This document shows, in pieces, positions 1 to 64,000 of a DNA stretch of 64,000 nucleotides. The notes under the pieces were generated by a model that did not search any database, was not told where the DNA came from, and saw nothing but the letters and a program-made list of their open reading frames with translations. A program made the position numbers and the translations under genes. The stretch spans positions 192,001 through 256,000 of the forward strand of contig OZ244170.1 of assembly GCA_965216565.1 (NCBI GenBank), read 5' to 3'. This DNA is from Bythopirellula sp. (GTDB lineage Bacteria; Planctomycetota; Planctomycetia; Pirellulales; Lacipirellulaceae). The first letter of the stretch is position 1. The number at the start of each line of letters is the position of its first letter.

Positions 1-1
1 T

Positions 2-172
2 TATGCTTCGCAGTTTCCTCCCGAGAAGGAGTACATCTATCAACGGATCGAAACGCTGGCCTACCGGCTAGGCCCCGCCGCTGGGTTTGCTGCGGGTGAG
101 ATGTTTTTTAGCCCCCGACCCCTGGGTACACACGACCTGCTCGCCGCTGCGTTAGGCGAGCGGCGAGCATAG
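2..172 (+). CDS. 3' end of a probable PIG-L/BshB1-like N-acetylglucosaminyl deacetylase (partial, runs off window start)
   Basis: Frame 2 is open from the window edge: YASQFPPEKEYIYQRIETLAYRLGPAAGFAAGEMFFSPRPLG..., TAG at 170-172. The Y-x-SQF ... G-x(4-5)-GE-x-F pattern resembles the PIG-L family C-terminus. Not in the ORF track because its start is outside the window. Confidence 0.55.
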   Translation, partial: YASQFPPEKEYIYQRIETLAYRLGPAAGFAAGEMFFSPRPLGTHDLLAAALGERRA

Positions 173-196
173 GCGTGAACGTCTTGCTTCTTTGAC

Positions 197-622
197 TTAC
201 TTGGCTAGCGAGTCTCGGATCTCGCGTAGCAATGCAATTTCTTCCGGCGGAGCCTTGGGAGCTTCCTCTTCTTCTTTTTCAAATCGCTCTTTCGCTTTGT
301 TCATGGCCTTGATCGCCATAAAGATAGCGAAGGCGACGATGACAAAATCGATTGTGCTTTGCAGGAAAGGTCCCCAACTTAAATAAGGTCCAGCCGCTTC
401 TTTGGCCGCTTCGAGTGTGGCTGGCTTGTCTCCCTCACCCAGCCATAAGAATCGATCCCCAAAGTCCACGCCGCCGGTGAAATACCCAACCACTGGCATG
501 ATAATGTCGCTAACCATCGAAGAAACAATCTTGCCGAAGGCACCTCCGATGATGATACCCACCGCCATATCGACCACATTGCCCTTCATGGCAAATTCTT
601 TGAACTCTTTGAGCATACCCAT
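197..622 (-). CDS. mscL: Large-conductance mechanosensitive channel MscL
   Basis: [32 protein letters not shown] and C-terminal LLREIRDSL signatures. Confidence 0.97.
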
Positions 623-735
623 GGTACAAACCCTCTACTAAAAAATAGAAATGAAAGAAAAGTGAAACGTATGAGTGGTGGGAAGCTAAGGAATGATTGA
701 GACGATGTCGTTCCCGCCACGAATTGCCATACGTT

Positions 736-1779
736 CTATCCTGATTTGCTCGATTGCTGCAATAGCAGTAGTAGCCGTTGCATATCAGGGGGAGGCTCTG
801 CCGAGAATTCCATCCGATCGCCCGTTAGTGGATGGGCAAAGCTCAATCGATGAGCATGCAGGGCTTGCCGGTCGAGAAGTAGGCTGTCCTCGGCGAGTTC
901 TTCTGCCAGATTGTTTAGACGTGTTATCTGTCGCAACTCTCCCACGCTGAGTTGCGCTCGGCCTGAGTAGAGACGATCACAAAGGACGGGTGCGCCAATG
1001 TGTAGAAGGTGCAATCGTATTTGATGGGTGCGCCCTGTTTTGGGTTTTGCCAGGACCAACGCGAACCCACGATATCGCTCCTGCACTTCGTAAAAAGTTT
1101 CGGCTTCTCGGCTAGTCGAGTGGCCAGCACGAATCGCCATCTTCTCCCGTTGTGAAGGGTGGGCACCAATAGGCTGGTGGATGCGATCGCGATCGCGATC
1201 GGGACAACCGCTCACAATCGCCAAGTATTCTTTGCTGACGTCTCGATTCTTGAACTGGGCGGCCAAATTCTCGTGGACCGCATCCGTCTTAGCCACCACG
1301 ATCACACCGCTCGTGTCGCGGTCGAGTCGATGGACGATGCCGGGCCGCGAGGGTCCGCCGTGCTCGCTGAGTTGGTCGAAGTGGTGGACCAGAGCGCTCG
1401 CCAACGTGCCCGACCAATGGCCTTTGGCCGGATGAACGACCATGCCGGCTGGCTTGTCGACAATGGCAATCGCTTCGTCCTCATAGAGGATTGTTAGGTC
1501 GATTGGCTCAGGCTCGGGACCGGCGGCTGGAGGAGGCGGAAGACGAAATTCGACGCGTTGACCCGCAGAGACGCGGAAGCTGGCTTTGCGAATAGTCCCA
1601 TCAACTACGGCATTACGGGAATCGATGCCTCGTTTCACTCGCACACGGCTCACATCCGGCAGGCAGTCGGACAGAAAAACGTCGAGACGCTTATTCGATT
1701 GATGGTCGGCAACTTCGAATTGCAGGGGATCGTTTTCCGCTTTCGCATCACCGGAGTTTCCAGCGTCACCCGAACTCAT
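736..1779 (-). CDS. rluD: RluA/RluD family 23S rRNA pseudouridine synthase with N-terminal S4 domain
   Basis: RLDVFL S4 domain, VDKPAGMVVHP, catalytic HRLDRDTSG, TGRTHQIR, RQALHA. Confidence 0.92.
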   Translation of the reverse strand: MSSGDAGNSGDAKAENDPLQFEVADHQSNKRLDVFLSDCLPDVSRVRVKRGIDSRNAVVDGTIRKASFRVSAGQRVEFRLPPPPAAGPEPEPIDLTILYEDEAIAIVDKPAGMVVHPAKGHWSGTLASALVHHFDQLSEHGGPSRPGIVHRLDRDTSGVIVVAKTDAVHENLAAQFKNRDVSKEYLAIVSGCPDRDRDRIHQPIGAHPSQREKMAIRAGHSTSREAETFYEVQERYRGFALVLAKPKTGRTHQIRLHLLHIGAPVLCDRLYSGRAQLSVGELRQITRLNNLAEELAEDSLLLDRQALHAHRLSFAHPLTGDRMEFSAEPPPDMQRLLLLLQQSSKSG

Positions 1780-2684
1780 TATTCAGCGTTTTCCGCTTCC
1801 TGTTCAGCATCCGATTCAGCGTCAGCGTCAGCTTTCTCTGCCGAGTCGTTGCCAGCTTCGGAGTCTGCAGACTCTTCCGATTCGAAGATTTCGTCGACTT
1901 TGGATTCCGGACTATCACCACCTTCTTCAGCGTCACGATCACCATATCGCTTATCGGAGCTGTCGCCGCCAAACCCTAGGATTTCATCCAACGAGCGCGA
2001 ATTGAAGCCGCCGCTTTCGGGAACATCCACATCAAACATCGGTTTGTTGCCCGTGGCCCCGGCACCCGCTGATTTGGGCAAATCAGCACTGGCAAGCCAG
2101 GCTAAAGCTTCTTGGACATCCGGCTTCAGCAAATTATCTGAACGTTCTTGGGCAATCATCGCAAAGTCGCCTTCGACTTTGTCATAAGACTTGCGAGCGT
2201 CATCTAGCCGATTCTGCATTTCGTATACGCGTCCCAGGCCAAAGCGAGCGCGATTCACGACCTCCGGATCGGTTGCCCCTTTGGCAAGTTCTTCGTAGAT
2301 GGCAGCTACGTTGGCCAGCCGTTCCTGGGCGGACGCGCGGTCTCGCAGATATTGAAACGTTGCCAACGCAGTTTGGCGATCGGCCCAAGTGACGTGTGCC
2401 CACTCCTGCATGACGGTGCCCTGATGTTCCTCATTCAGGGCAACGCGTTGGAGATTGACCATCTCCTGGTCGGAACTGCTAAACGCCAGAAAATAGTCGG
2501 TCCAAGCTGAGGCTTCTTTCGACTCGGCGGCATTTCCCCAAAGAGAGATGAGTATGAAAACGCCTGTGATGACCAAAGCGGCACCAAAGAGTTGGCCGGA
2601 GAAGGGCTTCACCTTCTCAATACCCTCGGCTGTGTAGCGGGCCAATTCGTTGGTTTCCAAATCGTGGCGACGTTCGGTCTTCAT
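1779..2684 (-). CDS. Membrane-anchored TPR-like protein with acidic C-terminal tail (YfgM-like hypothetical)
   Basis: MKTERRHDLETNELA N-terminus, one TM helix, TPR-like ARFGLGRVYE...LDDARKSYDKV, D/E-rich tail; 1-nt overlap with rluD start. Confidence 0.6.
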   Translation of the reverse strand: MKTERRHDLETNELARYTAEGIEKVKPFSGQLFGAALVITGVFILISLWGNAAESKEASAWTDYFLAFSSSDQEMVNLQRVALNEEHQGTVMQEWAHVTWADRQTALATFQYLRDRASAQERLANVAAIYEELAKGATDPEVVNRARFGLGRVYEMQNRLDDARKSYDKVEGDFAMIAQERSDNLLKPDVQEALAWLASADLPKSAGAGATGNKPMFDVDVPESGGFNSRSLDEILGFGGDSSDKRYGDRDAEEGGDSPESKVDEIFESEESADSEAGNDSAEKADADAESDAEQEAENAE

Positions 2685-3012
2685 ATGTATCTTTCTAGAT
2701 TCAAGCGATCCACTCGTGATAAATCACAATTCAAGATAAGAGCAGAATATTCGCGGCCTATTACCAAGCCGGTTCCCGAAGTGTAAATCTAGCACAGGCT
2801 TATCGTCAAGATAGACCCAGACGCTACCTGGGAATCGCTATTTTCAGGGGGAATCGGAATCGCCGAAAGCCCTGAGCTCGGGTTTCGCTGTCAAGTCCTT
2901 CACGGCTGAGATGCCTCAGTCTACGATCAACGCACGTCCAAAAACCACGTCTCGAAAGCCACCTTCAGAAAAGACCCACCATCCCCGGGCATGCCTTCCC
3001 GCCGTTCTCGCC

Positions 3013-4992
3013 ATGATCGACAAACTCAATCCGCCGCAACGCGATGCCGTACTTACCCTGGAAGGGCCTCTGTTGGTCCTAGCTGCTGCGGGCACGGGAA
3101 AAACGCGAGTGGTAACGCACCGGATTGCGGAATTGATTCGCCGGGGAACACCGCCCGATCGCATTCTGGCTGTCACCTTCACGCGAAAGGCCGCCCAGGA
3201 GATGCAGCAGCGTGCCGGGGCATTGCTCAAGTCGGGAAAAAAACGGGGCCAAGCGGGACCTCGGCCACAGATTTCTACCTTTCATTCTCTATGCGTGAAG
3301 ATCTTGCGTCGGCATATTGCGAAGCTCGATTACCCTCCGCAATTTGCAATCTGCGATCGGGGCGACCAAGAATCTCAAGCTCGCAGTGCGTTGCGAGAAA
3401 TTCGTTGTCCCGATCAATCGTTGAGGCCTGGTGACTTTCTGGCGATTGTTTCTCAGTGGAAAACACGAGCGCTCGATCCCGCGCGGGCGGCGTCGGTTGC
3501 CGAGACAGATAAGGAACACCTCGCTGCGGCTGCGTATCGGAGATATCAAAGTAGCTTGAAAGCCAAGGGAATGGTCGACTTTGATGACCTTCTACTCTTG
3601 GTGCAACGTCTATTCGCCAAATCGCCGGCAGTGCGGCGGGAGGAAGCGGCACGTTTCGACCAGGTGCTCATCGATGAGTATCAGGACACCAATCAAAGCC
3701 AATACCAGATCGTTAAAGGAATGGCGATGGGCCATCGCAACTTGTGCGTGGTGGGTGACGACGACCAATCGATTTATGGTTGGCGAGGAGCGGAGATTAC
3801 GCACATCCTGAGCTTCCAGAAGGACTGGCCGGATGCCAAAGTTGTTCGTCTCGAGGCCAATTATCGTAGCACTGCCGCGATTCTGAATTACGCCAATACC
3901 CTGATCGCATTCAATCGCCATCGGCACGACAAAGTGTTGCGTCCTGCACGAGCGGGGGGCCAACGACCGCGAGTTTTGCAGTTGCAAGACGAAACTGAAG
4001 AGGCACGGAAGGTTGTGGTCGACATTCAAACCCGCATGACGCGTCCTGGCGTTTCGGCCCGAGAATTTGCCATCCTCTGCCGTACCAATGAGCAACCGCG
4101 AAGCTTCGAGGCTGAGCTCCGTCGCGTGAACCTGCCCTATGTGCTGATCGGTGGGATGAGTTTTTTCGACCGTAAAGAAGTCCGGGATCTGCTTTCTTAT
4201 TTGAAGGTGATTGACAATCCCCACGACGAGTCGGCATTGCTGCGGATTATCAATACGCCTGCACGGGGAATTGGCAATTCATCAGTAAAACAATTAGTTT
4301 CCGCCGCGACCTCCAAGGGTGGGCATGTCTGGGATTTGATCACCAACAATAGTGCGCAGGGAATCGTATCGCCTGCGGCAACAAAGTCGCTGAATAAGTT
4401 CGCCCATTTGATGATGCAGCTTCGCCAGCGTGCGGAGAAGTTGGCTTTAGGCGATTTAGCGTCTCAGGTAATTGAAAGTGTTGGCTATCGTCGTGAGCTC
4501 GAGCGAATGTATCCCGACGCAAACGATCTGGCTGCGCGAACAGCCTCCTTGGAAGAAATTGTCAACGCCGCGAGCAACTATGAGCAGCATTCGCAAGAAC
4601 CGTCTTTAAGGGGGTTTCTCGATGACATCGCTTTGGGTGGACAAGACAGCAATGAAGACAAGGAGAGCCAACTGCAGGGGAATGCCATTGCGTTGATGAC
4701 GATGCACTCGGCGAAAGGCTTGGAGTTTCCGTATGTCTACATGCCGGGAATGGAGGAGGGAATCTTACCTCACAAGCGCTCAGTCGAAGCCGAGGGGGAT
4801 GCCATCGATGAAGAACGTCGGCTTTGTTATGTCGGGGTCACGCGTGCCCAGGAAGAGCTAACACTTTCGTTTGCCCTCACGCGTCGCAAATGGGGAAAGC
4901 CGCGGGAAACGGTTCCCAGCCGCTTTCTTTATGAGATGACAGGTCAGGCAGAGAATGCGCGGAAGATGCAGAGAACTCGCGGTGCGAAGTGA
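3013..4992 (+). CDS. UvrD/PcrA/Rep superfamily 1 DNA helicase
   Basis: LNPPQRDAV, Walker A AAAGTGKT, AVTFTRKAA, IDEYQDTN, VGDDDQSIYGWRGA, NYRS, TMHSAKGLEF, EERRLCYVGVTRA. ATG at 3013 preferred over the ORF-track start at 2911. Confidence 0.93.
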   Translation: MIDKLNPPQRDAVLTLEGPLLVLAAAGTGKTRVVTHRIAELIRRGTPPDRILAVTFTRKAAQEMQQRAGALLKSGKKRGQAGPRPQISTFHSLCVKILRRHIAKLDYPPQFAICDRGDQESQARSALREIRCPDQSLRPGDFLAIVSQWKTRALDPARAASVAETDKEHLAAAAYRRYQSSLKAKGMVDFDDLLLLVQRLFAKSPAVRREEAARFDQVLIDEYQDTNQSQYQIVKGMAMGHRNLCVVGDDDQSIYGWRGAEITHILSFQKDWPDAKVVRLEANYRSTAAILNYANTLIAFNRHRHDKVLRPARAGGQRPRVLQLQDETEEARKVVVDIQTRMTRPGVSAREFAILCRTNEQPRSFEAELRRVNLPYVLIGGMSFFDRKEVRDLLSYLKVIDNPHDESALLRIINTPARGIGNSSVKQLVSAATSKGGHVWDLITNNSAQGIVSPAATKSLNKFAHLMMQLRQRAEKLALGDLASQVIESVGYRRELERMYPDANDLAARTASLEEIVNAASNYEQHSQEPSLRGFLDDIALGGQDSNEDKESQLQGNAIALMTMHSAKGLEFPYVYMPGMEEGILPHKRSVEAEGDAIDEERRLCYVGVTRAQEELTLSFALTRRKWGKPRETVPSRFLYEMTGQAENARKMQRTRGAK

Positions 4993-4993
4993 A

Positions 4994-5070
4994 CCGTGTG
5001 TTGCGTGGCAACACGGCTAAGCGAAACACTCTCTAGGACATACCCAGCCGTGTTGCCACGCAACACACGG
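4994..5070. repeat. REP doublet (REPIN) downstream of the RAYT gene
   Basis: 25-bp CCGTGTGTTGCGTGGCAACACGGCT at 4994-5018 and its exact reverse complement at 5046-5070. Confidence 0.92.
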
Positions 5071-5550
5071 CTAGAGATAGATCCCCTTCTCTTCAGCGTA
5101 CTTCCACCCACTATGCGACGGTAGATAGTCAAAGACGAGATGATCGTAGTGCGAACGGTTTAGAACTTGCTTCGAGTGTCCGCCACGTGAAAACCATCTG
5201 CGTTTCCGTTGTCGATTCAAGCATTGGCTCATCGAACGACGCATCGATCGGCAGAGTCGTTTCCAAGGTCGCTTGTCCAACCAACTCGCCAGTACATGAA
5301 TGTGCGTTTTGTCCGACGCCACAGAATGTAGTCGATACCGAATAGGCAGTGCCGACTTCATTAGTTCCTCGATAATTGCGCGTTGCTGAGTTTCTCCCAA
5401 TTGTACCGTCGAATCTCTCTGTTCCTTTCGATAGCATAATGCCAACCTTGGGCTGCTTGGTTGCAAACCTCGGGACCAGTGAACATAGCCCTGTGGGCGA
5501 TCGGGAAGCCAGCTTCCGTAGGTGTGCCACGTGAAAAGATAGCAGGGCAT
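5071..5550 (-). CDS. REP-associated tyrosine transposase (RAYT/TnpA-REP, HUH Y1 family)
   Basis: YLFTWHTYGSWLPD N-terminal motif, HUH motif HIH, W-F-S-R-G-G-H segment, candidate catalytic Tyr in FDYLPSH; flanked on both sides by REP doublets. Confidence 0.85.
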   Translation of the reverse strand: MPCYLFTWHTYGSWLPDRPQGYVHWSRGLQPSSPRLALCYRKEQRDSTVQLGETQQRAIIEELMKSALPIRYRLHSVASDKTHIHVLASWLDKRPWKRLCRSMRRSMSQCLNRQRKRRWFSRGGHSKQVLNRSHYDHLVFDYLPSHSGWKYAEEKGIYL

Positions 5551-5567
5551 TGTTTTTCTCCCGAGTG

Positions 5568-5639
5568 CCGTGTGTTGCGTGGCAACACGGCTGGTGACTG
5601 TAGTTTAATTCAATAGCCGTGTTGCCACGCAACACACGG
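5568..5639. repeat. REP doublet (REPIN) upstream of the RAYT gene
   Basis: Same 25-mer at 5568-5592 and its reverse complement at 5615-5639, identical to the copies at 4994 and 5046. Confidence 0.92.
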
Positions 5640-5641
5640 CC

Positions 5642-7177
5642 TCAGCTCCAATATTGCCGGTCGAGCATGCGATAGTTGATCGCTTCGCTGATGTGTTGGA
5701 CGCCAATGGTGTCGGCCCCGTCGACGTCGGCAATAGTTCGCGCCACGCGGATCACTTTGTCGTGGGCACGAGCTGACAGACCGAGTTGATCGACACTTTG
5801 TTCTAACATCCGGCGGCACATATCATCGAGCCCGCAGATTTGTCGCAATTCGCGGGTTGTCATCTGTGCGTTGACGCGAGTGGATGAGTTACAAAACCGC
5901 GCACTTTGCAATTGCCTGGCTGTATTGACTTTCTCACGCATGGAGGAACTGTCGGTGCCGTCGGCAGCGGCAGAGAGCTCGTTAAACGGCACCGCGGGTA
6001 CCTCGATATGCAAATCGATCCGGTCGAGCAGTGGCCCACTGATTTTTGCCATATAGCGTTCGATCTGTGGAATTGAGCAATGGCACTCGCGGCGGGGATC
6101 GTTGCGGTATCCGCACGGGCAAGGATTGAGCGAAGCGATCAGCATAAAGTCGGCGGGAAAATCGGTTGATCGCAACGCTCGGCTGATGGAGACGTGACCG
6201 TCCTCCAAGGGTTGGCGAAGCACTTCTAAGGTTTGCCGGTTGAATTCAGGGAGCTCATCTAGGAATAACACGCCATTGTGAGCGAGACTAATTTCGCCAG
6301 GGGCGGGAATCGACCCACCACCAACGAGCCCGGCGTTGCTGATAGTGTGGTGCGGTGCGCGGTAGGGACGTCGGGCCAGCAAAGGCCCGCCGCCGTTGAG
6401 CTTGCCCATGGCGCTATAGATCCGCGTGGTTTCAATCGATTCTTCTGCCGCCAGACTCGGCAAGATTGAGGGCATTCGCTTCGCGAGCATGGTCTTGCCC
6501 GAACCCGGAGGACCGACCATGAGTAGGTTATGCCCACCTGCTGCGGCGAGTGTGAGCGCCCGTTTGGCCATTTCTTGGCCACGCACATCAGCAAAGTCGA
6601 TGTCGTAGCCGCCCAATTCGTTGAAGAGCTCATCGAGCCGCGAGGGTATGGGGTCGAGCGTCAATTGACCGGCGAAGAAGGCGGTGGCTTGCGTGAGGCT
6701 ATCGACGGCAATCACTTCGATTTCCTCTACGACCGCAGCTTCGGAAGCGTTTGCTGAAGGCAAGACAATGCCCCGAGCTCCCTGTCGGGCGGCAGCCATA
6801 GCCATGGATAGCGCACCCTTGATAGGACGCATGTTGCCATCGAGTGCGAGTTCACCGGCAACGGCATACTGCTCAAACAAGTCGGATTCCAACTGCCCAC
6901 TTGCGGCGAGCAACCCAAGGGCAATTGCCAAATCGAATGACGCGGCTTGTTTCGGCAACTCCGCCGGGGCAAGGTTGATCACGACTCGATTCTGCGGCCG
7001 CACATAGCCGCTATTCACTAACGCTCGTTCGATACGATGGGTACTCTCTTTGACGGCTGCTTCGGGGAGTCCCACAAGCAGCACCTTTGGCATCGCAGCG
7101 GGAGAAACATCGACCTCCACCTCCACCGGCAAAGCATCGATCCCAAGAAGTGACAAAGTGTTCAATTGCGCGAGCAT
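5642..7177 (-). CDS. comM: YifB/ComM family Mg-chelatase-like AAA+ ATPase
   Basis: VGLPEAAVKES, INLAPAELPK, GPPGSGKTMLA, RAPHHTIS, GEISLAHNGVLFLDELPEF, NPCPCG, ISGPLLDRIDL, ARTIAD. Confidence 0.93.
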   Translation of the reverse strand: MLAQLNTLSLLGIDALPVEVEVDVSPAAMPKVLLVGLPEAAVKESTHRIERALVNSGYVRPQNRVVINLAPAELPKQAASFDLAIALGLLAASGQLESDLFEQYAVAGELALDGNMRPIKGALSMAMAAARQGARGIVLPSANASEAAVVEEIEVIAVDSLTQATAFFAGQLTLDPIPSRLDELFNELGGYDIDFADVRGQEMAKRALTLAAAGGHNLLMVGPPGSGKTMLAKRMPSILPSLAAEESIETTRIYSAMGKLNGGGPLLARRPYRAPHHTISNAGLVGGGSIPAPGEISLAHNGVLFLDELPEFNRQTLEVLRQPLEDGHVSISRALRSTDFPADFMLIASLNPCPCGYRNDPRRECHCSIPQIERYMAKISGPLLDRIDLHIEVPAVPFNELSAAADGTDSSSMREKVNTARQLQSARFCNSSTRVNAQMTTRELRQICGLDDMCRRMLEQSVDQLGLSARAHDKVIRVARTIADVDGADTIGVQHISEAINYRMLDRQYWS

Positions 7178-7586
7178 GGCTTACCACCGATGGCTGGCTA
7201 CAGATTGTTGACCGCGGAAAGACCGGATTAAACGAATGTTTCGAGACTCTCGAATTGGGCTCCAATACCCGAATTCATTTAGGTGTACATATGGATACAT
7301 GCCTTGTATCAAGGTGTCAAGAATGTTTCGAGAGTATTTGTGCTGCCTAGGGTAAATCTGCTACGGATGGATCGGAGTTGTCGACCGACAAGTCGGACTG
7401 TGGGAATTCGAATTAACAGGCGGGGACAACTGAACGCTCTCTTAGGGCGGGCATTGCGGATAGAAACTTGCTTTGACGTTTACATAGATTTAGATGCCGT
7501 CGAGTAGCAATGAAGGAACTTTGTGATGATCGGGGTGCAAGATGTACAATTTGAATAAGTATCTCAACTAGCAACTAAGCAATCTC

Positions 7587-8354
7587 GTGAGTATGGAAAT
7601 GTCACTTTCATTGTTGTTAATTCTCGCCTTATTGATCGCTGTGCCAATTGCATGGCTAGTTACTGAATTCAAATGTGAGAAAGGAGTTCGGATCTGTTTA
7701 GGGTTGCTCTCAATAGGCATAATTAGCGGTGTCATGTTAGTTGCGAATAACCTGGGTAAAACGTTTAACTACAATTCCCTGTATGGATTTGCTACCAGGA
7801 ATTTAATCAGGACGTCGATTCATGAAATTGAGGATGGTAACTTAGAACAGGTTCTCAATGTTTGGCGAGGACTAGATCAGCAATACCATCCAACATATGA
7901 AAACCGGGCGAATTACAGCGAACTCGTAGAGCAAGCAGTTCGTCAAATGCGAGACGAAGCGACGGTAGAATCTGATTCCGTATGGAACGCGCCAGCCTTT
8001 TCCTTAGAAACATGGCAAGGACACTGGGTAGATGAGCAGGGGTATTGGATTGTTATTAGCCGATTTGGGCGGACCCTTGAAATTCTGCAGTCCGGTCAAC
8101 CACGTCCCAAAGTCAATTCGGTGACGGTGTCGGAGGATCATCGGGAGCTAGAGTTTCAGGAGGGCAATCGATGGCGGCACACACTCACTCTGAAGAACAA
8201 ATATGAGGCTGCATATGAGTGGTTTGATCTTGAACAGAAGAAGATTTGGCAGACCACTTCGATTCATAAGTTGAAGAGGGCTACAGACGAAGAGAAGGGA
8301 ATGACCCGAGCGAGTGAGCTGGGAAATGCGATTGGAACTTCTCCATTGGACTGA
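7587..8354 (+). CDS. Hypothetical membrane protein (two N-terminal TM helices)
   Basis: 255-aa ORF with two hydrophobic segments and a soluble C-terminal region; no family recognised. Confidence 0.6.
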   Translation: MSMEMSLSLLLILALLIAVPIAWLVTEFKCEKGVRICLGLLSIGIISGVMLVANNLGKTFNYNSLYGFATRNLIRTSIHEIEDGNLEQVLNVWRGLDQQYHPTYENRANYSELVEQAVRQMRDEATVESDSVWNAPAFSLETWQGHWVDEQGYWIVISRFGRTLEILQSGQPRPKVNSVTVSEDHRELEFQEGNRWRHTLTLKNKYEAAYEWFDLEQKKIWQTTSIHKLKRATDEEKGMTRASELGNAIGTSPLD

Positions 8355-8710
8355 GACTTATGACTCAGATTGCCCACAACCTCATCTTTTCGTGCTGCAA
8401 CTCTATCGAAGCCTTATGGATCTCCACGATCTGATGTGTCGATTCTTGAAAACCGCTGCCCTCATTTTGGGCAACTTGCCGACCCAATGGTCGCAAACTA
8501 TACTCAGGGCTTGACTTCGGGCAGGGCGAGGCGGTCCTCCAAGTCGTCTGGCGGCGGAAGTTCGAGATTTTTTGGCGAACTCCCGAACCCGGCTCCGCAG
8601 AACCCCGTAGTTGCTAGGGTATCCCTATGCGCCCGGGCTGGAATCTCGGCCGAACACGCAATCGTATCTGTAATTTATCGTTCATTCTCTCTTAGAAACC
8701 GACAAAACAC

Positions 8711-9646
8711 ATGAGCGAAGAAACCGTCATCCAAACGCGGGCCCTATCGAAGGTGTATCGCGACTTTTGGGGCCGTCAGAAAGTTCGGGCTCTGAAAGCC
8801 CTCGACTTGGAAGTTAAGCGGGGCGAAGTTTTTGGCCTGCTGGGACCCAACGGTTCGGGCAAGACTACCACGATCAAACTCATTCTGGGTTTGCTGTTTG
8901 CCACCGAGGGCGAGGCCCTGGTGTTTGGCAAGAGCGCCACCGACGTGGCCAAAAACGAGCGCATCGGCTATTTGCCGGAAGAGTCGTACCTGTATCGATT
9001 CTTGAATGCCGAAGAGACGCTAGATTTCTATGCCCGACTGTTCGACATGCCTGCTGAAACGCGTCAGCAACGGGTCGACGCGCTGATCAAACAGGTGGGG
9101 TTAGACACGGCAAGAAAACGTCAGCTGCAAGAATATTCCAAAGGTATGACCCGCCGCATCGGTTTGGCCCAGGCACTGATTAACGATCCCGACTTGATTC
9201 TGCTCGATGAGCCCACCAGTGGACTCGATCCTATCGGTACGCGGGAAATGAAAGATATGATCCTGCGGCTGAAGGAGGAAGGCAAAACCATTGTCATGTG
9301 CAGCCACCTGTTGGCGGACGTGCAGGACGTTTGCGACCGGATTGCAATTTTGCATCAAGGCGAGCTGAAGGAATTGGGTCGGGTGGAAAATCTTCTTACC
9401 GTGGCGGACGTCACGCAGATTCGAGCCAAGGGCTTGAGCGACGAGTGCCAAAATGAGATTCGCGATGTGATCTCTCGTCATCAAGGGGAGCTTCTGGAAT
9501 TGGGTAATCCCACTACTACCCTCGAAGAGCTATTCCTGACGATCGTCCGCGATAGCGAGGCCCGACCGGGCCGCAGGGCGAACGTCGAGTCAAAACCTGC
9601 CGAATCGGCCGCAAATGGATCATCCGGCAGTGAGCCTGATAAGTAG
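8711..9646 (+). CDS. ABC transporter ATP-binding protein (exporter type)
   Basis: GPNGSGKTT Walker A, YSKGM signature, [12 protein letters not shown]alker B/D-loop, SHLL. Confidence 0.93.
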
Positions 9647-9719
9647 TCCTGACGGGCGAAAGCGTCGGTGATGAACGGAATTTCCTCGGAAGAACAAATA
9701 CAGAGATCTAGATTTTTCG

Positions 9720-11552
9720 ATGGTACTTGAAGAACAAATTCTGCCGTATCTCCAGTGGTTGCTCGGCACAGAGAACACATTTGGGGCCTTGCCCAATTAC
9801 ATACTCGTGCTGTGTGTCTTAGCAGTCTTAGCCATTGCATTGGGATACCTAGTTGCGGCATTGCGCCGGGGGATTGTTCGTGGTGGCGACACCGTTTACG
9901 AGACCGTATCGGTAGGATTCCGCGAGCTATTTAGCACCTCGTTGCGACGCGTCTGGGCCCTTGCCCGACTGGCCATGAAAGAGGCCCGCCGCAGACGCGT
10001 GGAAGTCGCTTTGGTTGTGTTCCTGGTGATTCTGGCGTTTGCCAATTGGTTTTTGAGTTCAGACAATCAGAACCCCGCCAAGTTGTATGTCAGTTTCGTC
10101 CTCACGGCGACAACCTACTTGGTTCTAGGTGTGGCCCTGGTACTCAGCACATTCAGTTTGCCGAGCGATTTTAAGACTAAGACGATTTACACTGTGGTCA
10201 CCAAGCCGGTCTATGCGACGGAAATTATCCTGGGACGAATTCTGGGATTTTCGATTGTGGGCACGATCTTGTTGGTGCTAATTGCTGTAAGCAGCTATTT
10301 CTTTGTGACACGCTCACTCAGCCATACGCACCGCGTCGAGAAGGATAGTTTAAGCTATGCCAAGAATAATGCAGGCGAGGTGATTGGCTATCGCGGACGA
10401 ACTTCGCTGGAAGCGTACCACCGTCACGACGTGGAATTGGACGAGGAGAAAGACGGAGCTGCACTGAGCAACTACGATCACTTCCATCGGATTGAGGCGG
10501 ATGGCGATTCGTTTACGGTCGCGGAATCGGAGGGGGCAATTCGGGCCCGACTGCCCAAGTGGGGCAAGCTTACGTTTATCGATCGGCAGGGCGTTCCCAA
10601 AGAACGCGGCATCAACGTCGGCAATGAGTGGACGTATCGCAGCTTTATCGATGGTAATACTCAAGCCACGGCGATCTGGACTTTTGACGGCGTCGACAAA
10701 TCTCTCGACTCCGGCAATGGCTTGCCACTGGGGCTAATTGTCCGCGTATTCCGCACCCATAAAGGCATTATCGGTCAAGCGATCAGCGGTGCTATTCAAG
10801 TGCGAAACCCAGAGACGAAGTTAAAGAGCGACTTGATCCCCTTCGCTGCTCTCGATAACAAAATCGAAGAAATGACCATCAAGCAGAAGCTTGTCGATAT
10901 CGATGGCCAGGAGCGCGACCTGTACGACGATTTTGTCAGTAGCACGGGCCAGCTCGAGATTCGCGTCCAATGTTTGGAGCGAGGCCAGTACTTTGGCTTC
11001 GCCCAACCCGACTGCTTCATTCGTTTGCCAGACGCTTCAGCCGTGTTCAATTATGTGAAGGTGTACACCAGTATCTGGGTACAAATGGTAATCGTGATTG
11101 CCATTGGCGTGGTGGCCAGTAGCGTGCTGAGTGGCCCTGTTGCCATGCTGTTTACGGTGTCCTTCATTCTGCTTGGTTTCCAGCGAGACTTCTTCGTGGG
11201 GATTGCCGCTGGGGATGATTATGCGAAATATGGAGTAGAGAAAGTCTACGGTGGCGGTCCGGTGGAAAGCGCTTACCGAATGGTCACACAAAAGAATGTG
11301 ATGACCGATTTGGACCCAGGCGTTGGCACTTCGATTATCAATGCCGTCGATTTCGTTTTGCAGAAACTAATGTTGGGAGTATCCCAGGTGCTGCCAGACT
11401 TTGCGCAGTTTAGCACGGTTAAATTTGCAGCCTTTGGATTCGATGTCCCTGCGGATAAGGTCGGTGCAGATTTAACAATTTGCCTTGCTTATCTTCTTGG
11501 TGCAGCCGTAGTGGGTTACTTCTTGCTTCGCACTCGTGAGGTTGCCAGATGA
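9720..11552 (+). CDS. ABC-2 type permease with large extracytoplasmic insert
   Basis: Multiple TM helices, TIYTVVTKPV...EIILGRILG motif, follows the ATPase gene. Confidence 0.75.
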   Translation: MVLEEQILPYLQWLLGTENTFGALPNYILVLCVLAVLAIALGYLVAALRRGIVRGGDTVYETVSVGFRELFSTSLRRVWALARLAMKEARRRRVEVALVVFLVILAFANWFLSSDNQNPAKLYVSFVLTATTYLVLGVALVLSTFSLPSDFKTKTIYTVVTKPVYATEIILGRILGFSIVGTILLVLIAVSSYFFVTRSLSHTHRVEKDSLSYAKNNAGEVIGYRGRTSLEAYHRHDVELDEEKDGAALSNYDHFHRIEADGDSFTVAESEGAIRARLPKWGKLTFIDRQGVPKERGINVGNEWTYRSFIDGNTQATAIWTFDGVDKSLDSGNGLPLGLIVRVFRTHKGIIGQAISGAIQVRNPETKLKSDLIPFAALDNKIEEMTIKQKLVDIDGQERDLYDDFVSSTGQLEIRVQCLERGQYFGFAQPDCFIRLPDASAVFNYVKVYTSIWVQMVIVIAIGVVASSVLSGPVAMLFTVSFILLGFQRDFFVGIAAGDDYAKYGVEKVYGGGPVESAYRMVTQKNVMTDLDPGVGTSIINAVDFVLQKLMLGVSQVLPDFAQFSTVKFAAFGFDVPADKVGADLTICLAYLLGAAVVGYFLLRTREVAR

Positions 11553-13144
11553 CAGAACGTGGTTCTTTTTATCGCAAGATTGCTTACCTGGTCATTATTG
11601 CGGTGCTGCTGTTCCCCATCTCGCAGCTTGGGGCCCCTTCGACTTTAGAAGATCCCGGTGGCGTGCTCGCTAAGATGCGGACCGACAACGATCTAGGGCA
11701 GTCGAACATCGGCGATATCGATCCCGCCAGCGAAACCATGCGCCTTGCCACGCTCGGACTGCGCGGGATCGCCGTTTCGATTCTGTGGAGCAACGCGAAC
11801 GAATTCAAAAAGAAGGAAGATTGGACCAGCTTCCGCTCGACGCTACAACAATTGGCGAAGTTGCAGCCCTACTTTATCTCTTTTTGGCGTTATCAGGCGT
11901 GGAACCTCTCTTACAACGTCTCGGTCGAATTGGACGATGTTCGTGACCGATACTATTACGTGCGACGCGGAATCGAGTTTCTCAAAGAAGGTTTGAAGTA
12001 CAACCGAGACAAGCCTTACTTGCTTTCCGAGCTTGGTTGGTTCATCGGTAGTAAGATCGGAACGGCTGACGAAAAGAAAGACTATCGCCGTTTGTTCAAA
12101 GCGGATGAAGATTTCCATCCTGCGGATCGACCTCCAGAGAAACGCGATAACTGGCTCGTTTCGCGTTCTTGGTATGAAGATGCTATTTCGGCTGTTGACG
12201 ATCGCAAGAAAACGCTGGGCAAGAAAAACCCTGTGCTGTTCTACAGCGATCCTGGTAGAGCACAGATCAACTACAGCGATGCAATCGAGCGCGAAGGAAT
12301 TTTTGGTGAAAAAGCCAAAAACGCTTGGGCCACAGCGAGCGATCTATGGCGATCGTTTGGTAACCGTGAGTTCCCCGCCTCTACCGGGGCCATGATTCGA
12401 CTGTCGAATCTGGATCGCTTGGAGGAAGAGGGAAAAGAGCTCATGGCACGCGTCGAAAGTCTAGCCGAGAATCCCAGTCAGGCCTTGGAAGAGCAACTTC
12501 GTAGCGAGCTCAGCGAGGAAGAACGCAACCTGCTGGACACGCCTGAAGACGAAGTTCCTGAGGAACGACTGGAAGAGTATTACGATTTGAAGAACGAAAT
12601 TAGGTTTGAGCCCAAGGACATCGCGGAGTTCATTTCTGAGAATTATCCCAAGGTCCGCAACGAAGCACGCAAGTTGGCTCACAAGATTGAGGAAAATCGT
12701 AGTAAGACTTTCCTGACCAGAAATAATCGCGACGTGTCCAACTACGCCTATTGGAAGGTTCGGACTGAAGTAGAACAAACCTCCGAGGCGTTGCGAGCAC
12801 GAGCGTTAGCTTACTCGGCCGCCAAAGCATTTCGGGAGGATGCGGCATTGCTAGAAGCAAAACGCATGTATGAAGAAAGTTTCGATCTGTGGGCGGCGGT
12901 ATTCAAAGCGCACCCCGAATTGGAGCTCGACTCCCCCTCGGCATCCGACATCATGGACGAGGTGGACCAGTATGTTCAAGTGCTCGAACAGCTCGACATG
13001 AGCCTGTTGGATAAGGACATTCAGCAGAGTTTCCCCCTCTGGGATTTGGTGGAACTGAACGACATGAGTAACGATTACCGAGAATACATCCAGGCGTACC
13101 GAGGCGGAGAGGCCGACCAGCCCGCTGGTATTCCCTCTCTCTAG
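11549..13144 (+). CDS. Conserved planctomycete membrane-anchored helical (TPR-like) protein
   Basis: ATGA overlap with the permease, N-terminal TM, LQPYF..FWRYQAWNLSYNVS motif, all-helical character. Confidence 0.65.
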   Translation: MTERGSFYRKIAYLVIIAVLLFPISQLGAPSTLEDPGGVLAKMRTDNDLGQSNIGDIDPASETMRLATLGLRGIAVSILWSNANEFKKKEDWTSFRSTLQQLAKLQPYFISFWRYQAWNLSYNVSVELDDVRDRYYYVRRGIEFLKEGLKYNRDKPYLLSELGWFIGSKIGTADEKKDYRRLFKADEDFHPADRPPEKRDNWLVSRSWYEDAISAVDDRKKTLGKKNPVLFYSDPGRAQINYSDAIEREGIFGEKAKNAWATASDLWRSFGNREFPASTGAMIRLSNLDRLEEEGKELMARVESLAENPSQALEEQLRSELSEEERNLLDTPEDEVPEERLEEYYDLKNEIRFEPKDIAEFISENYPKVRNEARKLAHKIEENRSKTFLTRNNRDVSNYAYWKVRTEVEQTSEALRARALAYSAAKAFREDAALLEAKRMYEESFDLWAAVFKAHPELELDSPSASDIMDEVDQYVQVLEQLDMSLLDKDIQQSFPLWDLVELNDMSNDYREYIQAYRGGEADQPAGIPSL

Positions 13145-13309
13145 GCCCTGTTTCTTTCCCTAAACCGCACTTTCACCAGCGGCATCCTCCGCTTAGAATC
13201 GTGCGTTTGCTGGCTCCGCACGCATTCACAGAGGGCTTGTTCAGAAAAACATTGCCCGAATGAGTCGAGTCATTTCCGAACGACACTGAGCTCCAAACGA
13301 AACGAATCT

Positions 13310-14662
13310 ATGCGCATTGTTGTTCTCGGCGCGGGAACGGTGGGAGGATCCATCGCATCTCTGCTTTGTCTACACCGTCACAGCGTGACTGTTGTCGATA
13401 GCGATGCAAATCGCATTCGACGGGTCAACGATTCGATCGACGCGCGGGTCATCACTGGATCGGCTTCACAATCGAGCGTCCTCTTTCAAGCCGGAGTCAG
13501 TAGTGCCGATTTATGCCTGGCGGTAACCGGGAATGACGAAGTCAACATGGTGGCAGCCAGCATGTCGAAGGCGATGGGTGCTCGGCGGGCTGTGGCTCGT
13601 GTGTATGCCCCTGTCTTCCGTGATCTCAGTACATTCGATTACCAACGGCATTTTGGTATCGATCGGCTGCTCAGTCTCGAACAGCTAACAGCGCTAGAAA
13701 TCGCCCGCAACATTCGGCATCCCGGCTCCGTAGCCGTCGAGAGTTTGGCTAGGGGCGAATTGGAAGTGCACGAAGTGATGGTCGCCGAGGATCGATCGGG
13801 GGTTGGGAAGCAACTGAAGGAATTGCAATTGCCCAATGGCGTACGCCTCGGTTCGATTAGCCGCGCTGGAGAAACTTGGATTGCCGGTGCCGAAGACAAA
13901 GTAGAGGCAGGCGATCGCATCACGATCATTGGAAAAAGAGACGACATCGACACAGCTACCGAGCTTTTTTGTGCAGAGGGCAATGCCAAGCTCGACGTCG
14001 TGATTGCCGGAGGGGGAGAGACAGGGTATCACCTGGCATCGATCCTCGAGGGCAAGCGATTTCGTGTCGTGCTTATGGATAAAGACATGGAGCGCTGCGA
14101 GTTCCTGGCCAGTCATCTCAACGAGACGGTCGTTGTCCATCGCGAGGCCACCCGCCGTGCCAATCTCGAAGAAGAACGCGTCGGCAGCGCCGATGTGTTT
14201 GTCGCCTGCACGGGTGAAGACGAAAACAATATCATGGCCTCGGTCGAAGCCCGTGATATCGGTGCGAAACGAATCATGGCCTTGGTCAGTCGGCCCGATT
14301 ACGCCCACGTCGTTGGCAAACTGGGAATCGACTTGGCGGTGAGTCCACGCGAAGTTGTGGCCAAACAGGTGTTGGGATTCTTGTCCTCGGGCCCAATCGT
14401 TTCTACCACTCCGCTCAGCGAAGGCAGTGGACTGAGTGTGGTAGAGGTCGACGTGATGCCCGACTCGGTGGCTACCGAGCATGTGCTCGCGAATCTTGGC
14501 TTGCCGACGCAATGTCTGATCGCCGGTGTGGTTCGCGAGGGATACGCTTCGGTGCCTGGGGGCGACTATCAATTCGAACCTGGCGACACTGTCATCGGTC
14601 TGGTTGCCGATAAGATGTCGAAAGAGATTGAAGCATTTTTTCGAAGTCAGAAGAGTCAGTAG
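13310..14662 (+). CDS. trkA: Trk potassium uptake NAD-binding subunit TrkA
   Basis: Two RCK-N Rossmann motifs (LGAGTVG, AGGGETG), each followed by an RCK-C domain. Confidence 0.92.
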   Translation: MRIVVLGAGTVGGSIASLLCLHRHSVTVVDSDANRIRRVNDSIDARVITGSASQSSVLFQAGVSSADLCLAVTGNDEVNMVAASMSKAMGARRAVARVYAPVFRDLSTFDYQRHFGIDRLLSLEQLTALEIARNIRHPGSVAVESLARGELEVHEVMVAEDRSGVGKQLKELQLPNGVRLGSISRAGETWIAGAEDKVEAGDRITIIGKRDDIDTATELFCAEGNAKLDVVIAGGGETGYHLASILEGKRFRVVLMDKDMERCEFLASHLNETVVVHREATRRANLEEERVGSADVFVACTGEDENNIMASVEARDIGAKRIMALVSRPDYAHVVGKLGIDLAVSPREVVAKQVLGFLSSGPIVSTTPLSEGSGLSVVEVDVMPDSVATEHVLANLGLPTQCLIAGVVREGYASVPGGDYQFEPGDTVIGLVADKMSKEIEAFFRSQKSQ

Positions 14663-14730
14663 TTATTCGCAACACGTAAGTTGATTCTCAACTTCGAAAC
14701 AACCCTCACCCTTATGTCCCATCCAAAGCC

Positions 14731-16329
14731 ATGAACCTTCGCTTAGTATCTCGCATGTTGGGGATCGTGGCCTGGCTGATTGGCGTGACAATGGCATTCA
14801 GCCTGCCTGTGGCTTGGCCACAGATTGGCGGGCAGGCCGAGTTTGAGGAGGGCGGATTCACGGGGCTCGTTTGTTCGATTATCGTTTCCATGCTCGTCGG
14901 GCTTCTGCTCCGTTGGTTGGGACGGGACGCCCCGGACATTCTCTATCGCAAAGAGGCAATGGCCATCGTCGGTTTGAGTTGGGTGCTGGCGACGCTGCTG
15001 GGCGGCATTCCCTACTACATTTCTGATGTGAAGTTTCGAGCGATCGACGATGTGCCCCAGAACATGGGTATTGCCGAGTGCTTATTCGAAAGTCAGTCTG
15101 GCTTTAGCACAACCGGCGCTACGGTACTCACCGACATCGAGCGCGAAGAGTGGGTGCCTCGGTGCATTCTCTGTTGGCGGAGCAGCACGCACTTTCTGGG
15201 GGGGTTGGGAATCATCGTGCTCTTTGTGGCCGTTCTTGGGCAAGGGTCGGCTGGCAAAGCTTTAATGCGTGCAGAAATGCCCGGCCCCAGCAAAGAGGGC
15301 TCTCAAGAGCGGATGCAGCACACAGCGTGGGTGTTCGCTGCCATTTATTGTGCGCTGACGCTGATACTGGGTGTTTTGCTTAAGCTCTATGGAATGACTG
15401 CCTTTGAAGCCATTTGCCACGCCTTCGGCACGATGGCGACCGGTGGATTTAGTACGCTCAACGGAAGCCTGGGTGGATTCGAAACGCGATTGCCAGGGAC
15501 ATATAAGTTGATTGAATACACAGTCATCGTCTTTATGATTTTGGCTGGGACAAATTTCACGCTGTTGTACCTAACGCTGATCCGCAAGCCGAAGATGCTG
15601 TTCACCGATCCCGAATGGCGGACGTACATCGGCATAATTATTGGCGCTACGATTCTGGTTTGCGTAGTCGGGCTCTTTGCCGAAGGAGAATTCAATTTAG
15701 ACGGTGGTAAGTTAACCGGAGAGGAATTCGAAACGGCGCTTCGCGATGGTCTGTTTCAAGTTGTCTCAATCATCACGACCACCGGTTTTGGCACTGCTGA
15801 CTTCGACATTTGGAACAACTTTTCCCGAGCCTTGATGATATCGCTTATGTTCATCGGTGGTTGTGCAGGAAGCACGGGTGGCGGCATGAAAGTTATCCGT
15901 CATATTCTCTGCTTGAAAATATTAGGGAGAGAAATCGAGCATTCGTTCCATCCTTCGGTCGTCCGTCATATTCGATTGGGGGGAGAGGCCATCACCGATC
16001 CGGAACTCGCCCGCAGTATTTTGGTTTACTTTGGGTTGGTCGCACTGATCTTCAGCGTTAGTTGTCTGCTGCTGGTAGGCCTGGAAACAGACGAGATCTG
16101 GACCGATAGTGGTCAGCCGAAAGAGAATCGGCTCGTCGATTCGGCCAGTGCCGTTGCTGCGACACTCAATAACATTGGCCCAGGCTTGGGGATAGTAGGA
16201 ACTACGCAAAACTATGCGGCATTCTCGGCCAGTTCCAAGCTGCTATTCACTTTCCTCATGATGCTGGGCAGGCTGGAGCTGTTTGCCATTTTGGTGCTCT
16301 TCCTACCAAGTTTTTGGCGGGCCCGGTAA
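14731..16329 (+). CDS. trkH: Trk potassium uptake membrane subunit TrkH
   Basis: Four selectivity loops FESQSGFSTTGAT, ATGGFS, TTTGF, LNNIGPG; MFIGGCAGSTGGGMKVIR; MMLGRLE. Confidence 0.95.
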   Translation: MNLRLVSRMLGIVAWLIGVTMAFSLPVAWPQIGGQAEFEEGGFTGLVCSIIVSMLVGLLLRWLGRDAPDILYRKEAMAIVGLSWVLATLLGGIPYYISDVKFRAIDDVPQNMGIAECLFESQSGFSTTGATVLTDIEREEWVPRCILCWRSSTHFLGGLGIIVLFVAVLGQGSAGKALMRAEMPGPSKEGSQERMQHTAWVFAAIYCALTLILGVLLKLYGMTAFEAICHAFGTMATGGFSTLNGSLGGFETRLPGTYKLIEYTVIVFMILAGTNFTLLYLTLIRKPKMLFTDPEWRTYIGIIIGATILVCVVGLFAEGEFNLDGGKLTGEEFETALRDGLFQVVSIITTTGFGTADFDIWNNFSRALMISLMFIGGCAGSTGGGMKVIRHILCLKILGREIEHSFHPSVVRHIRLGGEAITDPELARSILVYFGLVALIFSVSCLLLVGLETDEIWTDSGQPKENRLVDSASAVAATLNNIGPGLGIVGTTQNYAAFSASSKLLFTFLMMLGRLELFAILVLFLPSFWRAR

Positions 16330-16539
16330 AGACTCTTTCTTAAATCTACTCTGCGGATTGTATCGATCGTATTGGCCAGCGCGCTGCCGTCGGCACTTCT
16401 CTTGGGTAGTTGTCGGGGCATCCGATAACAACTTGTGGGGCTGACGGCGCTAATTCAATTCTGCCGAGGCTGGCCGCGGGTAGTCCTCGATTCAACACCA
16501 GTACCAAGAATGCAACCAAGATTCTCAATAGGGCGGACG

Positions 16540-17562
16540 ATGCCTCGACGGACCCGATGTTGTCAGCTGGAACAGCTGGAGTCGCGGTATCTCCTGGCAG
16601 GCGATTTGCCCCTGCACGCTGGAGACGGCGCGGCTTTGAACGAAACGGAGAGTGGCGATCGCGGTGGATCGATCAGCGGACAGGTGTTGTTGGTTGCGAA
16701 CCAATCTTGCGCACAACACGAGGGCGCACCGGTTGAGAGTGTGACGCTACGCCTGCTTGGTGAACAGGGAGAGTTGCTAACGGAGACGCAGAGCGACACG
16801 CAAGGCTCGTACCGCTTCGATGACCTAGAGCCCGGCTTGTATGCCGTTCAGCAGGTTCAGCCTGAGGAACTACAAACTGGCAAGGCCCATCTCGGTTCCG
16901 GCGGGGGAATCGTTTTCGAAAGCAATCTCATCGGTGAAATCGCTTTGGAGAGCGGCGCGGATTTGTCCTCGTACGACTTTTGCGAAATGCCACTCGCGGC
17001 CGATCCAGAGCAAAGCGGCCCCATCGATCGTCCTATCGTGCCCCACGGCAAAGGCGAAGTGGATGTCGAAGGGGGGGCTCCAACCAGGCAGCTAGTGGGT
17101 GCAGCGCAGCGTTTTGGACAACTCGCCAACGAACAGGAGCCGTCCTCCAGCCAAACGATCATGAAGCAGGACGCTACGGAATCGGAAATTGTTCTGGACG
17201 ACAAAGTACAGACCGTTAGCTCAAACAAAAATGCCAAACCAGGGCTTGGCTCTTCACAGGAAATCAAGTCGCGGCCTCAGGTTGAGCAGGATCAGATTCC
17301 CGAAGAGTTCTGGGACGTGCTCGATTCGATTGGTATTGGCATGATATTGTCGGCAGCGGAGGATTTGCCGTGGATGGGGGCCCATGATTCCGCTCCTGTG
17401 ACGCCGCCACCCTCGCAGTCAGAGAACTCAGAGCAAGCCGCTTCAGCGGATGAGGCACGTGAAGCCGTTCCTGTGGACGAAGCGGTCGATCCAACGCATG
17501 TCGCCACCCATGCGCGTGACGCAGAAGGTGGTGGAGCGGGTAGCAGCGAGCAGATCCGGTAG
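16540..17562 (+). CDS. Secreted protein with Planctomycete-extracellular motif and one SdrD B-like domain
   Basis: LEQLESRYLLA motif; GSISGQV...VTLRLL...TQSDTQGSYRFDDLEPGLYAVQQVQP...YDFCE; acidic low-complexity tail. Start uncertain (16510 or 16540). Confidence 0.7.
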   Translation: MPRRTRCCQLEQLESRYLLAGDLPLHAGDGAALNETESGDRGGSISGQVLLVANQSCAQHEGAPVESVTLRLLGEQGELLTETQSDTQGSYRFDDLEPGLYAVQQVQPEELQTGKAHLGSGGGIVFESNLIGEIALESGADLSSYDFCEMPLAADPEQSGPIDRPIVPHGKGEVDVEGGAPTRQLVGAAQRFGQLANEQEPSSSQTIMKQDATESEIVLDDKVQTVSSNKNAKPGLGSSQEIKSRPQVEQDQIPEEFWDVLDSIGIGMILSAAEDLPWMGAHDSAPVTPPPSQSENSEQAASADEAREAVPVDEAVDPTHVATHARDAEGGGAGSSEQIR

Positions 17563-17674
17563 CCGCCCATGTTTATTAGGCTCGTGGGTCGCCATTCACC
17601 TGCCAACTGCGACTCTCTACAGCACCCACGCTGATCGATGCTTTGCTTTTCGCTTCAAGAGTGAAATATTTTGA

Positions 17675-17845
17675 TTACGAAGCCTTGAGCTTTGCGATCT
17701 CTTCCTTGGCAGCATCGATTTCGGCTTGGATGCGTGCGGGTTCTTCGGGGTCGTCGGGCTGCTCTTTGGCACCCGCTAATAGCTTTTGCAGTTGAGGGAT
17801 TTTCTTGCGCAACACCTCGATGCGTTTCTTTGCCTTTTTATCCAT
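17675..17845 (-). CDS. Small coiled-coil hypothetical protein (56 aa)
   Basis: MDKKAKKRIEVLRKKIPQLQKLLAGAKEQPDDPEE...; in-frame ATG at 17845 within the ORF-track ORF, co-directional with upstream genes. Confidence 0.65.
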   Translation of the reverse strand: MDKKAKKRIEVLRKKIPQLQKLLAGAKEQPDDPEEPARIQAEIDAAKEEIAKLKAS

Positions 17846-17901
17846 AACTTCCAGCTGCTTTCTATTTGGTTGTTTGTTGCGTAACGTGGCAAGAAATTGC
17901 T

Positions 17902-18417
17902 CTAGTGCATCGTCCTTAGGATGCCGGCGACCACGATGATGGCCATCACCCCAAACCAGGCAACGTTGAGCCACAGCTGTGACTTGCCACGGAACTTGGC
18001 GGCTAGTGGGGTCTTGCCGGCGAGGATCGCTGCGAGGAACATCACCACGAGACCGAGTAAGAATTTGATCCCAAACAGTACATGGTAGGTGGACGGCAGT
18101 TTACCACCTTCAATTTTTGCTTCGCCATTGATGATCAGAAAATTGTAAAAGCCTGTTGCGATCAGGACGAACGTAGCGATACCAACCCAACGTGCCCATG
18201 TCCCTCGACGATCGGTAAGCCACTGTTCGTCGCCAGTGGGGGCAAGGACAGAACGGAGGAAGAAGATACCACCACCCAAAATCAGCGCTCCGAGGATGTG
18301 GAGCACCCGCGAAATAAGCGGCACGATCGGCAGACCACCCGCCTCGGGTTCCACCTGAGCAAATAATGTCGCCCAAACCAATTGTTCGTTCACTTGAAAT
18401 AGGATATCGCTAGCCAT
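17902..18417 (-). CDS. Hypothetical 4-TM membrane protein (CopD-like fold possible)
   Basis: SRVLHILGA..., IATGFYNF, YHVLFGIKFLL; four hydrophobic helices. Confidence 0.65.
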   Translation of the reverse strand: MASDILFQVNEQLVWATLFAQVEPEAGGLPIVPLISRVLHILGALILGGGIFFLRSVLAPTGDEQWLTDRRGTWARWVGIATFVLIATGFYNFLIINGEAKIEGGKLPSTYHVLFGIKFLLGLVVMFLAAILAGKTPLAAKFRGKSQLWLNVAWFGVMAIIVVAGILRTMH

Positions 18418-18591
18418 TTGCTTGCCTCGTTTTGCATCAGTTCAAGAGTTTCTGAGGGTGTCGGAAAATTCGATAAGAACTCTCGGCTAAGTCAGTACGC
18501 TTCGCGTCTCTGAACTTACGAATCGAATTCGCCTACGTCCCAAATATCTAAGCACGATCCTAGAAAGAGAGAACCCCTTCGTCTACCGCTT

Positions 18592-19824
18592 TCAAGAATC
18601 GTTCACCCAATGGTCGATCAGCTTTAGGGCCTGTTCCCGACTGTCCACTTCGCCCAACAGTTGGGCATCGCGAATGCGGGTAAGTAGTTCCTTGAACTGC
18701 GGACCAGGCCTGACACCGTGTTTGATGAGGTCTGCACCATCTAACAGCGGAACCGGGTCCAGCACTTCAGGAGGGAGCAGGAGTTTTTGCCGACAAAACT
18801 GCTCGGCATCGTCGGCTCGCCCCGCTAGAGCTTCGTAGAAATCCACCAACTCGGTACCGCCTGGATGAACTAGGAGCCGCTGAATGCTGGGCCAACTCTT
18901 CTTATCTGCCTGCTGTAGATTGTTCACATGATCCAGCAGCCAGCCGATCCGCTCTCCTTCTTTGTTAGTTAGGCGTAATCGCTTGGCGAGCTGCGGACCT
19001 AACCCTTGGGACTTCTGTGTCGACAGCAGTGCTGCCAGGGCCACCGGCAGACTAGGGTTGTTCAGACGCGCCAGTGTATCCATGGTGCGATCAAAGGATG
19101 AGTCGTCCAAGTGATTCAATTCAGGAAACACGATCGCGAGTAGCCCCGATGCTTTCAGTAGCTGGACGGCTACCACTCGATTTTTGTGAATCAGCATCCG
19201 CCGTAGTTCCATCCCAATGCGCTCAGCACTTACGGATGTCACTTCGGTTGCCATGTTCTGAATGGCAGCGAATGTTTCTGATTCAATCTCAAAATCAAAA
19301 GTTGCCGCGAATCGAATAGCCCGCAACATCCGTAGCTTGTCTTCAGCAAACCGCTCGTGGGGATTGCGGATCGCCCGAATGATCCCGGCACGCAAATCAT
19401 TCTCGCCCCCGACATAGTCAATGACATCGTCTTCGATCGGATCGAGAAATAGTCCGTTGATGGTGAAGTCGCGGCGCTCGGCATCATGTTCGGCCGTAGT
19501 GTACGAAACACTCTCGGGGTGCCGCCCGTCCACATATTTGCCGTCGGACCGGAACGTAGCCACCTCGATGGGATCGTGATGTTTTCGACCCAGCACACTA
19601 ATCACACCAAAGGCTGCTCCGATGGCCAGAGTGCGTCGATGGCCGAAGAGCTCGCGAATTTGTTCAGGGCGGGCACTGGTTGCCACATCGTAATCTTTAG
19701 GGTCGATGCCCAATAATTGGTCGCGAACACACCCGCCTGCCCACAAGGCTTCGTAGCCTGCTTTGCGCAGCGTGCTCACAACTTCGACGGCGAACTCGCG
19801 TTGTGAGCCAGCAGGTTTCATCAA
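18592..19824 (-). CDS. cca: CCA tRNA nucleotidyltransferase / poly(A) polymerase family
   Basis: AGGCVRDQLLG..PKDYDVAT, EVATFR, DAERRDFTING, RFAEDKLRMLRAIRF, SAERI. Confidence 0.88.
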   Translation of the reverse strand: MMKPAGSQREFAVEVVSTLRKAGYEALWAGGCVRDQLLGIDPKDYDVATSARPEQIRELFGHRRTLAIGAAFGVISVLGRKHHDPIEVATFRSDGKYVDGRHPESVSYTTAEHDAERRDFTINGLFLDPIEDDVIDYVGGENDLRAGIIRAIRNPHERFAEDKLRMLRAIRFAATFDFEIESETFAAIQNMATEVTSVSAERIGMELRRMLIHKNRVVAVQLLKASGLLAIVFPELNHLDDSSFDRTMDTLARLNNPSLPVALAALLSTQKSQGLGPQLAKRLRLTNKEGERIGWLLDHVNNLQQADKKSWPSIQRLLVHPGGTELVDFYEALAGRADDAEQFCRQKLLLPPEVLDPVPLLDGADLIKHGVRPGPQFKELLTRIRDAQLLGEVDSREQALKLIDHWVNDS

Positions 19825-22800
19825 GATGGCTGAGGTGTGGGGTGACGTTGGTTAGCTATCGCAGCAGTAATTTGGTCGTGCAGAAGTCGTTCTTGGTTCT
19901 CATCAAATGTGCAAACGAACTCGGTCTGAGGGCGGAGGAAATAGAGAACGCTCTCCACCGGTGCTACGCCCAGTGCCCGCTTGCAGGCCAGCGCGTAAAC
20001 ATACATCTGCATGTGGTATTTCTCAGCAAGCTTTGGGACACTCTCTGACGAACCTTGGTTCGATTTGTAGTCTAGCACGTGCCAGTGCCCCGCGGCATCT
20101 TGGTAGAGGCAATCGATAAAACCTTGCAGGTAAGCATTACCTGCCTCTGGCCAGGGTAGCAAGAACTCCACTTCCCTCATCACTCTCTGGGCCTGCGCGA
20201 GCTGATCAGCACGATTGCTTTTTAGAAATTGCTTCGACAATACTTCCGCTTCTTCGGCAGCTTGTTGCGCGTTGTCGCCGAAATGCTGAGGGGCCAGAAA
20301 TTGACAGAGGCTGGCAATATTGTTGGGAGCCGAAAAATCAACGCGTTCCAGCACATCGTGAACGAGCGTGCCAAAACTGAGCGGATCGAGCGCGGAGGGC
20401 TGAGCCGATTCCTCTACCGGATCGACCGCCACATTTTCGAGTGAATCCAAGTGTTCCAGGGCACCCGATAGACGTGAGAAAGAGAATCGCGACCGCGCTG
20501 CATGATGAACTGGAATAGGTGCAACCGAAGGAGGGACGGTTCCTTTCCCTTGGGCGATGAGTTTTTCTGCTTCGTCGACTAGCTTGTCCAAATTCTCCCC
20601 ACGAGTGCTAGACGACTTTTTGCGGACTTGGGGCGGCTCCGACGTCGTGACGCGAACGAACGATTCGATTTCATTCTCGGAGGCAACCGAGTGGGGGCGG
20701 CCTGTGGCGAGGTCGTAGCGGCTGGCTAGTAATTGCGTCCAATCGCTCTTGGGCTTGTCTAGGTCTTTGAAGTTGCTGGAGAGAATCAAATAGTCGGCCG
20801 CACGGGTACAGGCCACGTAGAGCAGGCGTTGTCGTTCGGCAAAATCTTGTTCCTTCTCCAAAGCGCGATGCAGATCAAAGCCGACGAGTCTCTTCTTATC
20901 TTTATTCGTCACAAGTGGGCCGAGCTGTGGATCGAACACAGGCTTTGTGTCGGAAGGGCGGGACGTGCGTTCCAGGTCGGGCAGTACCACCAATGGGAAC
21001 TCAAGCCCCTTCGCGTTGTGAATGGTCATGATGCGAATCACGTCGCCCTCGGCCTGAGTTGTAGCTAGCGCCTCCTTAGGTGCACGCACTACGAACTCGG
21101 CGAGTTGGGTGATGAATCCGTTGAGGTCACCCGGTCGGCTGCGATCAACGGTGCGCGCTTGCTCCACCAGTTTGCGGATGTTGGCAAGTTTTCGCTCTCC
21201 TAAGAATTCGCACAACAGCGTGGCGTCGTAGCCGGTTCGCTCGAGAGCGAGACTAATTAGCTCTTCGACCAGCATTCCATCTTTCGAGCGACGCAATTCC
21301 TCAAGTGTCGTGGCGGCTGATTGCACCTTGGCGGCTTCGGCAGGGTTTAGGCTTTTGGTCGAACGGCTCGCCGACAGGCCTCGATTGAGCGAACCATGTT
21401 GTTTGACGAGCCAAAACAACGTTTCGTCGGTGAGTGCGAAGATGGGACTACGCAACGCGCCGCCCAAACTCAATTCATCAGCCTCGGAATCAACCGCGCG
21501 GAGCAAATTCAGCAAGTCGTAGATTTCCTGTTGCGCGTAGAACGCGTGTCCCCCTGCCAGATAGTAGTCCAGCCCTTGTTGTCGGAGGGCGTCTTCGTAG
21601 ATGGCCACGTCGCTTAGCGACCTCAATAAAATCGCGATGTCGCCCAGTTGCAGCGGACGTAACTCCGTCGATCCCTCGGAATCTGTCGGATCGGGAATCA
21701 AGGGTTCCGCAGAATCGATTAATTCCGCAAGCCTACGAGCGATGAATCCCGCTTCGCGTGCACGTTCGCGCTGAACGCCTGAGAGTTGGCCGATGCCGCG
21801 GTCGTCGTCTTGGCCATCGTCGGTAGCCCAGAGGAACTCTACCGCCGGAGTTGGAGTCGTTTGAGGGCGGCTCGCGTTAAGCGATTCATACTCCTCGGCA
21901 AACGCATTGCAGAAGACGTGATTCACAAAATCAAGAATCGCAGGTTGGCTGCGGAAATTGGTCGTCAATGCGAGCCGGCTTTGTTTGTCCAGCGATTGGC
22001 GGAGTTCGCCCGAGACCCGCGGCTCGGCACCACGGAATCGGTAAATGGATTGTTTATGATCGCCCACCACAAACAGTCCTTGCTGCTTCCAATTGTCCCC
22101 GCAGAGAGCCTTAACGATTTCTACTTGCAATGGATCGGTGTCCTGGAACTCATCGACCATCAGCAATCGAATACTGCCGACGAGGTTTTTGCGTAGGGAT
22201 TGAAACTCAGGCTGCGTCAGAAGTCGGCTGGCTGTGCGGAGCAGATCGTCAAATTCCAGTACGTTCTCTGCCTGCTTGATCTCGTGGTGCCGCTGTGCGA
22301 GTTGGCCGACGATTTCCGCTAGCTCCAAACCCACACCGGCGAATTCTTGGCATTGTTCGACATCCAACTGCTGGGTAAGTAGTGAAGCCTCTATCAGTTT
22401 GCGGACCGTCCCACAGACATTCTTGTATTGCTCGTACTCTTCCTCGTCCTCCCACTGCTTCTTCGTACAAACGCCTTGGACTCTGGCAAGTTTGTGGAGT
22501 TGCCGAGCGGCATCATGGGGATCCCCAGCTTCCAATTGATCGAGGGCCTGCATGACTTGCTCGACATGGGCTGGGAAGTTTGGAGCATTGACGTCACCCG
22601 TTTGGCAGAGATGCCGAAACTGCCCGACGCACTCGGCACGAAGAATCTTGCCCGCCATCTGAGGCGTGAACACTTCGCGGTGATATTCCTTCCAGGTATC
22701 GACCAATTGGTCCGTCGTTGCGCCGTTCCAAGTAGCCAAAAACGGCTGCAAGTCTTGCCCCATCAGAATGGCCAGGTGTTCGCGTAGAGTTCGCAGCCGG

Positions 22801-23303
22801 AAACGGGTGGCCAAGGCTAGAATGCGAGAATCACCCTCCTCGAGCAGCTCCCGCAAAAAGTCGTCGAGCGTTTGCAGTCTCAAGAGCTCCGCCGCCGGTG
22901 GGTCCAGCAGATCAAATTGCGGATCGATGCCCGCTTCAACCGCGTGGCTGCGTAGCAGTCGATCGCAGAAGGAGTGGATCGTACTGATGCGTGCCGTGTC
23001 GATGCCACGCAGAATCTGCTGCCACGCGGCACGTTCTTCGGGCTGCTTAGACTCTTCAAGTCTCTCAAAGCAGCGGCGGCGGATGCGATCGCGCATCTCT
23101 CTGGCGGCAGCGTCTGTGAACGTGATGGCGACCAGTTGTTGCAATTCGGCCGTCGGTTGGAGCTCTTGCGGATCGAGATACGACAAGAAACGCTCGGTCA
23201 GGACGAACGTTTTGCCACACCCAGCACCGGCGGCCAGGGAGACCGTGCGGTCGTGAGCCGACAGGGCAGTCTTTTGTTCGTGGGTTAGCTTGGTGGTGGT
23301 CAT
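19821..23303 (-). CDS. addA: ATP-dependent helicase/nuclease subunit A (AddA)
   Basis: AGAGCGKT, AITFTDAAAREMRDRI, VDEFQDTD, VGDHKQSIYRFRGA, MTIHNAKGLEF, LLYVACTRA, C-terminal RecB-type nuclease GFIDCL...VLDYKS. Confidence 0.9.
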   Translation of the reverse strand: MTTTKLTHEQKTALSAHDRTVSLAAGAGCGKTFVLTERFLSYLDPQELQPTAELQQLVAITFTDAAAREMRDRIRRRCFERLEESKQPEERAAWQQILRGIDTARISTIHSFCDRLLRSHAVEAGIDPQFDLLDPPAAELLRLQTLDDFLRELLEEGDSRILALATRFRLRTLREHLAILMGQDLQPFLATWNGATTDQLVDTWKEYHREVFTPQMAGKILRAECVGQFRHLCQTGDVNAPNFPAHVEQVMQALDQLEAGDPHDAARQLHKLARVQGVCTKKQWEDEEEYEQYKNVCGTVRKLIEASLLTQQLDVEQCQEFAGVGLELAEIVGQLAQRHHEIKQAENVLEFDDLLRTASRLLTQPEFQSLRKNLVGSIRLLMVDEFQDTDPLQVEIVKALCGDNWKQQGLFVVGDHKQSIYRFRGAEPRVSGELRQSLDKQSRLALTTNFRSQPAILDFVNHVFCNAFAEEYESLNASRPQTTPTPAVEFLWATDDGQDDDRGIGQLSGVQRERAREAGFIARRLAELIDSAEPLIPDPTDSEGSTELRPLQLGDIAILLRSLSDVAIYEDALRQQGLDYYLAGGHAFYAQQEIYDLLNLLRAVDSEADELSLGGALRSPIFALTDETLFWLVKQHGSLNRGLSASRSTKSLNPAEAAKVQSAATTLEELRRSKDGMLVEELISLALERTGYDATLLCEFLGERKLANIRKLVEQARTVDRSRPGDLNGFITQLAEFVVRAPKEALATTQAEGDVIRIMTIHNAKGLEFPLVVLPDLERTSRPSDTKPVFDPQLGPLVTNKDKKRLVGFDLHRALEKEQDFAERQRLLYVACTRAADYLILSSNFKDLDKPKSDWTQLLASRYDLATGRPHSVASENEIESFVRVTTSEPPQVRKKSSSTRGENLDKLVDEAEKLIAQGKGTVPPSVAPIPVHHAARSRFSFSRLSGALEHLDSLENVAVDPVEESAQPSALDPLSFGTLVHDVLERVDFSAPNNIASLCQFLAPQHFGDNAQQAAEEAEVLSKQFLKSNRADQLAQAQRVMREVEFLLPWPEAGNAYLQGFIDCLYQDAAGHWHVLDYKSNQGSSESVPKLAEKYHMQMYVYALACKRALGVAPVESVLYFLRPQTEFVCTFDENQERLLHDQITAAIANQRHPTPQPS

Positions 23304-26300
23304 GATGAAGGGGCCTCATCGCGAGGCCATTGCTTTTCGAGCGAGCGAATCTGCCCGATACGGCAAATCGTTCGGTACTCGCACCAACTAGTGCATTTAT
23401 CCTCTGGGTTGTAGACCGGAAATTTGCCCTGCTGCACGTTGCCGACTAAACGACCCAGGGTCTCGACTAGCTGCTCGCGATACGTCTCCGCGGTGGGCTG
23501 CGGCTTGAGCACCGATCCTTCTGCCGTTTGCAGTTGGAATGCGCCTGCTTCGAATCCCTTGCCTTGAAGGCTCCAGTACCCAGCAGCCAATGCCTCTGCC
23601 TGTTGATCGGCAAGTAAGAGTTCTTCGGCAGCCAGTGCGTAAAGGGGAAGCTGAAGCTGACGACCGGACAGGAAATCCTCGGTCTTGAATTTCACTTCTT
23701 TGCCGGACTTATAATCAATCACATTCAACACGACGACATTGCCGACGCGGCCCAGATCGATGCGATCGATTTGACCCGTGATACGGATTTGCTGATGTCC
23801 CAGGTCTAGTTCGAAGGGCAGGGGAGTGGAAATGACGGTGTCGTCGATTTGCTCACTAGCGGCCACCTCCGGACCAAATCGTACTTCGAAGTACGCCGGG
23901 CGCGGCGGTTCGTCCAAATCGCTCCACCGTTCGCGATAGTTGTGTTCCTGCTCCGCATAGTTTTCAGCCCACTCGCTCACTTCCCTCCGTTCAATTTCTC
24001 GGAGCGATTGTTGAATGCCACCTAAAGGTCTCTGTTGAATCTCCTCATCCAGAGCTTCACGGAATTTTTCTACGAGCTGTTCCCGCCATTGTGCTTCGTC
24101 TTCGCAATCTAAGGGCTGCTGGGCGAGTTGCTGGTGCACCGCAGCCAGTACTTGATGAAGCAGGCTGCCTCGTCGTCCCATGTTGTTTTCAACCGCGATC
24201 TCTTGTTGCTGGCGGAGCGATAGAATTTGTGCTGCGAAGAACCGAAATGGGCAGCGTGCGTATTCTTCTAGCTGGCTGGGGCTCCACAGATGGTTTGCGC
24301 CGAAGCCTTCGAGCAAAGCGCTTACGGTATGCTCGCCTGAGCAGATCCCTTCGTACGGGCCGAATTGGTCGCGTTTTCCACGGGACGCAATGGACTCGAT
24401 TCCTGCCAGAATATTCCTTCCGGTCGAGTTTGCCCCTGTTGCCAAGCCGGCAAGTAGTTTGGGGCGCTTGTCGAGGGCTTGCCGGATGGCGCGCGTGCGC
24501 AGGGCTGTCAGGCTGTAAGGAACCTCATCGACAGAATCACTTTCGCCGGGCTGCTGGATCTGGGTTTGAATCTCATGATGTGGAAAACAGCGGCGGAGTT
24601 CCGTCAGCATGGGGCTCGGGGGAAGCTGTTGCCCTTTCTCGTCCAACGCAGCATAGGAAATAGTGAGGCTGCGTGTGGCCCGAGTTACCAGCGTGTAAAA
24701 CAAGTACAGCATGTCAGCCTGTTCATCGGCCAATTGGCTGGTGGATCGCTGGGCTGTGGAATCGAGCTGGTTGGTGATTGGACTCGCGGAAAAGGCCTGT
24801 TCGGTGACCCCCACCAGGTAAACATCGGGGGCCGTGATCTGACGGGCGGTCTCGGCTGAAAGTACGCGCACTCGGCCGACGGAGTCCACTGCACTTGGTT
24901 GCGGCGTTTCCGCGGTTGCCAGTCTCAAATTCTTCAGGAACTGGGCTAAGTCAATCGAGCTGTGCTCCTCCAAAGCCCAGGCCTCTACCTGTTGTAGCGA
25001 GATTAGCCCGCGCCGGAGCGTATGCCATGAACTCTCGGATCGGGAATCAGCCAGAATGCCTAGCCCCATCAGCAGCGATTGGATGGCTTCGATCCATTTT
25101 TCCAGCGGGGCGGAGTCTGGCAAAGTACCGACTTGCATGGCCAGGTCTTCTAGCAGTCCATGGGCAACGGCGGCCTGTTTGGCTGAATCTGACTTCTCGG
25201 GAGTTGTCGCCACGGCCCACCGCTGAAGTTGTTCGAGCAGATGTTCTTTGCCTAATGGGAGTTGGGCCGCTCGGATTGCCTGTTCCAAGCAAACTCTGGG
25301 TTGCATGTCCCGAGGAGCGTCGAATTGACGCACGCTCCGATTGCCAACGATTGCCAATATTTTGCGGAACGGCCAATCGTCACGCTCAAGCTCCAGCAGA
25401 GCCTGGATCGTCTGGGCTAAAGCGGTCTCGGAGAGTGCTGGTCGCCTTTCAATCCAGTAGGGAATCCCGTGGTCGGTCAATACTTGGCAGATTCTCCGTG
25501 CGTCCGCCTGCAAGCTCTTCGATACGAGAACGATGTTCTCCGGATGGGCGGTGCCCTCGAAAAGTTGCCTCTTGATCCTAGCCGCCACGAGTTCCAGTTC
25601 CTGCTGCACGCTGCCGGCGGCGATAATTTCGATGGCCTCAGGCTCGGGGACTTCGCTGCCACGAGCCGATTCGGGGTCGCAGAAGAGGGTTTGCTCGGCA
25701 TGGCGAAGCGAGTCTGGCAAGGGCGGCTGGTTGGCTGAGGTCTCTCGGGGCGACAGTGGTTCGATGTGGAGGTGCGGCAAAACCTCGCGCAATCTGCCCA
25801 GCGTCTGCTGGACGCGGCGAAAGAGCATGCCCCGGTCGTCGAGGTGCTGGGCGTCGATGCCCCGGGCGTCGAGCTGATTTTTTTCGAGGTCTCCGGAGAG
25901 GGAAACGTGGAATCGTCTGGCGCTATCTGCTAACAGTTGCAGGATGTCGTATTGGGCGGCGGTAAAATCGCTAAACCCACTCACCACGACGTGGTCAAAA
26001 CGAGCTGTGCCACTGGCAATCAATTCGGTCAGGATTTCGCGGGCTACCCAGAACCGGCCCTCGGCATCGTAGAGTTTGCCGTGGGCCAGTAGTCGCTGAT
26101 ACTCACCGTAAAGCAGTCCCAACTCGCGATCGCGTTTGGTTTTTGCAGACTGTTTAAAGTCCTCGGCCCACACGTCCGTCCGTTTTTTGTCTGCAATCCA
26201 ACGATCCAGTTGCGCCAAGAATCCAGGGGTATGGGCAATTGGAGCAAAATAGGATATCTGTTCGTCCGCTTCGGCCTGCAGCAACACTCGGTTGAGAAGG

Positions 26301-26611
26301 AAACGCTTTTGCAGGATAGAGATTGGCCGTATGTGACGACTGCCCAATTTAACCAGGGAGTCGGCAAAACTGGAGAAGGTCTGCACTCCCGGATCGAGCA
26401 GAGCTCCCTGGGTGCATTTTCTAAGATGCTGGGCGATTAGTGCTTCTCTGAGTGGGTCGACACTCGCGGCATTCGGAACCAGCCACAGCCGCTGACCTGG
26501 AGACCCAGTTTCATGGGTCGACTCCAAGTTGCTCAAGAACTGGCTGACCAGAAGAGTTTTCTTGCCCGCCTGGGCTGGACCAACAAGCACGATGGGGCGG
26601 TGATTGGCCAT
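23300..26611 (-). CDS. addB: ATP-dependent nuclease subunit B (AddB)
   Basis: Degenerate helicase N-terminus; WSPSQLEEYARCPFRFF, GQIDRIDL, VIDYKSG, QLPLY, C..CEYRTIC (four Fe-S Cys); ATGA overlap with addA. Confidence 0.88.
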   Translation of the reverse strand: MANHRPIVLVGPAQAGKKTLLVSQFLSNLESTHETGSPGQRLWLVPNAASVDPLREALIAQHLRKCTQGALLDPGVQTFSSFADSLVKLGSRHIRPISILQKRFLLNRVLLQAEADEQISYFAPIAHTPGFLAQLDRWIADKKRTDVWAEDFKQSAKTKRDRELGLLYGEYQRLLAHGKLYDAEGRFWVAREILTELIASGTARFDHVVVSGFSDFTAAQYDILQLLADSARRFHVSLSGDLEKNQLDARGIDAQHLDDRGMLFRRVQQTLGRLREVLPHLHIEPLSPRETSANQPPLPDSLRHAEQTLFCDPESARGSEVPEPEAIEIIAAGSVQQELELVAARIKRQLFEGTAHPENIVLVSKSLQADARRICQVLTDHGIPYWIERRPALSETALAQTIQALLELERDDWPFRKILAIVGNRSVRQFDAPRDMQPRVCLEQAIRAAQLPLGKEHLLEQLQRWAVATTPEKSDSAKQAAVAHGLLEDLAMQVGTLPDSAPLEKWIEAIQSLLMGLGILADSRSESSWHTLRRGLISLQQVEAWALEEHSSIDLAQFLKNLRLATAETPQPSAVDSVGRVRVLSAETARQITAPDVYLVGVTEQAFSASPITNQLDSTAQRSTSQLADEQADMLYLFYTLVTRATRSLTISYAALDEKGQQLPPSPMLTELRRCFPHHEIQTQIQQPGESDSVDEVPYSLTALRTRAIRQALDKRPKLLAGLATGANSTGRNILAGIESIASRGKRDQFGPYEGICSGEHTVSALLEGFGANHLWSPSQLEEYARCPFRFFAAQILSLRQQQEIAVENNMGRRGSLLHQVLAAVHQQLAQQPLDCEDEAQWREQLVEKFREALDEEIQQRPLGGIQQSLREIERREVSEWAENYAEQEHNYRERWSDLDEPPRPAYFEVRFGPEVAASEQIDDTVISTPLPFELDLGHQQIRITGQIDRIDLGRVGNVVVLNVIDYKSGKEVKFKTEDFLSGRQLQLPLYALAAEELLLADQQAEALAAGYWSLQGKGFEAGAFQLQTAEGSVLKPQPTAETYREQLVETLGRLVGNVQQGKFPVYNPEDKCTSWCEYRTICRIGQIRSLEKQWPRDEAPSS

Positions 26612-27161
26612 GCTTGAGTCGTTATGCCTGTGGATGGGTGTATTTCTGGGACTGGGTACTTGGTTGCGAAGGCTGTGTGACTGTGCGGTTTGTTGGAGTC
26701 CGGAGGCAGGTTTGCCTCCGGCTAGGAAATGTTAAGTGTCGTTCCCTGTCGCGACGCTGTCCCTAGGGAACTGCGTCGCTGGGGGAGGATTAGGAGATTG
26801 GCACTAGCCTTGCGCAATTTGGCGGTGGATCTGCGCACCGGAGCCCGTTTTGAGCGGGTTCGATTGACATCGTAACACGTGCTGGCATAGAATATTAGGG
26901 CTACAGGCCCCGGTTGAAGAAACGTAGGAGATTCATGCATCTGGCCGAGGATTGTGGCCCCCTAAGTTTCAGTTCTTGCTATGATAGATGGTGCTGAGGA
27001 TTTCGATTTGCTTGCTGCCAATCGTCCTTCAGCAACGCTTTCCCCTCGAAATTTCTTCTGCGGGGCATAGTTAGTTCTAGTTGTGTTTTTTCTTGCGGCT
27101 ATTTGCCGCTGCATTATTTTCTTTTCATTTCCATTTCTTTCCCACAGAAGGAGGTAACCAA

Positions 27162-28412
27162 ATGGAAGCCAAAAAGACCGGACGAGGTTTTACACTCGTC
27201 GAATTGCTGGTGGTGATTGCCATCATCGGCGTGTTGGTAGCCCTGTTGCTACCCGCCGTGCAGGCCGCCCGCGAGGCTGCCCGCCGTAACTCGTGCTTGA
27301 ACAACATCAAGCAAGTTGGCTTGGGCTTGCAGAATCTGGCCTCACTGCCAAATGCAAAGTTCCCAGCGGCATCAACCGTCCCGGTTGATCCAACTGTGAG
27401 CTTTCCGAGGCCGGGAGACGAATCAGATCTCACGCCAACGGCACCGGGATCTAATACGCTCACAGACCCAACGGGCGATGGATACAGCTGGCTTTTCCAG
27501 CTATTGCCCTACATGGAAAACCAAGTACTTTACGACCGCGTGAAGCAGTCAACTATGAACCCAGCCAACGTGGGCAGTCGAAACCTCAGACGGTTCGCCG
27601 TGAACATCGTGGTCGACAATACTACTGGAGCTACCAATCCTAATGCCCATCAACAGCAAGTCGCGGCATTCATCTGTCCTAGCTACCCAGGTTCCGAAGA
27701 GACCAAAATCAATTTTGGATCTGGCTCTGGGGCTTCGAAGGCGGCGGTTGGTAACTATGTAGCTGTGCCGTCAACGCACTATAACCAAGAAGGCACAGCT
27801 TCCGGAGGTGCCAAGAGTGCGAAGGATCAAGGATCCGGTTCTAGTGACGACTGGCTGTTTGAAAGCAGATCGGGCAGTGTTGCCGGTAATGGTGGCATTC
27901 CCTTCTTGAGACCTGCCACGAGTAACACTACCACCAGCCAGCGAAGAGGTGTATCCTTCGCCAGCTTTGGTAGTGGTGACGGTACTTCCAACACAATCAT
28001 GTTCGGTGAATCCCGAGAGGATCGTCATGCAGCCTGGATCAGCGGTGTTTCCGCTTTTTCCGTTGCTGTGTGGCCTGATTCGCCACCTGGATCCGTATCA
28101 TTCACTAACCCGACTGGCAATCAGCCACCGGAGTTACAGATTGATCAATCGGGTCTCGGTCGACTTTCGCTTAATGTAGGTAAGCGTGATAACCAAGGCA
28201 TGGACCAGTTCTACTTGTCGAGTCATCCTATGTACACGGGTGGTCGACAATGGGGACTTAGTAGTGGTCATCCTGGTATTGTCCAATTTGGCTTTGCCGA
28301 TGGTCACGGAACCTCAGTACCGGACGAAGTCGATCCCACCGTGTTTATGAACACCATCACGGTCAAGGGTCGTGAGGTAAGAAACTTGGGATCTGGTGGT
28401 GGTTTTAACTAA
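27162..28412 (+). CDS. DUF1559 prepilin-type N-terminal cleavage/methylation protein with H-X9-DG motif
   Basis: [81 protein letters not shown] before ATG 27162. Confidence 0.93.
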
Positions 28413-28446
28413 GCAGTACCGACGGTTCCACTAATCGAGTTTTTCT

Positions 28447-28485
28447 GCCGCTACTGGGCAGTTGCCCAGTAGCGGCTTTTTCTTT
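28447..28485 (+). terminator. Rho-independent terminator
   Basis: GCCGCTACTGGGC-AGTT-GCCCAGTAGCGGC hairpin followed by TTTTTCTTT, 35 nt after the DUF1559 stop. Confidence 0.85.
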
Positions 28486-28518
28486 AGATGCGTCGGAAGC
28501 GCGAGAAAAAATTGGACG

Positions 28519-28863
28519 ATGAATAACGATTCCCGTGAGATCAGTCCCGCCGATCTAAGCAATTTGCTTCGTAGCGATAACAACGAACAGAAGCCCTTGC
28601 TCGTCGACTGCCGCGAGCAAGAAGAGCGGGAACTGGCCAACATCGATAAGTCGGTGCATTTACCCATGAGCAACTTGCCCGAGGGAATGGAAGTACTAGC
28701 CGGCCAGGAACAGGCCCCCATCGTCGTCTATTGCCATCATGGCATTCGAAGCCAAAACGTAGCCGCATGGCTTACCCAGCAGGGTTTTGGCAACGTACGC
28801 TCTCTGACGGGTGGGATCGATGCCTGGGCGGTTGAGATTGAACCTGGGATGGTGAGATATTGA
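28519..28863 (+). CDS. Rhodanese-like sulfurtransferase
   Basis: LLVDCRE, active-site VYCHHGIRS, SLTGGIDAWAVEIEP. Confidence 0.9.
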   Translation: MNNDSREISPADLSNLLRSDNNEQKPLLVDCREQEERELANIDKSVHLPMSNLPEGMEVLAGQEQAPIVVYCHHGIRSQNVAAWLTQQGFGNVRSLTGGIDAWAVEIEPGMVRY

Positions 28864-29027
28864 TTGAGATTTGAAGTTTGATTGTTGAAGCTTGAAGTCT
28901 TGATGGTGCTATGGCTAGAACGATGGACTATTCTTCACGTCGGTGGCTCCTCGCCCCGCTTCAAGTTCCCTTGCAACTCACCCCTTTTTTTGACAAGCTA
29001 ATTGCTGATCGCTGACAGCTAACAGCT
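28864..29027 (+). repeat. Two degenerate heptamer tandem tracts
   Basis: TTGAGAT TTGAAGT TTGATTG TTGAAGC TTGAAGT (28864-28898) and GCTAATT GCTGATC GCTGACA GCTAACA GCT (28997-29027). Confidence 0.6.
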
Positions 29028-29033
29028 TCAAAA

Positions 29034-29117
29034 GCCCGAGTGGCGGAATTGGCAGACGCGCATGGTTCAGGTCCATGTCCACGCAAGTGGGTGGAGGTTC
29101 AAATCCTCTCTCGGGTA
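29034..29117 (+). tRNA. tRNA-Leu (anticodon CAG), CCA not encoded
   Basis: Acceptor stem GCCCGAG/CTCGGGT, D-arm TGGCGGAATTGGCAGACGC, anticodon arm CATGG-TTCAGGT-CCATG, long variable arm, T-loop GGTTCAAATCC, discriminator A. Confidence 0.97.
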
Positions 29118-29567
29118 CTTCTGTAGATGGTTACGGCGGGTGCATTGAGCACTCATCTAGAATGACGTCCGTGACGCGGCAGCAATGAATGGTTTTCTCA
29201 GCCACGCAACAAATCGGTTGCTACAGATGCAGATAGATAGGGTGTGAATTCCGAGTATCTGTCATCTACCTCTGAAATTCGTTCAGGTATTCGACTGCAT
29301 GACGCGATTTTCAGCGGCTTGATCAAGTTCTAAGTTGAACAATGGTCTTGATTTCCAGCGATCGCTGGGCATGAATCTTGGTCTTTTTCCACGCTAGCAA
29401 AAGAATCGATTTATTCGGATTTTATTGATTGACCGTTCTGTTTGCCGTGGTACATTGCGGTCAACCGAAAGCCGAGGAAGCGGTCTTCCAAGGATTTCGG
29501 GGTCTATTCTGATCAATTAACTATTCCTGAAAATGTCAAATTTTCCTTCGATGGGGAGTCGCTAGTG

Positions 29568-30203
29568 ATGTCTAACACTCTGAAATTAACCCTCGCCGCA
29601 GTAGCGGTGTTCTCTCTTGTAGCAGCTTCGTCTGCTTCCGCAGGTGTCCTTGATGGACATCCTCTCGCCTACAATAACGGCACATCCTGGACGGGCACCA
29701 GCGCCTATAACAACGGCCTAGCAGCTCCGCAGGATCTAGTTGGCACCATTGACTTCGCAGTCTTCACTGCCGCCGACTTTGCGACAGCATTCCCTGCTTC
29801 GTCCTACGTTCCTACCAATGGCTTGGTCTATACCTACCAAGTTTTGAACTCGGGTACGTTTGCAGTCTCGGCAGAGATCGTCGGTGTTAACAATCCGGCT
29901 TCCGGAATTGGCCAATTCGAAAATACTGTCGGTGAGGTAGCTTCCTCCCTCTTCGGTTTCGACTCTGGCGGAAATGCAGTTTTCAACTTTACAAATCCGT
30001 TCATTGGAACAGGGCAGGATAGTTATGTTCTGGCCTTCTCCTCACCGCAGGAGCCCATCCTGGGTTCCTCGATTACGGTCGATGGCGGAACGTTTGGTGT
30101 TTCGCTGGTTCCAACACCGGGCCCAACTGGAATTCCAGAACCTAGCTCTGTCGTTCTGGTAGTGGCCGGATTGGTTGGCGTTTGCACTCGACGCAGACGC
30201 TAA
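29568..30203 (+). CDS. PEP-CTERM surface protein
   Basis: Signal peptide ...SSASA, C-terminal IPEPSSVVLVVAGLVGVCTRRRR; start at ATG 29568. Confidence 0.88.
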   Translation: MSNTLKLTLAAVAVFSLVAASSASAGVLDGHPLAYNNGTSWTGTSAYNNGLAAPQDLVGTIDFAVFTAADFATAFPASSYVPTNGLVYTYQVLNSGTFAVSAEIVGVNNPASGIGQFENTVGEVASSLFGFDSGGNAVFNFTNPFIGTGQDSYVLAFSSPQEPILGSSITVDGGTFGVSLVPTPGPTGIPEPSSVVLVVAGLVGVCTRRRR

Positions 30204-30454
30204 AGCCTTAGTGGTGGGTGGCAGGATCTTGTTTGGTTCTGCCTACCTAACCCAGGCGAGATTCTTTGCTACTGATAACAAGAGTAATTCGAGGGATGTA
30301 ATACTTTTTAGTTTGAGTTGGTAATCTAAGAACTGCCGAGAGTGGCAAGCCGCTACTTGTAGTAGTTCTCCTAACCGAACTTTTCAATATTCAATTTCAA
30401 CAGGCTTGATTGCGGCACAAGATCGTGCCCCAACCTAGTCTTGAGGATGAAGCG

Positions 30455-31165
30455 ATGCGAACGAATATCATTTGTGTAGCTATTCTTTCTTGCTTGGCCC
30501 TGGTCGCCTTTGTTCCAGCAGCTCAGGCGACTACGCTGGCGACTACAGGTCATGCCCTGAACGATGGGAATGGCCCAAGCGGGGGTATCTGGCAGGGATC
30601 ACAGAACTACGCAGGTGCCGGTTTCTTCGGTGGTACCTTGCAGGGTACAGTCGAGTTTGCCGTATTCGCGCCCAATAACTTTCAGAACTTTCTCAACGAA
30701 AATGGGATCACTTTTGCTGATCCAGCGACGGCTGAATACATCTATGCCTATCAGATCACAAGCGTTGGTGGTACAAACGATGTAACCAACTTCACTGTTG
30801 GTCTACAAGGCGACGAGGCAGTAGGGGCCTCGGGTGTGACTTTCGTCCCAACAGGTAATTACGGCGCTTACACACCTGCCCCAGTTCAGAATCCGAATCT
30901 AGGTGCCACCGGTGGCGGCCCTGGTCTCAGCACTTCATCGGCATGGGGGCATCTGCCTGGTCTACCAGCAGGGCAAGCGAGTGCTATTCTGTTCTACTCC
31001 TCTCCAGAGGTACCAGAGCTAGGATTCTCCACGATGGCTGCCGGTACTGCCTCACAGCAGATCGCTCTGTCGCTTCCGAATCCTCAGGCTATTCCAGAAC
31101 CAGCCACAATTGCTTTGGCCGTGTTCTCTGCAAGTTGCTTGTTCATTCGCCGCAGATGTGTGTGA
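30455..31165 (+). CDS. PEP-CTERM surface protein (paralog-like to the previous gene)
   Basis: Signal peptide ...PAAQA, C-terminal IPEPATIALAVFSASCLFIRRRCV; shares W-x-G, GT(I/V)(D/E)FAVF and Y-x-YQ motifs with 29568..30203. Confidence 0.88.
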   Translation: MRTNIICVAILSCLALVAFVPAAQATTLATTGHALNDGNGPSGGIWQGSQNYAGAGFFGGTLQGTVEFAVFAPNNFQNFLNENGITFADPATAEYIYAYQITSVGGTNDVTNFTVGLQGDEAVGASGVTFVPTGNYGAYTPAPVQNPNLGATGGGPGLSTSSAWGHLPGLPAGQASAILFYSSPEVPELGFSTMAAGTASQQIALSLPNPQAIPEPATIALAVFSASCLFIRRRCV

Positions 31166-31265
31166 GTTACAACAATCGCTGGAGGGCAGTCCGCTGAGCT
31201 CAACAACTTCAATTTGAAGACATAATAATAGCTAGCGATCTACGCTGGTGCACAACCAAGCTAAT

Positions 31266-43006: not shown

Positions 43007-43933
43007 TCATCCGAGCAGAGCGACCGCTATCTCTGAAGCTAGTCGGGCGTTGTTCAACACCAGTGCTATATTCGTTTCGAGACTTCGGCCATCGGTGATT
43101 TCGGCTATCTTTGCAAGCAGAAACGGCGTCTCTTCTTTGCCTGTGATCTCGCGTGATCTCAATTCGGCAATCGCGGCGTCGATCGCGATATCGATCTTGT
43201 TGGCATCAAGGGCATCGCTTTCCGGTACAGGATTGGCTATCACTAGCCCTCCCGCAAGCTGGAGTTCCAACTTTGCCTTTACAATAGCGGCAGCCTCGCT
43301 GGGACTGTCAATCCGGTGATCGACTGCGAATCCACTGTCTCTGGTGTAAAACGCTGGGAGCGTGTCCGTCTGATATCCAACAACCGGTACTCCTTGAGTT
43401 TCGAGATATTCAAGCGTACGCCCGATATCAAGAACCGATTTGATACCAGCACATACAACAGCGACCGGGGTGACAGCCAATTCTTCCAGGTCGGCGGAGA
43501 TATCGAGAGAGTCTTCGGCCCCCCGATGTACTCCACCAATCCCGCCGGTAGCGAAGACGTGAATCCCAGCCATGGCGGCAATATTCATCGTTGCGGCAAC
43601 TGTTGTCGCCCCATCAACGCGGCGGGCCACAACTAGAGGGATGTCGCGACGACTGGCTTTCGTGACTCCGAGACCTTCCTTGCCAAGATAGTCGATCTCT
43701 TCCTGAGATAAGCCGACTTTGAGTCGACCTTGAAGAATTGCAATAGTCGCTGGGACAGCACCATGTTCTCGAACCGTCTGCTGAACACGTAACGCGGTCT
43801 CGACATTCTGTGGGTAAGGCATGCCATGGCAAATGATGGTCGATTCCAAAGCAACAACGGGGAGACCACTCTCCAATGCGGTTTGCACTTCTGGTGCGAT
43901 GTCGAGATGAGGGTTTTCTGGATCAGTTTGCAT
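43007..43933 (-). CDS. psuG: Pseudouridine-5'-phosphate glycosidase
   Basis: VVALESTIICHGMPYPQN, KASRRD, ATTVAATM, FATGGIGGVHRG, DISADLEEL, KSVLD, GKEETPFLL; ATG at 43933 overlaps the psuK stop. Confidence 0.95.
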   Translation of the reverse strand: MQTDPENPHLDIAPEVQTALESGLPVVALESTIICHGMPYPQNVETALRVQQTVREHGAVPATIAILQGRLKVGLSQEEIDYLGKEGLGVTKASRRDIPLVVARRVDGATTVAATMNIAAMAGIHVFATGGIGGVHRGAEDSLDISADLEELAVTPVAVVCAGIKSVLDIGRTLEYLETQGVPVVGYQTDTLPAFYTRDSGFAVDHRIDSPSEAAAIVKAKLELQLAGGLVIANPVPESDALDANKIDIAIDAAIAELRSREITGKEETPFLLAKIAEITDGRSLETNIALVLNNARLASEIAVALLG

Positions 43934-44909
43934 TGCTACTTTCGTAAACACGTGTGACAAGCTCGAGCGACAATTCAGGATTATTCGTTCGCTGGTCCGC
44001 GATCGCGACACTCGACGCGGCCATCGCAAACCCCACCGTCTTGTTGATGTCCCAATCGTTTAACCACGAGTAGGCGAGGCCAGCCACGAATGCATCGCCA
44101 GCTCCTCCCGCGTTGACGGGAGCGGCTTGCTCTTCAGGGAGCTTGTAAATACTTTGTTTGTTGCCATCGCTGACATATACGCCATCCTTGCCCAAAGTTA
44201 CGAAGAGTCTTGTCAGGCCTTGTTGGTGGAACCAATCGGCGATCTTCGGCAAGTCACCTTCTTCCTTCACCTCGAATCCGGCTAGCTCCTCAGCCTCCAT
44301 GAGATTCGTCTTCAATGTGTGCACCGAGTTTAGATGTGGCCGGATCTTGACTGCTTTGGCGGTTGAGACTGAATCGACAAAGAGAGGCCGAGCCTCAGTA
44401 CCGCCCGCCAGCCATGCCAATGCATCTTCGCTGAGATTCGTGTCCAGGACAACCAATGCTGCTTGGTTTAGCAGTTGTTTGTGAACTTGCAGCTGTTGTG
44501 GTCCTAGCCGATCGATAATAGTCATGTCCGAGATGGCCACGTGCATGTCGCCGGACCCATCGATGATCGAGAGATAAGTTGACGTATGTTCGGAATCGAT
44601 TTGCGACACATGCTGCATGTCGATTCCAGCGGCTGTTCCCTGCTCCAGCAACTGGCGTCCATGCTGATCGCTACCTACGGCTGAGATCAGTCGACAGGCA
44701 GCACCCAATCGCGATATGTTTTCGGCGATATTTCGCGCTACTCCACCTGGCGAAGTCCGTACAGTTCCGGGGTTGGAGTCTTTCAGGAGCAGCCTGCTAT
44801 TGGGAACTCCGTGGATGTCCATGTTCATCCCACCAATAACAACCACGTAAGGGCTATTTGGGGAGTTGACATTACCAGAAGCAGAGGTGTTTCCAGCCGG
44901 CGGATTCAT
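43923..44909 (-). CDS. psuK: PfkB family kinase, pseudouridine kinase
   Basis: IGGMNMD, DSNPG, GGVARNIAEN, anion-hole GAGDAF; directly upstream of psuG. Confidence 0.85.
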   Translation of the reverse strand: MNPPAGNTSASGNVNSPNSPYVVVIGGMNMDIHGVPNSRLLLKDSNPGTVRTSPGGVARNIAENISRLGAACRLISAVGSDQHGRQLLEQGTAAGIDMQHVSQIDSEHTSTYLSIIDGSGDMHVAISDMTIIDRLGPQQLQVHKQLLNQAALVVLDTNLSEDALAWLAGGTEARPLFVDSVSTAKAVKIRPHLNSVHTLKTNLMEAEELAGFEVKEEGDLPKIADWFHQQGLTRLFVTLGKDGVYVSDGNKQSIYKLPEEQAAPVNAGGAGDAFVAGLAYSWLNDWDINKTVGFAMAASSVAIADQRTNNPELSLELVTRVYESSNAN

Positions 44910-44972
44910 GGATGATACTTCGACAATGAATAAGCTCTAGCTTGGACGGCTGGGGCAAGGTACTCCGAGTGG

Positions 44973-46349
44973 CTATTTTCCGAATCGCTTCTCGATTTGC
45001 TTATGCATTTCGTCGCGCACCGCTTCGTAGCTATCGGGGAGCTCGATCGGCGGGTTGGGAAACTCGGGTTTGAATCCCGCCAACTGTTGCTCGTGGTATT
45101 TGACTTTGAAATCGATGAACTTTAATCCGGCTGCAGTCGAGATTACGACTACGCGCTGTCCGCGCTGGATGTCGCCACGCTTGACCAATTTCTCGGTTGC
45201 TGCCAGGGCGACTCCGGTATGGGGGCAATTGAATAGGCCGGTCCGATCTGCCCGTGCTGAGGCTTCGGAAAGCTCGGCCTCCGAGGCTTGCTCGACAACG
45301 CCATCGTATTTCTTGAGCGCGGCGACTGCCTTGGCATAGGACACGGGATTGCCAATTTGAATCGCGGTAGCCATGGTCGACTGGGCTTGCTGCGGTTCCA
45401 AGTCATCGAAACCTCGTTGGTAGGCTTGATATAACGGGTTGGCGGCTTCGGCTTGGGCACAGCAAATTCGCGGCCGGCCTTTGGCCAAGCCCAACTCGCT
45501 GAGCATATCGAGACCCTTCGCGAGGGCGGAGACGTTGCCCAGGTTTCCGCCGGGGATGATGATCCAGTCGGGCATGTTCCAATCGAATTGCTCAACAATC
45601 TCAATGGCGACAGTTTTCTGCCCTTCGATCCGCAGACTGTTCATTGAGTTCGCCAGGTAGATGCCTTCTTCCGAGGCGATGCGTTTGACGATTTCCATGC
45701 ATCCATCGAAATCGGTGTCGATGGCAAACACCATGGCACCGTTGGCTACTGGTTGAATAAGCTGAGCGATCGAAACCTTACCGTTGGGGATAAATACGAT
45801 CGCCGGGATTCCCGCCGCGCCTGCATAGGCAGCTAGGGCGGCTGATGTATCACCCGTCGAGGCACATGCTACCGCCGGGATCGTTTGCCCTTGGTTGATC
45901 ATTTGACGAACCATCGAAACCAGCACAGTCATGCCGAGGTCTTTGAACGAACCAGTGTGCGAGTTGCCGCACTGCTTGATCCACAGATCATCCAGTCCGA
46001 TCTGTTCGCCGTAGCGTTCGGCCCAAAAGAGATTCGTATTCCCCTCGTACATCGAGACGACATTTTCATCGGCGACGCCGGGGAGCACCCACTCTTTTTT
46101 CCCCCACACGCCCGAGCCGTAGGGCCACTTGGTGCCGCGTCCTCTCTGGTAAAATATCTGCTTCCACTCGTCGGCCGACTTCTTGCGAAGCTCGTCCATA
46201 TCGTGCACCACTTCCAGCAGACTGCCGTCAGAACCGGTGTAGACGACTTCGTTTAGCTCGAAACGTTCATCGGGATTGCTGATGCTTTGAAACCAAGCAC
46301 GAGGTTGAAAATCTTGGTCGGTTGATGGTTGGGCAGAGAGAGTTGACAT
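44973..46349 (-). CDS. thrC: Threonine synthase
   Basis: PLP lysine [61 protein letters not shown]. Confidence 0.93.
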
Positions 46350-46765
46350 GGCAAGTCGTGCTAGTGAGTTGGGTGGCTAGGGCACTCCTGCGGAGGGCCC
46401 AATTGGAGACAGTTTTCGGAGGACTCATGCTCCTCGACGGTTGACTCCAGTGTACACAACAGGAGTGGAATCGCCGAGGCGGGCCGATGCAGCTGGGTAG
46501 TATTCCTAGGCGGATTTTGTTCCGGCAAACTTGATTTCCATGGCGAAGAAGGCCTAGGCCAAAATTGCGGATACCCCTTATTCGCGGGGAATTCCCTCAA
46601 GTTCGCAGGATTTCGGTGAGTCGACCGCTTGGCTATTGCTGCGTCGAGGGCAGCATCACTGAGCTAATAGAACAGGAGGGAAATCTACCTGGCAGCTAAA
46701 ATTTCCCTAACCGGAACAGGGATGATTTTGCGGGCTATGGTTCTACTCGTCAGAACCGTCTGACG

Positions 46766-47737
46766 ATGAATAATCTGTTCCACCCAACAATGGAACGCAA
46801 GCTTGGAGATAAGGAAATCTCTTCATACTCAGGGACGAAGGGCTGCACGGTGTTTGATCGATTCTGGAAATATGTTTTTTTTCTTTGCCTAGCCAGCACA
46901 ATGTCCTTCTCGACTCAGAGCCAGGCCTTAAGCGATGACCATTGGCTTGAGACACTGGAAATCTTTGGCGGAATCGATGGTAGTAAGCAGCCCCAGGATT
47001 TTGGCGTCAATGCGAACTTGGGCGGACGTTTTCACGTGAATTGGGGCGGTCCCGTCCTCGCTGATTACGGACTGGGTATGCAGTTAGGCACTGCAATTGT
47101 TTCTTCGGACAATGCGGTGCGAGTTTACGAACTCGTCGGGGAAGCAGGGGGACGCCACCAGAGTTTCACTACTGCCGGAATGTTTCAGCGTCTTGAAAAT
47201 GGTTTTAGCTGGGGAATAGTCTACGACTTCCTTTACGAAGAGTCGTTCGACGATTTCTTTCTTGGCCAGTGGCGAATTCGTACTGCTTACGATCTGACAC
47301 GAGATTGGCAGGTCGGTATGACAGTGAACATTGCCGAGGAAGACGAAACGGGACAGTTCAATGCCACGACAGTGACACTGGCTCCGATTTCACAGGCCCA
47401 TTGGTATGTGAGGCATCTGTGGCAGACCGGGACTCAAACAACATTTTGGGTAGGTATTGCAGAGGAGCATGGCGAAAACAATGCCGTGACCGGCCCTTCG
47501 CCAGGTAAGGACGAAGTCTTTCTGTTCGGTGCCGATTTCCTCGCCCCGCTGAACGATAGTCTGGCTCTCTACGGCGAGACGAATCTTATGATGCCAGCCG
47601 ACACTGGGACCGTCGATGCATTCCTCGGCGTGCAATGGTTCCCCTGGGGCAATGCAAAACGGGCCCGGCGAACGGATTTCTCTCCACTGTTGCCCGTTGC
47701 CGGCAGCCCAACATTCTCAGTCGACCTCCGCCAGTAA
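46766..47737 (+). CDS. Planctomycete putative outer-membrane beta-barrel protein (DUF6666-like)
   Basis: FGGIDGSKQPQDFGVNANLG motif, alternating aromatic beta-strands, signal-like segment; true start probably downstream of 46766. Confidence 0.6.
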   Translation: MNNLFHPTMERKLGDKEISSYSGTKGCTVFDRFWKYVFFLCLASTMSFSTQSQALSDDHWLETLEIFGGIDGSKQPQDFGVNANLGGRFHVNWGGPVLADYGLGMQLGTAIVSSDNAVRVYELVGEAGGRHQSFTTAGMFQRLENGFSWGIVYDFLYEESFDDFFLGQWRIRTAYDLTRDWQVGMTVNIAEEDETGQFNATTVTLAPISQAHWYVRHLWQTGTQTTFWVGIAEEHGENNAVTGPSPGKDEVFLFGADFLAPLNDSLALYGETNLMMPADTGTVDAFLGVQWFPWGNAKRARRTDFSPLLPVAGSPTFSVDLRQ

Positions 47738-47970
47738 TCGGCGCAATCGCCACAGTTGTTTCAATTGCAAAACTCGGCGCACAAAATGTGACCAGAGGTA
47801 AGGGACTCCCCTAGGCAGGCAGAAAACTGCCATTCTGTGAGCAAGGCTTGTGGGTCTAACCCTACATCAGAAGCCTTTGAATTAAGGTGCGCCGTCGTTC
47901 TGTTGTCCCCCGTGATCAACCTCCACGTGGGTACGGCCCGATGTGCGTCTACCTAACAAATACATAAAAT

Positions 47971-50900
47971 ATGGCTCCAGAATTGACAACTAACGCCTCT
48001 ACAGAGCTTGGCATTGAGCCCTCTTATCCAGCGGAACGCGCTGCGCCCAACGAAGTTGTGGATGCAACGTCGAGCCGTGCGTATCAAGTTCTCAATCAGA
48101 TCAGCGCAGGCCAAGATGGTGTCGCCTACGAAGCCGTCAATAAGAACAACGACCAGCAAGTCGAGCTTTGGAAACTCGTCGGGACTCAACACGTGGTTGG
48201 GCGTGAGGAAGAAGTCCTCCAACGGCTGAGCCTGGTCCAATTGCTTCGCCATCCCGCAACGCGCCGGGTTCACACTGTTATCAAAGACGGTTCCCAACCA
48301 ATTGTCATTCTTGAGACCTCACCACCAGCTACACTGAAAGATTGGCTCCGACTTGGCGGTCCAGATTTCAATCCGCTGACGATTCTTCGATCTGTTGTCG
48401 GGGCACTGGATGAAGCACATAAGCTGGGCCTCTCACACGAAGCAATTTACCCAGAGTCTATTCGATTGCAGAGCGATCTTACGCCGCAACTCGATTTCAC
48501 GCGACTAAGTGTAACGTCGCCCCCAACAGGCGAGCCTGTCAGGTTCTCTCACGCAAACGAGTTACCCTTCGAGAATCGCGACATAGCCAACGACTCTTAC
48601 TGCGTGGGCCAACTAATAGATTGGTTGCTTGAGGAGTATCCAGAATTTGAGCACTCGTGTCATGAAACTTCGAGCCGCCATACCGCTGAGCTCAGGCAGC
48701 TCGCCCAAAGTGCAATTCACGATTCATCATCGGATCGACCCTCGTTAGCGAGATTTGTCGAATGTTTCTCTGCATTTCTGGATGAGGATCAAGAAGACCA
48801 GTCTGCTACGGAATTTGATGCCGAGAAAACTGACAGCGTGGCCGAGGGCTACTCTGGAACTCTGTCGAACCAATTCGTCTCCAGTGATTCGACCGCAGAA
48901 CTATCGGGTAACGTTGCACCGGCCGACTCTACGGCCGAGCTGAGCGCCATACCCCAGGTTGCTGATTCGACTGCCGAGATAGATTCCACTGCAGGTTCGG
49001 CTCCCGGCACCGCCGACTTGGGGCTCTTGGGCCCCGTTCCTACGCGGAAACAGAATGCCATTCGCATGCCTAATGCGGGTGAGCGGCTGGGGCGTTACCA
49101 GATTCTCAAGAAAATTGGCGAGGGCGGGATGGGGGCCGTCTATCAAGCTGAAGATATCAGCGATGGTTCGCTTGTTGCCATCAAAGTACTTAGCGAGTCG
49201 GCGAGTTTAAGGTCCAATTCTTTGCAGCGATTTCACAAGGAAGCGCGACTGCTCGCCGCGGTGAACAATCCTCACGTTGCCAATCTGATCGAAGTCAACG
49301 AGCAAGACGGATTGCACTACATCGTGCTGGAGTTTGTTGAAGGAGTCGATCTCAAGCATGTTTTAGCGCTCCGTTCGCCCCTGGCCGAGGAGCAAGCCCT
49401 GTCCATCGCCGCGGATATTGCTCGAGCGTTAGTCGATGCCCATCAAAGCGAAATTGTGCATCGGGATATCAAGCCCGAAAACGTGTTGCTCGATCTTTCG
49501 TCCGGTTTAAAGGTCGAGGATCTAACTGAAACAGATCAGATGCCAAGGGTCAAGTTGACCGACTTCGGCATTGCCCGACACGTGAACCAATCGGAATCGT
49601 TAGCGGTGACTCAGGCGGGGGGTATCCTTGGCACGCCGATGTATATGTCGCCTGAGCAGTGCAAAGGCAAGGGTGAGATCACGCCGCAATCGGATGTCTA
49701 TGCCCTTGGCATCACACTATACGAAATGCTCGGCGGTAAAACGCCCTTTCAAGCTGACGATCCGATGAAGCTAGCCGGCATGCATTGTTTCGATGCCCCG
49801 CCAGCATTAAGAAAATTAAATCCACAGGTCAGCGAACTCGCTGCGGGAATTGTTGACAAAGCGATTGCTAAGAAGCCGATCGATCGCTACGCCGACGCCG
49901 CCCATATTCTTCGCGACCTCGACCAGCTCTTGCGAGGCGAACCCTCGGAAATAGCGGTGCACCCGTTATTGCCCGAGCACGATCCGTTGCAGGTAATTGG
50001 CAACGAAATGATGTGGGAACTTAAGTCGTCTCCCGAGCAGTTGTGGCCCATGGTGGCAAATACTGAGCGGCTGAATCGTGCGATAGGTTTGCCCCCAGTG
50101 AAATACAGCACGCGCGTCGACGAAAATAACAAGGTGCGTCGATTTGCCGAGATTTCGCTGGCCGGCTTCCAGATCTCTTGGGAAGAGCACCCATTTGAGT
50201 GGATTGAGGGCCGTCGAATGAGTGTCCTACGCGAATTCAAATCGGGCCCGTTCAAATGGTTCACCAGTACGGTTGAGCTAGAAAGAACATCCGAGGGTGG
50301 CACTAATCTGAAACACTGTGTAAAGATTCTGCCCCGAAACATGGTTGGCAAGTTGCTAGCGAAGATCGAGACAGGTAGCAAATGCCAGCGTTCTTTGGGC
50401 CGAGTCTACAGCCGCATGGATGAAACACTCTCAGGCAAACATGGAGAGTCGCCAGTCGTCGATCCGTTTGAACCCGCTGCTTCAATGGCTAAGCACCAGC
50501 GCGAGCGACTCGAGAACCGCATCGATCTGTTAATCAAACGCGGTGTAGACACAGAGCTTGCCCAGATGCTGGGTGACTATGTTGCTGCTGCTCCTGCTCA
50601 GGAGTTAGCAAAGATTCGTCCCTTGGAACTGGCCGAACGATTGCAGTTGGACAGTCAGGAACTAGTGGATGCCTGTCTCCTAGCGAGTGCGGAAGGATTG
50701 CTAATGTTGCAATGGGATATTCTGTGTCCCACCTGCCGCGTCGCTGCTGATACACAAACTACCCTAAAAGAACTCAAAGGCCATACGCATTGCGAAGCGT
50801 GCAATACAGACTTCGACTCAGACATTGCCAACTCTGTAGAGATGGTATTCCGAGTGAACTCTGATCTGCGAAAAACGGAGTTAGACAAGTTTTGCATTGG

Positions 50901-51804
50901 AGGACCAGGGCACTCACCGCATGTGGTTGCACAGGTTCGCATCGAGCCTACAGAGCGTATCGAGCTGGAATTGAACTTGCCAATCGGCGAATACCTCCTG
51001 CGGGGTCCGCAGCTTGCTAAGTCGGTAACGCTCAAAGTCCGCTCATGCGGTGCGCCCAGCCAACATGAGGTGGTGCTCAACGGTAGTCTAGACAATCGAC
51101 AAACCCCACTGTTGCGTGCGGGAAAACAGTTACTGTGGATCTGCAATGAATTCGACACCCTACAAGTTGTTCGGCTCGAACGAACTATTCCACGCAATGA
51201 TGTCGTCACTGCGGCCCAAGCCTCGGCATTGCCTCGTTTTCGAGAGCTATTCCCAGGCGAAGTGCTCGACTCGGGCCAGCTCATCTCTACCGAGCAGGTA
51301 ACCATGGTGGTCACCACCGTCCCCGAAGTCGATGCCATTTATGCTGAGCTAGGAGATGCAGCGGCGTACGAACTGTTGCAACGAAACATCGCGCATCAAC
51401 AAAAAACGATTCAAGAAAGCGGTGGTGCCGTAATCAAGACTGTCGGCGAGGGAGTCGTCGCCGCATTCGATCAGGTTGAAGCGGCTGTCGAGGCTGCATT
51501 TCAATTGGATGATACACGTACCTCGGAACCGGGTTTGGCCAAGCTTGAAAGTTCGGTCGGTATTCATCGCGGACCGGCCTTGGTAACTACCGTAAACGAC
51601 CGCTTGGACTATTTCGGTGCCACTGCACGGATTGCGACTGCCCTGCCCCATGCCTCTCACGGAATCTCAATGACGGAACCGGTGTACTCCGATCCATTGG
51701 TTCACGAATACCTGCAGCAGAACAAGCTTGCAGGCAGCTTGCTAACCCTGGATTTGCCAGGAAAGCCAAATCAAATTGTGCAATGCTTTGCCAACGACGA
51801 GTAA
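47971..51804 (+). CDS. Multidomain Ser/Thr protein kinase: degenerate kinase-like N-terminus, Hanks kinase, START/SRPBCC, DUF5939-like Cys cluster, degenerate class III cyclase
   Basis: IGEGGMGAVY, VAIK, HRDIKPEN, DFG, GTPMYMSPEQ, SDVYALG; SSPEQLWPMVANTERLNRAIG; WDILCPTCR...HCEACN; KTVGEG...VGIHRG...DYFGATARIA. Confidence 0.88.
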   Translation: MAPELTTNASTELGIEPSYPAERAAPNEVVDATSSRAYQVLNQISAGQDGVAYEAVNKNNDQQVELWKLVGTQHVVGREEEVLQRLSLVQLLRHPATRRVHTVIKDGSQPIVILETSPPATLKDWLRLGGPDFNPLTILRSVVGALDEAHKLGLSHEAIYPESIRLQSDLTPQLDFTRLSVTSPPTGEPVRFSHANELPFENRDIANDSYCVGQLIDWLLEEYPEFEHSCHETSSRHTAELRQLAQSAIHDSSSDRPSLARFVECFSAFLDEDQEDQSATEFDAEKTDSVAEGYSGTLSNQFVSSDSTAELSGNVAPADSTAELSAIPQVADSTAEIDSTAGSAPGTADLGLLGPVPTRKQNAIRMPNAGERLGRYQILKKIGEGGMGAVYQAEDISDGSLVAIKVLSESASLRSNSLQRFHKEARLLAAVNNPHVANLIEVNEQDGLHYIVLEFVEGVDLKHVLALRSPLAEEQALSIAADIARALVDAHQSEIVHRDIKPENVLLDLSSGLKVEDLTETDQMPRVKLTDFGIARHVNQSESLAVTQAGGILGTPMYMSPEQCKGKGEITPQSDVYALGITLYEMLGGKTPFQADDPMKLAGMHCFDAPPALRKLNPQVSELAAGIVDKAIAKKPIDRYADAAHILRDLDQLLRGEPSEIAVHPLLPEHDPLQVIGNEMMWELKSSPEQLWPMVANTERLNRAIGLPPVKYSTRVDENNKVRRFAEISLAGFQISWEEHPFEWIEGRRMSVLREFKSGPFKWFTSTVELERTSEGGTNLKHCVKILPRNMVGKLLAKIETGSKCQRSLGRVYSRMDETLSGKHGESPVVDPFEPAASMAKHQRERLENRIDLLIKRGVDTELAQMLGDYVAAAPAQELAKIRPLELAERLQLDSQELVDACLLASAEGLLMLQWDILCPTCRVAADTQTTLKELKGHTHCEACNTDFDSDIANSVEMVFRVNSDLRKTELDKFCIGGPGHSPHVVAQVRIEPTERIELELNLPIGEYLLRGPQLAKSVTLKVRSCGAPSQHEVVLNGSLDNRQTPLLRAGKQLLWICNEFDTLQVVRLERTIPRNDVVTAAQASALPRFRELFPGEVLDSGQLISTEQVTMVVTTVPEVDAIYAELGDAAAYELLQRNIAHQQKTIQESGGAVIKTVGEGVVAAFDQVEAAVEAAFQLDDTRTSEPGLAKLESSVGIHRGPALVTTVNDRLDYFGATARIATALPHASHGISMTEPVYSDPLVHEYLQQNKLAGSLLTLDLPGKPNQIVQCFANDE

Positions 51805-51811
51805 GAACATC

Positions 51812-52906
51812 ATGAATGCAACTGACAATCAATCGACTACTAAAAATCCTTGGACGCTTACCGAATGTCGCGATGACGGCTCGGCGGGGCAGACCATCAA
51901 TATTTCGTCCGTGCAGTTTACTGTGGGGCGAATGGCGGGCACTTCGCTGACGGTGCCTTTCAACTCGGTATCGAAGAATCACGCGGTGATTGAAATCGAA
52001 GAAGGCCGCCCGGTCATACGCGACCTGGGGAGTACGAATGGTACTTTTGTGAACGGTCGGCCAATTACTTCCGCTCCGCTCACCAACGGCGACATCGTTC
52101 AGTTTGCAGACACCATGTACCGAGTGGGAGAGCCACAGGCTGAGGAATTTGGTGCCACCATCGCGGGCGATTCTCTTCCTTGGGCGACTGCACTCATTAA
52201 ATTCGACGAGCTAATGGAGGGCGAGGGAGTTCATCCTCATTTTCAGCCGATTGTCGAATTGCCCAGTGGGAACACGGTGGCCTACGAACTTTTGGCACGT
52301 AGTATCCACGAAGGTCTTCAGAGTCCTTATCAAATGTTTACGACTGCTGCTCGGTTAGGACAAGAATGTGGGCTTAGCGAGCTCATGCGCCGCGAAGGCG
52401 TAAGAGACGCTTTGCAAATGACGGATTGCGGCAACCTGTTTTTGAATACCCACCCTAAAGAGATCATCAATCCAAGATTCTTGCAATCGCTGCACGAGCT
52501 TCGCGTGCTTACCCCCAACTTGCCGATCACGATCGAGTTGCATGAAGGTGCCATCACTCAGATGGACGACATGAAAAACTTCAAAGCGTTACTCGACGAC
52601 CTGGATATGCTGTTGGCCTACGACGACTTTGGCGCGGGGCAAGCTCGACTCGACGAATTGACCGAGATTCCTCCGCACTACTTAAAGTTCGACATCAAGT
52701 TTATTAGAGAAATCGACAAAGCATCGGCTAGTCGTCAAGGCATGGTCGAGACACTAGTGCGCCTAGTGAAAGAACTGGGCGTCTACGCCTTGGCCGAGGG
52801 CGTTGAAAATGCTGACGAGGGGGAGACCTGCACACAACTCGGTTTCGATTTGGCACAGGGCTATCACTTCGGTCGACCGGCGCCGCGTGAGTCTTGGGAG
52901 AAATGA
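51812..52906 (+). CDS. FHA-EAL c-di-GMP phosphodiesterase
   Basis: FHA motifs GR...SVSKNHA...DLGSTNGTFVNG; EAL motifs HFQPIV, ELLAR, FLN, IEL, DDFGAG, LKFD, AEGVE, QGY. Confidence 0.92.
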   Translation: MNATDNQSTTKNPWTLTECRDDGSAGQTINISSVQFTVGRMAGTSLTVPFNSVSKNHAVIEIEEGRPVIRDLGSTNGTFVNGRPITSAPLTNGDIVQFADTMYRVGEPQAEEFGATIAGDSLPWATALIKFDELMEGEGVHPHFQPIVELPSGNTVAYELLARSIHEGLQSPYQMFTTAARLGQECGLSELMRREGVRDALQMTDCGNLFLNTHPKEIINPRFLQSLHELRVLTPNLPITIELHEGAITQMDDMKNFKALLDDLDMLLAYDDFGAGQARLDELTEIPPHYLKFDIKFIREIDKASASRQGMVETLVRLVKELGVYALAEGVENADEGETCTQLGFDLAQGYHFGRPAPRESWEK

Positions 52907-55278
52907 TACCGCACCTAGCTTTACACATTGGTCGACGCGCAGGCCGGAGACTGTTGAATCTTGTGCTGCGCCGCCATAGGGCGACACTTCTTCTGTTTGC
53001 CACAATCACCGCGCTGGCCAGTTTCTACGCCTCGCAACTTCAATTCGAGGATTCGCTAGACTCCTGGTTTTTGCAAGATAGCGAAGAGCTGGCCACCTAC
53101 GAACGATTCCGGGAGCAGTTTGGCACTGACGAATTCATTGTAGTTGGGCTCTACCCAGATGAACTGTTCACTGTAGAGTTCTTTTCTCAATTGAGAGCCT
53201 TCACCCGGGAGCTTGAATCCCAATCGTCAATTGGGCGAGTGGTGTCCCTTGCTAACGTGAAAGTTCTGGATCGAAGGCAGGGTCGCCTCAATCTAGTTCC
53301 CTTCGCGGAAGGACGAGAAGGTACTTGGCCAACATCGGCAGCGGCTATCGCTGACTTGCGTATGCGCCTCAATGCCGCACCGTCCACGGTCGGCCGATTG
53401 ATGGATCAACAAGGCCTGGCTACGGCAGTAGTCGTGGAATTGTCGGAGCAAGCAAGTGAGATTGACAGCAAATCACGAGTTGTCGAGCAGATTCGCCAAA
53501 GCTGCCACAGTTGTTTTTCGCAAGCCGTCACATGTCGGCTTGCGGGAACACCGGTAATGGATGACGCGATATTTCAATATTCCAGGCACGACCTGATTTT
53601 TCTCGCACCTTTGGCAGTATGTGCTTGCACACTGATGTGCTTTGTACTTTACCGGAGTCTTATCGATGCCCTCGCGGCGATAATTGTTCCGCTAGTCGCA
53701 GCATTGTGGGTATTAGGGGTGATGGGGTTTTTTCAGATCCCTATTTCGTTTCTTACTTCAGTGCTGCTCATGGTAATTTTGGTTTCTGGAATGGCCGATG
53801 CCATTCATCTGCTTACAACCTACCATAACAAATACGCAGCCGAACGAGCTCAAACGAAAGCAATACGTAACACACTTGCTGAGTTGTGGAGGCCATGTGC
53901 GATTACAACGGCAACCACCGCTACGGGTTTTATTTCACTAGTTGCATGTGACATCGTGCCGGTAAGAACCTTCGGTTGGTTAGCGGCGTTCGGTGCGGTT
54001 GCGGCCTTGGTGACCAGTTTCTTGATGCTACCGTGCTTGCTGCTTTGCAAAACTAACAGGGACGTGCACGCTAAACCTCTTCCAGTAAACCAACTTTGTA
54101 GCTGGATTGTTCGCCTAACAAAGATGCAACGCAGGCAAAGGGGTATTGCTCTGGCAGTTGTGCTGATGGCCGCCGGGCCGTGCTTGGTGGCTGTTCCGGG
54201 ACTGCAGATCGCTTCGAGTCCCTTGAGTTTGTTTCGTCCGAATAACACCATTCGGCAAGATGCCGAGCACATCGACAACAGCTTCGGAGGCTTCGCAACG
54301 ATGGAGTTCGAATTCTCCTCAAAGAAGGACGTGCTGCATTGGGAGCACTTCACCAAAATCACAAGCTTTACCCGCTGGTTGAAGGACCAACAATTTACGA
54401 GTGGTACGCTCTCGTTCCTCGACCTGCTTTCTGAAACAAACCGGGTCCAGCCCTATAAACGCAATCAACTTGGACAACCCGTGGGGATGTGGAACACCTT
54501 GCGTGAAGCCAAGCAATTGGAGCCGGAGTTCTACAATCGATTGTTACAGAACGAGAACTCTGTTGCTCGCGTCTCCGCCCGAGTGCCACTCACGGGGGTA
54601 CCTATAGACGCTAGACGCATTCATGCGATTGAGAAATATTTGTCGAGCAACTTCACCAACTCCGATCTCACGGTGAGTTCAACGGGATATGTAAAACACT
54701 TCAGCAGTCTGCGGAATAGCTTGATGCAGGGGCAAATCAGCAGCTTCGTCCTGGCAGCGATCTCGATGACTGTGGTACTCGGGATCGCTTTGCGATCGTG
54801 GAGCATGGCATTCCTGTCGCTGGCTCCTAACTTCCTCCCGATCATATGTGGATTTGGCGTAATGGCTGCGTGTGGCATTCCACTCGACCCTGGGACTATT
54901 ATGATTGCCTCGGTTGCGCTGGGTTTGGTAGTCGACGACACATGCCATTTGCTCTGTGGCGTGCAACGACAACAAACTGCTGGAAACAATTTAGATAGGT
55001 CGATGAAGTTAACCGTGAGAGAAGTCGGTCCCGCGCTGTGCATGACCAGCCTTGTGTTGGCGGTTGGTTTTTCGACATTGATGCTTGGAAGTTTTGCACC
55101 CTCAGTCTACTTTGGATGTGTGATGGTGCTCGTGGTCTCCACAGCGCTGTTGGTAGACCTGGTATTGGTCCCCATCCTAGTCTTGGCAATCTGTCCGTTG
55201 ATTGGTTACTTAGCAAAGAACAAACTTCCGAACCAAACGATTCGAACCAGCTCTCAGCGGTATCTAAGCACAAGCTAA
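52903..55278 (+). CDS. MMPL/RND family transporter
   Basis: Two RND halves, GMADAIHL and GLVVDDTCH motifs, LAGTP and SSTGY hinges; ATGA overlap with the EAL gene. Confidence 0.88.
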   Translation: MIPHLALHIGRRAGRRLLNLVLRRHRATLLLFATITALASFYASQLQFEDSLDSWFLQDSEELATYERFREQFGTDEFIVVGLYPDELFTVEFFSQLRAFTRELESQSSIGRVVSLANVKVLDRRQGRLNLVPFAEGREGTWPTSAAAIADLRMRLNAAPSTVGRLMDQQGLATAVVVELSEQASEIDSKSRVVEQIRQSCHSCFSQAVTCRLAGTPVMDDAIFQYSRHDLIFLAPLAVCACTLMCFVLYRSLIDALAAIIVPLVAALWVLGVMGFFQIPISFLTSVLLMVILVSGMADAIHLLTTYHNKYAAERAQTKAIRNTLAELWRPCAITTATTATGFISLVACDIVPVRTFGWLAAFGAVAALVTSFLMLPCLLLCKTNRDVHAKPLPVNQLCSWIVRLTKMQRRQRGIALAVVLMAAGPCLVAVPGLQIASSPLSLFRPNNTIRQDAEHIDNSFGGFATMEFEFSSKKDVLHWEHFTKITSFTRWLKDQQFTSGTLSFLDLLSETNRVQPYKRNQLGQPVGMWNTLREAKQLEPEFYNRLLQNENSVARVSARVPLTGVPIDARRIHAIEKYLSSNFTNSDLTVSSTGYVKHFSSLRNSLMQGQISSFVLAAISMTVVLGIALRSWSMAFLSLAPNFLPIICGFGVMAACGIPLDPGTIMIASVALGLVVDDTCHLLCGVQRQQTAGNNLDRSMKLTVREVGPALCMTSLVLAVGFSTLMLGSFAPSVYFGCVMVLVVSTALLVDLVLVPILVLAICPLIGYLAKNKLPNQTIRTSSQRYLSTS

Positions 55279-55384
55279 GAGCGGCAGGATCCACAATGCG
55301 ATCCTTGCTGACTTCTGCAAGATCAGAAAACCCACTAAGCACGCGGCTCCACGGAATTTAGGGAAGCGAAGCATCGCTCATCCG

Positions 55385-55768
55385 AGTAGCCGAGGCGGGC
55401 CTCGAACCCCCACGAAGGTTCCCCTTCACTGGATTTTAAGTCCACGAATTTGGCATTGCGCTTACGTGGAACACACAAGGCGTTTATGCATCAACTTCCT
55501 TTTTTTGATGGCTTTCAGCGTTTCAGCGTGGCAAATGGATTGCTCCTGCCATGAATATGTATTGCACACATTGTTCCAATTGTGTTCCAAGAGTCAATCT
55601 GTTCCACGGCCTACGGTAGCAAGATGGGTCAGACCTTTTGCATGTTTATCCTATCGAACGATGTATTTGACGCAAACTAGCTGCTTCGGCATAAACACTT
55701 TGGCAGGTGAACTGAACGCGTTAGTCAGAGTGCATTTCGCTGCTTGGATGGGCGTCACCCGAGCGAAT
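55385..55768. repeat. ~385-bp att-like direct repeat, copy A
   Basis: Aligns with 63544-63928 with about 46 differences by manual count; includes a 69-nt identical block at 55568-55636. Confidence 0.93.
55387..55444 (-). pseudogene. 3' fragment of tRNA-Leu(TAA) (att core), partly decayed
   Basis: Minus strand TGGACTTAAAATCCAGTGAAGGGGAACCTTCGTGGGGGTTCGAGGCCCGCCTCGGCTA: anticodon arm, variable arm, T-arm with a mismatch, 3' acceptor strand; no D-arm or 5' acceptor strand. Confidence 0.88.
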
Positions 55769-55921
55769 TAGAGCTGCGAGAAAAAGGACTTCGAGCCCCC
55801 TAAGAAACAAGATTAGCAAAGTTTGCAAAATAGGCTTTCCAAGAGCACGGAGACCAATTCCACCGCTATTATTTAATGTAACGGGTTGAATTGCATGCCG
55901 CTTGTCGCAAGCATGGAATGA

Positions 55922-57697
55922 ATGTGGTCCTCCCGTCTGTTTTGGAAACTGTTTCTCACCTATGCCGGGCTTGTTCTGATCGCTCTTAGTATCTGTGTCG
56001 CCATTGTGTCGGGGTGGCAGGAAGAGCAATTGGTTGAACAAGTCCGTCGACGGCTGCATGACTCTGCAGCCCTGTTGCGTGACGACTTAGGCAGTCGCTT
56101 GGTTGCAGGCCGCAGTGAAGCTCTGCAGCAGAAAGTACGAAATCTCGGTGAACAGACGCAAACTCGCTTTACTATGGTAACCAGGGAGGGACTTGTACTG
56201 GCCGACTCGGAGCAATTGGGACTAGCCGAAGTTGTCGAGATGGAGAATCATCGCAACCGAAAAGAATTCGTCTTGGCTTCCCGCTCAGGGGAAGGAGTCT
56301 CTCAGCGAAACAGCTCAACACTAGGTGTACCGTTCCTGTATTTCGCTCTGGCGGTTGAGCAAGACAATGAAATCATCGGCTACGTTCGGGCGGCACAATC
56401 GATGGCTTCGATTCAGGAAGAAGTCAGCTCAATCCGTCGGCTAATTTGGTCGGTTGGACTCCTGATTGGACTCTCGGGTCTTGCCACTACCTATTGGCTC
56501 ACGCAACGGATCATAAGTCCTATTCAGGAGTTGACGGATGCAGCCGAGGACATTGCTACAGGAAATTACCCTGAGCGAATCGGAGTCCATTCCAGCGACG
56601 AGCTTGGTATCCTGGCACGTTCGTTTGAGAATATGAATAGTGAGTTGAAATCCAGAGAGAATCAGCTCAGGACCAGCTCCCACCGGCAGCAAGCAGTGCT
56701 AGGTGGAATGATCGAGGGGGTATTAGCTGTCGATAGCCGCCAAAAGGTTCTATTTGCTAATGCGGCAGCGGGAAAAGCACTTTCCTTTCAGCCCGATCAA
56801 ATTGAAGGGCATGCTCTACTGGAAGTTGTTCGCAGCCATGAATTGCGAGAGATTGTAGAGCAGACTCTCAGCTCCCGTGAACTTTGTCAGGGCGAACTTG
56901 CCTGGCAAGCGGACTCGATACGTACGCTCAAGATTCACGCCACCCCGCTTCCTGGCGAACCTTGTCCGGGCGTTGTGCTGGTGTTGCATGATGTGACCGA
57001 GCTTAAACGCCTAGAATATCTTCGTCAGCAGTTTGTCGCGAATGTATCTCACGAACTCAAAACGCCGCTTAGCTCGATCAAAGCCTACACAGAAACACTG
57101 CTTAGCGGAGCACTTGAGGACAAGAGCAATGCACCCCGGTTCTTGCGCCAAATCGACGATCAGGCAGATCGGCTGCACGACCTCATCCTCGACATGCTGA
57201 GCCTTGCTCGGATCGAATCTGGAAATGCCACTCTAGAACTAATTAACGTACCTCTGCAGCGGGTCGTTACGACGAGTCTAGCGGACTATGAAGCACGAAG
57301 CAGATCGGCTCAGATTTCATTGAATCATCAGTCCGATTGCGATTCTCTCGAAGTACGTGTCGACGAAGAATCGTTACAACAGATTATGAGCAATTTGATC
57401 GACAATGCCATTAAATATACGCCCTCGGGGGGGACCATCTCAGTCTGGAGCCACCAGGAAGCAGGCATGGCAGTAATCGAAGTCTCGGACACGGGCATCG
57501 GGATTGCCCCGGAGCACCAGGAGAGGCTTTTCGAGAGATTCTACCGCGTCGATAAAGCCCGCTCTCGCGAGATGGGAGGCACAGGCTTGGGCCTGGCAAT
57601 TGTCAAGCACCTGTGCCAGGCAATGGGGGGAAGCGTGTCAGTCGAGAGCCAGTTAGGCAGGGGAAGCACATTTCGAGTGCGAATTCCCCTCGCTTAA
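55922..57697 (+). CDS. phoR: Phosphate regulon sensor histidine kinase PhoR
   Basis: Two TM helices, MENHRNRKE periplasmic motif, HAMP, PAS, FVANVSHELKTPL, NLIDNAIKY, FERFYRVDKARSREMGGTGLGLAIVKH. Confidence 0.92.
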   Translation: MWSSRLFWKLFLTYAGLVLIALSICVAIVSGWQEEQLVEQVRRRLHDSAALLRDDLGSRLVAGRSEALQQKVRNLGEQTQTRFTMVTREGLVLADSEQLGLAEVVEMENHRNRKEFVLASRSGEGVSQRNSSTLGVPFLYFALAVEQDNEIIGYVRAAQSMASIQEEVSSIRRLIWSVGLLIGLSGLATTYWLTQRIISPIQELTDAAEDIATGNYPERIGVHSSDELGILARSFENMNSELKSRENQLRTSSHRQQAVLGGMIEGVLAVDSRQKVLFANAAAGKALSFQPDQIEGHALLEVVRSHELREIVEQTLSSRELCQGELAWQADSIRTLKIHATPLPGEPCPGVVLVLHDVTELKRLEYLRQQFVANVSHELKTPLSSIKAYTETLLSGALEDKSNAPRFLRQIDDQADRLHDLILDMLSLARIESGNATLELINVPLQRVVTTSLADYEARSRSAQISLNHQSDCDSLEVRVDEESLQQIMSNLIDNAIKYTPSGGTISVWSHQEAGMAVIEVSDTGIGIAPEHQERLFERFYRVDKARSREMGGTGLGLAIVKHLCQAMGGSVSVESQLGRGSTFRVRIPLA

Positions 57698-57710
57698 AAC
57701 CCGATTGCAC

Positions 57711-57755
57711 TTCTCATCCAATCTTCACACTCTCTTCATAGCCTCACGCTATAGT
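57711..57755 (+). promoter_or_regulatory. Putative Pho box promoter of pstS
   Basis: Three heptamers at 11-bp period (TTCTCAT 57711, TCTTCAC 57722, TCTTCAT 57733), then 10 nt, then a -10 element TATAGT at 57750-57755. Confidence 0.65.
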
Positions 57756-57812
57756 CTGAGTTGTGACCTGCCCAGACTATTCCGCCGTATATTTTTCAAC
57801 CGGATACTAGTT

Positions 57813-58787
57813 GTGACACCCAGTCGACATACAGTTTTGTCCACCGTTATTCTGAGCATTTGCCTTGTTCTCCAAGCAGGCTGCAGCAGTTCGAATTCGA
57901 CTCCTACTGGGGCTGGACTGACTGAGAGCGAGCTAGTTCTGTCCGGAGACGTTCGCATTCATGGATCGAGTACCGTTTTCCCAGTTTCGCAAGCGGTCGC
58001 CGAAGAATTCAAAGAGGTGGCACCAAGAGTTAAGGTTTCGGTTGGTTCCGCGGGTACGAGTGGCGGGATGAAAAAATTTGCGGCTGGTGAAATCGACATC
58101 TGCGATGCCTCACGAAGAATAAAAGACAGCGAAAAGGATAACTGTATTGCTTCTAATGTTGAGTTCATCGAGTTAACAGTCGCCGTGGATGGTCTCTCGG
58201 TTGTGGTAAATCCCAAAAACGATTGGGTAGACTGCCTAACCGTCGAGCAACTAAAGACTATTTGGCGGCCTGAAAGTGACGAAACAGTTGTGAACTGGAG
58301 CGATGTCGACCCTGAGTGGCCGGACGAACCTTTGAAACTGTACGGACCGGGCACCGATTCGGGAACCTTCGATTATTTCACCAAAGCCATTAATGGCGAA
58401 GAGCGGGCTAGTCGCGCAGACTATACCGCAAGCGAAAACGATAACCAGCTAGTTCGCGGAGTAATTTCCGATAAGGGTGCCCTTGGGTACTTTGGATATG
58501 CCTACTACGCTGAGAATAAAGATGCCTTGAAACTGTTGGCAGTCGACGGTGGAGAGGGTTGTGTTTCTCCTAATGACACGACTGTGCGTAGCGGCTCGTA
58601 CAAGCCTCTTTCCAGATCACTATTTATCTATGTAAGCAAGTCATCCTTAGAGCGACCGGAAATGGTTGCATTCGTGAAGTTTTACCTGGAGAACGTAGGC
58701 CGCTTGGCTGGCGATGTAGGGTATGTGCCCGTTTCCGATGAAGTGGCCAAGCAAAACAAAGTGCTTTTGCAAAAGGTTATGCAATAG
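57813..58787 (+). CDS. pstS: Phosphate ABC transporter substrate-binding lipoprotein PstS
   Basis: Lipobox LQAGC, GSSTVFP, GTSGGMKKF, ASRRIK, GTDSGTFDYF, GYFGYAY, LSRSLFIYV; GTG at 57813 preferred as start. Confidence 0.93.
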   Translation: MTPSRHTVLSTVILSICLVLQAGCSSSNSTPTGAGLTESELVLSGDVRIHGSSTVFPVSQAVAEEFKEVAPRVKVSVGSAGTSGGMKKFAAGEIDICDASRRIKDSEKDNCIASNVEFIELTVAVDGLSVVVNPKNDWVDCLTVEQLKTIWRPESDETVVNWSDVDPEWPDEPLKLYGPGTDSGTFDYFTKAINGEERASRADYTASENDNQLVRGVISDKGALGYFGYAYYAENKDALKLLAVDGGEGCVSPNDTTVRSGSYKPLSRSLFIYVSKSSLERPEMVAFVKFYLENVGRLAGDVGYVPVSDEVAKQNKVLLQKVMQ

Positions 58788-58845
58788 ACACCAATTGGTG
58801 GTTTAGGTCTCTAATTTTGCAATAAGAACTAAGACTTCAAATGAC

Positions 58846-59781
58846 ATGTCTACAGCAGTTCCCACTCGAGACACACTAGCTGGCAAGTCAAAAGGCTTCG
58901 ATTTTCGTAAAGTCTTTGAGATTGCGATTCGCGGCATCCTAATAGCTTGTACTGCGATTTCGATTGTCACGACCATCGGGATCGTAGTCGTTCTATTCTT
59001 CGAATCATTCCAGTTCTTTCGCGAGGTTTCGATCTGGGAGTTCCTCACTGGCACCCGCTGGTCGCCACTGCTTAAGCCACAACACTTTGGCATCTTGCCT
59101 CTGTTTTGTGGCACTTTGCTCGTAGCAGGTGGATCGGCGATTCTAGCCATCCCTTTGGGCTTGGCCACGGCTATTTATTTGAGTGAGTACGCTTCACCTC
59201 TTGTACGTGAAGTCTTGAAACCTTCGATCGAAGTATTGGCAGGCATACCCTCAGTGGTCTACGGCTACCTGGCAGTTGTCTTTGTTTCGCCATTAGTTCG
59301 TGATGCCATTCCCTCAGCTGATCTATTTAATGCCGCGAATGCCTGTATTGTTGTCGGCATTATGATTTTGCCGATGGTCATCTCGCTGAGCGAAGACATT
59401 CTAAGATCAGTGCCACGTTCATTGCGCGAGGGTGCCTATGCCCTGGGAGCAACCAAGCTCGACGTAATCCTGAAAGTTGTCTTGCCCACCGCCATGTCGG
59501 GTATTATGGCAGCTTGTTTGCTGGCAATTGCCAGGGCGGTCGGAGAAACGATGGCGGTGACACTCGCAGCAGGGGCGACTCCCAACCTAACACTCAACCC
59601 GTTTGAAGGCATTCAAACCATGACTGCCTACATCGTGCAAGTGAGTTTAGGCGACACACCTGCCGGAACACTTGAATACCGCACAATCTTTGCGGTTGGT
59701 TTGGCTCTATTCGTTTCGACTTTCATACTCAACGTATTAGCTCGCTTAATATTAATGCGAGTTGAGGAGAAATACGAATGA
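58846..59781 (+). CDS. pstC: Phosphate ABC transporter permease PstC
   Basis: [49 protein letters not shown]. Confidence 0.94.
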
Positions 59782-60656
59782 GTTTAGTGGAAAATAACAA
59801 TGGTCGCCCTTATGCAAAACTAGTTTCCATTGTCTTTGCTTGGCTATGCGCCGGAGCAGCTTGGCTTTGCGTTTCAATTCTGGTGCTCTTACTGTGGAAT
59901 GTAGTGAGCTACGGCTGGGACGCACTTAGTTGGGATTATGTTAACCGTTTTCCTTCAAGATTCGCTGAGAAGGCAGGTATTAAGCCTGCCCTGGTAGGCA
60001 GTATGTATTTAATTGGCTTGACGGCTTTGTTCGCGGTGCCAGTTGGTGTGGGGGCCGCCATATACCTTGAAGAATATACGCCCAAGAGCCGTTGGCGGAC
60101 ATTGGTGCAAATCAACATCGCTAACTTGGCCGGTGTGCCTTCGATTGTGTATGGGATCTTAGGACTTGGTATGTTCGTGCGGACCATGCAGCTCAACCGG
60201 AGCCTCATGGCCGGAGCCCTCACTTTGACGCTCGTTGTTCTGCCGATTGTCATCTTGGCGGCACAAGAATCGCTCCGAGCTGTGCCCAGTTCTATCCGCC
60301 AAGCATCCTATGCCCTTGGGGCAACGCGCTGGCAAACAGTTTGGCACCAGTTGCTTCCGGCTGCTTTGCCGGGCACGATGACAGGCGTAATTTTGGCGCT
60401 CTCTCGAGCCTTGGGCGAAGCTGCTCCCCTGGTCGCTATCGGCGCCGCAACTTATGTAACTTTCTTACCCGAAGATATCCTTAAAGATGAATTTACTGCG
60501 CTGCCTCTGCAAATATTCAGCTGGGCCAGCGAGCCACAACAGGGATTTCACAAGGTTGCTGCGGCGGGAATCGTTGTATTGCTTTTTGTACTGATTTGCA
60601 TGAATGCAATAGCCGTTGCATTGCGCTATCGATTTAGCAAGGCCAAACGTCCATGA
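59778..60656 (+). CDS. pstA: Phosphate ABC transporter permease PstA
   Basis: [51 protein letters not shown]. Confidence 0.94.
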
Positions 60657-60727
60657 CTTTCGACAATGCCTGTGCAGGCACTCCTTGAGCCCTAAATATT
60701 AAAGAACTAGTCCGTAGGTCAAATGTT

Positions 60728-61621
<894 letters not shown>

Positions 61622-61658
61622 CACGAACAATTCTTCCAAATAACCTACCAGCCTTCAC

Positions 61659-62342
61659 ATGTCCATACATCTTCATCGTGATCTCGAAGCCCTCGAGCAA
61701 GAATTGCTAGCGCAGTCGTCAATTGTTGAACAGATGGTCTATCGCTCGAGTCAGGCACTCGGAGAACTGCGCAGCGACCTCATCGAGCAACTTTATCGCG
61801 ATGAAGATACGGTCAACTCGCGAGAAGTCACAATCGAAGAAGAGTGCTTAAAAATTCTAGCACTCCATCAGCCAGTAGCCGTCGATCTGCGACGTGTGGC
61901 AACAGTCATGAAAATTAATGGCGACCTGGAACGCATCGCCGACTTAGCAGTGAATATTGGCGAACGTGCTCAAGTGTTGGTGCTCCACCCACATTTTCAG
62001 TTTCCTTATAAAATAGACCAGATGGTGGAAGCTGCAACATCGATGGTCCGGGACGCCCTGGATTCATTTGTTCATTTAGATGTCGATGCCGCCCGGAATG
62101 TATGTCAGCGCGACGATGTTGTCGACGATCTTAACCGCCAAGTGATTGAAGACCTCAAAGAGTTTCTTCAAAAAAACATCAGCGAAATCGAACCAGCACT
62201 TCAATTCTTCTCCGCTTCAAGACATATTGAGCGTATTGGAGATCACGCAACAAACATTGCCGAAGATGTCGTCTATCTTGTCGATGGTGAAATAGCCCGA
62301 CACTGGCAAAACGACACTTTCTACGGAGCGACAAACCGATAA
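61659..62342 (+). CDS. phoU: Phosphate signalling complex protein PhoU
   Basis: ALHQPVAVDLR, DLERIADLAVNI, DDVVD, ERIGDHATNIAEDV. Confidence 0.95.
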   Translation: MSIHLHRDLEALEQELLAQSSIVEQMVYRSSQALGELRSDLIEQLYRDEDTVNSREVTIEEECLKILALHQPVAVDLRRVATVMKINGDLERIADLAVNIGERAQVLVLHPHFQFPYKIDQMVEAATSMVRDALDSFVHLDVDAARNVCQRDDVVDDLNRQVIEDLKEFLQKNISEIEPALQFFSASRHIERIGDHATNIAEDVVYLVDGEIARHWQNDTFYGATNR

Positions 62343-62345
62343 TTA

Positions 62346-63053
62346 ATGTCAAAACAAGTCAATATTTTAATTGTAGAAGACGATGCCTCACTAGCCGAGG
62401 TGCTGGACTACAACCTCAGCCAGGAAGGATACAAGACGCATATTGCCCGCGATGGACATCAAGGACTTCGTGAGACCCGTCTACGCTGCCCCAATCTCGT
62501 CATACTCGATTTAATGCTGCCAATGATCGATGGTCTAGAAGTCTGCAGACGATTACGTGCAGATCCAGCGACTCAAGACTTACTTGTGATGATGCTGACT
62601 GCCCGTTCCGAAGAGACGGACCAAATCGTTGGCTTTTCAGTTGGAGCTGACGACTATGTAACGAAACCTTTCAGCGTAAAAGTGCTCCTGCAAAGAATTA
62701 ACGCCCTCTTGCGTCGCAAGGAAAAAAGCAATTCAGATCGTGACGTTATCGTTAGCCAAGGTATTCTCATCGACCATCGGAACCATCGCGCGACTATAAG
62801 CGAAAAACCTGTAAATCTCACGCCGAGCGAGTTTGCGTTGTTGAGCACTCTTGTGCGCCAGCCAGGAAGGGTCTATTCTCGAAGCGAACTTATCGATGCT
62901 TCTCTCGGTGGCGATGCGATTGTGCTGGAACGCACCATCGATGTTCATATTCGTGCCCTACGCAAAAAAATGGGCGCCCACGCCGACTTACTTCAAACTG
63001 TACGCGGCATTGGCTACCGCCTGCGCGATCCGGCAGATGTAGGTGCGACGTAG
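62346..63053 (+). CDS. phoB: Phosphate regulon response regulator PhoB (OmpR family)
   Basis: ILIVEDD, ILDLMLP, MLTAR, GADDYVTKPFS, ERTIDVHIRALRKK, TVRGIGY. Confidence 0.92.
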   Translation: MSKQVNILIVEDDASLAEVLDYNLSQEGYKTHIARDGHQGLRETRLRCPNLVILDLMLPMIDGLEVCRRLRADPATQDLLVMMLTARSEETDQIVGFSVGADDYVTKPFSVKVLLQRINALLRRKEKSNSDRDVIVSQGILIDHRNHRATISEKPVNLTPSEFALLSTLVRQPGRVYSRSELIDASLGGDAIVLERTIDVHIRALRKKMGAHADLLQTVRGIGYRLRDPADVGAT

Positions 63054-63543
63054 CAAACATTTCGATCAACCTTGTTCCTCGCACCACACAATGGGTGACC
63101 AGTTGTCCACGCGGTAATCCTTCAGTGCACGCTTGCAAATGCTAACTTGAAAGACCTAGTTGTTTCTCAATCATCGATAGAATTGTCACTTCTTCAAGTG
63201 AGATGGAGACTTGCAGCGCACAGGGGTTACCCCCTTCCAAGCGTCCGAACGCGATTACCCAAGACACGTTGGCTTCATTGTCCCGGGCACCCTAAGAAAC
63301 TCCGGGCTCACCATGATTTCCTCCAGCATCAAATCAAGCGATGCAGCTCAAGAGTCAACGCGGGTACCAGATGAGATTGATCTGTGTGTAATCAATCGAT
63401 TGGAAGAGTAGGCTCAGAGTCATGCGGCTGAGCCTATAATACGAACGAGGCATTTGCGTTTGATCTGCATGGCACTCTGGATTGATACTCCAGTGCGATA
63501 CAAAAATATGGACCGTCGTAAGTCCGCTGATTGCAAAACATTA

Positions 63544-63928
63544 AGTAGCCGAGGCGGGACTCGAACCCGCACGGGGGTTACCCCCCACTGGATTTTAAGT
63601 CCACGAATCTGGCATTTCACTTACGTGGAACGTACAAGGCGATTGTGCATTAACGTCTTCATTTCTAATGGATTCCGGCGTTTCTGCGTGGCAATTGGAT
63701 TTCTTTTGCCATGAACTTGTATTGCCTACATTGTTCCAATTGTGTTCCAAGAGTCAATCTGTTCCACGGCCTACGGTAGCAAGATGGGTCAGACCTCTTG
63801 CATGCCTATTCTATCGAACGATTTAGTTGACGCAAACTAGCTGCTTCGGCATAAACGCTTTGGCAGTGGAACCGAACGCGTTAGTCAGAGTGCATTTCGC
63901 TGCTTGGAAGGGCGTCACCCACGCGAAT
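63544..63928. repeat. ~385-bp att-like direct repeat, copy B
   Basis: Aligns with 55385-55768 at offset 8159-8160. Confidence 0.93.
63546..63603 (-). pseudogene. 3' fragment of tRNA-Leu(TAA) (att core)
   Basis: Minus strand TGGACTTAAAATCCAGTGGGGGGTAACCCCCGTGCGGGTTCGAGTCCCGCCTCGGCTA: intact anticodon loop, variable arm and T-arm, but the upstream sequence forms no D-arm or acceptor 5' strand. Confidence 0.9.
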
Positions 63929-64000
63929 GTGATGTGCGCACTTTTTGACTTCGGTGGGGGAAGGCCCAAGCGCCCAACGGAATATATTAAGACGCTTGGG

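What the first reader, a model, noticed from the sequence alone, without database searches (positions are those of the whole stretch)
55385..63928. Integrase-less phosphate-acquisition cassette between two ~385-bp tRNA-Leu-anchored direct repeats: candidate tandem cassette array
Seen: 55385-55768 and 63544-63928 are direct repeats, ~88% identical by manual alignment. Each begins with a 58-nt 3' fragment of tRNA-Leu(TAA) on the minus strand, starting in the anticodon stem, and continues with ~325 bp of shared non-coding DNA. Between them lies one functional module, phoR-pstS-pstC-pstA-pstB-phoU-phoB, with no integrase, relaxase or transposase. Neither tRNA copy is complete. Established: tyrosine integrases often cross over in the 7-nt anticodon loop and leave displaced tRNA 3' fragments; Prochlorococcus tycheposons move nutrient-uptake cargo, including phosphate genes, via tRNA sites. 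Inference: a single island would duplicate only the tRNA core. Sharing the long arm as well means at least two successive elements of one family with the same end, so this looks like a stack of non-autonomous cargo cassettes at tRNA-Leu(TAA) mobilised in trans, functionally integron-like but using tRNA att sites. I am not aware of a description of this in planctomycetes. The intact tRNA, more units and the integrase are predicted to the right of the window.
Basis: partly seen in the sequence, partly recalled or inferred. Interest (0 to 1): 0.88.

Follow-up and report, generated by a model that had tools for sequence, protein, structure and literature searches.

The report
Integrase-less island pair at tRNA-Leu
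A planctomycete keeps its only complete high-affinity phosphate-uptake operon in one of two gene cassettes stacked behind a leucine tRNA gene, neither carrying an enzyme to move itself; such stacks are known, but here the cargo ends at short palindromic sites that may point to an undescribed gene-swapping system.

Summary
Confirmed and extended. The two repeats are 88% identical over 385 bp. So two units are stacked: B (8.2 kb, pho/pst) and A (18.9 kb, carbohydrate-use genes). Neither encodes an integrase, and the single-contig genome has no member of the integrase family found at this tRNA in relatives. The left arms keep that family's presumed arm-type repeats; the right arms have lost them. 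B holds the genome's only pstSCAB-phoU-phoBR; the native locus is empty and the operon's tree disagrees with core genes. An independent sample carries B intact. Arm homology stops at 35-bp palindromic sites at all four inner ends, and such sites recur at island boundaries in relatives; their enzyme is unidentified. Verdict: a CIME-like tandem (known kind; this scan noted similar stacks in other genomes) with an unexplained cargo-boundary site family. Ongoing mobilisation by an integrase in trans is not supported.

The parts
55386..55444 (-). Distal 3' fragment of tRNA-Leu(TAA) (59 nt), 7 differences from the intact gene: a re-paired variable arm plus T-arm changes; probably the oldest, displaced 3' end
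55445..55768 (.). Unit B left (tRNA-distal) arm, non-coding, shared with unit A; first ~150 bp of the arm are about 72% like an arm in relative G016
55568..55636 (.). 69-bp block identical in both left arms, holding three TGTTCCA direct repeats; presumed arm-type integrase sites (same repeat pair, inverted, as beside the tRNA in integrase-bearing relatives)
   Evidence: (chance of such a run 0.0005)
55736..55770 (+). Palindromic site, type A (14-bp arms, 7-bp spacer GGGCGTC); left-arm homology ends here
55922..57697 (+). phoR-like sensor kinase
57705..58787 (+). pstS (ORF limits; true start may be later)
58846..59781 (+). pstC
59778..60656 (+). pstA
60728..61621 (+). pstB, the only match in the genome at E<=1e-60
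61659..62342 (+). phoU, the only stand-alone phoU in the genome
62346..63053 (+). phoB-like response regulator
63214..63248 (-). Palindromic site, type B (spacer GGGGGTA), degenerate on the cargo side; right-arm homology ends here
63221..63543 (.).
63545..63603 (-). Middle 3' fragment of tRNA-Leu(TAA), identical to the intact gene (which lies beyond the window, genome 274493-274579, minus strand); centre of an attP-like junction between units B and A
63604..63928 (.). Unit A left arm
63896..63930 (+). Palindromic site, type A; a weaker site follows 92 bp on (63988, running past the window end)
63931..64000 (.). Start of unit A interior, which runs on beyond the window (genome 255931-274161): two DUF4832/DUF4874 proteins, AraC, DUF1559, spherulin-4, GH114, Gfo/Idh, GH109, TIM-barrel isomerase, sodium:solute symporter, no integrase; closed by a type B site (genome 274162-274196), the right arm and the intact tRNA

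Best explanation
Two integrase-less units of one island family are stacked at tRNA-Leu(TAA), built on a re-used scaffold. (1, inferred from relatives) The ancestor was an island with a ~420-430-aa tyrosine integrase just downstream of the tRNA; it recombined in the anticodon loop and left the 3' tRNA half at its far end. (2, loss shown, order inferred) The tRNA-proximal end lost the integrase and its repeat pair before the two right arms diverged, since both share the same stripped arm at 98%. (3, boundaries shown, mechanism inferred) Cargo was exchanged at the palindromic sites that close both arms, giving versions with pho/pst or with carbohydrate genes. (4, inferred) The versions were then stacked through the DNA they share (59-bp tRNA core plus ~320-bp arm). 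Homologous recombination suffices and is what I favour; a passing integrase-bearing island could also do it. Unit B supplies the cell's only Pst system and its PhoBR pair, so it is probably held by selection, while A is the dispensable unit.
For: Both arms shared, cargo unrelated. No integrase in the 27-kb array; 8 PF00589 genes elsewhere, none close to the family at this tRNA (best E 7e-7), which 36 of 120 family genomes carry. Of 30 such integrase loci examined, 7 sit at tRNA-Leu(TAA) and 10 at tRNA-Leu(CAA); 16 carry the ACTT(A/G)CG motif and 6 match the repeat-pair pattern; our left arm has the pair, our right arm only the motif. G008 shows an intermediate: integrase cut after ~50 codons exactly at a palindromic site, one cargo gene, then a type A site and left arm. 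G020 and G027 also have tandems with shared left arms and a distal unit with no integrase hit from my query set; G020's ends in a type A site. GC 49.8% and 48.4% versus 53.6%. In 10 of 13 relatives examined the operon lies beside genes that abut each other in this genome; pho and core trees reject each other's grouping (p-AU 2e-9 and 0.002). Contigs of an independent sample bridge flank, distal att, pho and right arm.
Against: No recombination event was observed; no circle junction or empty-site joint in the 4 runs laid. The palindromic sites were first found at these ends, so their coincidence with the boundaries is partly circular; one of the four scored only 5.7 on a profile built without this genome. 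Arm-type function of the TGTTCCA repeats is inferred from pattern only. RpoB alone did not reject the pho grouping (p 0.34), and the clades were named after seeing the trees. The 69-bp invariant block around the repeats suggests the integrase sites were under selection or recently converted, which fits integrase use better than pure homologous recombination. The two right-arm alleles visible in the independent samples match unit A's arm, not B's; private mutation can explain this, so the order of events stays open.
Confidence: 0.55

Rival explanations
1. One reading: the units are live non-autonomous cassettes, excised and integrated at the tRNA att sites by a tyrosine integrase supplied in trans by a visiting island.
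For: Anticodon-loop core intact at all three junctions; left-arm repeats conserved in a 69-bp invariant block; middle junction looks like an intact attP; the integrase family is common in the family (36 of 120 genomes).
Against: No cognate integrase in this genome; the right arms lack the repeat pair found in integrase-bearing elements, and lambda-type integrases use sites on both arms (own knowledge); no circle seen.
Confidence: 0.2
2. Plain decay: two related autonomous islands integrated in turn and each lost its integrase; the right arms were homogenised afterwards by gene conversion, and the palindromes are ordinary dispersed repeats or regulator sites that only seeded deletions.
For: This is the published route to CIMEs (PMC5704250 passage). 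Broken integrases occur at other tRNAs of this genome and in relatives. The site family is degenerate and also lies between accessory genes far from any tRNA. Left arms are only about 87% alike against 98% on the right.
Against: No integrase remnant in any frame of either arm; both arms of both units end at the same site types in the same orientation; G008's integrase is cut at such a site.
Confidence: 0.22
3. Assembly artefact.
For: The arms break short-read contigs in the source-like runs.
Against: Repeats differ by 2-13%; cargos are unique; an 18.3-kb contig runs from unit A's left arm to a right-arm copy and an independent sample reproduces unit B with its flanks.
Confidence: 0.02

Closest known systems
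CIMEs (cis-mobilizable elements) and tandem accretion, ICESt1/ICESt3 type (PMC5704250, passages read)
   Same: Elements without integration or transfer genes that keep attL and attR, stacked at one tRNA site.
   Different: No ICE or IME in the array or cognate integrase in the genome to mobilise them; two units share both arms with unrelated cargo; cargo ends at palindromic sites.
Dehalococcoides ssrA genomic islands (PMC3146451, passages read)
   Same: Tandem islands delimited by 3' repeats of a structural RNA gene, 15 of them without an integration module, carrying metabolic cargo.
   Different: Serine-recombinase module, 20-bp repeat, T-loop crossover; here a tyrosine-integrase lineage, 59-bp repeat, anticodon-loop crossover and ~320-bp arms.
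Tycheposons of Prochlorococcus (bioRxiv 10.1101/2020.12.28.424599, passages read)
   Same: tRNA-anchored, flanked by partial tRNAs, nutrient cargo including phosphate assimilation.
   Different: Tycheposons encode their own site-specific integrase and often replication genes; these units encode neither.
Acinetobacter dif modules (PMC6449649, abstract only)
   Same: Accessory genes flanked on both sides by short recombination-type sites; an analogy for the inner palindromes.
   Different: Those are XerC/D sites; ours have 14-7-14 geometry and no likeness to this genome's dif-like repeat; no enzyme is identified.
REP/BIME repeats (PMC3733652, PMC6006769, passages read)
   Same: Intergenic imperfect palindromes in clusters with regular spacing.
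   Different: No GTAG foot, longer arms than the CGTC families, only 51% of arm positions pair (48% expected), none clustered at 20 Y1-transposase loci.
Phosphate flexible island of HIMB59 (PMC10734472, passages read)
   Same: pstSCAB-phoU with or without phoBR as an exchangeable block whose tree departs from the host's.
   Different: That island has no tRNA or mobile-element boundaries and is thought to swap by homologous recombination in place; here the operon has left its native locus.

Membership tests
CIME | No integrase or excisionase gene | tested here: met
   (excisionase not searched by its own family; the two arm ORFs scanned had no Pfam match)
CIME | No conjugation or mobilisation genes | tested here: met
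   Pfam scan of 7 unit B and 13 unit A cargo ORFs; three of the A proteins have no family
CIME | Retains attL and attR sequences | tested here: inconclusive
   Cores and left-arm repeats kept; right-arm repeat pair absent
CIME | Mobilised in cis with an adjacent ICE/IME | not testable with these tools
   No such neighbour is present now
Tycheposon | Encodes a site-specific integrase | tested here: not met
Tycheposon | Flanked by full and partial tRNA, adaptive cargo | tested here: met
IME | Encodes its own excision/integration machinery | tested here: not met
Integron cassette array | IntI gene in the genome and attC sites with RYYYAAC...GTTRRRY ends (pattern recalled) | tested here: not met
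   None of the 8 PF00589 genes reads as IntI by eye; sites are 35 bp without these ends; no IntI or attC model was run
pdif module | Flanking XerC/D sites resembling the host dif | tested here: not met
REP/BIME | GTAG- or CGTC-tagged stable hairpin, linked to a RAYT gene | tested here: not met
Lambda-type att site | Arm-type repeats bound by the integrase on both sides of the core | tested here: inconclusive
   Pattern present on the left only; binding not testable

The most novel reading that the evidence does not exclude
Lacipirellulaceae islands use two layers of recombination. A tRNA-targeting integrase delivers a scaffold; a second, undescribed system swaps cargo at 35-bp palindromic sites (14-bp arms, typed 7-bp spacers, arrays with 44-48-bp period) - a natural cassette exchange that can also delete the integrase and that captured the whole Pho regulon core. 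The best candidate enzyme is a ~350-aa Planctomycetota tyrosine-recombinase-like family with Asp where the first catalytic Arg is expected (position judged from recalled motifs), found beside periodic site pairs at 7 of 29 loci and beside the closest pho operon (G020), though not found in the four genomes with the clearest sites.
Probability: 0.25. Interest if true: 0.8.

Novelty: new variant of a known kind. Interest (0 to 1): 0.5.

Why it matters
If only the basic reading holds, this is a clean planctomycete example of integrase-less island stacking, notable because a normally fixed regulon (Pst plus PhoBR) survives only as island cargo. If the palindromic sites are recombination sites, they define a gene-capture system outside integrons and Xer modules, explain how islands lose integrases and swap cargo at fixed points, and offer a new recombinase-site pair that can be tested directly. 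I found no paper holding planctomycete, genomic island, tRNA-Leu and integrase together, and two unread listings for the genus name plus integrase; the library misses most subscription journals.

Tried and rejected
Unit A cargo had no real cover in the two non-source samples X5 and X6, and X5's contigs run unbroken through arm stretches that split the source-like runs; this hints that those strains lack A, but no contig joins across it and the loose end into an intact tRNA may come from other organisms, so it is not counted as evidence. No RNA holder listed. Higher depth on A than on B in the source-like runs is not a copy number. Structured RNA in the arms: Rfam gave only a tRNA-like hit; folding z-scores -1.3 to +0.6. 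Integrase remnant in the arms: none seen in six frames. Convergent-type integrases whose C-terminus reads through the tRNA (G016, G031): only broken copies in this genome, at other tRNAs. Arms in plasmids and phages: tRNA matches only; site pattern in viral contigs: 0. Pattern with 2 mismatches over 401 genomes: three or more hits only in G000, G009, G017; the rest at control level. Sites as a regular feature downstream of the tRNA-Leu integrases: periodic pairs at only 2 of 30 loci. Link of the 350-aa recombinase to the sites: next to nothing with the first profile, weak by single-site counts (11 of 29 loci versus 2-8 for control spacers), clearer by periodic pairs (7 of 29 versus 0-1); its model was poor (pLDDT 56) and was not searched; no meaningful PDB or NCBIfam match. 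An integron integrase 16 kb from the G009 sites is frameshifted and its neighbourhood scored no site. Pho boxes: no convincing match. Synteny of the MMPL gene with pho or the tRNA: its one close homologue (G009) is linked to neither, so the ancestral empty site could not be reconstructed. Dropped rows: 5 of 18 relatives with pstB were not fetched; two of 15 metagenome hits (L089, L090) were treated as chance; L176 was left out of counts because it trained the profile. Whole-record context of the metagenome loci could not be read, which leaves their recombinase content open.
Full report
Setting. The window is bases 192001-256000 of a 5.21-Mb single-contig genome, 53.6% GC. A record title that coincides with a same-genus genome reads Bythopirellula; I use that genus name, and Lacipirellulaceae as its family (listing), as labels only.

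Observation. The repeats are real: 88.05% over 385 bp. Each begins with tRNA positions 29-87 on the minus strand. The only tRNA-Leu(TAA) called lies at genome 274493-274579, 18.5 kb past the window. The layout on the plus strand is: MMPL gene, distal tRNA fragment, left arm, pho operon, right arm, middle fragment, left arm, carbohydrate-use cargo, right arm, intact tRNA. Unit B is 8.16 kb (49.8% GC, lowest 2.9% of 8-kb windows), unit A 18.95 kb (48.4%, lowest 1.2%); third-position GC of pho genes is 0.46-0.54 against a genome median of 0.59. The middle fragment is identical to the gene; the distal one has 7 differences.

No integrase. Pfam found no recombinase, relaxase or transposase among the 25 ORFs scanned. 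The genome has 8 PF00589 matches, none within 700 kb of the array; two are full-length genes at other tRNAs, two look like XerC/D. Relatives commonly carry a 420-430-aa integrase right behind tRNA-Leu: 36 of 120 family genomes match it at E<=1e-80, this genome does not (best E 7e-7). Serine recombinase genes exist elsewhere, not here.

Arm anatomy. In integrase-bearing relatives the DNA behind the tRNA has an ACTTACG motif, then a GGAACA direct-repeat pair, then the integrase (motif at 16 and pair at 6 of 30 loci). In G031 the same pair recurs inverted beside a distal tRNA fragment. Our left arms carry the pair inside a 69-bp block with no difference between A and B (chance 0.0005). Our right arms keep the motif but not the pair. 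I infer descent from this family with loss of the proximal module; that the repeats are arm-type sites is inference from lambda-type att sites (own knowledge).

Palindromic sites. Homology between A and B stops, on both sides, at a motif that points into the cargo. An exact pattern hits this genome 4 times, at exactly these ends, and 3 of 119 other family genomes, with no control hits; 15 metagenome loci match, 13 of them plausibly. The unit is a 35-bp imperfect palindrome, 14-bp arms around a 7-bp spacer; left arms have spacer type A, right arms type B. A half-site profile built without this genome ranks three of the four ends among its 7 best sites; the fourth scores 5.7. Four non-seed sites found by arms alone had B-like spacers, one had another spacer. 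Sites form arrays with 44-48-bp period, up to six in a row, and sequences up- and downstream reassort at the site. In this genome, outside the array, 11 of 145 sites lie within 3 kb of island markers covering 2% of the genome, against 0-4 for other spacer lengths; others lie between accessory genes. Arm pairing is 51% against 48% expected, so a conserved hairpin is unlikely (site orientation was arbitrary). In G008 the integrase breaks off after about 50 codons at such a site, followed by one cargo gene, a type A site and a left arm. In G020 a distal unit with no integrase hit ends in a type A site. Against generality: periodic pairs follow only 2 of 30 integrase genes, and single scores of 11-13 also arise with control spacers.

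Candidate enzyme. G020's pho operon, the closest to ours (84% amino acid), has sites scoring 10 or more on both flanks, as does ours; none of the other 11 operons does (one G020 site helped train the profile). Beside it lies a 352-aa protein with only SAM-domain Pfam hits, placed by language-model features among tyrosine recombinases. Periodic site pairs occur at 7 of 29 loci of this family, versus 2 of 30 other integrase loci, 0 of 20 Y1-transposase and 0 of 29 rpoB loci. But it is not found in G000, G009, G017 or G024. It is a lead, not a result.

The cargo. pstB, a full-scoring pstS and stand-alone phoU occur once, in unit B; a weaker pstS-like gene and a Na/Pi cotransporter lie elsewhere. 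pstB was found in 18 of 26 other genus genomes. In 10 of 13 examined the operon sits beside genes whose homologues here abut at 2.390 Mb with no pho genes between. G020 and G001 have it next to mobile-element genes. In the pho tree this genome and G020 nest with G001, G014 and G013 (100/100); pho data reject the core split (p-AU 2e-9); RpoB alone does not reject the pho clade (0.34), ten core genes do (0.002) (14 taxa, query-anchored alignments, groups named after seeing trees). So the operon is most likely a within-genus replacement of a lost native copy, possibly older than the split from G020.

Other samples. Of 14 runs listed, 6 hold the stretch; I laid 4. X3 and X4 are one sample, probably the source. 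In X5, another study, three contigs differing at about 1-2% of bases cover flank, distal att, left arm, pho operon and right arm, so unit B and its boundaries are real in a second strain. No circle or deletion joint was seen. What the missing cover of unit A may mean is under Tried and rejected.

Mechanism. I favour a re-used, integrase-less scaffold with cargo exchanged at the palindromes and stacked through shared homology (0.55), over live trans-mobilised cassettes (0.2) and independent decay with incidental repeats (0.22). A single unequal crossover between one strain's distal fragment and another's intact tRNA, or a circle recombining through the 383-bp repeat, gives exactly the observed order without an integrase (inference).

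Known context. CIMEs and accretion (PMC5704250, passages) and module-less ssrA islands (PMC3146451, passages) describe the stack; tycheposons encode integrases (bioRxiv 10.1101/2020.12.28.424599, passages); additive islands marked by tRNA-end repeats are described in Methylophilaceae (PMC10872708, passages). No supplements were read. Eight earlier notes of this scan report similar integrase-less stacks in other bacteria and archaea (unchecked), one with bounding palindromes. The stack is therefore ordinary in kind; the site family and the displaced sole pho operon are what is added.

Noticed in passing
L045:7659-8945 (G016), L021:210-1553 (G031), genome 2707403-2708154: Integrase genes whose last ~17 codons and stop are the antisense of the tRNA 3' half (stop from the anticodon loop in the Leu cases); this genome has a frameshifted, truncated relative at tRNA-Glu(CTC).
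   Followed up: partly
L098:905-1963 and L177-L205: Planctomycetota tyrosine-recombinase-like family without a PF00589 match, invariant YGxD and KDLRKT motifs and a C-terminal CPCCRR; matches in 29 of 120 family genomes.
   Followed up: partly
genome 2670000-2682000: Run of accessory genes, several PEP-CTERM-like, with degenerate palindromic sites in most spacers; resembles a cassette array with no recombinase gene nearby.
   Followed up: partly
L041:8600-16400 (G009): 7.7-kb block (PEP-CTERM-like proteins, kinase, sigma factor) bounded by inward-facing B and A sites with no tRNA; a frameshifted integron integrase lies 16 kb away.
   Followed up: partly
genome 1371700-1514000: Large island region behind tRNA-Met(CAT) with three displaced tRNA fragments, ParA and replication-like genes, an integrase relic and a 326-aa recombinase related to the one beside G016's left arm.
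   Followed up: no
genome 1663092-1663136, 1826883-1826917, 1228278-1228318, 3309779-3309821: Further displaced tRNA fragments (Phe, Asp, Pro, Arg); the Phe and Asp ones lie 1.4 and 3.4 kb from their genes with no integrase match nearby.
   Followed up: no
window 46766-55278: Outer-membrane-like gene, Ser/Thr kinase-cyclase, FHA-EAL and MMPL block; the MMPL gene has a close match in only one of 26 genus genomes (G009, whole block, different locus), so possibly an older island.
   Followed up: partly
L113:10919-10990 (G008): Displaced tRNA-Leu fragment with a 13-nt insertion in the variable arm.
   Followed up: no
L099:1438-8278 (G001): pho operon next to replication-relaxation and HerA-like genes, i.e. 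inside another mobile element.
   Followed up: partly
L068, L070: Contigs matching a same-genus planctomycete genome carry a record title naming an unrelated genus; probable mislabel.
   Followed up: no
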